From NCBI RefSeq assembly GCF_964194155.1, contig NC_135888.1, forward strand, positions 112,592,001 through 112,656,000: 64,000 nucleotides of DNA, given 5' to 3'. Made by a program: the position numbers and the translations under genes. This document shows positions 1-64,000 of the stretch, piece by piece (the first letter of the stretch is position 1; each line of letters starts with the position of its first letter). Under the pieces are notes generated by a model. It was given only the letters and a program-made list of their open reading frames with translations, was not told the DNA's origin and searched no databases. Source of the DNA: Cetorhinus maximus (Eukaryota).

Positions 1-452
1 ACATTTCAAAACATCCTAATAAAAACAACAATATAAAGGGGAAAAGATTATCCTGAAATAGTAATTTATCAAATGCATGAATGCCAGTCTAGGATTCCAG
101 TAACAGGATATACACAGCATTTTTATTGACATATACATAGATATATCACAAAATTAAGCTTTTCCAAGTCTTCCTGAGAACAGCTGCTAAAGACTTTTTA
201 CATACAGTCTAACCTCTCTAGTCCAAAAATTTATTGTTCTGAAACACCAGTTGTCCAGGAGTTTTTTGAGCAGACCCAAGCGACTTGTGGCATTGTTTTA
301 GTCCAGTACTTTGGGAGCAGAAACATGGCAGGTACAGTATTTGGATAAGTAAAAACATTTTTTATTACTGCTTTATAATGTTTTATCACTGTTTTATGTT
401 GCAGATAAATACTTATCTATGGTGTTCACATACTTGTAGTTAGATGTGGTTA

Positions 453-1441
453 GGGGGAGGTGGTGGTATAGTGGTAATGTCACTGGACTGGTAATCCAAA
501 GACCCAAGCTAATGCTCTGGGAACATGGATTCAATTGGCACCATGGTAGCTTAAATTCAATTAATTGAAAATAAAGCAAATTGAAATCTAGTCTCAGTAA
601 TGGTGACTATGGCCAGAATTTTTGAGTCGGCGAGCAGGGGAGGGGCCCGCTCGCCAACGCATAAAATGACGCGCGGTGACGTCGGGCAGGTGTCCCAATG
701 TCACCGCGCGTCATTCAGATTTTCAGTTCGGCGGGTGCGCACCTAAGTCAGCTGCGCGCCCACCCAACCGTCAAAGACCTATTAAGGCCATTTAAATATC
801 AATTAAACTAATAAACTGAGCTGCCCGTCCAACCAGGCAGCCTTCGCATTTTTCATGGAACCTCATCCACGGGCAGGATGAGGTTTCATGAAGGGTTTAT
901 AAATTAAATAAAATTTTTCATTAATGTTCATTGACATGCCCCAGCTCATGTGACACTGTCACATAAAGGGACATGTCTTAAAAATGTTTCTTTTCTTTAT
1001 TTAAATTTTTAAAACTTAAACTAATCTCCCTGAGGCAGGCCTCGACTTAGCCCGCAGAGGGAGTGCTCAGCGCTTCCGGGCGTGCGTCATGCTGGGCGGG
1101 CCTTAATTGGCCCGCCCATGTAAAATGGCAGCACCGACCCGATCAGGGGCGCCAATCGGGTCCACGCCTGCCCGCTCCACCCCACCCCCGGTCCCCCGAC
1201 AGGGGGAAAATTCTCCCCCATGAAACTTACACTGATTGTTTTAAAAGCCCTTTAGGGAAGGAAATCTGCTGCCAGTACCTGGTCTGGCTTACATGTGCTC
1301 CCAGATCCACAGCAATGTGGCTGACTCTTAACTGCCCTCTGAAATGGCCTAGCAAGTCACTCAGTTCAAGAGCAATTAGGGACAGGCAACAAATGCTGGC
1401 TTCACCAGCAATCCTCACATCCCATTAAAGAATACAAAAAA
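453..1441 (+). mobile_element. tRNA-headed SINE (shares head and tail with the LINE at 51503-54207), interrupted by MITE 611-1218
   Basis: Head GGGGAGGTGGTGGTATAGTGGTAATGTCACTGGACTGGTAATCC. The body resumes after the MITE (GGTGAC..CATGAAAC). Tail GCAATTAGGGACAGGCAACAAATGCTGG..CACATCCC..A-rich end. Homologous to 26891, 47592 and 50861. Confidence 0.8.
611..1218. mobile_element. GC-rich PIF/Harbinger-type MITE, family A copy 1
   Basis: Short TIRs GGCCAGAATTTT/AAAATTCTCCCC, 3-bp TSD TAT/CAT, homologous to four other copies in the window. Confidence 0.8.
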
Positions 1442-1589
1442 TCTAAAGTCATTTTATAATCTAGAAAATTCCAAAATCCAGAAATGATTTGGTCCCAAGT
1501 ATTCTGGACTGGCGAGGTCACATTGTACCATATATTTGTATTAGATATTAATTCCATGTAAATATGACATAGAGTGAAATGCTGTTTAC

Positions 1590-1662
1590 CTGCCTTCAGT
1601 ACATTGTAATCGTTTTCAAACATTGATTTGTACCAAGTCTTTGGTCCTTCTTCAACTAAAAC
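1590..1662 (-). CDS. SORBS-family gene, internal exon with SoHo C-terminal motif: VLVEEGPKTWYKSMFENDYNVLKA(G)
   Basis: tatttcag acceptor and G|gtaaac donor; 73 nt, phase 0 to 1. PKxWYKxMF matches the recalled SoHo motif PKDWYKTMF of SORBS2 (SKDWYKTMF in SORBS1). In phase with exon 16374-16543. Confidence 0.8.
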
Positions 1663-2779
1663 CTGAAATAGATGGTTAAATCAGTATTTATCTGGATATT
1701 TTATCACATAGTTACATAATACAGGAAAAATGTGTTGCCCAGTGTCCTATTTAACATCTGCTAGATTATGAATCGATTACAATGTTTTACTAATTTAGTC
1801 ACCAAAGAATGTGGTGCAGTGGTTTTATTTGTTACTTGTTCAGTAGGATCAAGGAACATGCTGAAAAAAATCTCATCCATTTACTAATAAAAGAGAATAC
1901 AGTATTTGGAATGGCCTGTATTTATCGCATCAAGCTTGTTCCTTCTAACAGACCAAGTTCCATTTCTACTCTAGTCACTCCACAAAAACAGGACAAAATA
2001 ATGAAAATACTTTGTCCACTGGATTCAAGTAGTTAATAAAGAAATAGAAGTTGTCTATTTTGTTTAAAAGGTTAAGTGAATCAAGGCAGTAATCCTACTG
2101 AGAGGACCAGGTGACATTACAGATTTCTATAGTAAACCTTTGGTAGGTGACATGGTTGGATATAACCTTGTCGGTGATCAAGACTACTGTCAAGGCCATC
2201 CCTGACTACATCTTTGTATTGCTTACCATTCACATTTCCTCACTCACTTCCTGCTGTGACTTTTCTTCCTTTCTCTTTCAGCTTTTCCCCATGTTAAATG
2301 GGGTCACCACAATGCTGGTTGATCACTCCTTCATATCAACCGTCATTTTTGGATTTGGCCGGTGGTTTTACAGCCAGATGCCCTTTCAGCCCAACCCCAA
2401 CCCCCACTCTGAGAGCTAAAGTAAACAGAAGCTTCCAGAAGAGATGAGAAGACTAAGTTGTGAACATGTGTGTAAAAATCCTGTAACTGCTGAGATACTT
2501 TAAAGCACTGTAAATAAACCTGTAGTAGACTTAGAACTAATGTCATCTCTGCATTGCTTTGAGGTAAGTCAGATATACAAACATACTACAAACCAGCGAA
2601 TACACAACAGTTGGGTTCTTTCGTGACCAACAAAGTCCTAGAATGGAACTTGAGCCTGAGGCCTTCTAGCTTAGAGACAGGTGAGCTACTCACTGAGCCA
2701 CTCCAACTTCCTACTGTGATTTTTCTGAAAAAAAACCTCTCTCCCAATTCACTTACAACTACATTTTCAAATTTGCAAT

Positions 2780-5385
2780 TGTGTAGCCTTGACTCTCCAT
2801 TTACCTCACAATACCTCTGCAGACATCAGTTTGATTAATCACTCCTTCACTGAAACATTTTGTGTCCTTGTCCCCACAAAACCTCCACTATCTCACATTT
2901 TGGTTATTCCCCCCGAATGATCCCTATCCCCAACCTCTTTAATCCAGGATCTAGAATCACTCTGGAGAGCAAAGATAAACTCTGGCTTCTTTTCTCCACT
3001 ACTAAGCATTCCTTAAACCTTCCTCCCTATTCCCCTCATCACCAACAAGTGAGGAACTCATAGACTTCCTTGTCACCAAGATAGAAATTAGCCATTCAGC
3101 TATGCTTGCTGCTCATCCCTTTCCTCTTGCCCCTACATAATTTCTATGAATTCACCTCAGCCACAAGAATCACCTTATGCTCCTCCTTCCACCTAAATAG
3201 CTGACAAACCTTTCTGGTTACCATGCGAGCTGAAATTGTAAATGGTTACCCCCTTTCAGCTATTGTCTCCCTTTCAAAATTATTTTCATCACCACACTCT
3301 GTCAAAAAAATCACCCATGGCCAATCTGTACTTACAAACTTCTTTGCCCCATCTCCAGCCTCCTTTTCCTCATCAAAGTCCTTTGATATCTTTTCACATC
3401 CCAAATCTGCGCCTATCTTTCCCGTAGTGTTTCAATATCTCTAATCTGGCTAAAATGGTCTTATGCAAAGTTACAAATGTGTTGTGACTGTAACCATGGT
3501 GACTTATCCCTCCTTTCCTTCTTCAACCTTGTGCAAACTTCGAAATAGTAAATGACATCATCCTCGACAAACCCCATTCCTGCATTTTCCAGCTTGCTGG
3601 GACTGCCTCATTTGTTTCCACTTTTAGTTATCCGATTGTGGCCAGAGCATCTATATCAGTGGCTTCTGATCCTGTCCCATGCTATTACTGCCAGACTCCT
3701 CCAAGGATCTATCCGTGGCTCCTGCTTTTCCTCATCCATATGCTGTGGTTTTCCTGAATCCATGTGCTGTGGTTTTCCTAAATCATCCACAGACCTGTAG
3801 CCATCTTCCACACATACACTGACAAATCTCTACATCATATTGCTTGATCTTCCCACTGTGTTAGAAAATAGAGATAGTTTAAGTAAGTTTATATTTGTAT
3901 TTCTGGGTGTTAGGAATGAGTTTTAGCTTTGAAGTTTAAGCTTGATTTGTATTTCTGTATCTGTGTGTTAAGGAAGGTCAAATAGAGTTTTAGTTTCACT
4001 TGAAAAGGCTGCTTGCATTTCTAATGAAGAGTTTACGACCCCTATAAAGTAAAAGTAAACACACAAGAGTAGAAAGAATAGTGCTGTTGCCTACCAAGGG
4101 TGGGGGGTGGGGGGTAGATGGTAGTTTCTTCCCACAGACATACACACAGAACTAAAGAAACAGCTATTTTAAGTTCAGTTGAAGTCAGGACCCTAGAGAG
4201 ACCAGACACTGGGAGAGGGAACTGCAGATTTCCCAAAAGAACAAAAAGGTCCCAAGTGAAGAAAACCCTCAAAAATCCAGCAAAGCAGAAGAGGGGAAAG
4301 TCTAAAGGAGACCATGTAGTCAAAGGAAGGACAGGAACTTGGGAAAAGGTCCTGTTAAGTGAAGTTAAGAGTGAGGAGCAGAGAGAGAAAGGCTGCAGGC
4401 TTCAGATTTAAAGTGAGAACAGCTTGCAAGAAAGTTCAAAGAGACAACTGAAGGTCTGTAATTCTTTGCTATGGGTATGTGAAGCAGTGGTGTACTGTTA
4501 AGGCTGAGTTGGTGAGAGCGAGTGCATGCAAGACAGCTTGAATGCATGTGGTGACCGAGGGAAGAGGAACATCAGAAGGAGAGTTCGAAACTCTGGAGGT
4601 GAACCCTTGTGGAAGGTGTCGGAACGAAAGCATCAGTTTGGGAGAAGATTCCAAGGCGAGGTCTTAGAGAGTGGAGATTGGAAACCCTTGTGTAAAGGAT
4701 GGAATTCAGTGAGACTGGTTGGCTCATGGTGTGATAAGCATCTGGGGGGAGTTGAGGAAAGATCCATAGCATCTGTTTGAGGTAGCATCTATCACTTATT
4801 TCGGGATGTGGTGTGTCTGACCACAGAGTGCCATAGGTTTACATGGACTGTATTTACTGTGAACCTTAAAGTATAAGATCGTTTTTGTAACTTGTGTTAA
4901 CCTTACAAATCTGTATACATCTGTAAAGGTATAGCTGTTGGTGAAGGAGTATTGTAATATAGTTCATCTTTTCTTGTTGAATAAATGTTTTATTCTTTTG
5001 TAAAAAAGTTCATCAGTTGACTCCTGTGACTCTGTTCAGTAGCTACTCGCCACATATTTACACAAACAAATAAAAGTTAGGATTTATCAAGCTGGGTTCC
5101 ACTCTGGGATCAGGCTTGGCCAGGTGTAACCCCAGCTGGGGGCAATAACAACTGCATCAATACTGCTCAATTGTTGGACTAATACCCAGCATTGAATAAG
5201 ACACATTTTCCTATAGGTAAACATTGGTATCCACCATCTTCAGCTCTTGTCACAAACTCTATACCCTTTCCACTGACTCCGGTCTCCTCCCTGGATGTTG
5301 TCTCACGCTGGATCAGATATGGAATCCCATTTGAACCAGAACTGAATTTGTGACCCCCATAGCTTCACCATCATAAATACCATGG
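2780..5385 (+). mobile_element. Highly decayed L2-type LINE fragments split by the solo LTR
   Basis: Pyrimidine-rich decayed ORF2-like text (e.g. CTCCAAGGATCTATCCGTGGCTCCTGCTTTTCCTCATC, a PQGS-type motif near 3700), continuing after 5155. Confidence 0.5.
3859..5150 (+). mobile_element. Solo LTR (~1.3 kb)
   Basis: TGTTA...TAACA termini, perfect 4-bp TSD ACTG (3855-3858, 5151-5154), AATAAA near 4980. Second partial copy at 24497-25365. Confidence 0.85.
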
Positions 5386-5483
5386 GCAATGGTGTTGAGA
5401 TCTATGTACAAACACCTTGGAAAACCTTTTTTCATATTAGTCAGTGATTGAATGCCCTTTAAATTTGCCTAAATATAGAACTG

Positions 5484-6325
5484 ATAGAATCATACAATAG
5501 TACAGCACAGAAGGAGGCCATGAGCCCATTAAATTGATGCCAGCTCTTTCAAAGAGCAATCCAGTTAGTCCCAAACCTCTGGATATCCTTGCATTTTTTT
5601 CTCCTTCAAGTATTCATCAAATTCCCTTTCAAAGGCTACTATTGAATCTATATCCATCATCCAATCAGGCAGTGTATTCCAAATCCTTACCAATCATTGG
5701 GCAAAAAAGGATTTTCTCAAGTTGCCTCTGGTTCTTGTGCGAGTCAGCTTAAATTTGTGACCTTTCCTTATCAACGCTTCAGCCACTGGAAACAGTTTCT
5801 CTTCATTTACGCTAGCTGACCCTTTAATGATAGTAAACACCTTTGTCAAATCTCCTGTTAGCCTTCACTGATCTATGGAGAACAAACCAAACCATCTACA
5901 GCCTATCCATGTATCTATAATCCCTCAACTAGAACCTTTCTAATAAATCTCTTCTGTACCCTCTTCAAAACCTACCAGCCCTTCCTAAAGTGTGATTCCC
6001 AGAATTGCAAACAGTAATCCAGCTGGGGCCGAACTAGTGGTTTATAAAGGTTCAGCATAACTTCCTCGCTTTTGTACTCAATGTCTCTATTAATAAAGCC
6101 CAGAATCCTATATGCTTTATTAACTGCTTTGTTAACTGTCCTGCCAACTTCAAAGATTTGTTCGCAAGCACCCCCAGGTCTCTCCTTGCTTGTCCTTTAA
6201 AATTGTATCATTTAGCTTGCCTTGTCTCACCTCATTGTTCCTAACAAAATGTATCACCTCACAGTTTTCCGCAATGAATTTCCTCTGTCATGTGTCTGCT
6301 CATTGCCCCAGCCTGTCTATGACCA
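5484..6325 (-). mobile_element. CR1 LINE 3' fragment
   Basis: CR1-type tail (ATAGAATCATAC..CAGCACAGAAGGAGGCCAT) and decayed C-terminal ORF2 homologous to 11098+ and 34158+. Confidence 0.75.
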
Positions 6326-6491
6326 ATAAAATACAGCATTAAAAATATTGTCATTTGTAAACGCAGGACCTGTGGGATTATTATTTGTGTAAATTACAAC
6401 AACATAAATTGCAATGACACAGAACCTTGAATTCATTATAGCAAGAGTGTTTTCTAATAAAAGTAAGCAGTTCTGAATAATTTCTCTATTT

Positions 6492-6937
6492 CAGTGCTTG
6501 CCAAACTTATTCCCAGTGCGATTCCATTTTAATGCCTCAGACTTCATGTGACCCCAGAGTGAAAATTAGCGGGTACAAAAGATGTTGCGTGGGGGGAGGG
6601 GGAGGCTTCAGTAGCTGAGCAGGGGTGGGGGATTTAGTTTTTGATTGGGTGGCAGGTGGGATCAATAGTTAAGCATTGGCAGAGCTGAAAAGGCAGGGTT
6701 TCTACAAAAAAAAATGAACCTTTTCACAGGCACTTTTAGCAGCAGCAATTAGGCCTCAGAGAGCAGTCCATTAGGCCACACCCACCAATAGAAAAAAAAT
6801 GCAAGGATTTAAAGAGTCCTCACAACTGTCAGAAATCTGAGCTTCACGGCAGCTGCTGCTGCCTCACAGCTCGTGACCCCCAAAATCTCGTCTCGCGATC
6901 CTACTGGGGGTTGTGACCCACAGTTTGGGAAACTCCG
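6492..6937. mobile_element. hAT (Charlie-like) non-autonomous element
   Basis: TIRs CAGTGCTTGCCAAAC / GTTTGGGAAACTCCG; degenerate 8-bp TSD CTCTATTT/CTTTATTG. Confidence 0.65.
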
Positions 6938-7945
6938 CTTTATTGAGCTACACGCTTACATCCCTCTTTTTACGAAGATGAGGGTCCCTTGTCGAAGAGA
7001 AGATTTGACCCTCCAATGAAGGGCTTCCACTGGCAGTACTTTCTTTAAAAATCAAATAGCTGAAAAAAGCTGTTATGTTAATGGTATCACATTGATCTAC
7101 ATCAGTATGTTAATGCTGCAAAGCATCACAGTGCTTTTGAATAGCACATTATACTACGTGGTAAAGATGACATGAAAGTTAATTATGTGTCATAGCACTG
7201 ACCTAGTACAGCATGTTATGTTAGAGTTACACACTGACCTTAAGCAGTACATTATGCAGAAGAGTATCGCATTAGTTTAGAACAATACACTATCAGTTGA
7301 ATCTAGAACGTTATGTTACAGTACAGGATATCCAAGGAAAAGATTTAAAAGGTGTAGCTGAGGAACTACAGTGAGCAGTAGTTTTTAAAGAGAAAATCAT
7401 TTCAAAAATTCTGCGATTATTCAGATGACTTGCTGTTGAAAATGAGCCATTTTCTGGTAAGCATCCAATTTTTCAATCTTTCCTTCCTGTTCACAATTGT
7501 AAATGTCAACCCCATAATTCTGTAATCTTTCTCCTTGACTCAGTTCAGTGCAAGTATCATACATGACGCAGTAGTTAAAAATAACTGCAACATACTTTAT
7601 CATGTTTTTTTCTGAAATAAATACTTAGATTTATGCCTACCACATCTTCAGGATATCCTGGTTCAATTTTCATCCTTTGTTTCAAATCCCTCTGTGGCCT
7701 CAGTCCTCTTGATCTCTAGCCCTACAACCTTCTCCAGCACTACAACTCTCTAGGATATCTGCACTCATCTAATTCTGGCCTCTTTTGCATTCCTGACTTT
7801 AATGACTTCACTATTGGTGCCTGTGTCTTCAGCTGCCTAGGCTGTAAGCTCTGGAATTCCCTCCATAAAGCTCTTGCTTCAAATCTTGTTGGATAACACT
7901 CCTGTGAAGTACCTTGGGATCTTAAAGGCACTATATAAATGCAAG

Positions 7946-8450
7946 AGGGTCAGTTAACTCAGTTGGCTAGTTGGCTAAAGTGTGGTACAGAATGGCGACA
8001 ACAGCATAGGTTCAATCCCCATACCTGTCAATGTATCAGTAATTACGTTGTCAAGGTCCAATAACAATCTTCTTGTTGACTGGCAATCACAGTGTATAGC
8101 AATTACAGTGTGAAGACAATTGCATTGCTAAAACAGTTAATAGGCATTGGATCACATCTGTACAGCTGTAACACTCTTCGGTGGAAGGGACAGGGAGAGT
8201 CTGTTACTCCGCTGAGCTGTTTTAAGAATAAGCCTGCTTGAAGTAAAAGACTAGCTTTGAACGTGTTCTTCCATGATAAGCACGTATTGGAACTAACAAA
8301 TACTGGCTGTGGTTGTTCATGGAGACTTGCCTGTTTGCCTTGCCCCATGTTTGATATGGAGTGATGCCCCTCAAGCTATATATAACCAATTGCCTCTCTC
8401 TAACAGAGAGAGATACCTCTGGTCCTTTGTGGACTTTGGCTAATTACTAT
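7946..8450 (+). mobile_element. Old tRNA-headed SINE (different family) inserted in an L2-type 3' tail (about 7640-8470)
   Basis: 8-bp TSD AATGCAAG (7938-7945, 8451-8458); A-box-like TAACTCAGTTGG and B-box-like GGTTCAATCCC. Confidence 0.6.
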
Positions 8451-10248
8451 AATGCAAGTTGTTGTTGTTATCCCAAATTGCTTCAGAGCTGATGAATTAC
8501 ACTTGAAGGGTAGTCACATTTGTAGACATGACCCAAAATGTAAATGAATCAACACTGTTCTGTTATCATCAGTTTTCAAGTGAAATTACTCATACAGATC
8601 TTTTTCCTTTCCTGGAACCATTGACTCTCCCTGGTGTAGAGATCTATATGCCTCACAGATCCTCCAGTACTCGAATGGTCACTCGCCATGTGGGAACACA
8701 TGCAAATGTGAAGGTGACAGCTCTGAACAGGGAGCCTCGATCAAAGCAAAGTGCTTAGATTTCATGTGCCAAAATTGGCTGGCTCACAAACGGACCTGAA
8801 GCAAACAATAGATCACAAAAACTGTAGCAGGCTCAGTGATGGGGGCACATATCACAGGGCCCTTTGTCGTAAACACAGTTCAGCAACAACCTGGGCTTGG
8901 AGTGAAGAAAGGAGAGCTTTCATAGAATGATAGAGATTACAGCACAGCAGGAGACCACTGAGTACCTGGAGCACTCTCCTGTAATCCCATCCAACTTCAT
9001 ACCCTTTTATATTCCTTCTTTCCAAATATTTATTCCTTTCTCCTTTAGTCTTTGTTCTAACCCGCACCTCAGTAGCCAATTGTGATGAAGTACTCAACAG
9101 CCTGATAACCAACAGTGTGAAAACCTTCCTTCTTTCCCTTTTGGCTCTCCCCCAGTCACTCATAAGAGACAATCTCTTACTACTTACCAAGTGTAAAACT
9201 CCCTTGTTTCACTCACTCCTTACTGCTGCTCCTCTCTCTGTGCCATTCCCACTTTCTGTATGCCTCTCTCTCCTAACTGCTCGAGCCCCAGCGCCCCAAA
9301 ATCTCTTACCATCCCCTGATCCCCAGGCTCTTCCCCAAAATGACCCCTCACACTTGGTCTCCCTGACCCCTAATCAGCAAGCTTTCTCCTGAGACCCCAT
9401 CTGCAACTCAATTCTTCCTTTCTCTGCCCTGTTAGGTGGGTTAGGGGTTGGAGGGTTTGCTGGGTAAGGATGACATCACAGAGCCAGATACTTCTCTGCG
9501 GTTCTGTGTATGTTACAGAAGGAGGGAGGTTCCTGCGGCAGGAAATTCAAAGCGTGAAGATTTCCTGGGCTGAGAGACCTATTCTCCATTCTGTGAGACC
9601 CTCAGGCAATCTAGGAGGGTTGGCAATCTCAGCTCAGTGCCAGAGGATGTGATTTATTTACATCTTGGGATAGCTGGCCTATGGATATACTGGGTGTTCA
9701 GAGTATACTGGCTAAGTGTACAAAAACAGGAAAATTGGTTCTACGTGTGATGCCACAGGATTGTTTTCTGTGACAATCTTTGAAAATTACACTCGTTGGA
9801 AATGAACAACAGTGTATATACTTCAGAGCAATTTATTGGCTATAAAGTGTTTTGGAATTTCCCAAGGACCTGAAAGGTGCTATGGAGGCACAAATTCTTT
9901 CCTTTTAAAATTGCTGTAGGTTTCGTATAGCTTAGATAAATTGAAGCTTTACCTCCCTCTAGTGGCCTCACACAGTCCATCACCAAAAACGTGTCGCAAT
10001 TACTTCCTCTCCAATAATTTTGTCTTAGAGTAGATGAGAGTGAACAGGTGCAATACCAGTAGTAAGTGAGTTTGGTCTACTTGACTGTATTTAACAGTTC
10101 TCTGAGCATTATTATGGCCATGTTAAAAGCCAGCCATGGATTATTTGTGCAGAATTATGCAGTGAAGTAAACATAGAATGATTATTGACTAGTTTAGGTC
10201 TAACACACCTCAACTAAACAACAGACAAGATATTGAAAAGAATAATAT

Positions 10249-10395
10249 GAGAGGAAGGGAAGGAAGGAGGGGTGGAGGGGAAAGGGGGAATGGAGGGAAG
10301 GAAGGAAGGGAAAGAAGGGAGGAATGGAAGGAAGGGAGGAAGGAAAGGAGAGAGAAAGAGAGGAAAGGAGGAATGAAAGAAGGGTGGAAGGGAGG
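10249..10395 (+). repeat. Polypurine (GGAA/GGAG)-rich low-complexity tract
   Basis: Almost purely G/A for about 145 bp. Confidence 0.9.
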
Positions 10396-11097
10396 TACTG
10401 TTATAATTTAGAAGTGAACAATATGTGAAGGAATGCAGCCATAAATACAGAGTTATAAGAGAATCCAGATATAAATAAGGGGTTATAAGCTTCAGGAAGT
10501 GATTCTCCTATGAAGCAGAGGTTAAAAATGAAAAGCAGAGTTCATCTGCTGGACAAAGGTTCAAGCAGTTTATCAACATGCCTAGGCATAATTGTATGCT
10601 CAAGGACAACAACATCCTGTAACCTAGAATATGATAAATCTTCTAACACAAGGAAGTTCCGAAAAAGCAGGAATGGGCCTCTACATCACCTCAGCAATAC
10701 ATTGGTAAATTATAAAATACCACAATCTAACAACAAATAACCTTAAGTATGACCCTAAATAGGTTATCAACTGAATCGTGGAAACTGAGTGTAGTGGCCA
10801 CTATCTGCACTTCTGTATCCTATTTGCTTGAAAGATATTGATTAAAACTAGGATGTTGTCCAGCATAAGTGCTTAACATGCTTCCTGCTGGTTCAGCTCC
10901 TTTATGGTGTAAATATTAGAACCACACAGAAAAAGTTATGGATTTGTTGGATTCACTCCAACGTCTCTCAAGGTAAATCCTGCTGTAGTGTAGTGATGAT
11001 AGTTCTCCCGTTGGGATGGAGGTATCTTGCCAAACTCTGTAGCTTTCTACTTGGGGATTTAAGGTAAATGCTACTTTAAATGTTGGTGGATACCTTA

Positions 11098-14000
11098 GAA
11101 CCATAGAAAAGTTATGGTGCAGATAGAGGCCATTCAGCCCATCATGTCTGCACTGACCAAAAAGAGAATAAAGAAACTAGCCGCTCATTTTAATCCCTCC
11201 AGCACCTCATCCATAGCCTTGTAGATTTAAGCACTTCAGATGTAGATCCAGGTACCTTTTAAATGAGTTGAGCATTTCGGCCTCAAAAGCCAACTTAGGT
11301 AGTGAATTCCAGACGCTCACCATCCTCTGGGTAAATTAAGTTTTTCCTCATGTCCCCTCTAATCCTTCTACCAATCACCTTAAATCATGCCCCTGGTAAT
11401 TGACCCCTCAGCTAGGGGAAACAAGTCATTCCTGTCTACCCTATCTAGGCCCCTCATAATTTTGGACACCTCAATTAGGTCACCCCCTTAGCCTCCTCTG
11501 TTCTAAGGAAAACAGCCCTAGTCTATCCAATCTCTCCTCATAGCTGCAATTTTCAAGACCTGGCAACATTCTTGTAAATCTCCTCTGTACTCGCACCAGA
11601 GCAATTATGTTCTTCCTGCAATGTGGTGACCAGAACTGCGTACAAAATTCCAGCTGTGGCCTAACCCGTGTTTAATACAGTTTTCATCATTGCATCCCTG
11701 CTTTTGCATTGAATACCTTGGCCAATAAAGGAAAGCATTCCATATGCTTTCTTCACCACCTTGTCCACCTGTCCTGCCACCTTCAAGAACCTGTGGACAT
11801 GCACTCCAAGGTCTCCCACTTGATCAACCCCTCTCAATAACTTCCCGTTTATTGAGTATTCCCTTTCTTTGTTTGCTCTCCCCAAATGTACTCTTTTCCG
11901 GATTGAACTCCATTTGCCACTTCTTCGCCCACTCAACCAAACCATTGGGGAAATTTTTCTCCCCGTTGGGGTGGAAATGCAGGTGCGGGCACGAATAGGC
12001 ACACCTCAGATTGGCGCCCCCGATTGCGGGTGCCATGCCATTTTATGTGGGTGGGCCAATTAAGGCCCGCCCAGCATGACGTCTGCCAGGAAGCGCTATG
12101 CGCTCCTTGTGCAGGCGGGGTGGGGGGAGGGGGTGGAGGGGGGTGGGGGCATGCATGTGAAAGAGCGTACTGATCTCCCTGAGGCTAAGTGCTGCCTCAG
12201 GGAGATCGGCTCCAAATTTAAAAATGTTAAGGAGACGAAAATAAAATTTCCCTGACATGTCCCCTCATGTAACACTGTTACATGAGTTGGGACATGACCA
12301 ACTCTTTTACTGAAACCTTTATTAAATTAAGAATGATGAGGTTGTGGATGAGGTTTCATGCTTTTTCTTAAACCCGCCAGGGCTCCCGGCCTGCCCGCCA
12401 ACCCTAAGGTTGGACGGGCAGGTCCATTAATTATGTTAAGTACTTTTTAAATGGCCTCAATAGGCCATTGACAGGTTGGCGGGTGCACAGCTGATTCAGC
12501 TGCGCCCCTGCCGACCTGAAAATGGAAATGACGCGGGGCGACGTCAGGAGTTCCGCCCCGCTCGCCGACCGGAAGATCCTGCCCTTGATATCATGGAGTC
12601 GACAGCTATCCTCGTCACAATCAACCACACGGCCAATTTTTGTGCCATCTGTAAATTTCTCAATCATGCCTCGCAGATTTAAGTCTAAATCATTAATATA
12701 TACAACAAATAGCAAGGGCCCCAACACTGAGCCCTGTGGAACATCACTGGAAACCATTTTCCATTCGCAAAAACATCCATTGACCATTACCTTTTGTTTC
12801 CTGTCACTGAGCCAATTTTGGATCCAACCTGCCACCTTCCCCTGTACCCCATGAGATCTCACTTTCCTAATCAGTCTGCCATGTGGGACCTTGTCAAATG
12901 CCTTACTGAAATCTATGTAGACAACATCCGTTGCACTGCCCTCATCATTCCTCCTTGTTACTTCCTCAAAAAATTCTATTAAGTTAGTAAGACACAATCT
13001 TCCCCTAACAAAACCATGCTGACTGTCCCTGATCAATCCGTGCCTTTCTAAGTGACAGTTTATCCTGTCTCTCAGAATTGTTTCCAATAATTTGTCCACT
13101 ACTGAAGTCAGACTGACCGGCCTATAATTTTCTGGCCTATCCCTCGCACCCTTTTTAAACAATGGTACAATGTTTGCAGGCCTCCAATCCTTTGGGACCT
13201 CACCTGTATCTAGTGAGGATTGGAAAATGATCCTCAGAGCATCCGTTATTTCCTCCCTGGCTTCCTTCAACGGCCTGGGACACAATCCATCTGGCCCTGG
13301 TGATTTATCCACCTTCAAGGATGCCAGTCCTTCCAGTACTTCCTCTCTCACTATGCTTATTATATCTAATATTTCACACTCCTCCTCTTTAACTAGAATG
13401 TCTGCATCATCCCTCTCCTTAGCGAAGATAGAGACAAAGTACTCATTGAGAACCCTACCTATATCTTCTGCATCACAGATTACTATGCACATCTCTGATA
13501 AGCACTCCCTTTCCTTAGTTATTCTCTTGCTCTTAATGTACTGGAAAAACATCTTAGGATTTTCTTTGATTTTACTTGCCCATATTTTTTCATATTCTCT
13601 CTTTGCTTTTCTAATTTCCATTTTTACTTCACCCCTGTACCTTTTATACTCCTCTAGGCTTTCTACAGTAATAAGTCTTTTGTGACTGTCATAAGCTTTC
13701 TTTATCTGCCTTATTTTGGCCTGTCTGTTTCTGGATAACCAGGAGGCTCTAGATTTGGCAGTACCACCCTTTGTCTTTGTGAGGACATGTCTACACTATG
13801 CCCGTATAATCTCACCTTAGAATGCCTCCCACTGACTTGACACAGTTTTTCCTTCTAATAGCTGTATCTAGTCCACTCTCATCAATTCACCTCTTAGCTT
13901 TGTAAAATTTATCTTCCTCCAATTTAGAACTTTTACCCCTGTTCTATCTTTGCCCTTTTCCATAATGATGCTAAATCTAACTATACTATGGTCACTATCT

Positions 14001-14166
14001 CCAAAATGGTCCCCCACTGTTACTTCATCCACTTGCCCAACTTCATTTCCCAAGACTAAATCTAGTATTGTGCCCCTCTCTCTCATTGGGCTTGTTATGT
14101 GCTGGCTCAAAAGTTCTCTTGAATGCAGTTCAAGAATTTTGCACCCTCTGTGCCCATCACACTGTT
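11098..14166 (-). mobile_element. 5'-truncated CR1 LINE (part of EN, RT, 3' UTR), split by MITE 11948-12584
   Basis: ORF 12431..13621 has KSPGPDG, NYRPVSLTS, QHGF, DFSKAFDKV, PQGSVLGP, and a degenerate FTDG in place of FADD; 13868..14110 has LDLVL..SDH. Short flanking CTTA repeat. Confidence 0.92.
11948..12584. mobile_element. Harbinger-type MITE, family A copy 2
   Basis: Interrupts CR1 text ACCATTGATATC with 3-bp TSD TTG; homologous to copy 1 in opposite orientation. Confidence 0.8.
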
Positions 14167-14219
14167 CTTAAATATCTCTCTGTAACATTAATAAGACTTG
14201 AATTGTCTACTGAAACAAT

Positions 14220-14846
14220 GGGCAGAAACGGGGCCCGCTGCCATTTTGAGTGGGCGGGCCAATTAAGGCCTACCCAGCAGGCTGCCCGACGGGAAGCGCT
14301 ATACGATTCCTGTGCGGGGAGGGGAGGGGAGGGATTCCCCATCTGCCAAAGTGCGCTCTTTCACACATGCGCACGAAAGAGCGCACTGCTTACTGAGACA
14401 AAGTGCTGCCTCAGGGAGATTAGTGACCGGTAAGAAAAGTCAAAAAATAGAAAAATTAAAAAATTAGTAACATGTCCCCCTCATGTGACAATGTCACACG
14501 AGATGGGACATGTTAATAAAATTGACATAAACTTTATTAGGCTTTTTAAAAACGGACATGAAACCTCATCCTGCCAGTGGATGAGGTTTCATGTTTTATC
14601 AGAAGCCTGCTGGGGCTCCTGGCCTGCCCGCCAGCCTTAAGGTTGGACGGGCAGGTCTTTAATTATCTTAATTAGCCTGTCAATGGCCTTAATTGGCCAT
14701 TGACAGGTCGGCGGGCAGACAGCTGATTTCGCTGTCCGCCCGCCTTCCTAAAAATTTAAAGGGGGTTCCTCCCGACATCATCCTGTGTCATTTTCCCAAC
14801 GGTGAGCGGGCCCCGCCCCCAAATCACCAACGGGAAAATTCAGGCC
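14220..14846. mobile_element. Harbinger-type MITE, family A copy 3
   Basis: GGGCAGAA..AAAATTCAGGCC termini and conserved internal palindromes; boundary uncertain by 1 nt. Confidence 0.8.
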
Positions 14847-15344
14847 AAGGTTATATTTCTTTTCCTAGAACTCTCAATGTTGTAATTGCCATCAAAAGTG
14901 AATTGCATGTCTGGTTCTTTAATAAATTTTTATATAATTTAGAAATATATTTTCTCATATAGTCTTCTCTATCCAAACTCAAACACCCATCGCTGTATAC
15001 TCTTCAGCGGAGAGGTACATTGTTGAGGAGAGATGCCTGGACCTTTAAAATATCTGGGTTGTTAAAATCTGGCCAAAACTTGTTAAAAAGACTATCTGGG
15101 GGACAGAAGTATTCTTTGGTGGTTCCTTGCCTTCGGGGAGAGTTAGATCAGTTCTTCAAACCCATTTAAGTGTCTGTGAGACCTGTCTTTCTCAACCTTA
15201 AGTGAGAGTGATCATCCAAGGAATACGCCTGATCTGGAATAGTCCCGAAAAGTGACTAGGTGTATAATCTACTTCAAACAGAGTTTTGAAGCAGGCTGTG
15301 GGCAACTTTTGGTGTCACAGCAGAGAGAAGAAAGAGCAGCCTGA

Positions 15345-15790
15345 GAGTGTAGAGCCTTGGTTAGACTTTATCCGGAATGCTGCATTCAGTTTTGGATACT
15401 GCACCTAAGGACGGATCTTGAGCTTAGAGGTTGAGGGTTGATCTAATCAAGGGATTTCATAAGGTAGGTAGCGAAAAACTATTTCCTCTGGTAGGGGAAT
15501 CTGAACAATTGGGAAATAATTTTAAAATTAGAGCTAGACTATGTGGGAGTGAAATTGACAGTGATCTTTCAGGCAAAGGATCATGGAAACTGGAAGAATC
15601 TTTCCAAAAATGGCAGTGGATGGTGGGTCAATTTAAAATTTTCTAGGCTGAGATTGATAGATTTTTGTTCAGTAAGAATATCAAGAGGTATGGAGCAAAG
15701 GCAGGTAAATGGAATTGAGGTACATCTCAGCCATGGTCTAACTGAAGGACAAAACAATTGAGGGGCTGATAGGCCTGCTCTTGTTCCTAT
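15345..15790 (+). mobile_element. Decayed CR1 3' fragment
   Basis: Remnants of RALVR..EYCIQFW, KLFPLVGES and a CR1-type 3' UTR. Confidence 0.65.
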
Positions 15791-16373
15791 ACACTACTCC
15801 TGCTTATGCAGATTTCTTCAATGCTATCAATGAGGAAACTGCACAGGTAGCACAGATAGGAGCCGGCAGCACTCTCTGGCCTCCACTCCACTCCTGCCAC
15901 CACTCCCCACTCTCCACACCCACCCAGGGAATCAATGGAAGGCTTCATAGCACCACTTGAAGCTGCACTACACCAATACATTTCTCCCCCACTGAGCTCT
16001 TACATTCCCACAATTGATACTATTATTATTTAAGAGAAAAAAGGACAAAATTGTGACACTGTAAATCTGGAAGGAAAAGTGAAAATGCTGGAATTGCATA
16101 GGCGGTTTGTTAGTGTTTGAAAAGAGAAAAGATATGTTAATGTTTTGGATATAGACCCTTCATGGGGACTTTCATGCGTTTAAATGCAAATCAATAACCT
16201 ATCCATTCTCTTATCACATACTAACACACCTGCTGTGCATTTACTGTATTTTTTTTCATTTTAAACTGGGCCGTCAGGTGTACTAAGTCGACAATCCAAC
16301 TGAATATCAATGCCAGGCTATGAATTACATACTTTTAAAAATATTACTTTTAACAAATATATGTAATTCTTAC

Positions 16374-16543
16374 TTTCTTTGCTGTTAAAGATGATGATAT
16401 TTTCTTTTCTGAAGTCAACAGAACATTAGGAGATGATCTGATGACAATGTTCATCTTTTCACTAATTGTTCGTAGCTTGACTTTGTAGACTGGATCCAGG
16501 TCAGTCTCCGAATCAGGTGGGTTGATCTCTGTGACCTGTGGTT
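16374..16543 (-). CDS. SORBS-family gene internal exon: (E)PQVTEINPPDSETDLDPVYKVKLRTISEKMNIVIRSSPNVLLTSEKKISSSLTAKK
   Basis: 170 nt, phase 1 to 0, open frame, donor AAA|gtaaga, weak acceptor (ccataag). PVYK..EK..IVIR aligns with recalled SORBS2 PLYR..EKRVTVIK. Confidence 0.7.
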
Positions 16544-17136
16544 CTTATGGAATGAGATATAACATTAGGAATTCTAATTGTTTGCTTATAAGACAGATAA
16601 AGAACATATAGCAATTAGCACATATATTTGAGTGAGCTGTTGGTTACAGTAGTGATTTTAATGTCTTCAATATATTTCTCTGAAGAGGTAAATCATGAAT
16701 CAGTTCCTTCAATTCCTCTCACTTTCAATTAAAATTATAAAATAATTATTGCAGCTCCATAAGGAAATCTTCAATGACTTAAGGAGAAATCAAAAGAAAT
16801 AGTCCCTTTCATTGGATTATTTTAAAATACTTGGTTTTCCAGTTTCTATGTCCCCTGCATTCCATACACCACTACTTGTCCATGTGGCAGGAAGAGGGCC
16901 TTCTGTCAGGCTTCTACCAGTGCCATGCCGGAATCATTAGAACAACCTGGAATTACATTCTAATTTTCCATCCGTCTTTGTGGATAGGAGTTTGGCCTCT
17001 ACTCACTGTCTTCTCAAGTTTCACAACCGTGTATGGAAATCACCATGTGAGGAATCCTGAGCACAAATCACTGGGGCATCAGCTACTGAATCATCATTCA
17101 ACCTATCTTAATTTGCAATCCATTAAATAGAGTTAC

Positions 17137-17428
17137 CTGTTTCGGTATTATGCAGGTGTCTAGGATCAGCTGAAGATGCAGAGTTATCCACTTGCATGTT
17201 ATACACGGCCTGACATATTGTGCTGACTGAAGAAACTGGGCTTTCTGTTTCTGTGGTGTACCTTACATTGATGTTAGGACTAAGGGAAGATGATAGCTTT
17301 TCTGTTTCTGTGTTACATGGTATGTTGGACTGAGTTCTCACTGAAGATGCTTCTTGGTTCTCTTTTGTCCTCGTATTCTGGCTGTTTTCTTTGATATCTG
17401 CCACCCCATTGTGTATTGAAGGCTGGAA
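17137..17428 (-). CDS. SORBS-family gene internal exon (Ser/Thr-rich): FQPSIHNGVADIKENSQN...HLHNTET
   Basis: Acceptor tttctttgtcag and donor G|gtaact; 292 nt, phase 0 to 1; fully open (ORF 17123..17461) and in phase with both neighbours. Confidence 0.78.
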
Positions 17429-17589
17429 CTGACAAAGAAATAAGCAAAGGACTTTACTCAATAGAACATCAAATCAAAAAGTTATTGTAGCCCAGGAAAG
17501 CAAGTGCACAAACAGTATCACTACTAATTTAAATTAAATTACATTTAATTCACAGCTCTGACACATGCTGCATAGAAAAACCTAACTCT

Positions 17590-18557
17590 GGCCTGGATTT
17601 TCACTTCCGGGTCGGGAGCCCAGAATTTGAACATTTCCTGGCTCCGTGAACCCAACCCGGGAAAAAGAAGCCGGGTAAATTTTCATTCTAGGGGGCAAAC
17701 CGGATTAGAAGTCAGGCCTGCGCCTCCGGAACAAGTAAGGAGGCTACTGGGTGCAGAGGCAAGCTGGCTGGAAGGCCTGCCTCTGTGCACTGGCACTGTG
17801 TGAAAGATTGAAATAAGAAACAATAAAGCAAAAAAAATCCCTCCAGCCCTCACGCCTCACCCTGCTCACCCTCTGCCCCACCACATATTCCCCATACTCC
17901 ATCAATGCCAAGTCATGGCCACCCCATACCCTCCATGTCAACCTATGCCCCTGTGCCCATAGCAGGTTTTTTTAAAAATGCTCCAGACACTTTTTCTTCA
18001 AAATTTAAAGGGCAGGTTTTTTAAATGCCTTGAAACTTGACAGCTGCCTTTAAAAGTCCTGACAGGTTCTCTTGACAATTCTGACAAATTCCTTTGACAG
18101 GTACTTCCACCAGTTTTGGCAGTTGATTTTGATAGGTCTGTTGGCAGTTCCAATGAGCTTGACAGTAATGAGTTAATGTAATTTTTACACATGCCTACTT
18201 TTAACAATCCCAAAGAATGCCTGACCTACCCCAAAGGGCACCTTACCTCTCCAAGGGTATTCCAGGACCAGATCCAAAATAGTACTTTACCTCTCCAAAG
18301 GGGTACCCTGGCTATCCAAACAAATCTTACCAGGTTTAATCTGCATACTTCGTGTTTCACACACCTACCTACCAAAAATTGCACTTCAGTGAAGACAGCT
18401 GATGATTTAAATGGCCAGCTATCTCGGTAAACTGCGTATGCGTGAACTCCGGCCCGACTGCATTCCCGCCCCCGTGAAAACAGAAAGTGCCGTGTTTGGG
18501 GGTGGAACATCTAATTTCTGGGCTTGTCTGCCACTTTTGCCATGATGAAGATTTACC
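17590..18557. mobile_element. Harbinger-type non-autonomous element, family B
   Basis: GGCCTGGATTTT start, GAAGATTTACC end, GC-rich ends and AT-rich core with repeated TGACAG; similar architecture to 48144-49342. Confidence 0.55.
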
Positions 18558-20411
18558 TCAATTTAGAGGTGATTTCCTTGAGTTGACATTGAAGTTAAAA
18601 GAGTAAAGGCTTGGAAGTGAGAACATCAAATCAAAATAACCCGTGTTACCAATAATGGTGCAAAAATGCTAGAGAAGATCTTTAAGCCCAGGCAATGATT
18701 TCTTGCTTTGTAGAAGTATGTATGGTTGAAATATTGATTAATCTCAATAGTAGGATTACCCAAATGGATGCTAAAATTTCCCTTATATGCATTAACTATT
18801 CTGAATTTATTGTTTTGGCCAAGGAAGAAGGAGCTGCAAGGCTCTAGAATCACCCAGAAAAAGCTTGCAACTGCCAGTTAAGCAGCATACCCAAGAAAGC
18901 AACCTATTAACATCAGTGAAGAGGTGGAAATCCAGTTGAAAATATATGAATGTGGTATCATCAGGAGTAAAGAAAGATGTCAGCAGTTTACTGAGGTTTA
19001 AATCCAACAAGGAGTAGGGGAGCAGGGAAGGGAACAGGGAAGGCTGGAAGCAGATGAGATTTTATTAATTGGCCAGATATAAAGTTGTATTGTCATATAC
19101 ACCTGCCCATGATAAAGTTTACTGAACGCTGAATCAGCTTTGAATCTTTTATTCTGTAGTTAACCTCTACAACACTGGCCACTTTAATTTGGCTGCTTGT
19201 ATAAGCTGACCGTCTAAATGAGGATATGACTAAGCGATGTAGTTAGCAGAGTTCTTAACCGGGTCATGCCAATGTAAGCTATTTACTTAGTTTGGATTAG
19301 GAAAAAATGGACAAAAAATACAGAATTAAAAACTGGCTTACAGGCAACAGATTCACATGAGGGAACAAAATTAACTGTGGGAAGAAAACTTGTTTGGTCA
19401 AGTAATAGGAATCAAGGACTGTGTGTTTGTTAATGATCACTATCCTGAAACAACTCAGCATCCATTATTTGTCTCGTCATTGTAATATTGCATTTAAATA
19501 TGAACTCGAATATGTTTAACTTGTTAGGGCCAAAGGATTTTCGCAAGCGAGGCAGGAACCTCACCTCAGGAAATTACCTGACTCATCGGATTGGCCTTGG
19601 TAAAAAGTGCCCCGATACGCACAATTTTCACTGCAGAGGGGTGGCGGGGGACAGGGGTGATTGGAGGCAGGGGGGCGGGGGGGGGGGGCGGGGTGGTGGT
19701 GTTTGTGCGTGCAGGATAGAGAAAAGCTTGCCAAACTTGGAAGCAGATTGTAGGTGGCCACAGAGGCAGACAATTGCTGAGGCGGCTGGGGGCTGGTTAG
19801 AAGGCATGCCTCGGTTTTCTGGGACTTTGTCCCAGCTGTTTTAGAAGCTGATAGGCCCTCTAGCCCCTCACCTCCCACCCACCCTCATGCCCCCTTATAG
19901 CTTCCATGCCAACTCATTGACATCTCATGTGCCCCACCCACCCCCATGCCCCTCATAGCCTCCATATCACCTCCATAGCCACTCACCCAGTATCCATCAT
20001 GGACAGACCTCAAGAACCATGCGGAGATGAGAAATAAACTGCCAACAACCTAAGACAGCTCTCACTCAATACACATTTGATAGTGAAAGAAAACCTTCAT
20101 TCATTAAACCCATTCAAATCTTTCAAATCCCCTCAAGTGTTCATTTTTAAAATAAAAACAACCAAACAATTTTAACTTTTGTTTATTCCAGATATTTATT
20201 ATTTACTATCCCCAGCTACCATGGAAGGATTTGTTTAGACCTACTGGATTATTAGTCAAATAGCATAACCATTACGCTATCATACTCCTTTAAATGAGCA
20301 AGTATTTACAGCAAGATTAATATTCTTTTTTCTGTGATTAAGATTTCAAGTGAGGTTTTCTGGTTTGTATAAGAACAATTTCTTTTTACCAAAGAGATTT
20401 TTAGGCTTTAC

Positions 20412-20521
20412 CTGCACCGGTGATTTTCTGCCAGATGTAAGGAATTTTGGTCTCACGCTACGGAAACCCTTTGCTGCCAAACTGTTTTGGGGTTTTCCTT
20501 CTGGCACGCATGGATTCCACA
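20412..20521 (-). CDS. SORBS-family gene exon: (x)WNPCVPEGKPQNSLAAKGFRSVRPKFLTSGRKSPVQ
   Basis: Long polypyrimidine tract plus tag acceptor, CAG|gtaaag donor; 110 nt, phase 1 to 0. SLAAKGFRSVRP matches the recalled N-terminal motif of SORBS2 (SSLAAKGFRSVRPNL..RSPTQ) and SORBS1 (SSLAAKGYRSVHPNL). Confidence 0.88.
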
Positions 20522-21023
20522 CTACAAGGAAAAAGGAAAAGAAAAAAATGGGCATTTGTTAACAAATGGAAAGTTTCACTTTCTTCAGTTACTGGTGGGG
20601 TTGTTGGTGCTATTTAAAAATTGCATTTCTGGAGGGCGTCACTGGATCCCAACACCTCAGTGAGGACGAGCGCATGTGTGGGCTTTGAAAATCGGTTCCG
20701 GCTTTTAAAATGCTGGGGGGAGCAAGAAACCTGCTCGCCTCCAATTAATGCTCCATTAAGCTCCTTTAGGAGTTCGTTATAGGCTGGGGAGGAAATTGGC
20801 AAACCTGAGCATTCTGGTGCATATTAGTATATATAGCTGCTGGGTTCAATGAGGGGAGAAGTGAAATTTTTTTTAAATGGTGAGAAGTCTTGGGACCTGG
20901 GGGATCTTGCGTATTCCCTTTAATTTGGCCGTTGATGCTGCTGACCCTCCTAGGTGCTGCCTGTTACCTTCAGCAAGGCAATGGCAGATCCCATCATGGC
21001 TGCCACCTTTCTTTGACACTCAT

Positions 21024-21694
21024 GGGCCAACATTTTCCCCCCGTTGGGGGGGAAGAGCGGGACCGGGCCCCAGTGGGCGGGCCTCCGATCAGCGCCCCCA
21101 GTCGGGGGCGCGCAGCCATTTTAAGTGGGCATGCCAATTAAGGCCCACCCAGTGTGACATGCACCAGGAAGTGCTATGCACTCCTTTTGCGGGCAGGGAT
21201 GGATTCCCTTAGCCTGGAGTGCGCTCTTTCACACACGAAAGAGCGCACAGATCTCCCTGAGGCAGATCATCTCCAATGTAAAACTTGAAATAAAGAATTT
21301 TGAAAAATTTCCCTGCCTTGTCCCCTCATGTGACACTGACACATGAGTTGGGACATGTCCATAACTTTTATTGAACCCTTTCATAAAAATTTAAAGACCC
21401 TCATGAAACCTCATCCCGTCCGTGGATGAGGTTTCATGCTTTTTCCGAGTCCCGCCTTGGCTCCCGGTCTGCCCGCCCAACCTTAAGGTTGGACGGGCAG
21501 GTCCATCAATCACGTTAATTGGTTTTTTAATGGCCTTAATAGGTGGGTGTGCAGCCGATTCAGCTGTTCGCCTGCCGAACTGACAACCTAAATGACGCAA
21601 GGTGACGTCAGGACGCATGGCCGACGTATCCTCGCGTCATCTTGCGCGTCAGCGAGCGGGCCCCACCCCCGCTCGCCAGTCAGAAAAACCTGCC
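21024..21694. mobile_element. Harbinger-type MITE, family A copy 4
   Basis: TSD CAT/TAT and the same internal palindromes. Confidence 0.8.
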
Positions 21695-22546
21695 TATACT
21701 CTGCAGGCAGCTCCCACCTCCTGCAAAAGCTCAGCATCTCTAATTAGGGCACTTACATTTCACAATTGCATGAGTGACGGGTTTGTGGCATGGGGTCAGA
21801 CCTGGAAATTGTTCAGGTGCTGGTTTCTTGTTCCTACTTCAAAAATCTGGCCCTGTGTGTCTGTACTGATAAGAAAAAAATATAGGGGACAAATTGATCT
21901 ACATGCACCAGATTTTTGCATGTTAAATGAAGAAGTTTGGACGGTGACATCTGGTGACCGTCTCCCAGCCTCCAACGACCCCACCCCAGAAATGTGCCAG
22001 CTGCCAAATTGGGAACCAATGACTGAGTGTTAGGTTGTCTCTTTGGAAAGATGTTAGGCACCTTGAATATAGTAATCATGGGTCCAACACCTGTTTTGGC
22101 CTTTGTCCCTAAAATCGGCAAAAACCTGGTGGAGCACACTCTCTACAGTTTATCTGGGTCCTGTACTGTCTAAACAAGAATCGTCAAAGGCATTCCTGAT
22201 GAAAAAATATTTTTTCACTTCCCTTAATGTAGATCCAGGAAAAGCAAGAGTGCCTCATAACAGTATTGTGGGATGCTGCTGGCCCATATCCTGCCCTTGC
22301 AATTCTCAGACCCAATCCCCATGGCCCTCTGACACTTAGTCTTAATGATACCCAGTCCCTGCAATCATCAAACCTGACATCCGACCTCCATGATGACGAG
22401 ACCAGTCCCAATTAGCTGCAAGTGTCACAGCAGCCCAAACATACACTCGTCCTCACTGGAGAGTTCTTTTCGTGTCACCAGTTCTGTCAAATCAGTGTTG
22501 TATGCTGATGTTATGATCTGCCTATTCTACATACCAATGCCCTCAC

Positions 22547-22570
22547 CAATATGATGTGAGGAGAGATTCA
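22547..22570 (-). CDS. Candidate 24-nt microexon of the SORBS-family gene: (x)NLSSHHI
   Basis: gcttgtacag acceptor and G|gtgagg donor; symmetric phase 1-1, in frame with 20412-20521. SORBS2, as recalled, has a small phase 1-1 exon at this position. Confidence 0.45.
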
Positions 22571-23579
22571 CTGTACAAGCATGAGTATGTTCCACAGATA
22601 CCACTTTGGAACTGTAAGTGCACTTGAAGTGTGTAAAAGATGGGCATGACTGCGCCCAAATTCTTAGCCCAAAAGTGTTAATACTGGGGCTCTAGAAAAA
22701 TTATTCAGAGGCTCAACAGTAGATGAAAGTTTCTGAAAGTTGTTTCTCCAATTAAAAATTGCTATTAGATGAATGCAAACTAGTTACCAGTATGGATGGA
22801 TTATGTTGTCTGATTACATTAAGAATACTTAAGAGTTTTCCCAAGGAAGGAAAGACTTTATAAGCCTCCAGCAAGCAGCCTGGCCTTCATTGGCTAATTA
22901 AAAATCTGTTACGGCCTCTGACATATCTGTTTAGATTCAATGACATCTTTCTATGTGATGGAATGGGCCAGCTTTTTCGGTCAAATAATAAAATAGGCAG
23001 AAAAGGGGGTTTTACTCTGTGAAACTAACTAACTGTGTAAAATATGGGATTGATGAGTGACATAGAGTGATATTTCTGAACTAGGTTCAGAAAGGCTGTG
23101 TCCAATCTGATAGAAACAAGTGTATCCTAAATTAATGAAACAGGTCTAGTCTCTGAGAAAACACAGAAAGAACCCCATCACAAGAGAGATGAATGGGCCA
23201 GAATTTCCTCCTGATTTACACCCAGATATACACCCAGTTTGAGCCTAAACAACTCAAACAGCATATAAAAGTGTGGAAATTTGAATAGTTACTCTTGTAA
23301 CTACAATACTTGTAAGTATCCTCAACATTTTAAGTGTGTTTATTGAACCCTGTATCCGATCAAATCCTCACTCATAAAACTAGACATACCCTCTGCACCG
23401 ACGCTTTTTTCAATAGCTTTCTTTTTAATGTTTTTTTTTACCAATACCGCATGCTGAGGGACAAGTTGGGGCCCCCGCACAGATTCTCAGAGGCACAGCT
23501 ACTGGTGCTAATATGAATCTAGGGGAAATAACCAACAGTGAATCAAACCTTATGACTATCCTGGTCCTCCAAAAGTTAT

Positions 23580-23960
23580 ACACAGGGACATAGAAAGATT
23601 TAGGAAGGAGGCCATTTGGCCCATTGTTTCCATGCTGGCCAAAAAAGGATTATCCAATCTAATCCTATCTTCCATCTCTTGATCCATGGCCCTGTAGGCT
23701 AGGCACCTCGAGTGCGTATCGGAGATTTTTTTCAATGTGATGAAGGTTTCTGCTTCTACTACCCTTTCAGGCAGTGAATTCCAGTCCTAAATCAGCCCCT
23801 GGTTGAAAAAAAATATTCCTCAACCCCTTTCTAATCAGCTATCTCAAATCTACGCTTCCTGGTTATTATTTTCTCCACTAATGGATATGGGTCCTTAACC
23901 CATTCACTCATAATTTTATACGTCTCAGTCAAATGTTCCCTCAGCCTCTTCTCTTCTGTA
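23580..23960 (-). mobile_element. CR1 3' fragment
   Basis: Homologous to the tails at 11100-11500 and 34190-34570. Confidence 0.7.
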
Positions 23961-24496
23961 AGTAAGCCTGGGTAGTAGATTTTAGTTTAACTCCACCATT
24001 TTTAAGACATTTTCACATTATATTCACTGCAGTAAACTAACAACGTCAAGGTGCCATTTTGTACAAACACTGGGCAAAAGAAGCCACCTTGTATTCCGAA
24101 TAACTAAACCCAAAAAACCACACACACATGTACTGAACAAGAATTACTGCAGTAACCAGCCAGAAACAGATGCTGAATGAGTAGTGTACATCCACTAAGT
24201 TATGATTGAAGACTAGGTAATTATTCAACATTAAGGCTAGGAATTAACTAATGTCTGAAAGTTTAAAAGTATTAATTTGCTGCTGTAAGTTTTGTCTGTG
24301 GGTAAGGGAGAAGTCAGATACTACTGAGTGCGAATCTGCATATTGGTCCTTGGTCATCTTGAGCAGGTGAATGGCACAAATTCAGTTAAGGGAAACTTCA
24401 TGAAAAGTCTCATTGTTCCGCCCCCTGGGCAGCGTGTGCAAATGGTCAAATCCAATAAAATTAACCCTGTAACAACAATTGACCAATTGACTATTT

Positions 24497-25365
24497 TTGG
24501 GAAATAGAGATAGTTTAAGTAAGTTATATTGGTATTTTTAGGCGTTAGGAATGAGTTTTAGCTTTAAGGTTTAAGTTTGATTTGTATTTCTGTATCTGTG
24601 TTAAGAAAGGTCAAAATGAGTTGTAGTTTCACTTTAAAAAGGTGCCTGCATTTCTAATGAGGTTTTTTTACGACTGTTGTAACTAAGGTAAACAAAGAAG
24701 AGAGAATTGGGGTAATGCCTAGCAACAGGGGTCCAGAGAGGCAGGCCCCTTCCACAAACACACACAGAAAAGCTAGAAACAGCAGTTTTGATTTGGAAGC
24801 TGTTGGAGTTCAGCTGGTTTTGAAGATAGCTACCAAACAGAAACCCCCTAGAAGGGGAGATAGCCAGCTCCAAGATAAAGTTGGGTGAAAGTAGCTGCCA
24901 GTAAGCGACTGGAGCAAGAGGGACAGATAGCCAGTCCCAAGCTAAGGTAAAACCCCAAAATCCAGGGGAGTGGAAGAGGGGAAAGTCCAAAGCAGACTTT
25001 CTAGTCAAAAGAAGGACAGGAACCTAGAAAAGGTCCTGTTAAATGAAGTTAAGAGTGAGGGGCAGAGAGAAAGGCTCCAAGCTCCAGTTTTAAAGAGACA
25101 GAAGCTGCAGGAAGCAGATTTAAGGCGAGAACAGCTTTCAAGAGGCAAGAATGTCCAAAGAGACGGCTGAAGGTCTGTTATTCGTTGCCATGGGCATGTG
25201 AAACAGTGGTACTGTTGTGAACTGAGTCAGTGAGAGAGACTGTGTGGGTGACAGCTTGAATGCATGTGGCGACCTAGGGAAGAGGAATATCGGAAGGAGA
25301 GTTTGAAACCTTTGAGGTGAACCCTTGCAGAAGGTGTCTGAGAGAAAGCATCGGGTTGGGAGAAA
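24497..25365 (+). mobile_element. 3'-truncated copy of the LTR at 3859-5150
   Basis: Colinear from GAAATAGAGATAGTTTAAGTAAG to AAAGCATCGGGTTGGGAGAA, with an extra segment of about 130 bp (about 24790-24930). Confidence 0.85.
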
Positions 25366-25435
25366 AAATTAACTGCTTTTTAGAATTACTATCCAGATTT
25401 CTGCACTACTGTGGAGAGAGGATGAGCACTCCTAC

Positions 25436-25530
25436 CCCTGCTTGCTCCACCTTCAGGAAGTCATCATTTGAAAACATTTGCACCTTTTCAGGGTGGTCTC
25501 CAGTGGTCATTTTAAGTACAACTTGTTAAG
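25436..25530 (-). other. Candidate exon with possible start codon (MTTGDHPEKVQMFSNDDFLKVEQAG)
   Basis: ttcacatacag acceptor, GG|gtagga donor, ATG at 25510-25508 with A at -3 and an upstream in-frame stop. It ends in phase 0, so it needs an unseen linker exon. Confidence 0.25.
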
Positions 25531-25699
25531 CTGTATGTGAAATCAGTTACCATGATGCAGCAGGCCCTGCCTGCTTCATGCAATAAACCAATTTTAATAT
25601 GCAAACTGAGGTGCAATGATTCTGATCAGGATGGAAATAGTTAGAGCATGGAATGTGGAAACAGGATAACACTGCACAAACAGGAAAACATTAATACAA

Positions 25700-26101
25700 C
25701 ACGGGAACAGTGAGAGGGCAGGGTAACAGCAAGAGAGCAGGGTAACTGAGAGCAGGGTAACTGAGAGAGAGCAGGGTAACAGCACGTGGGCTAGGGTAAC
25801 AGTGAGAGGGCAGGGTTACGGCATGAGGGCGGGGTAACTGCGACGCGACAGGGCAGGGTAACAGTGCAAGAGCAAGGTTACAGTGCGAGAGCAAGGTAAC
25901 AGCGAGAGAGCAGTTTGACAGCAAGACAACAAGGTCACAGCTAGAGGGCAGGGTCACAGTGAGGGAGCAGGGTCACAGGGAGCATGCAGGCTAAGAGCGG
26001 GAGAGCAGGCTAAGAGCGGGAGAGCAGGCTAAGAGCAGGACAGCAGGCTAAGAGTGAAAGAGCAGGGTAATAGCAGGACAACAGTGTGGTAACAGGGTAA
26101 C
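25700..26101 (+). repeat. Degenerate minisatellite of (GAGAGCAGGGTAAC..) 15-19-bp units, including a GAGAGCAGGCTAAGAGCGG sub-array
   Basis: About 20 repeated GCAGGGTAAC/GCAGGCTAAG cores are directly visible. Confidence 0.85.
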
Positions 26102-26334
26102 TTTGTAATAGTTACAAAACACACCTGACTTCATCTTGTCACTTCAAGGTTCAGCTTCACCTGTAATCAGCAGGATTTTACAAAATAAAATTAATGCTCA
26201 TTCTTCTGAAAGTTTACATGCAAGCAACAACTTTAAAAATATCAGTCTCAGACACCCCCACTCCCTTCCTCCCATCTGCCCCTTAATATTACTGCCTGTG
26301 TATTTGTTGGTAAATCACAGGTATTTGTTAGAGA

Positions 26335-26666
26335 AATAACTTACATTTCTTCAGCACCTTTCCCAATCTCAGGGCATCTAAATGTGTTTTACAGCCAATT
26401 AAGTACTGTTGAAATGTTGGATTGTTGCAATATAGGAAAAGTGAAAGCTAATTTACACCCAGCAATGTCCCTCAAATAGCAAATCAGATAAATGTTCTAT
26501 TTTAGAGGGTGTTGTCTGAAGGATAAACATAAGTCAGGAGAGCTGGGGAACTTCGATGGTCTTTCCCACAATGTGTCACGGAGTATTTTATATCCACTGA
26601 GAGGCCAGAATGAACCTCGGTCTAACACCTTATCCAAAATATGCAGCCCAGGATTGCAGTATTCCT
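26335..26666 (-). mobile_element. Deu-domain SINE (SacSINE1/AmnSINE-like), decayed
   Basis: Reverse-complement homology to 28315-28712, including the L2-type tail. Confidence 0.6.
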
Positions 26667-26860
26667 AAACAAAAACAGAAAATGCTGGAAAAACTCAACA
26701 GGTCTGACAGCATCCATGGAGAGAGAAAAAAAAAAACAAAGTTAATGTTTCATGTCCATATGGATAGTCTCCACAGATGCTGTCAGACCTGCTGAGTTTT
26801 TCCAGCATTTTCTGTTTTTGTTTCAGATTTCCATCATATGCAGTATTTTACTTTGATCTT
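26667..26860. mobile_element. Penelope terminal fragment as an inverted pair
   Basis: AAACAAAAACAGAAAATGCTGGAAAAACTCAACAGGTCTGACAGCATC and its reverse complement; flanking ATTGCAGT(A/G)TTC repeat. Confidence 0.75.
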
Positions 26861-26890
26861 ATTATTGCAGTGTTCATACACCACTGTACA

Positions 26891-27266
26891 AGGGAACGGT
26901 GGCACAGTGGTTTGTTTACTGGACTAGTAACCGAGAGGCCTGGACTAAAGAGCTGGAGAAATGAGGTTAAATCTCACAACCTGTGCTGCTGCAGAATAAA
27001 AATTTAGTTAATTAAATAAGCGGAATAAAAAGTTAGTATCGGTAATGGTGACCATGAAGCTACTAGATTGTTGCAAAAACCTGTCTAGTTTACTACCGGG
27101 AGGGAAATCTATTTTCCTTACCTGGCTTGGCCAAGATGTCACTCCAGACCCACTGCCATGGTTGGCTCTTAGCTGCCTAGCAAACCATCAGTTAAAGGCA
27201 GTTAGGGGTGGGCAATAAATACTGGCCTTGATGGTGTTGCACAGATCCCATGAATAAATAAAAAAA
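26891..27266 (+). mobile_element. tRNA-headed SINE (same family as 453-1441)
   Basis: GGTGGCACAGTGG..GGACTAGTAACC head; GGGCAATAAATACTGGCC..ATCCCATGAATAAATAAAAAAA tail. Confidence 0.8.
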
Positions 27267-27278
27267 TCAGATCTAATA

Positions 27279-27900
27279 GCGGCAGGGTTTTCCGTGCCTG
27301 CCAGCATCAGGCGTGTTTGGTGGCGTGAGTGGACAATATGGTGCGATTGCTTTCATGTGGGTGTGAAATCAGTTTGTGATCGTCCTCTCAACCCGCCAAT
27401 GGGGGTGGGCTGTGTTTTCCCGCCATCGGACGTCGGGAACCCCATTGTATTACATCTGCATATCATTATTAGGCTGCCGCCAGAATTGTCCCCCACAATT
27501 GGATCGTTCGCTCACGTTGGCGGGAAAGCACGCCAACGTGTTTCACTACAGCACATAAAAGGCGTACACTTGGCGAGGTGCACTTTGAAGGGAACTCGGA
27601 GGTGAGTACACCAGATTCGCCTGTTGGACTTCAAGGTTGAGGTGTGTTGGGGGATGGGGGTGGGGGGGGTTGGGGATCAAGGGCAGCCCCGTGGCTGAAT
27701 GTAGCGCACAAGCATTCGGGGTGGGTGAGGGAAGTGGCTACACATTAGGGACATCTTATATAAAGTGACCATTCCTCTGCAACTGAGACAGTTCAGGTGC
27801 AGCCATTGATATGATTGGAGTTGGCCTTCTAGCTTATCTGCCCACTCGAGCAATGCAGAGGCATCAAAGTGCCACCAAGTGCTCCAGAGCTTTTCACCTC
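27279..27900. mobile_element. GC-rich Harbinger-related end fragment
   Basis: GGCAGGGTTTTCC terminus resembling the MITE TIRs and a CpG-rich subterminal region; second end not found. Confidence 0.4.
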
Positions 27901-28314
27901 TGACTGTTTCTGGTCATTCTCAGAAATATCATGTAAGCAAGAATACATTCACAGTATCTCATCTATAATAAAATTCAAGGCAGTAAAAGATCATTTGGCC
28001 CTTTGGAGCTTCTCCCTCTAGGTGTTGCAAATCTTCAAAAAAGCTGCATGTGGAAGTTTAGTATCTAACACAGGCTATCATACTGGCTTTATAATGTAAG
28101 CTTTATAATTATTAGTTTGTTGCCGAGTCAATCCCTCAGTATAAATGTAGGAATTTGATATTATTAGAACCTACTCACATTACAGGATTACTGCCACTGG
28201 AAGCAACTGCACAACAGAACAGGTTGTCAATTAAATTTTATATGGATGTAAAAACGTCCACAGAAGCAACCAATGTACCTTGTCTTCCATTGTTGAAGCT
28301 GATGACTTGCACTG

Positions 28315-28712
28315 GTTGGCTGGCCTTAGTTCAGCAGTAGTATTATCATTTTTGAGTGAGAAAGCCAAATGTCTACTGCAGGGTTTGAGCACATAATTAC
28401 TAAATGAGGAAGTGCAGCATTGGTGGTGGTGTCTATTATATGAGACACTAAACTAAGGCTCCATCTGTCCTTTCAGGTGGATGTAAAAAGATCCCATAGC
28501 ACAGTTTGAAAACCTTGGCCAATATTTATCCATCGGACAACACCATCAAAATCAATTAAATGGTCATTCATCTCATTGGCTGTACACAAATTGGCTACTT
28601 ATTTTATCTACACAACAACAGTGGACTATACTTCAAAAGTATTTCATTGGCTGGGAACTGTTTGGGAAATCTTGAGATTGTGAAAACCCCAACATAAATA
28701 AGTCTTTTCTTC
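28315..28712 (+). mobile_element. Deu-domain SINE (SacSINE1-like)
   Basis: TCAGGTGGATGTAAAAAGATCCCATAGCAC..GGCCAATATTTATCC..CTTCAAAAGTATTTCATTGGCTG, matching the recalled DeuSINE core and tail. Confidence 0.7.
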
Positions 28713-29862
28713 AAGAGATTCTACTTGTCTGTTCTTTTGCTGAACAGACACAAAAGGCCAGGCACTGTGTAATGCCTCAGTTATTGGTTAAATAACAACA
28801 GCCTGAACTCCACTTACTGATTAACTGCTCTTACTGCACCTTGATATTTTTGGCAGTAACATTATGCACTCAAGGTTACAATGAATTTAACCTCTCTTTT
28901 TGTTACAGAAAAACACCCCGGAAAAACCAAAGTAAACCAGAAACATTTCAGCAGGATCCTGTGCTGTTTGCACAAGCAGGATTTGTTTCCAATGGGCTTT
29001 GCTGTAGTTTTAAGTGAAGCACATTAATATTTTATTAATTTGTTCATACAACTGACTTTCCTGAAAGATAGAATAATACAGAAACTGCTGGGTGTAATCA
29101 CATTCAATTACTTCCGTCTTAATCACCAGTCAAGTTTTTCCACAGATTGAGGCAGCAGTGTTTTATTCTCAATGCAGCCTTTACATCCTGTGATTTTATT
29201 ACTTTAAAATTCCCAGTAGTTGAAATAAATAATGCAGGAGTCGAGGTAAATGTAAGTATTTCCTAGAGCTCAAGTCACTATGTGGGGCACAAGTCTTCTT
29301 GAATTTAATTTTTAAATGTAAAACTTACATATACATGGTAAGCTGACTGGTTGTGGATCATAAGTTCGCATTCAGTTGTGACAGCAAATGAAATCAGAAA
29401 CGCTGGAAGTACTCGGACAATTAGACACGGTTTCTGTGGAGAGCAATAAGTCAACCTTTCAGTCATTCTGTTCATTAGAAGGGCTTGCAATGGAGGACAA
29501 CGCATGAAATGTTGGCTTGGCAACTCTAGTTAGATGTATGTTCCTAAGTTTCATCAAATGACATTTTCATACTCCCCATTCAGTCAAACAGCCTGTTTTT
29601 CCCCAAACTCAATATTTAGAAATTTTTATAGAAAGCACATTTTTTTAATGTGACAGCATTGCTGGCAGTAGTGTCTGGGAGATTAATCTTGAATTCATGG
29701 AGATGCCAGGATAATTCTGAAGTGATTTGCAACCCAAAAATCACAGGAAAAGGTGGGCTTTAGGAGATAATGGGATTAAGGGAACGGCCATAAATATGTG
29801 AATTGAAGTCCATGATCAGTTTGGGGTTTTTTTTTGCTCCAAGCTGATATAGAGCTCTTCTT

Positions 29863-32705
29863 TAAGACCATAAGACCATAAGGCATAGGAACAGAAATTA
29901 GGCCATTCGGGCCATCGAGTCTGCTCCGCCATTCAATCATGGCTGATAAGTTTCTCAACCCCATTCTCCCACCTTCTCCCCGTAACCTTTGATCCCCTTA
30001 CCAATCAAGAACCTATCTATCTCGGTCTTAAATACACTCAATGACCTGGCCTCCACAGCCTTCTGTGGCAATGAATTCCATAGATTCACCACTCTCTGGC
30101 TAAAGAAGTTTCTCCTCATCTCTGTTATAAAAGGTCTTCCCTTTAATCTGAGGGTGTGCCCTCGGGTCCTATTCTCTCCTACTAATGGAAACATCTTCCT
30201 CATGTCCACTCTATGTAAGTTTCAATCAGATCCCGCCTCATCCTTCTAAACTCCATCGAGTATAGACCCAGAGTCCTCAAACGTTCCTCATATGTTAAGC
30301 CTTTCATTCCTGGGATCATTCACGTGAACCTCCCCTGGACCCTCTCCAGGGCCAGCACATCCTTCCTGAGATACAGGGCCCAAAATTGCTCACAATATTC
30401 TAAGTATGGTCTGACCAGAGCCTTATAAAGCCTCAGCAGCACATCCCTGCTTTTATATTCTAGTCCTCTCAAAATAAATGCCAACATTGCATTTGCCTTC
30501 CTAACTACCGACTTAACCTGCAAGTTAACCTTAAGCGAATCCTGGACTAGGACTCCCAAGTCTCTTTGCACTCCAGACTTCTGAATTCTCTCCCCATTTA
30601 GAAAATAGTCTATGCCTCTATTCTTCCTACCAAAGTGTATGACCTCACACTTCCCCACGTTGTATTCCATCTGCCACTTCTTTGCCCATTCTCCTAACCT
30701 GTCTAAATCCTTCTGCAGCCTCCCCGCCTCCTCAATACTACCTGTCCCTCCACCTATCTTTGTATCATCTGCAAACTTAGCCAGGATGCCATCAGTTCCT
30801 TCATCTAGATCATTAATGCATAAAGTGAAAAGTTGTGGTCCCAACACTGAGCCCTGCGGAACTCCATTAGTCACCGGCCGTCATCCTGAGAAGGACCCCC
30901 TTATCCCCACTCTCTGCCTCCTGCCAGACAGCCAATCTTCTATCTATGCTAGTGCCTTGCCTCTAACACCATGGGCTCTTATCTTACTGAGCAGCCTCCT
31001 GTGCGGCACCTTGTCAAAGGCCTTCTGGAAGTCCAAGTAGATAACATCCATTGGCTCTCCTTTGTCTAACCTACTCATTACCTCCTCAGAGAATTCTAAC
31101 AAATTTGTCAGGCATGAACTCCCCTTGATGCAACCATGCTGACTTTGCCCAATTTTACCATGCACTTCCGAGTATTCTGAAATCTCATCCTTAATAATGG
31201 ACTCTAAAATCTTACCAACGACCGAGGTCAGGCTAATCGCCCTGTAATTTCCCGTCTTTTGCCTCACTCCCTTCTTAAACAGGGGGGTTACATTAGCGAT
31301 TTTCCAGTCCTCTGGGACCCTCCCTGACTCCTGTGATTCCTGAAAGATCACCACTAACGCCTCCACTATCTCTTCAGCTATCTCCTTCAGAACTCTGGGG
31401 TGTAATCCATCTGGTCCAGGTGATTTATCCACCTTCAGACCTTTCAGTTTTCCTAGCACCTTCTCCTTGGTAATGGCCACCATACTCACCTCTGCCCCCC
31501 GGACTCTCTTGAACTTTGGGGATGTCACTCGTGTCTTCCACTGTGAAGATTGACGCAAAGTACCTATTCAGTTCCTCCGCCATTTCTTTGTTCCCCACTA
31601 CTACTTCTCCAGCTTCATTTTCCAGCAGCCCAATGTCCATTTTTGCCTCTCTCTTACCCTTTATATATCTAAAAAACTCTTGCAATCTTCTTCTATATTA
31701 CTGGCTAGTTTACCCTCATATTTAATCTTCTCCCTCCTTATTTCTTTTTTAGTTGTCCTCTGTTGGTCTTTGTAGGCTTCCCAATCCCCTGGTTTCCCAC
31801 TGCTCTTCGCCACATTGTATGCTTTCTCTTTAGCTTTTATGCTGTCCCTGATTTCCCTTGTCAGCCATGGTTGCCTCGTCCTCCCTTTAGTATGCTTCTT
31901 CTTCCTAGGGATGAATTTTTGCTGTGTCTCCCAAATTACTCCCAGAAACTCCTGCCATTGTTGTTCCACTGTCTTTCCTGCGAGGCTAATCTCCCAGTCA
32001 AATCTGGCCAGCTCCTCCCTCATGCCTCTGTAGTTGCCTTTATTCACTATAATACCGTTACATCTGATTCCAGCTTTTTCCTTTCAAATTGCAGGGTAAA
32101 TTCTATCATATTATGGTCACTTCCTCCTAAGGGTTCCTTCACCTTAAGCTCCCTTATCAAATCTGCCTCATTACACATCACTAAATCTAGAATTGCCTGT
32201 TTCCTAGTGGGCTCCACCACAAGCTGCTCCAAAAAGCCATCTCGTAGACATTCCACAATTCCTTTTCTTGGGATCTACTACCAACCTGATTTTCCCAGTC
32301 TACCTGCATATTGAAATCCCCCATGATCACTGTAACCTTGCCTTTCTTAAGCACCTTTTCTATCTCCTGGTGTATCTTGTGCCCCACATCCTGACTACTG
32401 TTCGGAGGCCTGTACATAACTCCCATTATGGTTTTTTTAACTTTGCGGTTCCTCAACTCTACCCACACAGATTCTACATCATCTGACCCTACATCATTTC
32501 TTGTTATCGATTTAATTTCATTTCTTACTAACAAAGCAACCCCACCCCCTCTGCCAACCTGCCTATCTTTTCGATAGGATGTATATTCTTGGATATTTAG
32601 CTCCCAGTCCTGATCCCCTTGCAGCCATGTCTCCGTGATGCCCACCACATCATACCTGCCAATTTCAATCTGCGCCACAAGCTCATTTACCTTATTTTGT
32701 ATACT
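29863..32705 (-). mobile_element. CR1 LINE, nearly complete ORF2 (APE endonuclease + RT) with frameshifts
   Basis: ORFs 32187..32723 (GITETWL, YRPP, GDFN), 32047..32256 (SDH), 30944..31558 and 30320..30874 (PQGSVLGP, FADD); tail repeat (TAAGACCA)n. Confidence 0.95.
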
Positions 32706-33306
32706 TTTAAACACAAAGTTCACCCTGTTAATTCGCTACACTTCTTCAGTCACCATCAAACTGCACAGTAAATAACTTTTACAGAACTTAAAACCTCAGA
32801 TTGTAGCATATAAATCAGTGAGTGACTGGAATCCAAATCACAAGTTTCACTCAGTGGTTATAATCTGGTACAGCGGTCATTGATGCTCCTTTGGAATGTA
32901 CTTCAGTGTGAGAAGGTTAAGGTTGAGGGAAAATAAACAAGAAGGATAAAGAACTTCAATAAAAAGAAAGAAAAATTAAAACTCAAAAGATAGAGGGAGA
33001 AAAGACAATTTCATTGTCTTTAGCTTTAGTGCTTTGTTTATAACTATCAGGACTAACATTGCAAATTATGTTTGTAACTTTTACTCACAGAACAATGTTT
33101 CACAAAAGTAATTTACAACTCTTTATAAATGTGAAATAAAACAATAGGAATTAGTCCAAAAACTGTTGATGTTGAGTGTTTGTTTTTGCCTTTCCTACTT
33201 TTGTTTAGTTAAATTATAACCAAACCAGAAATTGCCCCACATTTCAAATTCAAATGAGCGTTTTAGTCAAAATGAAACAGAAAGAAATATAACTTTTTGC
33301 ACTTAC

Positions 33307-33397
33307 CAACATTGGATTTAGGTCCAAAAAAACAGCAGCAGGAATTAATGTGGTACACTTTCCTTTCGAACACAAAATTTCACAACGAAACCAGAGC
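33307..33397 (-). other. Candidate upstream exon (UTR or coding) of the minus-strand gene
   Basis: gtatacag acceptor and strong TTG|gtaagt donor; one open frame (LWFRCEILCSKGKCTTLIPAAVFLDLNPML) in unique sequence. Confidence 0.3.
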
Positions 33398-34157
33398 CTG
33401 TATACAATTATTTACTGTACTTGAAAGCTGTTTGCAGTTATGTGGGGTAAAGTCAATGAAAGTTAGATAAACAATATTTATAAATAGGGACAAGGTAGGA
33501 TGTTTTGTCAGGAATTGCTATGCAGGGATATTGGAGAGGAATGTTGGCATAAATTTCATGAATAGCCCTAAGCGTTCTTAGATAACAAAGTCCACTTAAA
33601 TTCTTCTCTGTCTTTGCTAAGATTACAATAACACATACCACAGCTGCACCAATTCGAAGAATAAAATGACATGAAATTAGACCTACCTGGGAGAAATTAT
33701 AAAGCAGCGACCTTTTGAAGTCATAAACCATGAGCGTTTAGCCCAAGTAGTTTTCAACATTTTCGAAGATTCTAATGGATTACGTAGGCCGTTTAGCCCC
33801 TCAAGCCTGTTCTGCCATTCAGTGAGATCATTTCTGATCTGTGACCTAATTCCATGTACCCACCCTTGCCCTATATCCCTTAACACCTTTGGCTAACAAA
33901 AACAATATAAATTCAGTTTTAAATTTGTTACAATGATGAGGTTTATAAGATTGTTATATTTGTTATATTTTGGGACTATTGGCTGAATCTTCTGCTCCGG
34001 GCCTAAGTTCCGTGGCGGGGGCAGGAAGTGAGTGTTTTCCGCCGCCGAGCACAGCAGGAAGTCATACCAAATCATGCAATATTAGCTCATTAATTATGTG
34101 GCTGGGCTTTCCCAACGTTTTTCACGGTGGGGGAGGCAGTGCCCTGCATGCCCTGCC

Positions 34158-35260
34158 ATCATAGAGTCATAGTCATAGAGTCATAGAGGTCTACAACAGA
34201 GAAAAAGGCCCTTTGGCCCATCGAGTCTGCACCGGTCAAACAAGGACCGAATTATTCTAATCCCATGTTCCAGGACTAGGCCCATAGCCTTGTATGCCAT
34301 GGCATTGCAAGTGCACATCCAAATGCTTCTTAAATGTTATGAGAGTTTCTGCCTCTACCACCCTTTCAGGCAGTGAGTTCCAAGTTCCCACCACCCTCTG
34401 GATGAAAAATTATTCTTCCCATCCCCTCTAAACCTCCTGCCCTTTACATTGAATCTATGCCCCCTGGTTATTGATCCCTCCACCAAGGGGAAGAGTTCTT
34501 CCTGTCTACCCTATCTATGCCCCTCATAATTTTATACACTTCAATCATGTCCCCCCTCAATCTCCTCTGCTCCAAGGAAAATAACCCCAGTTTATCCAAT
34601 CTCTCCAAATAATTAAAACTCTCCAGCCGAGGCAACATCCTGGTAAATCTCCTCTGCATTCTCTCTAGTGCAATCACATCCTTCCTATAATGCGGATTCC
34701 AGAACTGCACGCAACTCTAGCTGTGGCCTAACCAGCGTTTTATACAGTTCCAGCATAACCTCCCTGCTCTTATATTCTATGCCTCAGCTAATAAAGGCGA
34801 GTATCCCATATGCCTTCTTAACCACCTTATCTACCTGTCCCACTACCTTAAGGGACCAGTGGACATGCACACCAAGGTCCCTCTGATCCTCGGTACTTCC
34901 CAGGGTCTTACCATTCATTGTGTATTCCCGTGCCTTGTTTGTCCTGCCCAAGTGCATCACCTCACACTTATCCTGATTAAACTCCATTTGCCACTGATCA
35001 GCCCATCTGACTAGCCTGTCTATATCCTCCTCTAATTTAAGGCTATCCTCCTCACTATTTACCACCCCACCAATTCTCGTGTCATCCGCGAACTTACTGA
35101 TCAATCCTCCTACATTCAAGTCTAAATCATTTATATATACCACAAACAGCAAGGGAACCAACACCGATCCCTGTGGAACCCCACTGGACACAGGCATCCA
35201 GTCACAAAAACACCCTTCAACTATCACCCTCTGCTTCCTGCCACTCAGCCAATTCTGGAT
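34158..35260 (-). mobile_element. 5'-truncated CR1 (RT C-terminal half and 3' UTR)
   Basis: ORFs 34784..35227 (PQGSVL, FADD) and 34468..34710; tail (CATAGAGT)n. Confidence 0.92.
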
Positions 35261-38200
35261 CTAATAAAGGACTGGGAACCAGTGAATGTGGCCAGTAGGA
35301 CTAAGTGGAAGGGCAGGCAGGGGGAAATTACTGAACACAGTGGGACTGGGGGTCTGAAATGCATTTGTTTCAATGCGAGAAGTATAACAGGCAAGGTAGA
35401 TGAGCTTAGAGCTTGGATTAGTACTTGGGACTATGATGTTATTGCTATTACAGAGACTTGGTTGAAGGATGGACAGGATTGGCAGATAAACGTTCCAGGA
35501 TTTAGATGTTTCAGGCAGGATAGAGAGGGATGTAAAAGATAAAAGCAAAAAACTGCGGATGCTGGAAATTGAAAACAAAAACAAAAATACCTGGAAAAAC
35601 TCAACAGGTCTGGCAGCATCTGCGGAGAGGAGCACAGTTAACATTTTGAGTCCGCATGACTCTTCAACAGAACTAAGGAAAAATAGAAAAGGGGTGAAAT
35701 ATAAGCTGGTTTAAGGGGGGTGTTGGGACAAGAGAGCTGTTTAGAGGGCCAGTGATAGGTGGAGACAACCAAAAGATGTCACAGACAAAAGGACAAAGAG
35801 GTGTTGAAGGTGGTGATATTATCTAAAGGAATGTGCGAATTGAGGGTAGAAAGCAGGACAAGCAAGGTACAGATAGCCCTAGTGGGGGTGGGGTGGGGTG
35901 AAGGAATCAAAAAAGGCTAAAAGGTAGAGATAAAACAATGGATGGAAATACATTTAAAAATAATGGAAATAGGTGGGAAAAGAAAAATCTATATAAATTA
36001 TTGGAAAAAACAAAAAGGAGGGGGAAAAATCAGAAAGGGGGTGGGGATGGAGGAGAGAGTTCATGATCTAAAATTGTTGAACTCAATATTCAGTCCGGAA
36101 GGCTGTAAAGTGCCGAGTCGGAAGATGAGGTGCTGTTCCTCCAGTTTGCATTGAGTTTCATTGGAACAATGCAGCAGGCCAAGGACAGACATGTAGGCAT
36201 GAGAGGAAGGTGGAGTGTTGAAATGGCAAGCGACAGGGAGGTCTGGGTAATACTTGCGAACAGAACGAAGGTGATCTGCAAAGCGGTCACCCAGACTGCG
36301 TTTAGTCTCTCCAATGTAGAGGAAACTGCATTGGGAGCAACGAATTCAGTATACTAAGTTGAGGGAAGTACAGGTGAAATGCTGCTTCACTTGAAATGAG
36401 TGTTTGGGCCCGTGGACGGTGAGGAGAGGGGAAGTAAAGGGGCAGGTGTTGCATCTTCTGGGGTTGCATGGGAAGCTGCCGTGGGAGGGGGTTGAGGTGT
36501 AGGGGGTGATGGAGGAGTGGACCAGGGTGTCACAGAGGGAACGATCCCTACTTAATACCACCAGGGGGGTTGAAGGGAAGATGTGTTTGGTGGTGGCATC
36601 ATGCTGGAGTTGGCGGAAATGGCGAAGGATGGTCCTTTGAATGCGGAGGCTGGTGGGGTGATAAGTGAGGACAGGGGGGACCCTATCATGTTTCTGGGAG
36701 GGAGAAGAAGGTGTGAGGGCGGATGCGCGGGAGATGGGCCGGACACGGTTGAGAGTCCTGTCAACCACCTTGGGTGGAAAACCTCAGTTAAGGAAGAAGG
36801 AGGACATGTCAGAGGAACTGTTTTTCAAAGTGGCATCATCAGAACAGATACGACGGAGGCGAAGGAACTGAGAGAATGGGATGGAGTCCTTACAGGAAGC
36901 GGGGTGTGAGGAGCTGTAGTCGAGGTAGCTGTGGGAGTCAGTAGGCTTGTAATGGATATTGATGGACAGTCTATCACCAGAAATTGAGACAGAGAGGTCA
37001 AAGAAGGGAAGGGAAGTGTCAGAGATAGACCATGTGAAAATGATGGAGGGCTGGAAATTAGAAGCAAAATTAATAAAATTTTCCAGGTCCAGACGAGAGC
37101 ATGAAGCAGCACCGAAGTAATCATAGATGTACCGGAGAAAGAGTTGTGGGAGGGGGCCGGAGTAGGACTGGAACAAGGAATGGTCTACATACCCCATAAA
37201 GAGACAGGCATAGCTGGGGCCCATGCGGGTACCCATAGCCACACCTTTTATTTGGAGGAAATGAGAGGAGTTTAAGGAGAAATTGTTCAGTGTGAGAACA
37301 ATTTCAGCCAGACGGAGGAGAGTAATGGTGGATGGGGATTGTTCGGGCCTCTGTTCAAGGAAGAAGCAGAGAGCCATCAGACCATCCCGGTGGGGGATGA
37401 AGGTGTAGAGGGATTGGACGTCCATGGTGAAGAGGAAGCAGTTGGGGCCAGGGAACTGGAAATTGTTGATATGATGTATCATATGGGATGTAGAAGAGAT
37501 GGGGGAGTTGCACTGCTGGTTAAGGGGAATATCACAGCTGTACGACAGGAGGACACCTCTTTGGGCTCATGCAGCGAGGCAATATGGGTAGAGCTCCGGA
37601 ATAGGAAGGGGGCAGTCACAATGTTGGGGGTTTACTATAGGCCTCCCAGTTGCCGAAGGGAGATTGAGGAACAGTTATGTAGGCAGATTTTGGAAAGATG
37701 TAAAAGCAATAGGGTTGTTGTAGTGGGTGATTTTAACTTTCCCTATATTGACTGGGAATCACTTAGTGCTAGGGGTTTGGATGGTGCAGAATTTGTAAGG
37801 TGCATCCAGGAGGGCTTCCTGAGACAATATGCAGATAGTCCAAGTAGGGAAGGGGCAATACGGGACCTGGTATTAGGGAATGAACCCGGCCAGGTTGTCG
37901 AAGTTTCAGTAGGAGAGCATTTCGGGAAAAGTGACCATAATTCAGTAAGTTTCAAGATACTGGTGGATAAGGAAAACAGGAGTCCTCAGGTTAAGGTGCT
38001 TAATTGGGGGAAGGCTAATTATAACAATATTAGGCAGGAACTGAGGAATCTAGACTGGAGGCGGATGTCTGAAGGCAAATCAACAACTGACTTTCAAACG
38101 TCAGTTGATAAGAATTCAGGACCGGCATGTTCCTGCTAGGATGAAGGATAAGCATGGCAAGTTTCAGGAACCTTGGATAACGAAAGATATTGTGAGATTA

Positions 38201-39290
38201 GTCAAAAAGAAAGGGGAAGCATTCGTAAGGGCTAGAAGGCTGGGAACAGATGAAGCCCGTGGAGAATACAAAGAAAGTAGGAAGAAACTTAAGCAAGGAG
38301 TCAGGAGGGCTAAAAGGGATCATGAAAAGTCACTGGCAACCAGGATTAAGGAAAATCCCAAGGCCTTTTATACATATGTAAAGGGCAAGAGGGTAGTCAG
38401 GGAAAGGGTGGGCCCACTCAGGGACAGAGGTGGGAATCTGTGTGTGGAGCCTGAAGAAATGGGAGAGATACTGAATGAATACTTCTCATCAGTATTCACC
38501 AAAGAGAAGGACTTAGCGGCCGATTTGTCTAGGGAAGAGTGTGTAGATAGCCTGGATCATGTTGAGATCAAAAAAGAGGAGGTGTTAGGCATCTTGAAGA
38601 ATATTAAGGTGGATCAGTCCCCAGGGCCAGATGGGATATACCCCAGAGTACTGAGGGAGGCAAGCGAAGAGATTGCTGGGGCCTTGACAGAAATCTTTGT
38701 ATCCTCATTGGCTACGGGTGAGGTCCCACAGGACTGGAGATTGACCAATGTTGTTCCATTATTTAAGAAGGGTAGCAGGGATAATCCAGGAAATTACAGG
38801 CCGGTGAGCCTTACGTCAGTGGTAGGGAAATTATTGGAGAAGATTCTTCGTGACAGGATTTACTACCATTTGGAAGCAAATGGGCGTATTAGTGAGAGGC
38901 AGCATGGTTTTGTGAAGGGGAGGTCATGTCTCACTAACTTGATCGAGTTTTTCGAGGAAGTGACATAGATGATCGACGATGGAAGGGCAGTGGATGTTAT
39001 ATACATGGATTTCAGTAAGGCCTTTGACAAGGTCCCTCGTGGCAGACTGGTACAGAAGGTAAAATCGCACGGGATCAGAGGTGAGCTGGCAGGATGGATA
39101 TAGAATTGGCTTGGTCATAGAAGACAGAGGATAGCAGTGGAAGGGTGCTTTTCTGAATGGAGAGCTGTGACTAGTGGAGTTCCTCAGGGATGAGTGCTGG
39201 GACCTTTGCTGTTTGTGGTATACATAAATGATTTGGAGGAAAATGTAACTGGGCTAATTAGTAAGTTTGCAGACGACACCAAGGTTGGAG
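35261..39290 (+). mobile_element. CR1 ORF2 (EN to FADD), 3'-truncated, split by Penelope 35540-37484
   Basis: FNARSI..AITETWL (35282..35542) continues as RDGGVALL..YYRPP..GDFN..SDH (37485+) and RT 38105..39290. Confidence 0.93.
35540..37484 (-). mobile_element. Penelope-like element (RT + GIY-YIG), 5'-truncated
   Basis: ORF 36784..37482 (MDVQSLYT, GVAMGT, LRYIYDYF, IHYKPT), CxxC region, GIY-YIG remnant (YIGETKR..DRFADH); about 13-bp TSD GGGATGTA(A/G)AAGA (35527-35539, 37485-37497). Confidence 0.92.
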
Positions 39291-39784
39291 CCTTGTCACC
39301 CAGACCTGTTGTTCAGCAGGCTTCAGATTAGGTCACATGGCCCCCTCATTACCTGCTGCTCAATGCTCAACCCTTGCAAGGCTCCCAAAATGTGCGAGCC
39401 ATGATGGTCCAGATGTGTTCTGACTGGCGTGAAATCCTGCTGGCAGGGCAGGTGATTGGGCAGGGGTGGGGGGATGTGGGAGACAATTCCAATCAGGTGT
39501 TCATTTGAGCCCTGACAATGCAATGCAAAACGGCTGTCCAATGACCTCTAATGGGACTGGCCACTGTCATTATCACACCATGGATCGCAAGTTCCCGCTA
39601 TTATTTCCCAGCATCAGAAAACCAATTTTTCAGTTCCCACCATATTATCTGCCCATACCCGCCATGAACGCCACCACTGGTGGGAGGGGGCAATTGCACC
39701 TTGTGTCTTTAATTCAGGGTAAAATGAAGGGGTCATGTGACCTATTCTGAAGTCTGCTTAACAACAGGCCTGGGTGACATGGCT
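39289..39784. repeat. About 62-bp inverted repeat with ~370-bp spacer
   Basis: 39289-39350 versus the reverse complement of 39723-39784; 7 mismatches by eye. Confidence 0.8.
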
Positions 39785-40395
39785 GTTAAGGATTAAAGGA
39801 ACGCCCAGATTATTTTGCTGGAAAGAGGGTGTAAAGTGTTCACACTTAGAGACAATTGTAGCAGCATTTGAGTATACGGTGGTTAGACCGCTTGTCTGCA
39901 AAGTCCCAGGAAGGTGTCGAGAATATTGGGTTGAAAGCAGTTATGCTTTAAACTGTCCACTTACCACCAGGATAAAAGAGACTTGGGGTCTCAAGGATAG
40001 CTAATCAGCATTTCTAACTGGATACAAGGCCCAGGTGATTCGCATTGCCATGGAGATGGGCTCTGAGAGGGGAAGGTTTCTAAATAACCCTAAAGCTCTC
40101 AGACACAAACAATCTGTCAGGATGTTGGAGAGAAAGCAACTGTGAGCTGAAAGTCTCTGTGGTTCACTACGCAGGAATATGAGTAGGAGCACATGCTTAG
40201 ATTAAAAATACTTGGATTAAAAAGGATTAAAATATGTGAGGAAGTAAAACGAGGTTGGAATATTTGGCTAGCTTGTGTTAGAGAGAGAATCTCCAAGAAA
40301 ACTCTCACCGTGAAGGACAATTCTGGGGTTGCAAGGTCCTAGGCTGTATAAGTTGCCTACCAAAAAGAATGTTTAGATAGTAGGACTTACATTCT

Positions 40396-40549
40396 ACAGA
40401 ATTACCTGGAAAAACTCAGCAGGTCTGGCAGCATCAGTGGAGAAGAAAGACTCTTTTCTTCTCCACCGATGCTGCCAGACCTGCTGAGTTTTTCTAGGTA
40501 ATTCTGTTTTTGTTTTGGATTTCCAGCATCCGCAGTAGTTTTTTGTTTT
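40396..40549. mobile_element. Palindromic Penelope terminal insertion
   Basis: About 54-bp arms (40396-40449 / 40453-40507); perfect 15-bp TSD TAGGACTTACATTCT. Confidence 0.85.
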
Positions 40550-40699
40550 TAGGACTTACATTCTGTTTGTTACAGTAAAAGTATTGAAACATGAAATCTT
40601 GTTGTGTCATTCTTTCGGTTATCAACTGGGAGTTCAAATTTATTTTTTTTAAAGTTATCAGTCTCTATGGGGATCATAAAAATATTAAAAATTGATTTC

Positions 40700-41240
40700 A
40701 CACCAATTACCATTTGCAGTAGAAAGTTTCAAACTTCTCCCAAGCTTTGCATGAAGAAATGTTGCCTAATTTCATTACTGAAAGATCTGGTGCTAATTAT
40801 TTAAATATGCCTCCAGTCCTCGACCTAGAATCCACACCTAGCGGAAATAGATACTTCCAATCTACCACATCTGTTCCCCTTAGTATCTTGAAAATTTAAT
40901 CTCTCCTCAAAGCTTAGCTCAGGAATCATTCTAGCAAGCCTACACTGCATTCCCTCCTAGGTCAATATCCTTCCCGAGGTGTGGTGCCCAGGACAGCTTT
41001 GTATAGCTGAAGCATGACTTTTATCTCCTTGTGTGCTAGTCCTGTAGATATAAAGGCCAGCCCAACACTATTTTTGATTATTTTCCAAACGTGTTCATGA
41101 TATATTAATGATCTATGTACCTGGGCCCCCACGTCTCTTTGGACTTTGACTGTTTCTAGCTTTTCACCATTTGAAAAGTACCAGTTCTATCCTTTTAAAT
41201 CACAAATTGGATGACCTCACATTTATCCACATTGAAACTC
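40700..41240 (-). mobile_element. Decayed CR1 3' fragment
   Basis: Homologous to 30070-30670. Confidence 0.65.
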
Positions 41241-41508
41241 CTTTTCAGCATCCAAAGCACTCCTCGAAATGTTTTCTTTTTAATAAACAATATTATATAG
41301 TTCAAGTGCAAGGCAGTAATCTCATTTAATATTTTAAAAATTCCATTTTATCCAAGATACTTGTCATCACTCCCATTATATTAACCTTTCATCAAAACAT
41401 AGAGCACAACTTTGCATTTCCCCGCAGGCGGGTTTGCAGGCAGGGTTTGGGGTGTAAAATTTCTCAAATGACCTTCTCACCGGCCTCTCCATCCACCCGA
41501 ACTCTCTG

Positions 41509-42204
41509 GGCTGCATCTTCTGGTCGGCGAGCAGGGGGCGGGGCCCGGTCGCCGACACGTAAAACGACGCAGGGTGACATCGGGCAGGCGTCCCAACGTC
41601 AATCCGCGTCATTTACATTTTCAGGTCGGCGGGCGTGCAGCCAAGTTGGTTGCGCACCCGCCGACCTGTCAACAGCCACTTAAGGCCATTAATAAAGTAA
41701 TTGAATCAATCAATGGACCCGCCCGTTCAACCTTAAGGTTGGTGGGCAGGCCGGGAGCCCAGGCAGGCTTCCGAAAAAACATGAAACCTCATCCACGGGC
41801 GGGATGAGGATTCATGAGGGTATTAAAATTGGTATTAAATGTATAAATGGAAGAATTTGACATGTCCCAGCTCATGTGACAGAGGCACATTAGGGAACAT
41901 GTCAGTAAATTTTTTTCTAATCTTTATTCAATGTTTTAAACTTGAGCCAATCTCCCTGAGGCAGCACTTTGCCTCAGGGAGATCTGCGCGCTCTTTCACG
42001 CACTATTGCGAAAGAGCACACTCCCGGCTCAGGGAATCTCCTCCTCGCCTGCACAGGGAGCGCATAGCACTCCCTGGCAGACGTCACGCTGGGTGGGCCT
42101 TAATTGGCCCACCCAGGTAAAATGGCGGCACACCCCCACTTGGGGCCGCTGATCAGAAACCCGCCCGCCCACACCCGCTCCCGACGGGAGGAAAATGTTG
42201 CCCC
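41509..42204. mobile_element. Harbinger-type MITE, family A copy 5 (nested in another GC-rich element, about 41410-42830)
   Basis: Perfect 3-bp TSD CTG (41506-41508, 42205-42207); all five internal palindromes present. Confidence 0.82.
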
Positions 42205-42964
42205 CTGTATATTTACAGTGGGATGGACAAGGACATAGGCTAGCCTGCCCTTGCCAGGCCCTTAGTGTTCAATTAATGACCACTTAAGGGCCGTTTCCTG
42301 CCCAATCTCAATTTTCAGGCCAGCAGGAGAAGTTCAGGGGCAGGGAGGAAACCCGAAAAGTGACCCTTATCATGGCTTGAGTGGGGTGGGGAGGGTGGAG
42401 TGGCACCTCCATCCTTGGCCTCCTTGCAACATCAGGAGCCAACTCCCACCAACCCCCCAACCTCCCACTAAGGTCTGCCCCTCAAGAGTGCTCCCTCAGC
42501 CCTGGTCTCTCTACCAACAGCCCCGCACACCCCCTGCCAAACCCCCTGGGCCTCACCTCCCCTCCACCCTGAGGCCCCCACACTTACCTGGCCCTGGACC
42601 CCCAGGCTTAGACTCTGGGGGCTGCTTGTAGTCCCAGTTCTGTCCACGGCAGCTTCTATGCCGCTGGGGTTACTGCAGCAGCAGCTCTGTGAGTGAGGGC
42701 CGCAAGTCCCATCTCCAGCCAATTAACTCTCCTAATGTCTGCAGGGTAGCCAGTATCGGAGGCGATGCATTCTCCATCGGCTCCCTGAGTTGCAGGCCAG
42801 GAAACCCCACCATCGGAAAATTCCTGGGCTTAAAGATTTTTGAAACTTACATGTTACAAACACAGACAATTTAAAGATTTAAAAATGGAAAGTGCTGAAA
42901 ATATTCATTCGGTGTGGCAGCATCTATGGAGAGAGAAACAGAGTTTTGAGTCTAATATGACTCT

Positions 42965-44520
42965 GGGTGGAACCATCCCAGATTCGCACTAAGCGCAGTT
43001 GCAGGCGGGAGAAAAGATGTTTCACCAGCTGGCCGAAATGGCAACTTTTCGGGCCACATCGTCCCAATCCCACCTCACTAATCATGCATTCCCGGGACAC
43101 ACGCCAGGTGGCTGGCAGGGTGTCCAATCATTTGCCCATCCCGCTGTCACCTCAGTCCTTCGGTAAACCGGATGCCATATTTAAAGGCTGCCCTTGCAAA
43201 GAGTTAGTACTTTTCAAGGGGTCGGAAGCTCCCGTGAACTGATGGCTGCCAAAGGGGGGAAATGTGCTGCCGCAGATTTAGTGACGCCTCCCTCAAGCAT
43301 CTACCAGGCACAGTGGAGGCCCGGCGCGATGACTTCTACCCCAGTCAGGGCGAAGGCCAGCAAGCAAGGTCACCAATCTAGCACGGGAGACGATGGCAGA
43401 GGTGGTCAGCACCAACACCCTGCAAAAGAGGATTCACCCAGTGCACAAAGAGGATGAATGGTCTCATCCACTCTGCCAGGGTAAGTCCTTATTCTCATCA
43501 ATCTCAACTCACACACTCACAAACCCATCACACATGCACAGGGACCTCACATCTCAAGGGGCAACACCAATAACTCTCACATAAATCCTCACATCTCCAA
43601 CAGCCTCATATCCTCTGGAGCTCATGTCCTCATCCTGTCCACGGCTCCGCTCACCACACAAACATTCCATGCAGAGCTATGGGTCCTGCTCACACTCTCT
43701 CCATCTGTTTTCATGCAGGAGAAGCTGACTCACATCAGCAGGGAGAGCAAGGATCAGGGGTGGAGTGGCCCACATTAAGCACCTCACTCACTTTGGGGAG
43801 CGTGCCATTGCACTGACTGGTGAGGGCGTGGACTGTGCCTGCGGCGATGGTGAGGTCAGCAGGAAACACCTACGTGAGGATCCTGCACCACATCATCCAT
43901 CTCTCAACGCAACTGTGAGTGCTCTCTCTCCTGCTTTTGACCCTACTGCCACACTACTAATTATCTCTACTTTGGTTCACAGGGAGCTCTGCCAAGTGAC
44001 CGACACCCTCAGTCAGTCAGTCCCTCAGCTCCATCCAGTTCCTCACCTCCAGCCAAGAGGACACCTCCTCCACTGAAGAGCTAGAAATAAGCAGCCTGGA
44101 AGACCCATCACAGTGCTTACACACACCCTGCACCAGTGCAGAGACACACACCTCAGTGGGGTCTAGATCTAGAGCAGGCTCGGGTTCACAAAATGGTGGT
44201 CACCGCACGGACACGAGTCCACAGCAGGAGGAGGCAGATCCAGCCAAGCTCCCCGACACTTGGAGGACTGCTGGGGAAGAGGCATCTGTGAGGTCTGAGT
44301 CAGATGACGAGCCTCTGGATTCGGCCTTCCAATTCATCGTGGAGAGTCAGCAGAAGGCGGGGGAACATCACGCAGAGCTGTTGGATGCCCTCAACAGAGT
44401 GGCACGGAGAGTACCATGGGGACCCTGGCCAAGCAGAATGGAGATTCGCGCAGACCTTCAGGCCATCACGGTAGCCATGCTTGAATTCCTGCAGTGGCAT
44501 GAGGGGGAAATGGGGCACCC
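42965..44520 (+). mobile_element. Harbinger remnant carrying a decayed, spliced Myb/SANT-like DNA-binding gene (from ATG near 43242)
   Basis: Frameshifted MAAK..RFSDASL..VEARRD..AEVVSTNTLQKR..QCTKRMN.L..SAR|gtaagt, then catgcag|EKLTH..GGVAHIKHLTHFGERAIAL, typical of the Harbinger accessory protein. Confidence 0.75.
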
Positions 44521-44557
44521 TAAAAGTGGGTTTCCCGGGAATTTTTGTTGTCACCTG

Positions 44558-44748
44558 TGAGTCTGTTGGTAGCACTCTTGCCTCTGAATTAGAAAAATGT
44601 GAGTTCGTCTCCAGCTCAAAATCTAGGCTGACGATCTAGCAGTGTACCGAGGGAATGCTACACTGTCAGAGGTGCTGACTTTTGGAAGAAATTAAGCTAA
44701 GGCCCTGCCTGTTCTTTTAGATAGACAAAAAGAATCCTATGGCACTGA
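44558..44748 (+). mobile_element. Deu-domain SINE 5' fragment
   Basis: GGTAGCACTCTTGCCTCTGA..AAAATCTAGGCTGAC..GAGGGAATGCTACACTGTCAGAGGTGC. Confidence 0.65.
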
Positions 44749-47591
44749 ACAAACCAGTCCACAATCAACACGTTTGAAATTTTATTTAGGGGTGAAATGC
44801 ATAGCTGCTGTGGAAAATTCCAGAATACACTTCTAAGGTTTGATATGAAGGCAAATTATAGGCCAAAGTACATTCAGCATATCTAAGCTGCGATATGCCT
44901 AATTAGGACAGCTCAGTGGTGACATTATATGCCTGTAGTGGAAATGCCTTTAATTCCCTTTGTGTTAACATCCTCACCCCTTGTTTAATACAACAACCGC
45001 TGTAAAATATCTAATTTAGTCAAAATTGTCATATAGCGTTGGCAGCTTTTTGCTATATCAGGAACTTCCTTCAAACCTCCTTTAAACATTCTAGTAAAAA
45101 TTCTTTAGTGTAACAAGAAACCAACAATTGCCCTTGCTGTTCCACCCTTCATATCTACAGAATCCTGTATTATAATAACTGGTTTTACTATCCACACCTT
45201 TGTTTACCTCACGGCTAGTAGTGTTCATTTTTATCACAGTACATAGAGATGTGCCTGAGTTACCTAATCAAGAACACACCTTTTCATGTCTCATAATATC
45301 TACAACAATCTCTCAAAACAAGTATTTAAATTTCTTGGCATTGATTTTGACCTGTGGGCAGCAGGAAGTAATGAGGTGGCTGGGTTCAAATTTGGAGCAG
45401 AGGTCAAAAGTCAAATTCCAATCCATCCAATGCTATTGTGAAAGTTTCTAAATCAGAATGTTCGTTTCTTCACACTGTTACAATTTAATATTTTAATTGA
45501 TGGTATTAATGATTAAAAACCCACAGTAAGGATAAGCTTAAACAGAACAAAACTCATATGATATGAGCTTGTATTGGGATCATGATTGCATGGTTCTCTC
45601 TATTGCCAACAAACTAAAAGCATTTGCTATATTATCTTATGGAATTGGACATCTTTAGAAGCTGAAAATACAAGATTTCATTGTGTACAATTCAGAGACC
45701 TGAATCCCTTTACTTCATCGCCAAACATTCTAAAAGATCCACTGTATGATGGAGATCACACTATCTGCAATCTTTGTCACACCATAATACATTAGATGGT
45801 TCAGATGATGTCATAAACTATAAAAGAGCAAGTTGATACAAGGAGTCAAACAGTGGCTTCTCAAATAGCATGGGTTACATTTCTGCAGGGCCCTGTAAAC
45901 TGGAGGTTAAAAAAATAGCTTGTCGTGAACTGAAATTTTGAAAGCTTTCCAACGAGAAAATATATTTAAATAAGGAACTGGTCAACTGTTGGATGTTGTA
46001 CTAAAAAGTAACCTCAAATATTTAACTTGTCACAGAGGGAATATCATTGGTGCAATTTTCATGTATGCACGTTATTTCAGAGGCTGTCATGTTGGCTGAC
46101 ATTTGATTATTTTTCCCTCAGAAAGGATTGGCGGAGTAAAAAAGCATTGCATTTCAGGGTTCCGCTTTCAAGCAAAGTGTATTCACACTGATTGAAAAAA
46201 AAGTTACACAGGTGAAAATGGAGAGATAAGTTTTAATCTTTTTTATTCTCCAAAGATTGTTAATGATAAAACATTTGTTAGTCCGTCTCGGCAATTGATA
46301 AACATCTTTCATCCAATATGTTGGGAAATCTGTAGTCCCAGGTGTTCAGCAGCTAGATCTTGAACAATTTTAACTGCTAGGACACCTCTCCATCCCTGGT
46401 CAGCTACCTGTACAAAATGGGTGGAAAGTGATCGCTGGCCAGCCAGTGGCAGCAGAATTTCAGATGGCAAGATGCCATTTGCCAGGATCAAAGGAATGAT
46501 CATTGGTACTCAGGTAAGTTGCAGGGAGGAGGTTTTGGCAATGTCTCGCTTTCCTGAATGGGTAAGGTGGGGAAACCTGGGTGTCAGGGGAGGCCTAAAT
46601 ACTCCTGCTCCTCTTGGGAACATAAGGAAAGTAAAAAAAAAAAGTAAAATACCTTACTTTCACAAATCGTTGTTGGACCTGGCTCCTCTTCCGGCTATCC
46701 TCATTTAGCAGGACAGACCCAATGACATTCCAGTTCAGGCCACCAGGTAAAATTGCAGTTGGGGCCTGATGATATAATTGGATTCCTATATGAATTTATA
46801 AGCAAGGACCCCATCAGCTTCAGGCAGGTGTCCTTACCACTTGCTGAGAAGGAACCATGGGAATGCTGCCAATTTTAAACTGCCTGTCCATCTGATATAC
46901 AGCAGGCAGGTAGGGTTAAAATCACCACCTCTATTTTCTGTCATGGTCCATCTGTAAAGATCAGCTTGGAGAATTATGCAAAGATCATTATCTTATCATT
47001 GACCAAGGTATAGAGTCCACTAACTTTTATTGTTTGCTTGACCCTTGCATCAATGAATTACTTACATTGCTATTTTTGTTCAAACAAAAGTACCCAAACT
47101 TCATAAGCATCTTCTAACATGTGTATCTCCTACCTCATCCTTTCAGGGTGCAAACTGTGCCAAGAAAAGTTGAGTTGATTTGACCAGATAAACTATGGAT
47201 CAGTAACTGCCCTCCAGATTTACTACAACTTATGAGAACTGTCACAGGAGATCTACAACTATCTATCTATATGATTAAAGTTTTTATATCTGTGTGCCTA
47301 TAAGATTACATTATAGATTATAGATTCTCTTCAATGTTACTGACCTCTCCAATGCAAAGCAAAGTGATTACATAATCATGAGCAATCAATCCGAACACAC
47401 TCAGCTTCTCTACTCTGCCAGTATATACTGACCCTTAACACCACTACATGACCCAGAATCATAACTAGGAAATTAAGTAAGCAACTTCAAATAATAAATT
47501 AGCGAAAATGGATCTACAATGAAATGAAAAGTGAATGTTAAAGGAGAACAAGAAGATCAGAATAAGGAGTATAAAAAGACAAAAAATGAGA

Positions 47592-47948
47592 GTTGGGAAT
47601 GGTATTGTCATTGGATTTATTTTCCAGAGACCCAGGGTATTGTTCTGGGGACCTGAGTTCGAATCCCACCATGGCAGATGGTGAACTTTGAATTCAATAA
47701 AAAATCTGGAATTGAAAGTCTAACGATGACCACGAAACCATTGTCGATTGTCGTAAAAAGTCATCTGGCTCATTAATGTCCTTCAGGGATGGGAATCTGC
47801 CGTCCTCACCTGGTCTGGCCTACATGTGACTCCAGACCCACAGCAATGTGGTTGACTCTTAAATGCCTCTGAAAAGGGTAATTAGGGATGGGCAATAAAT
47901 GCTGGCCTAGCCAGTGTTGCCCACAACCCATGGATGAATAAAAAAAAG
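47592..47948 (+). mobile_element. tRNA-headed SINE (same family as 453-1441)
   Basis: B box GAGTTCGAATCCC, conserved body and GGGATGGGCAATAAATGCTGGCC tail. Confidence 0.85.
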
Positions 47949-48143
47949 TTCTGTGATAAACACAAAAAGAGGCATACAGAAAGATCCAGAAATACACAGA
48001 GTAAGATAAGTACAAAAGACAGAACTAATGGATGGATATTCTTAGTTTAATAAAATGTTACATGCATCCCACAGTAGCATGATTAAGTTTATCCACTGAA
48101 GTGTCTTTTGTCTTTTAATTATTTACTTCAAAACCTCATGCTG

Positions 48144-49342
48144 GGCCAGATTTTTGCAGAGTTGGACTGACGTCAGAAGCCTTTAAAATAGTGGGCAGTA
48201 CCCAGATGCTGAAGGCCTGCTGCCAATTCCGAAAGGTCCCATTTTTTTTTCCAGCAGGGAGAAGGGGGCGAAGTGTGAACCACACAGGCGGGAAACCCAA
48301 ACTTAGCAGGGTCATTTGAAATTACTGCTGAGTATAAACAGATCCAATTTTAAAACACTGTTTCAGGGCCTTAACCTGAAGTGTGGGAGTCACAAGTTGA
48401 TGGAATAGACATAACCATTCTTGAAGGGTGGATAAGCTCTAAGTTTAAGTGTCAAGATCTGGAGTTTTTAAAAAAATTCTCAGCCCTTTAAATTTGAAAA
48501 AAGAACAAGCTTAGGCTGTCAGTTAGAGTTAAAAAAAAAAATGATCTGCTGGACTGCTTTGATTGACAGGACCTCTGACACAGGTTAGAAAAAAATATGA
48601 CAATCTGTTCCACAATTTCAATGGAGTTCTTTGTTAACATTTCCAAGGGTTATTATTATGTCATTATTAATGCTTGGTTGAATTTTAAAAGCCACAATTA
48701 TCTCAGTAGGAGATTCTGACTTGACAGTTTGATTGGCAGTTAAAAAGACTATTAATGGATTAGCTATCTTTGATGTGGGGACTGAATTGAAGTTTGCTTT
48801 TATAACAGATTGAACACCTGAGGAGGTTTAAAAGCTTTGAATGGGTTTCATGAATGCGAGTATTTTTGCTATCAAGTGCATATGAGTGAAAGTTGTATTA
48901 GATTATTAGAACATTCATCTCCACATGTTTCCTGAGGTGGATGCTGGATAAATTGCTTTGGAGGTGGCATGGGGATATGAGGAGCCATTGGTGGGGGGAT
49001 GGGTGGTGGGGTTGAGAATGCAAGGGGTGAGCGGGGTCATGATTTGGCATGAAGGAGCCATGGGGGTATGAGGATGAGGCTATAGGGCCTAACGGCTTCT
49101 AAAACAACTGAGACCAAGTCCCAAACAACTGAAGCAGGACTTCTAAAAAGCCCACCTCGTCATTCACTTGCCCCCATGGCCACCTATGATTTGCTTCCGG
49201 AGTTGGAAGGACTGACTTAACCCCACCCAACCTCCCTGGAGTGAAAATTGGGTCCAATGAGGCCCTTAAAACCCAAGTGGGTCTGCCAAGTTGGGAAACT
49301 TCCCGACTCAAGCTACTTGCTTCCATAAGCAAAACTCTGCCC
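48144..49342. mobile_element. Harbinger-type non-autonomous element, family B-like
   Basis: TIRs GGCCAGATTTT/AAAACTCTGCCC; TGACAG-rich core. Confidence 0.55.
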
Positions 49343-49414
49343 TCTGTCTCGAAAGTCTGTATATATTTTTAATCTCTCAATTGTCACATCAATCTTTAAA
49401 TTATGTTTTTTCAT

Positions 49415-50620
49415 GCAAGCGCAGGAGAATGCATCACCTCCCTTTTACCTCCTTGCTCCCAACCATCCAGGAACCAAACACTCACATTTCTGTCCTTGGC
49501 CTGCTGCAGTGTTCCAGTGAAGCTCAACACAAGCTTGAGGAACAACACCTCATCTTCCAATCAGGCAGTTCACAGCATCTACACTCAACAATGAGATCAA
49601 GAATTTTAGACCATGAGCTCTGTTACCCATTTTGATTCTTTTTTTTTTGCCATGTGCTGGTCTAAATCTTGTTTTCCATACTTCTTGCTTTCGGACAAAG
49701 CTTTTCATTATTCTGCCGTTCACACTCACTGTGGACAAATGCTTTGTTTCTTCACTACAAGTATTGCCACTCCCTTTGCCTTTTGCTCCATGGCACTTTT
49801 GTCATTTAATTTCTGTCCCCCTCTTCCCTATCCCAGACCTTCCCTTTTGTTCTTCCTCGCGCATTCCCCCTTTCAACAGCATAAATCCCATCACATTTCT
49901 ACCTTCCTTCAGTTCTGAAGAAGGCTCATATTTGACTTGAAACGTTAACTGTTTCTCTCGCCACAGATGCTGCTGTGTTTTTCGAGAGTTATTTCAGATT
50001 TCCAGCGTCCGCAGTATTTTGCCTTTATGGAATAATGATTCACTTCTATTTCTTTCAAATGTCTTCAATTGGGAAAACCAAATGCAACTTGGGTGATCAC
50101 TATGCAGAACACCTCCATTCAGTTTGCAAGCATGACCCTGTGTTTTCTGTTACTTGTCATTTTAAATCTCCACTCCATCCTCATTCTGACATCTCTGTTC
50201 TTGGTTTCCTATAGCATTGCAATGAAGCTCAATGGAAACGCAAGGATCAGCAAGTCAACTTCTGATTAGGTACTGTGCTTTATAACCTTCTGGACTCAAC
50301 AACGTGTTCAACAATTTCAGATCATAACTGCTGCTTCCACTTTTTCAGACAGCAGCTGGTTGTTGCTGTTCACACCCCCTCTAGGCCCACCTTTTCTTTA
50401 AGTGTCCTCGTACCATCTCCTTTTGCCTTCCAATCTCATCCCTTTTGCCATTTTCTTCTTTCCCTCACCCCCCCTTTCCCTGTATTTGTACTTGCTTAAA
50501 ATCTGTTACATCTCTAATGTTTTCCAGCTCTGAGGAAAGGCTATTGACTTGAAAGTTTAACTATGTTTTTCTCTCTGGAGATGCTGATGACCTGCTGAGT
50601 ATTTACAGTACTTTATGTTG
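49415..50620 (+). mobile_element. Two tandem decayed Penelope 3' ends
   Basis: GIY-YIG remnants (EAQHKLEEQHLIF; IGKTKCNLGDHYAEHLHSV), each followed by the same terminal sequence as 35540-35680. Confidence 0.75.
49910..49951 (+). ncRNA. Minimal type-I hammerhead ribozyme motif in a Penelope terminus
   Basis: CAGTT-CTGAAGA-(AGGCTCA tatt TGACTT)-GAAAC-GTT-AACTG: stem I CAGTT/AACTG, conserved core, palindromic loopless stem III. Confidence 0.6.
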
Positions 50621-50660
50621 TTATCTCTATTAATACTATTTAGTATCGCTGAAAAAAGAG

Positions 50661-50698
50661 ACATGTCAAAGCTTTTCATCTTGCACTCATCAGAAAAT
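50661..50698 (-). ncRNA. Degenerate minimal hammerhead motif
   Basis: Minus strand CTGATGA-GTGCAAGAT-GAAA-AGCT-TT-GACA; core intact, stem I decayed. Confidence 0.45.
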
Positions 50699-50860
50699 TC
50701 ACAAGAATATCAAATGTAAAGGGAACAATAATTTATACTTCATTAGAAGAGATTATCAGTAAGGCTCACAGTATGGTGCACTTATGCATGCTAGAAGCTA
50801 CATATATTAATACACAAAGCCCTGTTCTTTGTAGAAAGAACATGTACACAGATTGCATTT

Positions 50861-51369
50861 GGGGAAGTAGTGGCATAGTGATAGTGTCACTGGGCTAGTA
50901 ATCCAGACACCCAGGGTAATGCTCTGGGGATAAAAGCAAAATACTGCGGATCCTGGAAATCTGAAACAAAAACAGAAAATGCTGGAAAAGCTCAGCAGGT
51001 CTAGCAGCTTCTGTGGAGAGAGAAGCAGAGTTAACGTTTTGAGTCCGTATGACCCTTCTTCAGACCCTTCAAATGCTCTGGGGATCCGGGTTCGAATCCC
51101 ACCACAGCAGATGGTGGAAATCAAATTAATTAAAAATATGGAATTAGAAATCTAATGATGACCATGAAACCATTGCTGATTATCATAAAAACCTACCTGG
51201 TGACTCCACAGCAATGTGGTTGCTCCTTAAATGCTTTCTGAAGTGGCCGAGCAAGCCACTCAGTTGTATCAAGCTGTTACAGAAAATTGGACATACACCA
51301 CATGGACTGTGGCAGTTCAAGAAGGCAGTTCACCCCCAGTGATACACACATCCCATGAATAAAAAAAAA
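50861..51369 (+). mobile_element. tRNA-headed SINE variant, split by Penelope fragment 50932-51071
   Basis: A box TGGCATAGTG, B box GGTTCGAATCCC; retains extra LINE-derived sequence on both sides of its junction. Confidence 0.8.
50932..51071 (-). mobile_element. Short Penelope terminal insertion
   Basis: 14-bp TSD AATGCTCTGGGGAT (50918-50931, 51072-51085); begins just before a CTGAAGA hammerhead core. Confidence 0.8.
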
Positions 51370-51502
51370 TTGTGCCTGTTTTAACTGAACAAAATCAGTG
51401 ACAGCCATGCTCTGTTTCATTCCCCCATGCAATGCTGTGATCAATCAGAGTCAACCTGCCTGGTTTGAATTTAAACAAAGCCTGTTTAGTCATCAGTCAA
51501 CT

Positions 51503-54207
51503 TTCTCTTTTTCATTCACGGCCCAGCCAGCAAAGCCAGCATTTATTGCTGATCCCTAGTTGCCCTTGAGAAGGAGATGGTGAGCTGCCTTCCTGAACTG
51601 CTGCAGTGAGTATAGGTACACCCACAGTGCTGTTAGGAAGGGAGTTCCAGGATTTTGACCCAGTGACAGTGAAGCAACGGCGACATATTTCCAAGTCAGG
51701 ATGTTGAGTGACTTGGAGGGGAACTTCCAAGTGGTGGGGTTCCCATCCATCCTCTGCCCTTGTCCTTCTAGATGGTAGTGGTCATGGGTTTGGGAGGTGC
51801 TGTCTAAGCAGCCTTGGTGAATTCCTACAATGCATCTTGTAGATGGCACATACTGCTGCTACTGTGCGTCGGTGGTGGAATGAGTAAATGTTTATGGATG
51901 TGGTGCCAATCAAGCAGGCTGCTTTGTCCTAGACTGTATCAAGCTTCTTGAGTGTTGTAGGAGCTGCAGTCATCCAGGCAAGTGGGCAGTATTCCATCAC
52001 ACTCCTGGCTTGGGCCTTGTAGATGGTGGACAGGCTTTGGGGAGTCAGGAGAGGAGTTACTCACCTTGCAGGATTCCTAGCCGCTGACCTGCTCTTGTAG
52101 CCACAGTATTTATCTGGCTAGTCCAGTTCAGCTTCTGGTCAATGGTAGCCTCCAGGATGTTGATAGTGGGGATTCAGTGATGATAATGCCATTGAACATC
52201 AAGGGGAGATGGTTAGATTCTCTCTTGTTGACAGTCACTCTCACCTCACCTCCGGAGTTCAGCTATTTTGCCCATGTTTGAACCAAGGCTGTAATGAGGT
52301 GAGGAACTGAGTGGCCCTGGTGGAACCCAAACTAAGCATCAGTGAGCAGGTTATTGCTAAGCAAGTGCTGCTTGATAGCCCTGTTGATGACCCCTTCCAT
52401 TACTTTACTGATGATTGAGAGTAGACTGATGGGGCGGTAATTGGTCAGGTTGGATTTGTCCTGCTTTTTGTGTGCAGGACATACCTGGGCAATTTTCCAC
52501 ATAGCCAGGTAGATGCCAGTGTTGTAGCTGTACTGGAGCATCTTGGCTAGGGGCGCAGCAAGTTTTGGAGTACAAGTCTTCAGTACTATTGCCGGAATAT
52601 GGTCAGGGCCCGTGGCCTTTACAGTATCCAGTGCCTTCAGCCGTTTCTTGATATCACACGGATTGATACGAATTGGCTGAAGACTGGCATCTGTGATGCT
52701 GGGGACCTCCAGAGGAGGCTGAGATGGATCATCCACTCAGCATTTCTGGCTGAAGATTGTAGCAAATGTTTATCTTTTACATTGATTTGTTGGGCTTCCC
52801 CCTCATTGACAATGGGGATATTTGTGGAGCCTCCTCCTCCAATGAGTTGTTTAATTGTCCACCACCATTCACGACTGGATGTGGCAGGACTGCAGAGCTT
52901 AGATCTGATCCGTTGGTTGTGTGATCGCTTAGCTCTGTCCATTACTTGTTGCTTATGCTGTTTTACATGCAAGTAGTCCTGTGTTATAGTTTCACCAGGT
53001 TGACACCTCATTTTTAGGTATGCCTGGTGCCGCTCCTGGCATGCCCTTCTGCACTCTTTATTGAACCAGGGTTGATCCCCTCGCTTGATGGTAATGGTAG
53101 AGTGGGGGATATGCTGAGCCATGAGGTTACAGATTGTGTTCAAGTAAAATTCTGCTGCTGCTGATGGCCCAGAGCACCTCATGGGTACCCAGTCTTGAGT
53201 TGCTAGATCTGCTCGAAATCTATCCCATTTAACATGGTGGTAGTGCCACATAACACAATGGAATGTATCCTCAATATGAAGCGGGACTTCGTCTCCACAA
53301 TGGCTGAGGTCAAGTCTTTTAGGATTCGGCCAGCTGGGTCAGTAGTGGTGCTATATTGAAGTAGCCCACCCAGAGTACATTCAGCACCCTTGCCACCCTC
53401 AGTGCTTCCTCCAAGTGGTGTTCAACATGGAGGAGCACTGATTCATCAGCTGAAGGAGGGCAGTACGTGGTAATCAGCAGGAGGTTTCCTTGCCCACATT
53501 TGACTGATGCCATGAAACTTCATGGGGTCCGGGGTCAATGTTGCGGGCTCCCAGGGCAACTCCCTCCTGACTGTATACCGCTGTGCCACCACCTCTGCTG
53601 GGTCTGTCCTGCCAGTGGGACAGGACATACCCAGGGATGGTAATGGTGATGCCTGGGACATTATCTGTAAGATATGATTCCATGAGGATGACTAAATCAG
53701 GCTGTTGCTTGACTAGTCTGTGAGACAGCTCTCCCAATTTTGGCACTAGCCCCCAGATGTTAGTAAGGAGGACTTTGCAGGGGCGACAGGGCTGAGTTTA
53801 CCATTGTCGTTTCTGGTGCCTAGGTCGATGCCGGGTGGTCTGGCAGGTTTCATTCCTTTTTTGAGGCTTTGAAGCAGTTTGATACAGCTGAGTGGCTTGC
53901 TAGGCCATTTCAGAGGGCATTTAAGAGTCACTCTGTGGGTCTGGAGTCACATGTAGGCCAGACTAGGTAAGGAAAATTTCCTTCTCTCCCTAAGGAGGAA
54001 GGGCAAGTAAGGAAGAGCATTAGGTTTTTTACAATAATCAACAATGATTTCATGATCATCATTAGACTTTTAATTCCAAATTTTTATTGAATTCAAATCC
54101 CACCATCTGCTGTGGAGGGATTCAAACCCGGGGTTTGGACCCAGGGTATCACTCTGGGTCTCTGGATTACTAGTCCAGTGGCAATACCACCATGCTATCG
54201 CCTCCCC
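51503..54207 (-). mobile_element. Non-LTR retrotransposon (CR1/L2/Jockey-group) with a tRNA-derived 5' end and a single EN-RT ORF; RT core deleted near 52230
   Basis: EN: KVLLTNIWGL, VILMESYL, DRPSRGGG, TTYCPPS, WVGYFN. RT N-part: KATGPDHIP, NYRPISLLS. C-terminus ..KAAHHLLLKGN*. Head with A/B boxes at 54207-54115. Confidence 0.9.
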
Positions 54208-54948
54208 TGGTGTATTCTCCATGGCAAATCCTCTACCAATCAGGATTCACTTGCCAACCAATCAGCACACTCTTCTCATGAAGTATAAACTGTTATTTTG
54301 TTTACATTTGGTATCCTTGCGATGAGTGTAAGACAAAAAGCTTCAACATGACTCTTTTTTCTCTTTTTTACTCAAGTTCTGTACTAGCAAATGACTATTT
54401 AATACTATTTAGCATAATTATATTCTTATAAAACTGTAGACTCATTCTGAACATAGTGTTTGGTAAATCTTGTTGGAATGCATGTATTATATTTTAATGG
54501 CTTTTCTTGCTTGAAAACGAGTTCATCTTTATTAATTTTAATGACTAAAAGATTATGGGGTACGTGAATGCAAATTGCAGATATATACTCCAGGCATGCA
54601 AAACTCTTTGTGGAAACACAAATATCGATGTTTTGATCCCCATCAATAATCTCCCCCATGTTCTCACTAAAGTCCCACAATAATCAATAACAGAGCACAA
54701 AGTTCCTTAAAATCAAGCCCATTACATTGATCACTGATGAGAACAAAGTGATACGTTCCATGAGTTCACTACTATTAGGTCTGAACATTTACAATGCCTT
54801 TGGCAAAATTAGTTTCCTTGTAAATCATTTGACCTGGGTAACAGTATCAGAATAAATCTAATGTTATGAACTGTTAAAATATTACTGACAACAAATGATG
54901 GAGTGCAGCCAGAGGCACCATGTCAAGTAAGAAGTAATGATCACTTAC

Positions 54949-55097
54949 CTCACAGTGCTAAGCATGTTTCCAAACAGGAGTAAAGAATTTCAGTATGAAA
55001 GATAAAAGAAAGTGGAACGTCAGGTGACTATTCCACAAATCTAGGATCCTGTATGACACCTCATTTTTTCTCCCTAAGTTTAAGTATGTAGGTGTTT
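54949..55097 (-). other. Candidate 5' exon (mostly UTR; possible ATG giving MLSTV..)
   Basis: Strong acceptor ccttttctactttcacag and donor GAG|gtaagt; stops in all three frames. Confidence 0.4.
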
Positions 55098-55569
55098 CTG
55101 TGAAAGTAGAAAAGGATTCATGCGTTTGGTTCTTCCGGGTGCTTGCGTATAACCTAAATTGCTTTGATTATGAACATCAGGTTGGTATTTCCGGAATGCC
55201 CAGGTGCAAAGTTCAACTTTGTTTTATAGTGAACAGTAAACATTAAGGTCCATCTCCTCACTGAAACAATGTACTTGTGGAAAATCTCCCAGTTTCAGCC
55301 AATAGTTGATGTGAAACATTGTAGAAACTTGCTGGAAAGTTAAGTTTCTGTTTAAGAACTTACTGAACATTTTAGCACTGACTAGCCTTCATAGTTTTTC
55401 AAAATATCTACTCACTCTTTGCCATTACATTTGTCAAAGTAGAGTTTGCAACATGGAATATTACAATATAGGATTAGAGGAATATGTTGCGCTGAGCCAG
55501 TGACAAATCATAGATTTATTCTAGTAAGTTCCTGATTTTGTCTGTGCTGTCGGGTCAGTAAGGCAGTTA

Positions 55570-57150
55570 GTAGGGATTGAGCTTTTCTCAAAGGGAAATG
55601 AAAGAAACAAGCAAGAGTAGCAGATCAATCGTGATGGATAATTCTTGAGCTTCTCTCCTTTATGTCCCTTCTCCTCCTCCTCCAGCTTCTGCTCCTTAGC
55701 TTCTCGCCTGATAAGTGGTGACAAGAGCGGTCCCTTCATGATGGCAAGGTTGTGCGGCATGTAGCATACAACCACGTATCCAAAGACGCATGCAGACAAG
55801 CGCTGCAGAGCTCCTTCAGAGCAGCCTAGGCTTCTTCAGCATGCAAATGGTCTGTTCTATCAAATTTCTTGAGGTAGCATGACTCTTATTGTATGCATGC
55901 TGTGCACGTGTGCAATAATGTTTGGCCGAGGATTTCTCTTGTTACTCAGTCGTCAGCCTTTGATGTGCCATGGTGGCTGAAATACAGTTGGTACAACAGG
56001 AAAAAAGACGTCATGACTGCAGCCAGGATACTGTGCATGATGTATGGCAACATATCGGCTGCACATTGAAGAATTTGGAGTCCTTTTTGATTCAGATGCA
56101 TGGCAGAATTGACCTGATGCTCCGCAAAGCATTGTGCATAGTTAATGGCACCTGGCACTGTGGAGAAGACTGTAATCCTTGCAAACCCTTGTGTTCACTC
56201 CACCAGCTTCTCTCTGAAAAGAGGGAATGATATGAAGTTGTCTCCCTTTGAATAAAGAGCAAGTCACCTCTTGTAAGGAGCAGCACATGACAAACTACAA
56301 AATATTGCAATCTTTCCAGCACCAGCCTGGAAGGGGCCAGATGTATTAAAGTTAATCACCACAGTCATCTTCACAGCAGCTGGGAATGCAATCCCAGTGG
56401 GATTATAGCTGCAATAGGTGCCAGATTTCAATGACACTGTCTTTAGTGATAGACAGACAACTCAAACATTGGTTGTTGTTAAGGCTCATGTAGAATTGCT
56501 GTTTGAACACCCTGGTCATATATGGCTGCACGCTGAGAACTTTTCTTCCCCTCCTCCTCCTCCCTCCACCAACAGCTTGTCTTGCTCTGTGCAGTCTCTG
56601 CTCATTCTCCCACTCATGCTCAATTCCAAGAGTAAGGGCTGTTAGTATACCCATGACCGGGAGCAACTGGTTTGTTTAGAAACCTTGAAGTCAGCAAAAA
56701 GTACTTCTGCTCCTGCCACACCATTTCCAGTAGACTTTAGAAACTTGAAACAATTAGTGAAATCACCAAAACATGTAGAATTGCAATAGTCAAAAGTAAA
56801 CCAGCAACTAACCTGTACGCAACTGATGATCCCTTTAAATAGCATGGGAGGGAGGCTGCTTCATGTTGCTTAACATCGTGTCCAGTTTTACAAGGTTAAG
56901 AATGGGCATTAGCTGGAGTGCAGAACTCCAAAATGGCAGCACTGGTGTCAAATTAGTGCTGCTCGCTGATTTATGTCCTGATCTGTCTGCTCTGCACAGG
57001 TTTGGTGGACATAAAGTAAGCGTACGCTGCCCTTTATCAATATGGCACCCCAGTAAGTTTTGCATCAACATACAAACACCATTTTGGCGCCTTAAGAGGC
57101 CTTGGAGCAACCAAACAACAGGTGCTTTTTGAGCCCAATTTTGTTCCCCA
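55570..57150 (-). mobile_element. Harbinger remnant with decayed HARBI1-like DDE transposase (about 56657-55600)
   Basis: PYxxRVF..QCL..L.ITKDSVIEI.HLL, AFPAAVKMTV.INF, VPGAIN.AQ, NQKG....NVQ..C.H, PGCSHDVF remnants. Confidence 0.8.
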
Positions 57151-57472
57151 TTTCTTCCAAACTTCAATTCTCAGCTACAAAAATGTGTGAAATGTCTTTG
57201 CATAATGGTTGAAATCTACTCTTTTACACCAGGCTTATTTAGCTGGAACCTTTAGATTGAGAAAATTAGATCAACAAATACCATTAGTCGGTGTCAAGGA
57301 ATAAACAAAGTTTCAGAGCACAAATGGTTTGAAGTGGGGCATTTAGATCTAATCAAAAAAACTTGAAGTTGGACAATTTGGATTAAGTGTCTCTAATCCA
57401 ATTAGAAACGGGGGCAAAAACATCAGTGCTTTCATTTACAGTAACATGCTCCGAGGAACTCTACCAATGTAG

Positions 57473-57573
57473 ATAAAAGCAAAATACTGCGGTTGCTGGA
57501 AATCTGAAACAAAAACAAAAAATGCAGGGAAAACACAGCAGGTCTGACAGCATTTCCAACATTTTTTGTTTTT
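57473..57573. mobile_element. Short Penelope terminal insertion with partial inversion
   Basis: ATAAAAGCAAAATACTGCGG.. terminus; flanking CTAC(C/T)AATGTAGAT repeat. Confidence 0.7.
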
Positions 57574-57609
57574 CTACTAATGTAGATCCTTCTTCACATT
57601 AGTACTCAC

Positions 57610-57765
57610 CAAGTGAACTATTTCCTCAGTGCTTGCCTGTCACAATCTGCTCATAGCTGATACACCCATCCATAACAAATGAAACAGGTGTAAGTAAGGA
57701 GAGTAGGTCATTTGTTCTTTCAAAGGGCTAATAAGTGGTCTGCCATTTAACCAGAATTGTTTATG
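57610..57765 (-). other. Candidate 5' UTR exon
   Basis: ctctatacag acceptor and TTG|gtgagt donor in unique sequence; no clear coding frame. Confidence 0.25.
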
Positions 57766-58784
57766 CTGTATAGAGATTTGTTTATTCTCCACAAGCTTCC
57801 CTTTAATGAAATCTTGCAATAAAAGTTTGTACAGAATGAGGGTGTAGTTATAAGTAGGTGAATATTGTAAGACATGGGCGCTAAATTATGCCAGTTTTTC
57901 AGGCATTATGCATCCAAATAAGAGCCAAAGAGCCTGAGATATGAATGCCCATTTCTGATGGGAAGCACACAGAACTCTATCTTGGTAAAGGAGTTTGAGC
58001 GCCACCTAATGGCTGGCAGCAGCATTTGGAATAGCAAGTTGATGACAGAGCGTGGAATCTTGATTTGAAAACATCACTGCCATTTTCCAATTCCCTCATA
58101 CCAGTCTTAATCTCACAAAGCTGAACTTGACCTTGAACGGAATGAAGCAACCTACACCAACATTATTTCAAGGGATCATGGATATTAAAAATAGGAGCTG
58201 GAATATATCATGTGGCCATTTAATAAGGTCACAGCTTATCTTCTATTTCAACTGTACCTCCCCATTTCCCTTGATTTTCTTAATATTCAAAAACCCATCA
58301 AACACTGCCTTGAATATATTCAGTGACTGAGCATTCACACCTTTCTTGTCCAGAGAATTTCAAAGAATAGCAATCTTTTTAGTGAAGAAATTTCTCCTTA
58401 TTTCGTTCATAGCCTGAGACAGTGAGCCCGTGTTCTAGACTCTCCAGCCAAGAGAAACATCCTCTGAGATCCACTCTGTTAAGCCCTTTAGGAATTTTAT
58501 GATGGGGAAATTAATTATATAAATTAAGAACACTGTGTGGGTCACCCAGATAGCAGTTTGCGGTGTTGCCTAACCCCGGGAATTGGCATCAATCTGTGCC
58601 GTGCCGTGCCATTAGAAGCAGTTTTATGCAAACTAATTTCTCCCCCAATATGTTTCAATGGGACTTTTTAAAATTCTTTCACAGGATGTGGGCATCACTG
58701 ACTTTGTTGCCCTAAGTGCCCTTGAGAAGGCAGTGGTGAGCCACCTTCTTGAGCCGCTGGAGTCCATGCAGTGTAGATACACCC

Positions 58785-61700
58785 CATTATGTATTCGCTA
58801 GTGTGCATAATATCTTGTGTAGCATAGTTATCTTAGAGCAATGCAGAGATGACACCAGTTCTAAATTTACAAGTTTATTTATAGTACTTCAAAATATCTG
58901 CACTTACAGGATTTCTACACACATGCTCTCAGCCCAGATCCAGGTCTGTTTTGAGAACCTTCTGTATGGAGTCAGTTATTTAACTCTCTAGCTCCATCCA
59001 CAGGCTTAAGCAATCAAGCAACATGAACATTGATCGATGAATAGACTAACACAATCAAACACAGATCAATTAAACTATTGAACACCACATCTTTTCCCTC
59101 TTTTCCTTAAAGACATTATTTTAAATTAAATCATCCTAAACATATATAGACAAAGTAATTTCTTAGCATTCAACTTGTCTGTAATTTCTAAGTACACAAA
59201 TAGTCTTTGAGATACAAAGGTTTCTTAGGTCTGCAATTAGATCTACAATTTTGAGGTTATATGATAGTAGCACCACTAAGCTTGTCAGTTTGCATGACCC
59301 TGCGAGATACTCTAACTCAAAGTTGTATTGATGAAGATGATCTGACCATCTGTAGATGCATAGAGGTCAATGACCAGATCTTGAGGTAGCTAACAATGTA
59401 GCGCTGGGTGATCAGTGCAGAGAGTGAACTTCCTACCATAGACATACATGGACCATTGTTCACATGTGTAGATACGGGCTAGTGCTTCTTGCTCACCAGT
59501 ACAGAATTTGTATTCAGTTTGTGATAACAGGCATGACGTGTAAATGATTAGTCGCTCACTTCTTTCAATGTAACGTGAGCATACAGCTCCAGTTGCTCCA
59601 GTTCCCAATGCATCTGTTGTGACATACGTATATACATCTTGACTGAAATGTGTGAGGACTGGCGGAGGTGCTATCTTCACCTTTAACATTTCGAACGCTA
59701 TTTGCTACACCATTGTCCATTCCCATTGTGCATCTTTGCACAGTAGCTTCCGAAGGGGCTCCATGATCTCTGCATCCTTAGGAACTAAGTTGTGATAAAA
59801 GGTTGGTAGTACCAAGGAACGATGCCAACTGTTTCACATTAGATGCTGTTGGAAGCGCATGAATGGCTGCAACATTGTTGTGTGTAGACTTTACTCCAGC
59901 TGCTGTCACTCTGTACCCTAGAAAGTCAATCTTGGTGTCACAAATGTGCATCTGTCCTTGTTGAGCGTCAAATTATGTTATGCAAGATGAGCGAGTACTG
60001 CTGATAATCGCTGATCATGTTCTGCTTTGTCCCTTATATGGACAACAGCATTATCAAGTAGGTTGAGCATCCTCTCAACATTTGACAAGACTGAAGAAAC
60101 AATCTTCTGGAGTGAGCCAGGTATTGAACTTAGTCCATAGGGCATTCTGTATTGAAACACACCTTCATGAGTAACAAAAGCTGTAAGATATGGAGTGCAG
60201 GCACAATGGGCTAAATGGCCTCTTTCTGTGCCATAACTTTTCTATAGCTCTATAGGGACTTTGCTCTTCTTGAGGTATCAGAAGATAGCTCCATTGCATA
60301 TTGAGCTTTATGAATACTGTGGAATCGTGAAATGATGCTGACAGTTCTTCGATTGTAGGAAAATGTGGAATGATTGCTTTGTCAACCGTTTTAGAGTCAA
60401 CGTGTAATCTAAGTTCTCCATTTTCTCATCATGCAATGACTAGATTTGACATCCACAACAATGAATTGATTCACATAATGATGCTCTTCTAGTTATTTGA
60501 GCTCCTGTGACACTTCGGTACCGATTGAAAATGCCAACAGTCTAAAATTTTGTGAAATTGGTAGAATTAATGTATCAACTGCCCTTGACATCAAGGTAAC
60601 ATTTGACTGAGTGCGGCATCAAGGAGCCCTAGCAAAACTGGAGTCAATGGGAATCAGGGGAAAACTCTCCGCTGGTTGGAGTCATACCTAGCACAAAGAA
60701 AGATGGTTGTGGTTGTTGAAAGTCAGTCACCTCAGCTCCATATGGACTAGCTATATAAATACTGTGGCTACAAGAGCAGGTTAGAGGCTAGGAGTCGTGC
60801 GATAAGTAACTCACCTCCTGACTCCCCAAAGCCTGTCCACCATCTACAAGGCACAAGTCAGGAGTGTGATGGAATACTCCCCACTTGCCAGGATAAGTAC
60901 AGCTCCTACAACACTGAAGAAGCTGGACACCGTCCAGGACAAAGCAGTCTGCTCGATTGACACCACATCCACAAACTTTCATTCCCTCCACCACCAACGC
61001 AAAGTAGCAGCAGTAAGTACCATCTACAAGATGCACTGCAGGAATTCACCAAGGCTCGTTAGACAGCACCTTCCAAACCCACGACTACCACCACCTAGAG
61101 GGACAAGGGCAGCAGATAGATGGGCACACCACCACCTGGAGGTTCTCCACCCCCCCAAATCACTCACCATCCTGACTTGGAAATATATCGCTGTTCCTTC
61201 ACTGTTGCTGGATCAAAATCCTGGAACTCACTTCCTAACAGCATTGTGGGTGTACCTACACCACATGGACTCCAGAGGTTCAAGCAAGCAGCTCACCACC
61301 ACCTTCTCAAGGGCAACTAGGGATGGGCAATAAATGCCGGCCCAGCCAGCAAAGCCCACATCCCGTGAATGAATTTTTAAAAAATGTGAGGAGCATGACA
61401 GTACACCTTGACTGCCCCAAAGCCAGTAAATAAGGAAATATAATGGCATGTATAGTCTGTGTCATCAGTCACATTAATGTTTGCTCTGGTGGTGAGTCAA
61501 GTTTGAATCCAAGCCTATCAAAAAGGTTTACCCCCATAAGACTTCTGCCTTTACTACATAAAAAGTGAACCTGTGTATGGTGACTTTTTGTCGTGGACTA
61601 GAACTGTGATTGTTCCCTAAACCAGAATGATAGAGTCGTTATAAGCTTGAAGAGTGTCTGTCACAGGTGTGAGAGAGAATTGAGTAAAATATCAATGATA

Positions 61701-62998
61701 GAGTTTGTCACTCAAAAGAGATGCTTTCGTGCCAACATTGATGAGAAGTGAAACTGAGATGCCCACAATTTCAACTGAGCACTCCTTAAAGTGGCCTGGT
61801 GTTTTACCTCTAGTGATGCTATATACATGTTGTGCCTCTCAGGAAGAACTCCTCAGCTTGTTGAATGATGAAGTCTCCTTCTTGGATGACCGGCACACCT
61901 TTGCAAAATGGTTCCACTTTAAGCATGAGTTGCATTTTTTCCTTCATGCTGGACATGGCATTGTGACTCAATGAGTATTTCCACAATTTGAACACAGTTT
62001 TGAAGGTATCTGACCATGATGGGGCGCATGTTGATGAAGTTGCTGAGGTATCCTTGTCTGTAACCCCTGCACTTGAGCTGGCTGGGCAAGCTATGTCTGC
62101 AACCCTGAGTCTAAGGGTGCATTGCTGCATAACCTCTTCATATCTAACATGGCAGATTTGATTTGGACTGACAAGTTTGTGGCTTTCTCCAAGGTTAAAT
62201 CATCGCCCTCCATGAGGATATGTTCCCTAATTCATGGAATTGAAGTCTTTTCAATTAGTTGATCACTAATTAGTTCATTGGTTAGTGTGTCAAGTTTACA
62301 TGTGGAAGCCAATTGCTGCAACGCTGCCACATATTGTTTAATGTGCTCACCATTTTCCTGGGATCTCTGATGGAATGTATATCGTTCAATCATCACACTT
62401 TTCTTTGACCTGAAGTATTTTTTGAGAGCACGTACCACCGTATCAAATGTAGACGTATCTTCTGTAAGTTGCTTGAATATTCGCTGGCCTTTTGCTCTGA
62501 GACAATGTACAAATATTGCCTTCTTACAGATAGCTGCTACATCTGGGCTCTCCATCTCAATAGTGAGAAAGTAGGTCTTTACGTCTTGAACCTAAAATCC
62601 AGGTCATGGCATGGGAGGATCCCCCGGCGATGAAAGAAATGCTTCTAGAGCTGGTAAAGTTAAACTTTTCTCAACCAACCTCGTTGTCAATTTGTTACAT
62701 TTATGTCAGTTTGCTGTATAGCTTATATATCAGATTTATCCCAGAGCAATGCAGAATGACACTCACTCTAAATCCACAATAAGTTTATTTACAGTACTTT
62801 AAAATATCTTCACTCACAGGATTCCTTCATGCATGGTCTCAGCCCAGATCTGTGCCTGTTTCTGAAACCTTTTGCATGGAGTCGGTTATTAACCATCTAG
62901 CTCCACCCACTGGCTTAGGCACTCAAGCACACTTAACATAATTCAGTGAACAAGCTAACACAGTCAAACACAGATCGATTAAACAATTGTACACAACA
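58785..62998 (-). mobile_element. Decayed Gypsy (Mag-like) LTR retrotransposon; LTRs 62693-62998 and 58785-59089
   Basis: 5-bp TSD CACCC, PBS-like TGACAACGAGG, PPT AAGGAAAAGAGGGAAAAGA. Gag (ERYTFHQRSQENGE, CPA..KCNSCLKWNHFAKVC), RT (FQYRMPYGLSSIP, LLDN), RNase H (VTTDA..E.EALA..TDH). Confidence 0.88.
60578..61385 (+). mobile_element. Internally deleted 3' part of the 51503-type LINE inserted in the Gypsy pol
   Basis: TALDIK..HQGALAKLESMGI..WLESYL, MEYSPLA..LDTVQDKA, FKQAAHHHLLKGN* and the GGGATGGGCAATAAATGC tail. Confidence 0.88.
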
Positions 62999-63436
62999 CA
63001 CCCACAGTGCTGTTAGGAAGGGAGTTCCAGGATTTTGACCAAGAAACAGTGAAGGAACAACAATGTAGTTCCAAGTCAGGATGGTGTGTGACTTGAAGTG
63101 GAACTTACAGAAGGTGATGTTCCCATGCATCTGCTGCCCTTATCCTTCTTGCTGATAGATGTTGAGGGTTTGTCAAATGAGCCTTGGTGCGGTGCTGCAG
63201 TACACTGTGTATATGGTGCACACTGCTGCCACTGTGCGTTGATGATGGAGGAAGTGAATGTTTAAGATGGTGGATGGGGTACCGGTCAAGTAGGCTGGTT
63301 TGTCCTGGATGGTGTTGAGCTGCTTGAGTGTTTTTGGAGCAGCACTCACCCAGGCAAGTGGGGAGCATTCTACCACGCCCCTGACTTGTGGCTTGTAGAT
63401 GGTGGACAGGCTTCAGGAGTCAGGAATTGAGTTACT

Positions 63437-64000
63437 CAAGAAAAGGGAAGCATTCGTAAGGGCTAGAAGGCTGGGAACAGATGAAGCCTGTGGAGAATAT
63501 AAACAAAGTAGGAAGAAATTTAAGCAAGGAGTCAGGAGGGCTAAAATGGGTCATGAAAAGTCACTGGCAACCAGGATTAAGGAAAATCCAAAGGCCTTTT
63601 ATACATATGTAAAAAGCAAGGGGGTAGCCAGGGAAAGGGTAGGCCCACTCAGGGACAGAGGTGGGAATCTGTGTGTGGAGCCAGAAGAAATGGGAGAGAT
63701 ACTAAATGAATACTTCTCATCAGTATTCACCAAAGAGAAGGACTTAGAGGTCGATTTGTCTAGGGAAGAGTGTGTAGATAGCCTGGATCATGTTGAGATC
63801 AAAAAAGAGGAGGTGTTAGGTGTCTTGAAGAATATTAAGGTGGATAAGTCCCCAGGGCCAGATGGGATCTACCCCAGAGTACTGAGGGAGGCAAGGAAGG
63901 AGATTGCTGGGGCCTTGACAGAAATCTTTGAATCCTCATTGGCTATGGGTGAGGTCCCAAAGGACTGACGAATGGCCAATGTTGTTCCATTGTTTAAGAA
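63437..64000 (+). mobile_element. CR1 ORF2 fragment running off the window; same subfamily as 38206-38770
   Basis: Near-identical by eye to 38206-38770; KSPGPDGIYPRVL. Confidence 0.92.

Follow-up and report, generated by a model that had tools for sequence, protein, structure and literature searches.

A decayed Zenon-1 LINE of sharks and rays with a tRNA-like head and the likely transcription of its source copies by Pol III

The locus studied here raises the question of whether a protein-coding LINE can carry a tRNA-type promoter as its own 5′ end. The window (the whole stretch of 64,000 nucleotides of Cetorhinus maximus DNA that was analyzed) contains an element on the minus strand, with its 5′ start at 54207/54206, which the original prediction described as a LINE with a tRNA-derived Pol III head and no ORF1. 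The A box, the stem-loop with AGT and the B box were all found on that strand at the places where they had been read (Table 1). The head was said to run, about 420 nt later, into the first APE motif, and KVLLTNIWGL indeed begins 431 nt from the element start, its K codon being at 53776, with no ORF1-sized frame between head and motif in the window copy. The reading that we favor is that of a decayed Zenon-1 copy, i.e. a single-ORF LINE of the CR1 group with a tRNA-like head, whose source copies were, on balance, likely transcribed by Pol III.

Table 1. Features of the element and of related sequences in the window
Feature	Position	Strand	Remarks
tRNA-like head	54114..54207	-	A/B boxes, stem-loop; family similarity stops sharply at 5′ edge
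A box-like TAGCATGGTGG	54197-54187	-	within head
Anticodon-type stem-loop CTGGACTAGTAATCCAG, with AGT	54178-54162	-	within head
Extra arm	54161-54131	-	between anticodon-type loop and B box
B box-like GGTTTGAATCC	54128-54118	-	within head; decayed in window copy
SINE-like body / 5′ UTR	53854..54113	-	3′ end is an A-rich tract
77-nt leader	53777..53853	-	ATG at 53853-53851 conserved, not in EN frame
APE endonuclease (EN)	53305..53776	-	frameshifted; ~136 nt gone near 53310
EN-RT linker	52769..53281	-	
Reverse transcriptase (RT), N-terminal part	52232..52766	-	~421 nt of RT core missing at 52231/52230
RT thumb / C-terminal region	51556..52230	-	to family stop TAG 51558-51556; stops, frameshifts
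3′ UTR and short A-rich tail	51503..51555	-	predicted stem-loop in family; partly deleted in window copy
Short SINE-like relative	47600..47947	+	head (family 18-295) joined to LINE tail (3217-3290)
Decayed head+tail relative beside the element	50871-51338	+	opposite strand; unrelated ~140-nt insert at 50931-51071
Further short or 5′-truncated family pieces	455-543, 1244-1441, 27043-27266, 60578-61374	+	
Further short or 5′-truncated family pieces	58710-58784, 62998-63437	-	
CR1-type LINE fragments	12593-13444, 30242-31519, 34715-35260	-	used as T-run control
CR1-type LINE fragment	37576-39286	+	used as T-run control

The window copy is dead. Compared to the family majority, the deletion in the RT removes the motifs LDIKAAFD, GVPQGSVLGP and FADD, and the one in the EN removes LDLIL and SDH, to which stops and frameshifts are added. 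The loss of the RT core near 52230 had thus been recognized correctly in the original prediction, while the loss in the EN had been overlooked. The remains of both domains match their Pfam profiles below the curated cut-offs (Exo_endo_phos, E 0.0015; RVT_1, E 0.0039). The B box of this copy lacks its C, and there are two T4 runs absent from the family majority.

Concerning the junction of head and EN, a query of the 4.0-Gb host genome gave 10,051 candidates, of which 40 were scored and 40 matched. The junction was present in 29/29 other loci examined, in one-piece alignments running from position ≤38 into the endonuclease, so that it is not peculiar to this locus. Queries with the EN alone or with the linker protein alone were used to take out the bias of a query containing the head: 15/29 and 19/29 copies, respectively, extended up to the first 45 nt of the head, and the remaining ones ended at scattered points. 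The upstream flanks resembled each other in just 14 of 1653 pairs. Neither another 5′ UTR nor an ORF1 was thus found upstream of the truncated copies with these two queries, and full-length members with a different 5′ end, envisaged beforehand as a counter-case, did not appear. A majority sequence built from 18 longer copies plus the window copy defines a family unit of 3.3 kb that has a sharp 5′ edge and one ORF and ends in a short 3′ UTR with A tail; A5+ lies no more than 20 nt from the terminus in 68 of the 101 3′ ends, pooled from long and short elements, as is proper to a poly(A) tail. No convincing target-site duplications were seen in 19 copies. A real family is therefore supported, in which head and EN are joined at a fixed point and both an ORF1 and an alternative 5′ UTR are missing. 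The family can be counted as abundant, CR1-Zenon-like LINEs figuring among the intronic repeats of the whale shark.

By sequence comparison, the window element is identified as a decayed copy of the published elasmobranch Zenon-1 family. Elasmobranch Zenon LINEs are described as being without ORF1 and with a poly(A) tail (PMC13343379, 2026); Zenon-1 and the window family are alike in their single APE-RT ORF without ORF1, which is the mark of Zenon, and in their A tail (PMC13343379). CarCar_Zenon-1 is 3288 nt long versus about 3290 nt for the family, with about 7 differences from the family majority in the first 400 nt as counted by eye, and nothing structural differs (PMC13343379). In their first 400 nt, the consensuses CarCar, RhiTyp, ScyCan, HypSab and SquAca, from white shark, whale shark, catshark, stingray and dogfish, all open with this head, the boxes being retained and the spacer altered across the five species as judged by eye, whereas coelacanth and hagfish Zenons are without the head in that same span (PMC13343379). 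The elasmobranch consensuses are given as more than 84% identical between species (PMC13343379). A quick RT tree with 49 rows, none of them a named Zenon sequence, sets the family apart from shark CR1 with weak deep support. The family and its missing ORF1 are already published, and the tRNA-type head has apparently gone unremarked: the text of PMC13343379 makes no mention of tRNA, promoter, pol III, polymerase III or Deu, nor its supplement of tRNA, and no description of a tRNA-headed autonomous LINE, or of the head on Zenon, was found in the literature that was searched.

The likeness of the head to a tRNA is judged from its boxes, its arm and its alignment score, and is in this sense putative. 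Against 62 genomic tRNAs, the family head reached a score of 38, equaled by only 1/500 shuffles, while none of 31 other windows of the element exceeded 30. ARAGORN found no tRNA in the 64-kb window, and Rfam gave no tRNA match on the window copy or on six loci with better copies, so a head of the SINE2 kind, related to a tRNA and carrying both boxes, is recognized on alignment while these two tools give no call. The tRNA-derived head of the original prediction thus stands on boxes and score, and its resemblance to tRNA-Thr is unproven: Gln(CTG/TTG) scored 38 and Thr(AGT) 36.5, and scores so nearly equal, in an incomplete panel of 11 anticodon labels from which many isotypes are absent, do not distinguish the two. 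The 5′ edge of the element is about 9 nt ahead of the A box, as in a tRNA-type start. Among dead copies, the boxes (A 0.93, B 0.96) are preserved no better than the body (0.93), which is what neutral decay predicts. SacSINE1/DeuSINE and AmnSINE2 may be named as tentative candidates for the identity of the head. Regarding the extra arm, in the part of the SquAca (dogfish) consensus that was inspected by eye it looks as if the anticodon arm had been duplicated in tandem, and head copies without it also occur. A tandem array of tRNA-Gln genes with mixed CTG/TTG anticodons is found at G000:C35:9027628-9037967 (L213).

The majority frame starting from the KVLL motif is open for 934 codons except for one TGA at a CpG-type site. 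Leaving CpG-type changes aside, 37/59 shared variants are synonymous versus 21% expected, and 37 of the 59 are at third codon positions. This synonymous excess argues that the source lineages were selected for the protein; so, at the level of sequence, it can be said that the ORF is shown to have been under purifying selection, and the element would have been autonomous. A test of the consensus for an intact ORF had been suggested beforehand: the frame is open and selected, save for the TGA in the majority. Among the loci examined (40-150 candidates scored per search) there was no intact full-length ORF, the longest family-matching frame being 477 aa, and there were no young copies, the best 5′ identity to the majority being 94.9%. 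Published counts for intact ORF2 are 0/2313, 3/612 (reported for the stingray), 1/1419 and 0/59.

Concerning the start of translation, there are 12 ATGs upstream of the EN and none is in frame with it; the first in-frame Met is 285 codons into the open frame, beyond the EN. The leader ATG, 77 nt upstream of the EN and following the A-rich tract, is intact in 92/100 copies and offset by 2 mod 3 relative to the EN in 77/100. It is also seen in the five published consensuses, with an identical offset in the stingray (by eye, first 400 nt). Read in the EN frame, the leader gives an Arg-rich peptide in the family. This frame is favored by the phase of CpG in the leader (7/8 at codon position 1) and by the basic in-frame leaders of relatives P0040 and P0045, while codon usage slightly favors the ATG frame (0.148 vs -0.055). 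In close relatives, a Met in frame with the EN is found just ahead of it, and some of these relatives have a basic leader like the EN-frame peptide. Inspection of the leader by eye showed no canonical -1 slippery heptamer. An upstream TTG considered as the start is doubtful, as a TAA comes after it in 45/100 copies. We infer that translation may have proceeded either by non-AUG internal entry or from the AUG followed by a -1 shift.

T-runs are avoided on the sense strand, and this avoidance is specific for the strand and for T. The 3.3-kb family majority has no TTTT versus 4.2 expected from mononucleotide shuffling (P 0.01), an absence that is not significant when dinucleotides are preserved (P 0.17) or when synonymous codons are shuffled (P 0.09-0.10); the ratio of observed to expected TT is 0.71, a general TT deficit. 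T4+ Pol III terminators are thus absent from the majority, as the original prediction expected, whereas such runs of the other three nucleotides are present (A 14, C 11, G 8). In the CDS there are 4 T3+ versus 12.4 under synonymous shuffling, a count to which none of 2000 shuffles fell; runs of A, C or G showed no depletion in the same shuffling, and TTT was not depleted in three natural CR1 ORFs. Natural copies contain 79 T4+ in 213 kb from 330 segments (0.37/kb, observed/expected 0.23), and other LINE segments 81 in 22.8 kb from 38 segments (3.55/kb, observed/expected 1.27), a contrast per kb that amounts approximately to one sequence versus one other LINE family, because the copies stem from few sources. 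The control segments are mostly CR1, including about four that resemble decayed Zenon pieces and were kept in; the comparison group is therefore mostly CR1, as opposed to head-less Zenon coding DNA. The protein itself contains 1.93% Phe, under all 45 full-length relatives (minimum 2.32, mean 4.13; 24-41% identity), and none of the dipeptides FF, FL, FY, FC or FW, which number 2-17 in those relatives.

The tRNA-type promoter, the avoidance of T-runs and the lack of an in-frame ATG together point to a protein-coding element likely made by Pol III. According to this proposal, TFIIIC and Pol III would start at the first G by means of the internal A/B-box promoter, and the transcript would span the 3.3 kb and continue into the flank, Pol III being able to read so far because the T-run terminators were purged. 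Translation of this RNA, which would have no cap, would depend on internal entry close to the A-rich tract, starting either from a non-AUG codon of the EN frame or from the conserved AUG with a subsequent -1 shift. The resulting protein would attach to the 3′ stem-loop and insert the RNA by target-primed reverse transcription. R2 is described as a precedent for the translation of uncapped retrotransposon RNA (PMC6765202). Against the proposal counts the description of Pol III transcripts as short and non-coding (PMC10498592). Contigs from 4/23 runs guessed to be RNA cover the stretch, with strand, start and level not readable from them, and speak neither for nor against expression. To the fuller picture, an autonomous protein-coding Pol III retrotransposon of sharks and rays with a 3.3-kb uncapped RNA purged of U-runs even in its choice of codons and amino acids and devoid of an in-frame AUG, and which spawns SINEs, we would give even chances.

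It could also be that the LINE captured the 5′ end of a SINE long ago and retains it, the source copies having been made by Pol II, either by read-through or from a cryptic promoter lying in head or body; avoiding T-runs would then serve another purpose, for example to keep the RNA from pairing with its A tail, to aid its export or stability, or to help the RT to be processive. This is a tenable explanation that we regard as less probable than the Pol III proposal. The general TT deficit accommodates the absence of TTTT, but only T, and only the sense strand, shows the depletion, which is missing in CR1. The conserved AUG in the leader suits Pol II, while 12 upstream ATGs without any in frame fit poorly with cap-dependent scanning. 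That LINE 5′ ends are described as generally Pol II promoters (PMC5786205) has to be set against a 5′ edge placed like a tRNA-type start and, by eye in the published consensuses, boxes retained between species while the spacer varies.

Two other explanations affect the autonomy and the unity of the element. A long non-autonomous Pol III element, that is, a SINE with a swallowed and untranslated LINE ORF moved in trans by another LINE, would agree with the lack of an in-frame ATG, with the longest frame of 477 aa instead of an intact ORF among the loci examined, and with the low published counts of intact ORF2. It is nevertheless very unlikely: over 934 codons the majority frame is interrupted only by the CpG-type TGA, the elasmobranch consensuses are reported as more than 84% identical between species (PMC13343379), and the selection result (37/59 synonymous) largely refutes it. 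As to the chance insertion of a SINE beside a 5′-truncated LINE, both parts are abundant repeats, but the identical junction in 29/29 other loci and in the consensuses of five species, together with the head-less queries, rules it out for practical purposes.

Coming back to the Pol III proposal, the family also includes short elements. A query with the head alone gave, in 29 loci, 18 LINE-joined copies, 10 short elements and one truncated copy. In the short SINEs, the head is joined directly to the last ~75 nt of the LINE, with recurrent joins at 291/3216 and 314/3212-3215; the SINE-like body is common to both forms up to family position 291 or 314, and at the other end the common part comprises the segment 51503..51555. 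Being short and non-coding, as a SINE2 is, applies only to this head-plus-tail derivative and not to the 3.3-kb LINE. The identity of the head to the LINE majority has a median of 94.7% in short elements (n=14) and 93.8% in LINE copies (n=109), and both ends of the short form match the contemporaneous LINE, as in a SIDE. A head tree of long and short copies was poorly resolved, too weak to order SINE capture and SINE derivation. As the internal promoter would be copied into each full-length insertion, one internal deletion would give a complete SINE; if SINEs arise in this simple way, SINE and LINE would be two lengths of one element.

Known systems share parts of this organization. The lepidopteran Zenon is reported to have short derivatives of its 5′ and 3′ ends too, the SIDE Persaeus, reported as lacking both tRNA homology and a Pol III promoter, while the shark derivative has A/B boxes and is SINE-like (PMC6740152). 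SacSINE1 (PMC5499810) and the bipartite RTE/Vingi SINEs (PMC5786205) likewise combine a tRNA head with a LINE-derived tail, but are described as short and non-coding, unlike the shark LINE; SacSINE1 has, by description, a Deu domain and an L2-like tail (PMC5499810), whereas the tail of the window family is Zenon's own. The single-ORF elements R2 and L1Tc are thought to translate uncapped RNA via an IRES-like 5′ end, R2 being co-transcribed by Pol I and both being freed by an HDV-like ribozyme (PMC6765202); Rfam gave no ribozyme match on the window copy or on the six loci with better copies.

If the Pol III transcription and the translation route that we infer are true, the element is an exception to two rules, namely that the products of Pol III are exclusively short non-coding RNAs and that LINEs use Pol II promoters. 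Cap-independent, non-AUG translation could then be studied on a natural example from a vertebrate, and a single deletion in a tRNA-headed LINE would be a concrete route for the birth of SINEs.

Two minor observations concern the ends and the spread of the family. T4+ followed by A3+, instead of a plain A tail, was seen in 15/101 3′ ends (e.g. L092, L105, L109 and L138); control stretches further out had T4+ in 10/101, so the excess is modest, and such ends could mean A-tract mutation, target preference or terminator remnants. The NCBI-predicted proteins P0001, P0002, P0019 and P0025, from Heptranchias, Heterodontus and Scyliorhinus and annotated as aldo-keto reductase-, storkhead-, anoctamin-7- and cystathionine beta-synthase-like, contain pieces 59-78% identical to the LINE, which indicates that these sharks have the family too and that the pieces are annotation artefacts or cases of exonisation.
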